The notes: generated by a model from the letters alone, not told the origin. Positions 1 through 12,337 are shown, counted from the first letter of the stretch. The stretch is 12,337 nucleotides of DNA from Acidobacteriota bacterium (GCA_036507075.1 DASXQR010000144.1:1-12337), one strand, 5' to 3'. A program made the numbers and translations.

Positions 1-581
1 ACCCGGTTGACCACAAACGCCTTCTTGGCCGCGTCGCCGGCGCTCTTGCGCTCAAAGTAATACCCGATGAGCAGGTAACTGCATAAGCCCACCCCTTCCC
101 ACCCCACAAACATCAGCAGGTAGTTGTCGGCCAGCACCAGCGTGAGCATCGCGAACATGAAAAGATTCAGGTAGGCGAAGAACCGATAGAAACCGTCGTC
201 ATCCCACATGTAACCGATCGCGTAGATGTGAATGAGCGATCCCACGCCCGTTACCACCAGAATCATTACCGCGGAAAGCGGATCGAGCTGAAAACCCCAG
301 AGTATCTGGAAATTAGCCAGGGCGCCGCCGGTTGTCCTCACCGCCAGGCCGGGGATCCAGGTGAACAGATCTTTCTTGAAAACATGCTCTGGGACACCGG
401 CCAACTGAATCACGGAGACCAGCGACAGCAGAAAGGCGGCCAACACTGCCGAAATGGAGACAAGCGACACGAATCGTCTGTCCAGCCTGGCTCCTTTGCT
501 TCTCACGACCAGACCCGCCAGCCCGTTGATTGCCGTCCCCAGGGCCGGAAGCAGCGGGATAATCCAGATTAGATTCAGCAT
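1..581 (-). CDS. nuoL: NADH-quinone oxidoreductase subunit L (5' part; runs off the window)
   Basis: Not in the ORF track because there is no stop in the window. Manual translation from ATG at 581 gives MLNLIWIIPLLPALGTAINGL...QLDPLSAVMILVVTGVGSLIHIYAIGYM...FFAYLNLFMFAMLTLVLADNYLLMFVGWEGVGLCSYLLIGYYF...AAKKAFVVNR, classic NuoL/ND5 motifs. Starts 7 nt after the nuoK stop. Confidence 0.96.
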   Translation of the reverse strand, partial: MLNLIWIIPLLPALGTAINGLAGLVVRSKGARLDRRFVSLVSISAVLAAFLLSLVSVIQLAGVPEHVFKKDLFTWIPGLAVRTTGGALANFQILWGFQLDPLSAVMILVVTGVGSLIHIYAIGYMWDDDGFYRFFAYLNLFMFAMLTLVLADNYLLMFVGWEGVGLCSYLLIGYYFERKSAGDAAKKAFVVNR

Positions 582-588
582 CCGGCAA

Positions 589-891
589 TCACCATTTCAA
601 CAGGTCAATTTCATCCACCTGCACGGTTTCCTTATTTCGAAAAAGCGCAATGATAATGCCCAGCCCGACGGCCGCTTCGGCGGCCGCAACGGTTATCACG
701 AATATGGCGAAGACCTGGCCCACCTCGTTTTTCAGCACGTCGGAAAATGCGACCAGGTTGATGTTGACCGAATTGAGTATCAACTCGATGGACATGAAGA
801 TGATCAGCACATTCCGGCGCGTCAAAACCCCCACTACGCCGATGGTAAAAACGATTGCTGCCAGTACTAAGTAATGGTTGGTGGTAATCAT
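589..891 (-). CDS. nuoK: NADH-quinone oxidoreductase subunit K (100 aa)
   Basis: [50 protein letters not shown]...[23 protein letters not shown], with both conserved Glu. Start moved from 978 to ATG 891 because the extra 29 codons are translated heptamer repeat. Confidence 0.96.
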
Positions 892-1084
892 TGAGTGTCG
901 AGTGTCGAATGACGAGTGTCGAATGACAAGTGGCGAGTGTGGAGTTCTGAATGATACATGGAGAGGTTCGAATGACAAATGACGGTTTTGTTACAATCTT
1001 GAAGTCCAGCTCCGTCACCCGAGACTCGCCATCCATCTCTCCTGATTCGAAACTCGACACTCGTCACCCGACACTCGACATTCA
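892..1084. repeat. Fold-back element of inverted heptamer arrays (GAGTGTC/GAATGAC ... GACACTC/GTCACCC) between nuoJ and nuoK
   Basis: Nine in-phase 7-mers at 893-955 and two more at 970-983. Ten in-phase reverse-oriented, partly degenerate 7-mers at 1014-1083. 892-922 pairs with 1054-1084 over 31 nt. Confidence 0.9.
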
Positions 1085-1606
1085 TCAGATTCTCTTCTTC
1101 GCCAACACGACCGCCCCAATAATCGCCACCAGTAGCAGTACGGAAGCGATTTCAAAGGGAAGCAGGTAGGTTGAATACAGCAACTCGCCCACCGCCTGGG
1201 TGTTCTGGGTTTTGTTCACCAGCACCGCCGGTGCTTGTCTGACGGGAAAGATCTCACCGCCCCGGCTAATGAACATACTCACTTCCAACGCCATCACGAT
1301 CGCCAGTATCAGGGCCACCTTCCACTGCCGAGTGCGGGCCGGAGCGTGCTCCATGCTGCGTACGCTGACCAGCATGATGACAAAGAGAAACAGCACCATG
1401 ATTCCGCCGACATAGAGCAGGATCTGAACGCCGGCCAGGAATTCCGCCTTAAGGCGAATGTAAAGACCTGCAAAACCGATTAAAGCTGAAATCAGATAGA
1501 GCGCGCTGCGGACAGCGTTTCGCGCCAGAATAACCATCAGTGACAGGCCGACAATGGTCGACGCCAGCAGATAAAAAACAATTTGGTCAAGTAAGGCTGG
1601 GCTCAT
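1085..1606 (-). CDS. nuoJ: NADH-quinone oxidoreductase subunit J
   Basis: 173 aa hydrophobic protein with RNAVRSALYL, AEFLAGVQILLYVGGIMVLFLFVIML and YLLPFEIASVLLLVAIIGAVVLA motifs; lies upstream of nuoK. Confidence 0.96.
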   Translation of the reverse strand: MSPALLDQIVFYLLASTIVGLSLMVILARNAVRSALYLISALIGFAGLYIRLKAEFLAGVQILLYVGGIMVLFLFVIMLVSVRSMEHAPARTRQWKVALILAIVMALEVSMFISRGGEIFPVRQAPAVLVNKTQNTQAVGELLYSTYLLPFEIASVLLLVAIIGAVVLAKKRI

Positions 1607-1611
1607 TTTTT

Positions 1612-1860
1612 CAATTGGTCAGTTGTCCGTTGTAGTCCGTTGTCCGTTGTCAGTGGTTACGGATTACGAGTTACGGATTACGAGTTACGGGTTACAACGG
1701 GTTACGGGTTGTCGGTTTCGGATCGCGAATTCCAAATTGAGGGTTTGGATAAACATTTTCAATTCTCAACCCTGAAAGTTCACAGTCCGCCAACCCGCAA
1801 CTTGTAACTCGGAAACCCGAAACCTTCAACGACGGACAACGGACCACTGACAACGGACTA
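1612..1860. repeat. Composite fold-back element with two nested heptamer families between nuoH and nuoJ
   Basis: Outer units CCGTTGT/CAGTTGT/CAGTGGT (about 1620-1657) are mirrored by AACGGAC/CACTGAC (about 1828-1858). There is a perfect 16-bp IR at 1642-1657/1843-1858. Inner units TTACGGA/TTACGAG/TTACGGG (1657-1708, degenerate in-phase to about 1750) are mirrored by AACCCGC/AACTTGT/AACTCGG/AACCCGA (about 1792-1827). Confidence 0.9.
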
Positions 1861-2883
1861 GATAAATCTCAACAACACCGCCCCGGTGATCATCACGTTG
1901 GCCATCGCAACCGGCAACAGGACCTTCCAGCCAATATTCATCAACTGGTCAAATCGAAAACGGGGCAAAGTGCCTCTTATCCAAATAAAAATATAAAGAA
2001 AGATAAATACTTTGGTCACAAACCAGAGCGGGGCCGGAATCAAGTCCAGGAACGCAAGGCTGCTCACATTGGGAAATGGCCGCAGCCAGCCGCCAAAAAA
2101 CAGCGTCACGGCCAGCGATGAAACGGTGATCATATTGGCGTATTCAGCGATAAAGAACAGCGAAAAACGAAAGCCGCTGTACTCGGTGTGAAAGCCGCCC
2201 ACCAGTTCGCTCTCCGCTTCCGGTAAATCAAACGGCAGACGGTTTGTTTCCGCCATCCCGCAAATGTAGTAAATAAGGAAAGAGATCGGCTGGACAAAGA
2301 AGAACCACACCCCCATCTGCTTCTGCTTTTCCACCACTTCGACCAGGGATAAGGTGTTGGCCAGCAGCAGCACTCCGATGATCCCAAAGCCCATTGCCAC
2401 TTCGTAGCTGACCATCTGCGCGGAAGATCGCAGGGCGCCCAGCAGCGGATACTTACTGTTTGATGCCCACCCTCCCAAGATGATTCCGAGCACTCCCACC
2501 GAGGAAACCGCCAGCACGAACAGCAATGCGATGTTCACGTCGGTGACATAACCGCCGGTGCCCCACATCGAATCGGGGGGACCGAAGGGGATAACGGCAA
2601 AGACAACGAAGGCGGGAATCAGTGAAATCGCCGGAGCGATGCTAAACAGAACCTTGTCCGCCTTCAGCGGGATCACGTCTTCCTTGATGATGAATTTCAA
2701 TCCGTCGGCGATCGGCTGCAGCAAGCCGTGCCAGCCTACCCGCATCGGCCCCAGTCGATGCTGCATGCGGGCGATCAATTTCCTTTCCAGCAAAGTCAGA
2801 TACGCGATCCCTCCGGACAGAATCCCCACGATAACCGCGATCTTGACAAGCGGGACGACGACGAACTTGATCAGGATTTCCAT
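1858..2883 (-). CDS. nuoH: NADH-quinone oxidoreductase subunit H
   Basis: 341 aa with LLERKLIARMQHRLGPMRVG, GLLQPIADGLK, GGWASNSKYPLLGALRSSAQMVSYE, AETNRLPFDLPEAESELVGGFHTEYSG and RGTLPRFRFDQLM. Its ATG overlaps the nuoD stop (TAATG). Confidence 0.98.
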   Translation of the reverse strand: MEILIKFVVVPLVKIAVIVGILSGGIAYLTLLERKLIARMQHRLGPMRVGWHGLLQPIADGLKFIIKEDVIPLKADKVLFSIAPAISLIPAFVVFAVIPFGPPDSMWGTGGYVTDVNIALLFVLAVSSVGVLGIILGGWASNSKYPLLGALRSSAQMVSYEVAMGFGIIGVLLLANTLSLVEVVEKQKQMGVWFFFVQPISFLIYYICGMAETNRLPFDLPEAESELVGGFHTEYSGFRFSLFFIAEYANMITVSSLAVTLFFGGWLRPFPNVSSLAFLDLIPAPLWFVTKVFIFLYIFIWIRGTLPRFRFDQLMNIGWKVLLPVAMANVMITGAVLLRFI

Positions 2884-4031
2884 TATCGGTCGATTTCCCC
2901 CAGGACAATATCCAGGGTTCCAATCAGCGCGACCACATCTGCTACCAGGTGTCCTTTTACCAGCGTCCGCAGCGCCTGCAAATTAACAAAGGAGGGAGGC
3001 CGGATGCGGCAGCGGTACGGGCTGGTCTTTCCTTCGCTCACGATGTAATAACCCAGTTCACCCTTGGGAGCTTCCACGGAATGGTAATACTCGCCCACTG
3101 GAGGCTTGATCACCCGCGGTGATTTTCCCCGAATCGGGCCGGGAGGCATACGCGAAATGCACTGCTGGATAATGCGATTGCTCTGACGCATCTCCTCGAC
3201 GCGGACCAGATAACGGTCGTAGGTGTCACCCTTCTCGCCCAGCGGGATATCAAAGTCGAAATCCGCGTAAGCTGCATACGGGCGGGCCCTGCGAATGTCG
3301 TAGTTGACGCCCGAGCCTCGCAGAGCAGGCCCGGTCAATCCCAGGTTGATCGCGTCAGGTCCGGAAATAACACCGACGTTTTTCGTGCGCTCGAGCCAGA
3401 TGCGATTATTGGTCAGCAGACCCTCGTACTCGTCAACGTGCGCGTCAAAGCCGTCGGAGAATTTCCGGCACGCATCCAAAAACCCCAGCGGAAGGTCAAG
3501 CTGCAGTCCGCCGATCCGAAAGGCGTGAATGGTGAGACGCGCGCCGAAAAGCGCCTCCATCAATTTGAGAATCTCTTCCCGTTCGCGGAACGCATACAGG
3601 AAGACGGTCATGGCGCCGATGTCCAGAGCGTGCGTCGCCAGCCAGAGCAGATGACTTGCGATCCGCTGAAATTCGGTCATCATGGTCCGGATGTACTGCG
3701 CCCGCGGCGGCATTTCCACGCCGAGCATTTTCTCGACGCATTCCACATATCCCAGGTTATTGGAAACGGCGGCAATATAGTCGGTCCGGTCAAAGTAAGG
3801 CACGGCGCCCACGTAGGTGCGGTTTTCGACGATTTTCTCTGTGCCGCGGTGGAGATACCCGATTACACAATCGGCGTCGATCACGCGCTCGCCGTCGATC
3901 TTCAACACCACGCGCAACACCCCGTGCGTGGACGGATGCTGCGGCCCCATGTTGATGGTGATCTGGTTGGCATCGAGGATGGTCTCCCCCACGGGACCAA
4001 AGATGTCGTCTTCCATCGCGTTCTTATTCAT
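2883..4031 (-). CDS. nuoD: NADH-quinone oxidoreductase subunit D
   Basis: [36 protein letters not shown] and C-terminal [12 protein letters not shown]; no NiFe CxxC motifs. An alternative start at ATG 4016 is possible. Confidence 0.98.
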
Positions 4032-4033
4032 TG

Positions 4034-4888
4034 CTATTTCCTGATCTGCAAATGACGCCGGATCCAGTCCTCATCCTGCTTGCGAAGGTCGTAATCCTTG
4101 CGAAGAGGAAATCCGATCCAGTCATAGGGCAGCAGGATCCTCCGTGGATCCGGGTGCCCCGAGAACACGATTCCGAACATGTCGTAAACCTCGCGCTCCA
4201 GCCAGTCGGCGGTCTTCCACACGGGAGTGACAGAGGCGATCTGCTCATTCACGCCCAGGTTGCATCGCAATCGCACCTGCTGGTTCAGCCTGATGGAACA
4301 AAGCTGGTAGATTACGACAAAACGTTTCTCTCTTTCCGGGTAGTCCAGCGCGGTAAGGTCTTCAAGCAGATCAAAGTCCGATTCCGGATCTTCCTTCAGA
4401 AACTCGCACACAGACAAAATCTGCCCGGCGTCGACTGTGAAGATCTTCTGATTGAGGTAAGACTGGGCGGACTGTACCGCATCCGGCACTGCCTTGCTCA
4501 GACGCAGCACAAGGGGGTCCTGCGAAATGTCCAGATAAGAGGGGGCCTCAGCTTTCTCCACATTCCTGGCAGGCACCGCTTCGGCTGCCTTGGCGGCGAC
4601 CCGCGCCGGCGCAGGCGGAGCAGCGGCAGGAGCGGAGGCGGATGCTTGAGGCGCCGCCGCGCCGGGCTTGACCCATACCTTCGGCTGCTTTTTCTGCTTT
4701 TCTCCCTCAACAGGGGCCGCAGGCGTCTCTGGCTCCTGCGTGGAAGCAGCCGGAGAAGCAGCCGGCGTCTCAGCCAGAGGCGGGGCGGCACTGGCGCCGG
4801 GCTTGACCCAGATCTTGGGTTGCTTCTTCGGCTTTTCTCCCGAAGAAGTGGGCTCTTGATCCTTTGATTTGTTTTTTTCGTCGCTCAT
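4034..4888 (-). CDS. nuoC: NADH-quinone oxidoreductase subunit C with a long low-complexity N-terminal extension
   Basis: C-terminal domain has [18 protein letters not shown] and [40 protein letters not shown]. The first ~115 aa are Ala/Pro/Lys/Glu-rich with a duplicated motif. Confidence 0.95.
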
Positions 4889-4896
4889 TTACCCAC

Positions 4897-5091
4897 GTAG
4901 AGACGCGACATGCCGCGTCTTGGCTGCAATGCAGCGCCGTCAAGATGGAGCCGTAGTGAAAAATCCCCGTTCCACCGGCACAGGGCCGGTGGGGACGCGA
5001 TCTGAAATGTCCAAACTCTAGAGCGCCGCTTTGTAGCGCTCCGGACGCGACATGTCGCGTCCAACTCAGACGCGGCATGCCGCGTCTCTAC
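4897..5091. mobile_element. REPIN-like element: inverted pair of GTAG-type REP palindromes with internal hairpins
   Basis: GTAG-AGACGCGACATGCCGCGTCT at 4897-4920 and the inverted copy AGACGCGGCATGCCGCGTCT-CTAC at 5068-5091 (23/24 identical). An internal perfect palindrome GGACGCGACATGTCGCGTCC lies at 5043-5062. Confidence 0.75.
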
Positions 5092-5137
5092 ATTAAGGCG
5101 GAAACGGTAAGACGGAAAAAGTTCTAAAACTCCCCGC

Positions 5138-5494
5138 TCACGCCCACTCCAGGGCACCCTTTTTCCAGACGTATATGTAGCCGATCACCAGGATCAATAT
5201 GAAGATCAGCATTTCGATAAAGCCAAACAATGCAAGTTTCCGGAACAGGACGGCCCACGGGAACAGGAAGATCGTCTCCACGTCAAAGACAACAAAAAGG
5301 ATCGCGATGATGTAATAGCGGATCGAATAACGTTCCCGAGCATCACCTTCGGGATCGACTCCGCATTCGTAAGGCATGAGCTTTTCCTTGAACGGATTGA
5401 AGGGACGCAGTAATCGCCCGACAGTGAGGCCTACTACCGGAAGCGTGATGGCGACCAGCACGAACAACAAAATCGGAAGGTAAGCGACCAGCAT
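5138..5494 (-). CDS. nuoA: NADH-quinone oxidoreductase subunit A
   Basis: 118 aa with KLMPYECGVDP, RYYIIAILFVVFDVETIFLFPWA and GYIYVWKKGALEW. Confidence 0.98.
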   Translation of the reverse strand: MLVAYLPILLFVLVAITLPVVGLTVGRLLRPFNPFKEKLMPYECGVDPEGDARERYSIRYYIIAILFVVFDVETIFLFPWAVLFRKLALFGFIEMLIFILILVIGYIYVWKKGALEWA

Positions 5495-5542
5495 AAGTCC
5501 GTCCAGAATCTCAAAAAAACGGAAATAATTCCAAAGCGCTAC

Positions 5543-5571
5543 ATGTTATGGAAAGTGCTTAACGATTGCAA
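5543..5571 (-). promoter_or_regulatory. Putative sigma70-type promoter for the nuo operon
   Basis: Minus strand reads TTGCAA (5571-5566), 17-nt spacer, TAACAT (5548-5543), about 50 nt upstream of the nuoA ATG. Confidence 0.5.
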
Positions 5572-5657
5572 GCCGACGCAACCGGCCGCGGATTACGCAG
5601 ACTAACACAGATAATATCGCGGACCGCGCAAGTAGAGGATGCTATGCTGAAAAGCGC

Positions 5658-7418
5658 ATGCCGGTGGCTGGCACACGCAACATGCACCATCCAATACGAG
5701 CCTTCATCTTTTTCCTTGCAGTGGCCGCAAGCATTGCAGGCACTCTCAGTTTCATCACCGGCACACCACGAGCGCGACTCAACGTGCAGCAAATTATCTG
5801 GCTGCTTTTCATTTTTGCCCTGGCTGCGCTTCTTGCCTCTCGCCGGCGCGAAGCCGTTGTCACTTCGGGTTCGAATCATCCCATCGGAACCGTCTTTCAA
5901 ACTGACGCCAACCTAAAGAAATGGATATGGATCGGTCTGGCACTGATATTGGGTTTTTCTGTGTACTGGTCCGCGCTGGATCTGGGTTTTCTGAGCGATG
6001 ACTTTGCTCACGTACGTTATGCGCGGGGGCCGGCATCCTCCAGGCTCTGGTCGGAACTGACGGAAGGCCAGGCTAAGACATTCTTCAGACCGCTCGGGTT
6101 TGCAACTTTGTTTCTAGATTACCGGCTGTGGAGCGAATGGCCGGAGGGATATCACCTGTCAAATCTGATGCTTCATCTGATTTCAGTGGCCGGTGTCTTC
6201 CTGCTCTGCGGTTGCCTGGGACTTTCGTGGCGCGAAGCCGGAATTGGCGCTTCGGTTTTTGCCGTCCTCCCTGTTCAAGTGGAAGCCGTCGGCTGGATCG
6301 CCGCCAGATTCGATTTGATGGCAACGGTGCTGATGGTTTGGGCGATGGTGCTTTATGCCTCCTTCCGGAGAAGGAGGAGGGCCGGGTTTTACTTCGGCTC
6401 CCTGCTTTGCTTCCTGGCCGCCCTGCTGTCAAAGGAGTGCGCGTTCATTTTTCCATTCGTTGTGGCGCTCTACGAATGGCTGGGATTTGGCAGTCATTCC
6501 ATTGAGGGAATTGCCGTGTTCGCCCGCCAGGACTCTGTGCAAACGAAAGAAAGCAATTTGAGAATTGCGCCGGAATATCGTCAAGGCAAACGCAGCTCTG
6601 CTAACCGGCAGAAAGGTACGGGCGTCATTCCGGTTGCCGGCTTCGCCGTTGTGGCACTGATTGTTTTCTTGTACCGGTGGAAGATCCTTGGCGGCATCGG
6701 AGGTTATCCGGCATCGACGGGAGGGCCGGCAACGCTCGATATCGGTTGGCGAACCGCCTTCGCTTTGCTTGTTCGGGCCCCGGCGCAAATGCTGTTTGCC
6801 TGCAACTGGCAACAGCCTGCCGGCATTGGAATCGTTCTTATAACATCGGTGACAGCCGGCATCCTTCTTCTCCTTCCATTGGTGACAGAACCGTCGGTAC
6901 TGCACAAGCGAGTGATGTTGCTGGGCATTGGATGGATCTTTTTGACTTTGCTGCCGGCTCACCCATTGCTGATGATCGGCTCGGGGCTGACTAATTCTCG
7001 CATCCTGTATCCTGGATCGATCGGGATGGCATTACTCCTGGCCGCGCTGGTGGGAGCACTCCCAAATGCGCGGCAACAAATCATCGTCACGCCGGCGCTT
7101 TTGTTCGCGCTCTGTTCGGGGACCTTTCACAACCTGCAAGCCTGGCAATGGACGAATGCAGCGTTGAACAATACGATTGCCAAACTACCGCAAATCTGTG
7201 GGGTAATTCCACGGAATGCGGAAATTCAAACCATCGGTTTTCCCGCGACGCTGCGTGGTATTCATTTTTTTGCGCCAGAGCTCCGGGGGGAGATCCTGAA
7301 ATTTGCTCTCCGGCGCGAGGATATCAAGGTGAAACAAGACGCCGTCGGCAATGCCGGCGTAGTGTTGAAGTGGGTTAATGCGGATCCGCCTCGCGTTGAG
7401 TGCGAGCCCCTTCGCTAG
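5658..7418 (+). CDS. Polytopic membrane protein, GT-C fold glycosyltransferase-like (PMT/ArnT/TMTC-type membrane domain)
   Basis: Many hydrophobic segments. An acidic pair follows a TM helix (LGFLSDDF), then FFRPLG, YHLSNLMLH, EAVGWIAARFDLM and ALLSKE, a motif series typical of GT-C/TMTC-like proteins. No TPRs seen. Exact start uncertain. Confidence 0.7.
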   Translation: MPVAGTRNMHHPIRAFIFFLAVAASIAGTLSFITGTPRARLNVQQIIWLLFIFALAALLASRRREAVVTSGSNHPIGTVFQTDANLKKWIWIGLALILGFSVYWSALDLGFLSDDFAHVRYARGPASSRLWSELTEGQAKTFFRPLGFATLFLDYRLWSEWPEGYHLSNLMLHLISVAGVFLLCGCLGLSWREAGIGASVFAVLPVQVEAVGWIAARFDLMATVLMVWAMVLYASFRRRRRAGFYFGSLLCFLAALLSKECAFIFPFVVALYEWLGFGSHSIEGIAVFARQDSVQTKESNLRIAPEYRQGKRSSANRQKGTGVIPVAGFAVVALIVFLYRWKILGGIGGYPASTGGPATLDIGWRTAFALLVRAPAQMLFACNWQQPAGIGIVLITSVTAGILLLLPLVTEPSVLHKRVMLLGIGWIFLTLLPAHPLLMIGSGLTNSRILYPGSIGMALLLAALVGALPNARQQIIVTPALLFALCSGTFHNLQAWQWTNAALNNTIAKLPQICGVIPRNAEIQTIGFPATLRGIHFFAPELRGEILKFALRREDIKVKQDAVGNAGVVLKWVNADPPRVECEPLR

Positions 7419-7430
7419 CACGGGATTATT

Positions 7431-7511
7431 CAAAAACATTAACCGCGAAGAACGCCAAGAGCGCCAAGCTGGTCTTAGCGTTCTTGGGGCTCTTTGCGGT
7501 TAATGTTTTTG
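7431..7511. repeat. 38-bp-stem hairpin with 9-mer units (CGCCAAGAR) between convergent genes; possible bidirectional terminator
   Basis: Arms are 7431-7468 and 7474-7511 with loop CTGGT. The outer 16 bp are perfect (CAAAAACATTAACCGC/GCGGTTAATGTTTTTG), and each strand ends in a T run. Confidence 0.85.
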
Positions 7512-8437
7512 CTCAGGATTCCCCTGAAATACTCGATCGTCTTCCTCAGCCCTTCCTCCAGCGGCATCCGTGGCTCCCAGCGCAGTTCCCGACGGGCCAG
7601 AGAGATATCAGGCCGCCGCCGGGCGGGATCGTCGGGTGGAAGCGCCAGATGACGGATCCTTGATTTTGAGGCGGTGAGCTTTAGGACCAGATGGGCCAGC
7701 TCACGAATGGTAAATTCGTCGGGATTTCCCAGATTCACAGGTCCTATCAATGTGTTCTGATCCATCAGCGCGACCAGCCCGGCAACCAGATCGTCGACGT
7801 AGCAGAAGGATCGCGTCTGATCCCCTTCTCCGTAGAGCGTCAAATCTTCACCTTTCAGCGCCTGCACCACGAAATTGCTTATCACCCGACCGTCTTCCAC
7901 AGACATGTTAGGACCGTAGGTGTTAAAAATCCGGGCTATTCTGATGTCGACCTTATTCTGCCGGTGATAATCCATCATCAAGGTTTCAGCCAGGCGCTTC
8001 CCTTCGTCGTAACAACTGCGCACTCCGACGGGATTGACGTTGCCCCAGTAGCTTTCCTTCTGGGGATGCTCACTTGGATCGCCATAAACCTCCGACGTCG
8101 ACGCCTGCAGAATTCGAGCCTTTGTTCTCTTCGCCAGGCCGAGCATGTTAATCGTGCCCATCACGCTGGTCTTCACCGTCTTTACCGGATTGTACTGGTA
8201 ATGAATGGGCGACGCCGGGCAGGCAAGGTTATAGATCTGCTCCACTTCCAGCAGAATCGGTTCGATGATGTCGTGACGAATCAACTCGAACCGGGGAGTG
8301 CCCAGGAATTGCTCCACATTGCGCTTCGAACCCGAGAAGAAATTGTCCAGGCACAGGACGTCATCTCCGCGAGCCAGCAGCTTGCCGCAAAGATGACTGC
8401 CCAGAAAGCCGGCACCGCCGGTCACCAGAATTCGCAT
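7475..8437 (-). CDS. UDP-glucuronate decarboxylase (UDP-xylose synthase) family extended SDR
   Basis: [72 protein letters not shown] and [10 protein letters not shown]. Start reassigned to ATG 8437 because the 22 upstream codons come from a hairpin repeat. Confidence 0.93.
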
Positions 8438-8445
8438 AAGTATAT

Positions 8446-8506
8446 TTTGTGTCCTCCGTGTCTTTGTGGTGAGGAAAAACGACCACAAAGGCACAAAGGG
8501 CACAAA
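8446..8506. repeat. 25-bp-stem hairpin of 8/9-mer units (GCACAAAG[G]) between galE and the decarboxylase gene
   Basis: TTTGTGTCCTCCGTGTCTTTGTGGT (8446-8470) pairs with ACCACAAAGGCACAAAGGGCACAAA (8482-8506) around an 11-nt loop. Confidence 0.85.
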
Positions 8507-8512
8507 GGGAAG

Positions 8513-9484
8513 TCAGTACCTTGGATTTTGAAACCACTTCCACGCTGTTTTGATCACGGTTTCAATGTCGGAATGCCTGGCCGTCCAGCCAAGCTCGCGA
8601 CATGCCAGCTCCGCGTTCGCAACCAGCACGGCGGGATCGCCTGGGCGCCGGGGCCCAATGTTGTATTTCACTCTTCTGCCCGTGATCTTTTGGGCCGCCG
8701 TTATCACTTCGTGAACGCTTAGGCCGTGTCCAACGCCAAGATTGTAAGCCGCGGTTTCCCCTCCGCTGAGAAGCTTTTCGAACGCGGCGATGTGAGCCTC
8801 TGCCAGATCTTCCACATGGACATAATCCCGAACGCACGTGCCGTCGGGAGTTTCGTAATCATTTCCGAACACGGTCAATTCAAAGTTGTCGCCGGACGCT
8901 CTGAGCACCAGCGGTATCAGATGCGTTTCCGGATCATGTGACTCGCCCAGCTTTCCGTCAAGCGAGGCGCCGCAAGCGTTGAAGTAGCGCAAAAAAACGG
9001 ATTTCATCCCGTAGGCCTGATCGTAGGCGGCCAGTATCCTCTCCAGCATCCGCTTGCTCTCTCCATAAGGGTTGATCGGCTGCTGGGGATGCTTCTCCGT
9101 GATCGGCACAAAATGCGGATTTCCGTAGGTCGCACAGGTGCTGGAGAGCACAAAGCGCAGGACACCGTGGCGCAACATGGCGGCAAACAGCTTCATGCCG
9201 TTGCCCACATTGTCTTCGAAGTATTTTTGCGGGTTTATTACAGATTCGCCCACATAGCAGTGGGACGCGAAATGCATCACCCCGTCAAAGCGCCCGCAGG
9301 CGAAGACGTCATCGAGAGCCTTTTCGTCGGCCAGGTCCATCACCACCAGATCGGCCGGCGCAGCCTGTCGATGACCGGCGGACAGGTTGTCGACAACCGT
9401 GACTGTATGTTGGTGCTCCCGCAATCTGGCCGAGCAGACACTTCCAATGTATCCGGCGCCCCCGGTCACCAGAATCCGTGCCAT
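8513..9484 (-). CDS. galE: UDP-glucose 4-epimerase
   Basis: [22 protein letters not shown], catalytic YGESK (YxxxK), LRYFNACGA, GESHDPETHLIP, TPDGTCVRDYVHVEDLA and RRPGDP. Confidence 0.95.
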   Translation of the reverse strand: MARILVTGGAGYIGSVCSARLREHQHTVTVVDNLSAGHRQAAPADLVVMDLADEKALDDVFACGRFDGVMHFASHCYVGESVINPQKYFEDNVGNGMKLFAAMLRHGVLRFVLSSTCATYGNPHFVPITEKHPQQPINPYGESKRMLERILAAYDQAYGMKSVFLRYFNACGASLDGKLGESHDPETHLIPLVLRASGDNFELTVFGNDYETPDGTCVRDYVHVEDLAEAHIAAFEKLLSGGETAAYNLGVGHGLSVHEVITAAQKITGRRVKYNIGPRRPGDPAVLVANAELACRELGWTARHSDIETVIKTAWKWFQNPRY

Positions 9485-9488
9485 GGAC

Positions 9489-9866
9489 CTACAATGTTCC
9501 TACCAGACTGCTGGCCTTAGCTTCAAACTTGAATGTGTAATGGTAGCCGGGAAAGTCGACCGGCACGGTATACTTCGTGTCTATTTTTACTTCCCCGCCC
9601 AGGACTCTGGATCGCGTAATCGTGATATCGCTCTCGCCCATCTGGAAATTTCGGAAGCGCGCCATCAGCAGGATGTCCTGCTTGACCTTTTCATCGGTCC
9701 AGAAATTCGCTCCCGCCTTGCTGGCTTCCCGCCCAAGATCTTCTTCGAAATTCATCTTGTCGATGTATACGGGAATGATTTTGAACCCAACGTAGCCGAG
9801 GGCAACAGCGAGCAAAATGACGAAGAGACATCCGATCCGTCCTTCACCTTTCTGGCTGGAAATCAT
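9489..9866 (-). CDS. Small single-TM exported protein, DUF4845-like / pilin-like N-terminus
   Basis: 125 aa with QKGEG followed by a hydrophobic helix ending FKIIPVYID. GGAGG RBS lies 6 nt before the ATG. It sits downstream of lepA, as DUF4845 genes do in many bacteria. Confidence 0.65.
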   Translation of the reverse strand: MISSQKGEGRIGCLFVILLAVALGYVGFKIIPVYIDKMNFEEDLGREASKAGANFWTDEKVKQDILLMARFRNFQMGESDITITRSRVLGGEVKIDTKYTVPVDFPGYHYTFKFEAKASSLVGTL

Positions 9867-9907
9867 TATCGTCCTCCAAAGTGAACCCCATGGATTGCCG
9901 GACGTGC

Positions 9908-11704
9908 CTACTCAACCTTCAATACCGCCAGAAAAGCTTCCTGCGGGATTTCCACGCGGCCTACCATCTTCATCCGCTTCTTTCCCTCTTTCTGCTTCTC
10001 CAGCAGCTTCCGTTTGCGCGTTATATCACCGCCATAGCATTTGGCGATCACATTTTTTTTCAACGGTTTAACGGTCTGACGCGCAATAACCTTGTTACCG
10101 ATCGCGGCCTGTATGGCAACCTCGAACAACTGCCTGGGGATCAGTTCCTTCATTTTATCAACCAGCGCCCTTCCTTTATGGTAAGCATTATCACGATGCA
10201 CGATTAATGACAGGGCGTCCACCGGCTCCCCGTTTACCAGGATGTCGAGCCGGACCAGGTCTGCATCCTGATAGGCCGAAAAATGATAATCCAGCGAAGC
10301 GTAACCACGCGATACGCTTTTGAGCTTGTCGTAGAAATCCAGGACGATCTCATTTAACGGCACCTCGTATGTTACCAGCACCCTGCCGGTCGCCACGTAC
10401 TCGAATCCCTTTTGCACGCCGCGGCGCTCCTCGCACAGCTTCAGGATCCCCCCCACGTATTCGTCGGGCGTTATGATCATTGCGGTAATCATCGGTTCTT
10501 CAAACTTCTCGATCATGTGGGATTCAGGCAGTTTTGCGGGGCTGTCGATTTCCAGCACTTCTCCGGCCGTGCTGGTGATGCGGTAGCGCACACCTGGAGC
10601 GGTGGTCACCAGTTCGAGGTCGAATTCGCGCTCCAGCCGCGCCTGAATGATCTCCATGTGAAGCAGGCCCAGAAAACCGCAGCGAAAGCCAAATCCGAGC
10701 GCTGTGGAAGTTTCCGGCTCATAGAAGAAAGATGAGTCGTTCAGCCGCAGTTTCTCAAGCGCGTCGCGCAAGTCTTCGTATTTTGCGGAATCGATCGGGT
10801 ACAAACCGGAGAAAACCATCGGCTTGATTTCCTGAAACCCGGGAAATGGAGAATCAGTAGGTTTAACGGCGGCGGTGATGGTGTCGCCGATTTTCGTGTC
10901 CGACACCTGCTTGATATTGGCAATCACAAATCCCACTTCCCCGACGGACAACTTTTCGATCGGCTCAAACTTGGGCGTCAATACGCCCACCTGCTCCACT
11001 TCGTACACTTTCTGGTTGTGCATCAGTTGAATCTTCATCTTCGGTGCAATGGTGCCGTCAAATACCCGGACCAACACGATCACGCCTCGATAAACGTCAA
11101 ACCAGGAATCAAAGATCAAAGCCTTAAGGGGTTTTTCGTAATCGCCCGCCGGCGGCGGGATTCTCTTCACCACCGCTTCCAGAATCTCGCGCACTCCCAG
11201 GCCGGCTTTTGCCGATGCCAGCAGGCAGTCGTCGCCACTCAGGCCAATAATATTTTCTATCTGGTCCTTGATCCGATCCGGTTCAGCGCTTGGCAGATCG
11301 ATTTTGTTCAGCACCGGGATGATTTCGAGATTGTGATCCAGGGCGAGATACGTGTTTGCCAAAGTCTGTGCTTCCACCCCCTGTGATGCATCCACCACGA
11401 GCAATGCTCCTTCACAGGCTGACAAACTGCGCGACACTTCGTAAGAAAAGTCCACATGGCCCGGTGTATCGATCAGGTTAAGGACGTAGGTTTCGCCGTC
11501 GTCCGCCTTGTAATTCAACCGGACGGCGTGGGCCTTGATGGTAATGCCGCGCTCACGCTCCAGATCCATATCATCCAGCACTTGATCGGACATTTCCCGG
11601 GAGCTGAGCGCTCCGGTGATCTCCAGGATCCGATCGGCAAGGGTCGACTTTCCATGATCGATGTGAGCGATGATTGAAAAATTACGGATGAACCTGGAAT
11701 TCAT
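9908..11704 (-). CDS. lepA: Translation elongation factor 4 (LepA)
   Basis: [69 protein letters not shown] and [25 protein letters not shown]. Confidence 0.99.
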
Positions 11705-11809
11705 TACCTCTGCCTAAAGCGTTCAATAGTAATGGATTTTCTGGAGTTTAACCACCTGGAGTGATTCGCAGCAGTGATCTGGGTTGGCTGCCATCGGGAA
11801 AAAGACTCA

Positions 11810-11951
11810 ACCACGGAGGCACAGCGGACACAGGATTGTCCGTTGTCAGTTGCCCGTTGTCAGTTGTCACTCCTGACGACCGGTTTGCAAGAACGACTGA
11901 CAAAGGACCACAGGCAACGGACGATTCCGTGTCCGCTGTGTAACCTGTTGG
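11810..11951. repeat. Nested fold-back element: heptamer arrays inside 8/9-mer arms
   Basis: Outer CACAGCGGACAC (11820-11831) pairs perfectly with GTGTCCGCTGTG (11929-11940). The inner TTGTCCG/TTGTCAG array at 11835-11867 pairs with 11893-11925. Confidence 0.85.
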
Positions 11952-12077
11952 CAACTTCTTGTTTTTTTGACAAGATTTTTCAGAAACGATAAAAGCCGAT
12001 TACGTCAACGTGACGCCTGTCCAAATTAGTTCTTGGGATTGCGAGAAGGCGATTAGTTAAATAGCCGTGGATTACCA

Positions 12078-12337
12078 GCCCGCCGCCTTTTGGCGGGCGC
12101 CAGCCTGTAGCCCACGGCGCAGCGAAGCGCAGCCGTGGGAATTGCGGCTCTCTCATAAGATAAAGCCCGCCCGCTTTTTCAGGCGGGCGACAGCCCCCGC
12201 ACCGACAATTCGTTTAATCCTTGTCCGCTCTCTTTTCTCCAAAGAATCGACTGCTGTCGCCCGCCCTAAAAAAAACGGCGGGCTTTATCGAGTAGAATGT
12301 TCCTGTTCCCACGGCTCCGCTTCGCTGCGCCGTGGGC
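12078..12337. mobile_element. Multi-hairpin inverted-repeat element (REPIN/MITE-like, GTAG-associated), truncated by the window end
   Basis: 12110-12141 matches the reverse complement of 12306-12337 at 31/32 nt, with GTAG at 12107-12110. A second IR pair is 12159-12194/12253-12289. GCCCGCC-loop-GGCGGGC hairpins occur three times (about 12078, 12165, 12259). Confidence 0.75.

Follow-up and report, generated by a model that had tools for sequence, protein, structure and literature searches.

The window, by which we mean the whole stretch of 12,337 nucleotides analysed here, comes from an Acidobacteriota bacterium (GCA_036507075.1 DASXQR010000144.1:1-12337) and carries genes of a respiratory complex I (nuo) operon together with two epimerase-type genes. 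Names were assigned via Pfam:

3-581, minus strand: nuoL
589-891, minus strand: nuoK, whose start (MITTNHYL) is kept in relatives
1085-1606, minus strand: nuoJ, whose start region (M..DQIVFY) is kept in the related genome G001
1858-2883, minus strand: nuoH
2883-4031, minus strand: nuoD
4034-4888, minus strand: nuoC
5138-5494, minus strand: nuoA
7475-8437, minus strand: uxs-like NAD-dependent epimerase/dehydratase gene
8513-9484, minus strand: galE-like NAD-dependent epimerase gene

The reading frame at 9489-9866 (ORF125) matches no Pfam family even at E 0.1, and the label "DUF4845-like" that the original prediction had given it was not confirmed. The uninterrupted junctions are as tight as had been claimed, with gaps of 7 nt (nuoK/L), -1 nt (nuoD/H), 2 nt (nuoC/D) and 4 nt (ORF125/galE-like).

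Three further junctions, nuoJ/nuoK, nuoH/nuoJ and galE-like/uxs-like, are filled by inverted arrays of 7-9 nt units, and are split by them as the original prediction had described. Borders were defined from the sequence, by local alignment of each gap against its own reverse complement:

892..1084, minus strand: nuoJ/nuoK insert, a 193 nt hairpin with tandem heptamer arms
1625..1858, minus strand: nuoH/nuoJ insert, a 234 nt hairpin
8446..8506, minus strand: galE-like/uxs-like insert, a 61 nt hairpin of 8/9-mers (CCTTTGTG... / ...CACAAAG)

The nuoJ/nuoK insert, with a 5' arm of GTCGAGT type and a 3' arm of ACTCGAC type, starts just past the nuoJ TGA and its last base adjoins the nuoK ATG (0/0 nt from stop and AUG). 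The nuoH/nuoJ insert, built of outer GTCCGTT/GTCAGTG and inner GGTTACG units, begins on the final base of the nuoH TAG and ends 18 nt from the nuoJ ATG (0/18 nt), the 18 nt between them (1607-1624) being unpaired and A-rich. The galE-like/uxs-like insert has the TGA 6 nt upstream and the ATG 8 nt downstream (6/8 nt), and shows a GT-first arm order that is rare for its dialect (6/82 9-mer elements). The closeness of the stem bases to stop and next AUG thus stands as originally described. As RNA the three inserts fold with MFE values of -86.7 kcal/mol (z -6.4), -101.8 (z -7.5) and -30.8 (z -5.8), respectively, and for each of them 0/200 dinucleotide shuffles fold as well. Rfam recognizes no family in the inserts; its sole match in the window, at 11628-11690, scores weakly and well under threshold. 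A promoter scan placed a sigma-70-like site in the loop of the nuoJ/nuoK insert (978-951, minus strand), to which we give no weight because such sites are scarcer in the window than in shuffled versions of it (4 vs 6.0).

The genes downstream of the inserts, nuoK, nuoJ and uxs, have no well-spaced Shine-Dalgarno (SD) sequence, in agreement with the earlier observation; the uxs leader has a GGAGG, 15 nt from the ATG. This is unremarkable by itself, since only 25-30% of called genes in this genome have an SD-like 4-5-mer at 3-12 nt, compared with 9% of random in-gene positions.

The window contains other hairpins as well:

4897..5091, minus strand: nuoA/nuoC insert of another type, 195 nt, with 24 nt terminal inverted repeats (96%)
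7431..7511, minus strand: 9-mer hairpin of the CGCCAAGAA dialect with 38 nt arms (87%), in the convergent gap at the 3' end of the uxs-like gene
11820..11940, no strand assigned: heptamer hairpin of the GTCCGTT/GTCAGTT dialect with 48 nt arms (81%), in the upstream region of lepA

The nuoA/nuoC junction is a fourth split junction, overlooked in the original prediction; its insert lies 46 nt past the nuoA stop and 8 nt ahead of the nuoC ATG, has non-tandem arms, and ends in termini built from GACGCGGCATGCCGCGTC palindromes. The 5' arm of the 7431-7511 hairpin encodes roughly the final 10 residues of the uxs-like gene as well as its TAA, and alignments with the uxs-like proteins of relatives end at residues 304-312 of 320.

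The three junction arrays are true insertions, as the orthologous sites are tight and empty in relatives. At nuoH/J the two genes overlap as ATGA in G001 (NuoJ 75% identical) and are separated by a gap of 34 nt in G002; the nuoJ/K gap measures -4 to 41 nt in 12/15 relatives' loci; and for galE-like/uxs-like, G021 has a gap of 5 nt and G015 (unpublished genome) one of -1 nt. The empty sites sought by the original prediction are therefore present for all three junctions. Contigs from four soil-metagenome DNA runs covering 589-8515 contained no clean empty-site allele; they break at the repeats, their joints are further copies of these arms with different loops, and the arrays show indels of 1-3 nt at positions 1631-1634 and 1693-1696. 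The same junctions are struck more than once: the galE-like/uxs-like junction of G001 carries a different dialect and nuoK/L in G007 has a similar flush heptamer hairpin, which could reflect a site preference.

These inserts belong to one genome-wide family with a shared architecture and many dialects, as had been proposed. The 4395 gaps contained 2129 inverted-repeat elements, of which 464 were strictly tandem-armed; 1470 TRF rows have period 7 (tandem heptanucleotide arrays), and 3030/4016 array regions of period 6-10 are mostly intergenic. (Pairing of TRF arrays was superseded as a way of finding elements, having caught just 2/5 tandem-armed hairpins of the window.) The variation of units between loci noted in the window holds throughout the genome, with 1270 distinct canonical units in 4328 arrays of period 6-10. 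The units in the window are among the common dialects, namely AACGGAC (120 arrays), AACGCCAAG (107), AAAGGCAC (68), AACCCGT (57) and AACTGAC (52). Arm polarity is nearly fixed within each unit length, 7-mer elements being GT-first in 149 cases and AC-first in 11, and 9-mer elements AC-first in 64 and GT-first in 6.

Several known repeat families invite comparison. STRR are intergenic heptamer repeats of heterocystous cyanobacteria; the tandem heptanucleotide arrays found here are likewise intergenic and likewise differ by indels in steps of 7 nt. REP/BIME/REPIN sequences of gamma-proteobacteria and the present family are both extragenic palindromes of hundreds of copies that frequently lie within operons and a short way 3' of a stop codon, without target duplication. 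However, REPs share a common family consensus and come with a RAYT transposase, whereas each locus here has its own unit (1270 canonical units/4328 arrays), so that the single consensus of REP/REPIN is lacking. The target-site duplication of a MITE or classical transposon derivative is lacking too, the longest shared flank word in 449 elements being no different from the shuffled control (at least 5 nt in 5.6% vs 5.0%, p 0.41). Among heptamer arrays, GGGAATC arrays are described in Xanthomonas and Nostoc (PMC4692102), and TAACTGA arrays, which the window's CAACTGAC unit resembles, are described in PMC4679880 as lying directly 5' of starts, inside operons, in Beggiatoaceae, where they apparently replace the SD. 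These published heptamer arrays are mainly direct repeats with one dominant unit per genome; the arrays here are instead inverted pairs, come in 1270 unit variants, and are stop-proximal rather than start-proximal.

The closest relatives of the inserts are cassettes that carry a small gene of the TIGR02436/PF05635 ("23S rRNA intervening-sequence protein", Avd-like) or TIGR04256 (GxxExxY) family. The arm architecture is the same, with two tandem arrays of a 6-10 nt unit that are reverse complements of each other; the cassettes carry a gene whereas the window copies have no ORF and sit in mRNA junctions, not in rRNA. In this genome, 5/7 TIGR02436 loci have inverted array arms (alignment score at least 38), and GT-first 7-mer arms flank TIGR02436 genes. 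The 7-mer dialects of the window match or resemble units beside the four-helix-bundle genes. TIGR04256 genes at C83 and C152 have the same CGCCAAGAA and CACAAAG arms as the window hairpins 7431-7511 and 8446-8506, the gene at C83 being flanked by the arms of the former. Dialect and arm order agree with those of cargo-bearing copies except at 8446-8506, where the order is reversed. A link to both gene families had been put forward in the original prediction; it is real here, with 9-mer/8-mer dialects and arm order flanking GxxExxY genes, and supports the idea that the inserts are cargo-less copies. A tblastn search with 8 cargo proteins of this genome found neither a small four-helix-bundle/GxxExxY ORF in the window loops nor a cargo remnant in the window inserts at E below 1, as is expected of a gene-less form. 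PF05635 has been likened to the DGR accessory protein Avd (PMC10053308), and among the papers that the literature search turned up, none was found to describe such arms in connection with these cassettes.

[quoted passage not shown] Intervening sequences in 23S rRNA have stems that RNase III cuts, and the window inserts are not such sequences themselves, lying between protein-coding genes and not in a 23S rRNA helix. If the stems were nevertheless cut in mRNA, the operon transcript would be split and downstream cistrons would be left with very short leaders or none, which would fit the identical cassette architecture, the missing SD downstream of the inserts, and the length of the stems (in both large inserts the MFE structure has tens of pairs). 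However, pairing shows no sense-strand bias and a cut within the nuo operon would uncouple subunits needed at fixed ratios; we regard such processing as very unlikely.

Genome-wide, stem bases hug stop codons, with a median stop-to-element distance of 13 nt in co-directional and 10 nt in convergent gaps. They do not hug starts, the median element-to-start distance being 42 nt in co-directional gaps (26 nt if the most upstream possible start is used, start positions being uncertain under our crude custom gene caller) and 87 nt in divergent gaps. The expectation that stem bases would abut both codons therefore stood for stops and failed for starts. Consistently, among tandem-armed, single-element co-directional gaps 195 elements are nearer the stop and 65 nearer the start (p 3e-16), and only 22/263 such gaps combine at most 6 nt to the stop with at most 13 nt to the start. 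Borders based on MFE structures (2614 gaps) were dropped because any gap folds into a spanning domain, so that non-repeat controls and divergent gaps looked equally "flush".

Occupancy does not depend on gap size beyond the smallest leftover spacers. With a leftover of at most 0, 1-10 and 11-20 nt it is 2%, 16% and 38%, respectively, and between 21 and 2000 nt it stays level at 47-52%, which indicates that insertion is non-random per base and leaves room for some targeting of gene 3' ends. Tight co-directional junctions are occupied in just 51/725 cases (7%), compared with about 50% of gaps generally. The proposal that the family targets gene junctions is thus not upheld as worded, since about half of all gaps in every orientation are occupied and tight co-directional ones are under-occupied; contact with both stop and AUG is what any insertion into a junction of 0-20 nt would produce. 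The depletion in tight junctions could be due to a lack of room or target instead of selection.

Stop proximity in co-directional and convergent gaps, and an occupancy that peaks in convergent gaps (60-73% at small leftover), might suggest 3' hairpins that protect upstream mRNA from 3' exonucleases or modulate termination on the upstream cistron, tuning the expression of operon segments. In E. coli, REP/BIME elements make upstream mRNA more stable and can influence translation when they lie no more than about 15 nt from a stop codon. Yet 45-55% of divergent gaps are filled although they have no 3' end to protect, no strand-specific pairing signature is seen, and avoidance of promoters and 5' leaders would explain stop proximity equally well, so we find this role highly doubtful. 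Still less probable, to the point of being hardly credible, is that the elements are terminators or attenuators breaking the operons. The 7431-7511 hairpin ends in GTTTTTG between convergent genes, as a terminator might. However, 0/19 terminator-like sites fall in the three junction inserts, and U-runs (5 or more T in 8) trail just 15-23% of elements, in divergent gaps alike. The G+C-rich stem followed by a U-tract that defines intrinsic terminators is not what these elements display, and its lack is compatible with read-through across the inserts.

The original prediction went further and proposed that, by folding out of the mRNA, the elements let terminating ribosomes reinitiate, with tandem units allowing pairing in many registers. 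Several points are in accord with selection for such a function. The window geometry (0/0, 0/18 and 6/8 nt) fits coupling, as does the flush hairpin at nuoK/L in G007. Moreover, an SD is found at 3/56 starts with an element within 13 nt, against 240/792 uninterrupted tight junctions (Fisher p 1e-5), which implies that those genes must initiate in another way; the Beggiatoaceae arrays (PMC4679880) offer a precedent. In the two long inserts the MFE structure accounts for just 0.6% and 0.06% of the ensemble, in keeping with many alternative registers. However, every indirect signature of selection at the RNA level that we computed (mismatch bias, flush fold, looped-out SD and ortholog geometry) is absent. 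G·U mismatches on the transcribed strand are not in excess over A·C (445/856, 0.52, p 0.26); flush elements are no more stably folded than the rest (-0.477 vs -0.478 kcal/mol per nt, p 0.68); the sense strand is the more stable in only 141/254 elements; and looping out the element brings an SD-like motif into place in 5/60 cases, which equals background. In addition, the orthologous nuoJ/K insert ends about 49 nt ahead of the ATG in G001, not flush, and has decayed in G002 to a 91 nt remnant with a weak fold (-20 kcal/mol). Together with the under-occupied tight junctions and the large family-wide distance to starts, these results make an adaptive coupling module unlikely.

Thus, we consider it fairly probable that the inserts are tolerated selfish hairpins, gene-less copies of a genome-wide, stop-proximal family of palindromic cassettes, whose flush geometry is a by-product. 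This reading builds on the insertion, family membership, cargo link, stop proximity and tight-junction depletion that are observed here. The cassettes have two mirror-image arms, each a tandem array of a 6-10 nt unit specific to the locus; their full copies carry a small TIGR02436 four-helix-bundle or TIGR04256 GxxExxY gene, and in this genome they settle or survive just 3' of stop codons. An insert in a tight operon junction necessarily contacts the stop and the next AUG, and the flush geometry would then follow from landing there and not from family-wide targeting or design. Insertions into tight junctions would mostly be selected against, and the few that persist are probably tolerated through the behaviour of a long stem in mRNA, which would keep the stop near the next start. 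If a ribosome terminates 0-6 nt from the stem base, it would have to melt the basal pairs, and this may free the A/C-rich 3' strand adjoining the AUG, a coupling of the RNA-unfolding type.

Such coupling, with the ribosome unwinding the stem base, is a plausible candidate. In the RNA-unfolding model, as a review describes it (PMC12548453), a hairpin reaching from the upstream stop to near the downstream start, as in phage f1 genes VII/IX and the MS2 coat/lysis genes, must be opened by the terminating ribosome, and in the three inserts, too, a structure spans the distance from stop to start (0/0, 0/18 and 6/8 nt). The phage structures are short, native and demonstrated by mutation, whereas here the hairpin is a predicted one, in a foreign insert of 60-234 nt. 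One could go a step further and regard the cassettes as portable, SD-independent intercistronic linkers, in which the terminating ribosome would open the stem base and the fixed polarity would always put an A/C-rich heptamer array (CAACGGAC, CAACUGAC, ACUCGAC) directly 5' of the AUG as an unstructured landing pad, like the role proposed for TAACTGA arrays in Beggiatoaceae. We think this distinctly unlikely; if true, a selfish family would serve as a general Shine-Dalgarno substitute in low-SD phyla.

In summary, half of the intergenic gaps in this genome carry such hairpins, some of them inside the operon for respiratory complex I. A perfect stem of 200 nt separating two cistrons of an obligate complex should disturb stoichiometric expression, so that its tolerance poses a concrete, testable question on how the helicase action of ribosomes and coupling work. 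The repeat class is widespread, barely described and tied to genes for Avd-like "23S IVS proteins", and its stop proximity, flat 50% occupancy, tight-junction depletion, polarity and lack of target duplication narrow the possible mechanism of spread and the selection acting on it. In genome annotation, such elements account for a low coding density, for contigs that break and for spurious N- or C-terminal extensions, one case being roughly the final 10 residues of the uxs-like protein.

The uninterrupted junctions of these operons are tight, with spacings of 7, -1, 2 and 4 nt (nuoK/L, nuoD/H, nuoC/D and ORF 9489-9866/galE-like, respectively), and inverted arrays with units of 7-9 nt interrupt three further ones, as the original prediction had stated on both counts. 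The borders of the inserts were drawn by sequence only, as the gap's best local alignment to its own reverse complement, and the elements and the two sugar epimerase/dehydratase genes assigned by Pfam are as follows.

892-1084, minus strand: nuoJ/K insert, from the first base past the stop to the last base ahead of the ATG
1625-1858, minus strand: nuoH/J insert, from the stop's last base to 18 nt short of the ATG
8446-8506, minus strand: galE-like/uxs-like hairpin, 6 nt from the stop and 8 nt from the ATG
gap 4889-5137, minus strand: nuoA/nuoC element, 195 nt, non-tandem, with 24 nt terminal inverted repeats
7475-8437, minus strand: uxs-like NAD-dependent sugar epimerase/dehydratase
8513-9484, minus strand: galE-like NAD-dependent sugar epimerase/dehydratase

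None of 200 shuffles folded as well as any of the three arrays (z = -6.4 for nuoJ/K, -7.5 for nuoH/J and -5.8 for galE-like/uxs-like). The nuoA/nuoC element, whose terminal repeats are built of GACGCGGCATGCCGCGTC palindromes and which ends 8 nt ahead of the nuoC ATG, is a fourth split junction that had been overlooked. In addition, the uxs-like gene owes approximately its last 10 codons and its TAA (7475-7511) to one arm of a 9-mer hairpin (7431-7511), and alignment of the 320-residue protein to those of relatives ends at residues 304-312; a repeat element has here rewritten a C-terminus.

The window corresponds to contig C144, one of 233 in a 6.1 Mb draft genome that breaks at repeats. Its own end (12077-12337) carries nested G+C-rich inverted repeats of a different type, for example 12110-12141 with 12306-12337 (97% complementary). 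Pfam identifies nuoA, C, D, H, J, K and L (the last partial) on the minus strand, together with lepA, and finds no family, even at E 0.1, for ORF 5658-7418 (plus strand, 586 aa) or ORF 9489-9866 (minus strand, 125 aa). Between nuoA and nuoC, nuoB is absent; both matches to PF01058 (NuoB-type) in the genome lie on contig C17. NuoC (4034-4888) bears a Pro/Ala/Lys-rich N-terminal extension of ~130 residues with an internal duplication (GEKxKKQPKxWVKPGA twice), behind which lies a DNA repeat (4659-4706 versus 4794-4841, 88% identity).

Comparison with orthologous loci of 15 relatives revealed empty or tight sites, which shows that the window inserts are insertions. In G001 and G002, both relatives of the same family, nuoH and nuoJ overlap (ATGA) and lie 34 nt apart, respectively; in 12 more distant loci a stretch of 477-642 nt separates them, and the one that was checked encodes a 153 aa, 2x[4Fe-4S] NuoI-like protein (L013 1033-1494). 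At this position nuoI is absent here (1607-1857) and in the two same-family relatives. Of the 15 loci, 12 have a nuoJ/K spacing between -4 and 41 nt and one more has 75 nt, while G001 holds 211 nt with related GAATGAC units, stopping ~49 nt short of the ATG, and G002 a 91 nt remnant in which the long stem no longer forms. Since the coding ends are conserved, the nuoJ and nuoK start assignments are sound. The galE-like/uxs-like spacing is 5 nt in G021, -1 nt in G015 (an unpublished genome) and 248 nt in G001, in a different dialect (repeat-unit variant). In G007, a genome that falls in the same class but is unrelated, the nuoK/nuoL junction (L021 2111-2199) holds an 87 nt heptamer hairpin of GGAAGGCT/CTCTTCCA units, its stem 5 nt past the stop and 10 nt ahead of the ATG.

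Genome-wide positions do not bear out the proposal that such elements target gene junctions. We scanned 4395 gaps among 4735 genes from a purpose-built hexamer-based caller, which is crude and reproduces the window genes, with starts less reliable elsewhere; the thresholds for inverted repeats were chosen arbitrarily, and the non-tandem class includes many tandem-armed copies. Gaps of every kind hold at least one inverted repeat (co-directional 1149/2982, convergent 423/696, divergent 349/717). The expected closeness to stops was recovered, that to starts was not: the median distance of tandem-armed elements from the stop is 13 nt in co-directional and 10 nt in convergent gaps, and from the start 42 nt in co-directional and 87 nt in divergent gaps, the co-directional figure still being 26 nt when the most upstream possible start is assumed. 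In single-element co-directional gaps the stop was nearer in 195 cases and the start in 65 (p 3e-16), and only 22 of 263 combined a stop within 6 nt with a start within 13 nt. Occupancy was 2% for residual spacers of 0 nt or less, 16% at 1-10 nt, 38% at 11-20 nt and flat at 47-52% for longer ones up to 2 kb. Because occupancy is flat with spacer size, insertion is non-random per base, with about one element for each gene end. Rather than being preferred, tight junctions are thus depleted, and the flush geometry in the window is inevitable for any insert within a tight junction.

All computed tests for RNA-level selection were negative. In stem transition mismatches on the transcribed strand, G·U is as frequent as A·C (445/856, p 0.26); being flush brings no gain in folding (-0.477 versus -0.478 kcal/mol per nt for the other elements); the two strands fold almost equally well (sense more stable in 141 of 254); and, among the orthologous nuoJ/K inserts, that of G001 is not flush with the ATG and that of G002 has lost its long stem. 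It is therefore rather improbable that the inserts are an adaptive coupling module, even though heptamer arrays directly 5' of starts within Beggiatoaceae operons are described as apparent Shine-Dalgarno (SD) substitutes (PMC4679880). Looping the element out brings an SD-like motif to proper spacing in 5 of 60 cases, matching the 9% background, versus 30% at uninterrupted tight junctions, and where an element lies within 13 nt of a gene, SD frequency drops to background level (3/56). As only 25-30% of genes genome-wide use an SD, its lack at nuoK, nuoJ and uxs is unremarkable. IVS-like processing of the mRNA by RNase III and REP-like 3' protection both seem unlikely. That the elements are transcription terminators is very unlikely: no U-tract enrichment was found at elements, and no terminator-like site inside the three inserts.

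The elements belong to an abundant repeat family. TRF arrays of period 7, 8 and 9 number 1470, 1287 and 927, and 4328 arrays contain 1270 distinct canonical units, the window's among the common ones, in line with the expectation that units differ between loci. The suggested link of such arms to TIGR02436 and TIGR04256 genes is also borne out in this genome, which has eight TIGR02436 matches at seven loci, five of them bracketed by inverted 6-8-mer arrays, and six TIGR04256 matches. Those on contigs C83 and C152 are flanked by CGCCAAGAA and CACAAAG arms, which these cassettes share with the window hairpins at 7431-7511 and 8446-8506. PF05635 has been compared to the DGR protein Avd (PMC10053308). 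A literature search found no published description of TIGR02436 or TIGR04256 genes enclosed in inverted-array cassettes. Among heptamer hairpins, 149 begin with the G/T-rich arm and 11 with the A/C-rich arm; among 9-mer hairpins, 64 begin with the A/C-rich arm and 6 with the G/T-rich arm, and this order agrees with the cargo-bearing copies. Since a palindrome is identical on both strands, arm polarity is a property of the element itself, perhaps a consequence of the way its arms are produced. No target-site duplication was detected in 449 elements, and neither a cargo remnant nor an Rfam match in the three inserts.

A long stem in an operon junction would hold stop and start close together, and a ribosome ending 0-6 nt from its base would have to melt it, as expected under the RNA-unfolding model of translational coupling (PMC12548453). 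The inserts are most likely tolerated, gene-less selfish cassettes that persist beside stop codons.
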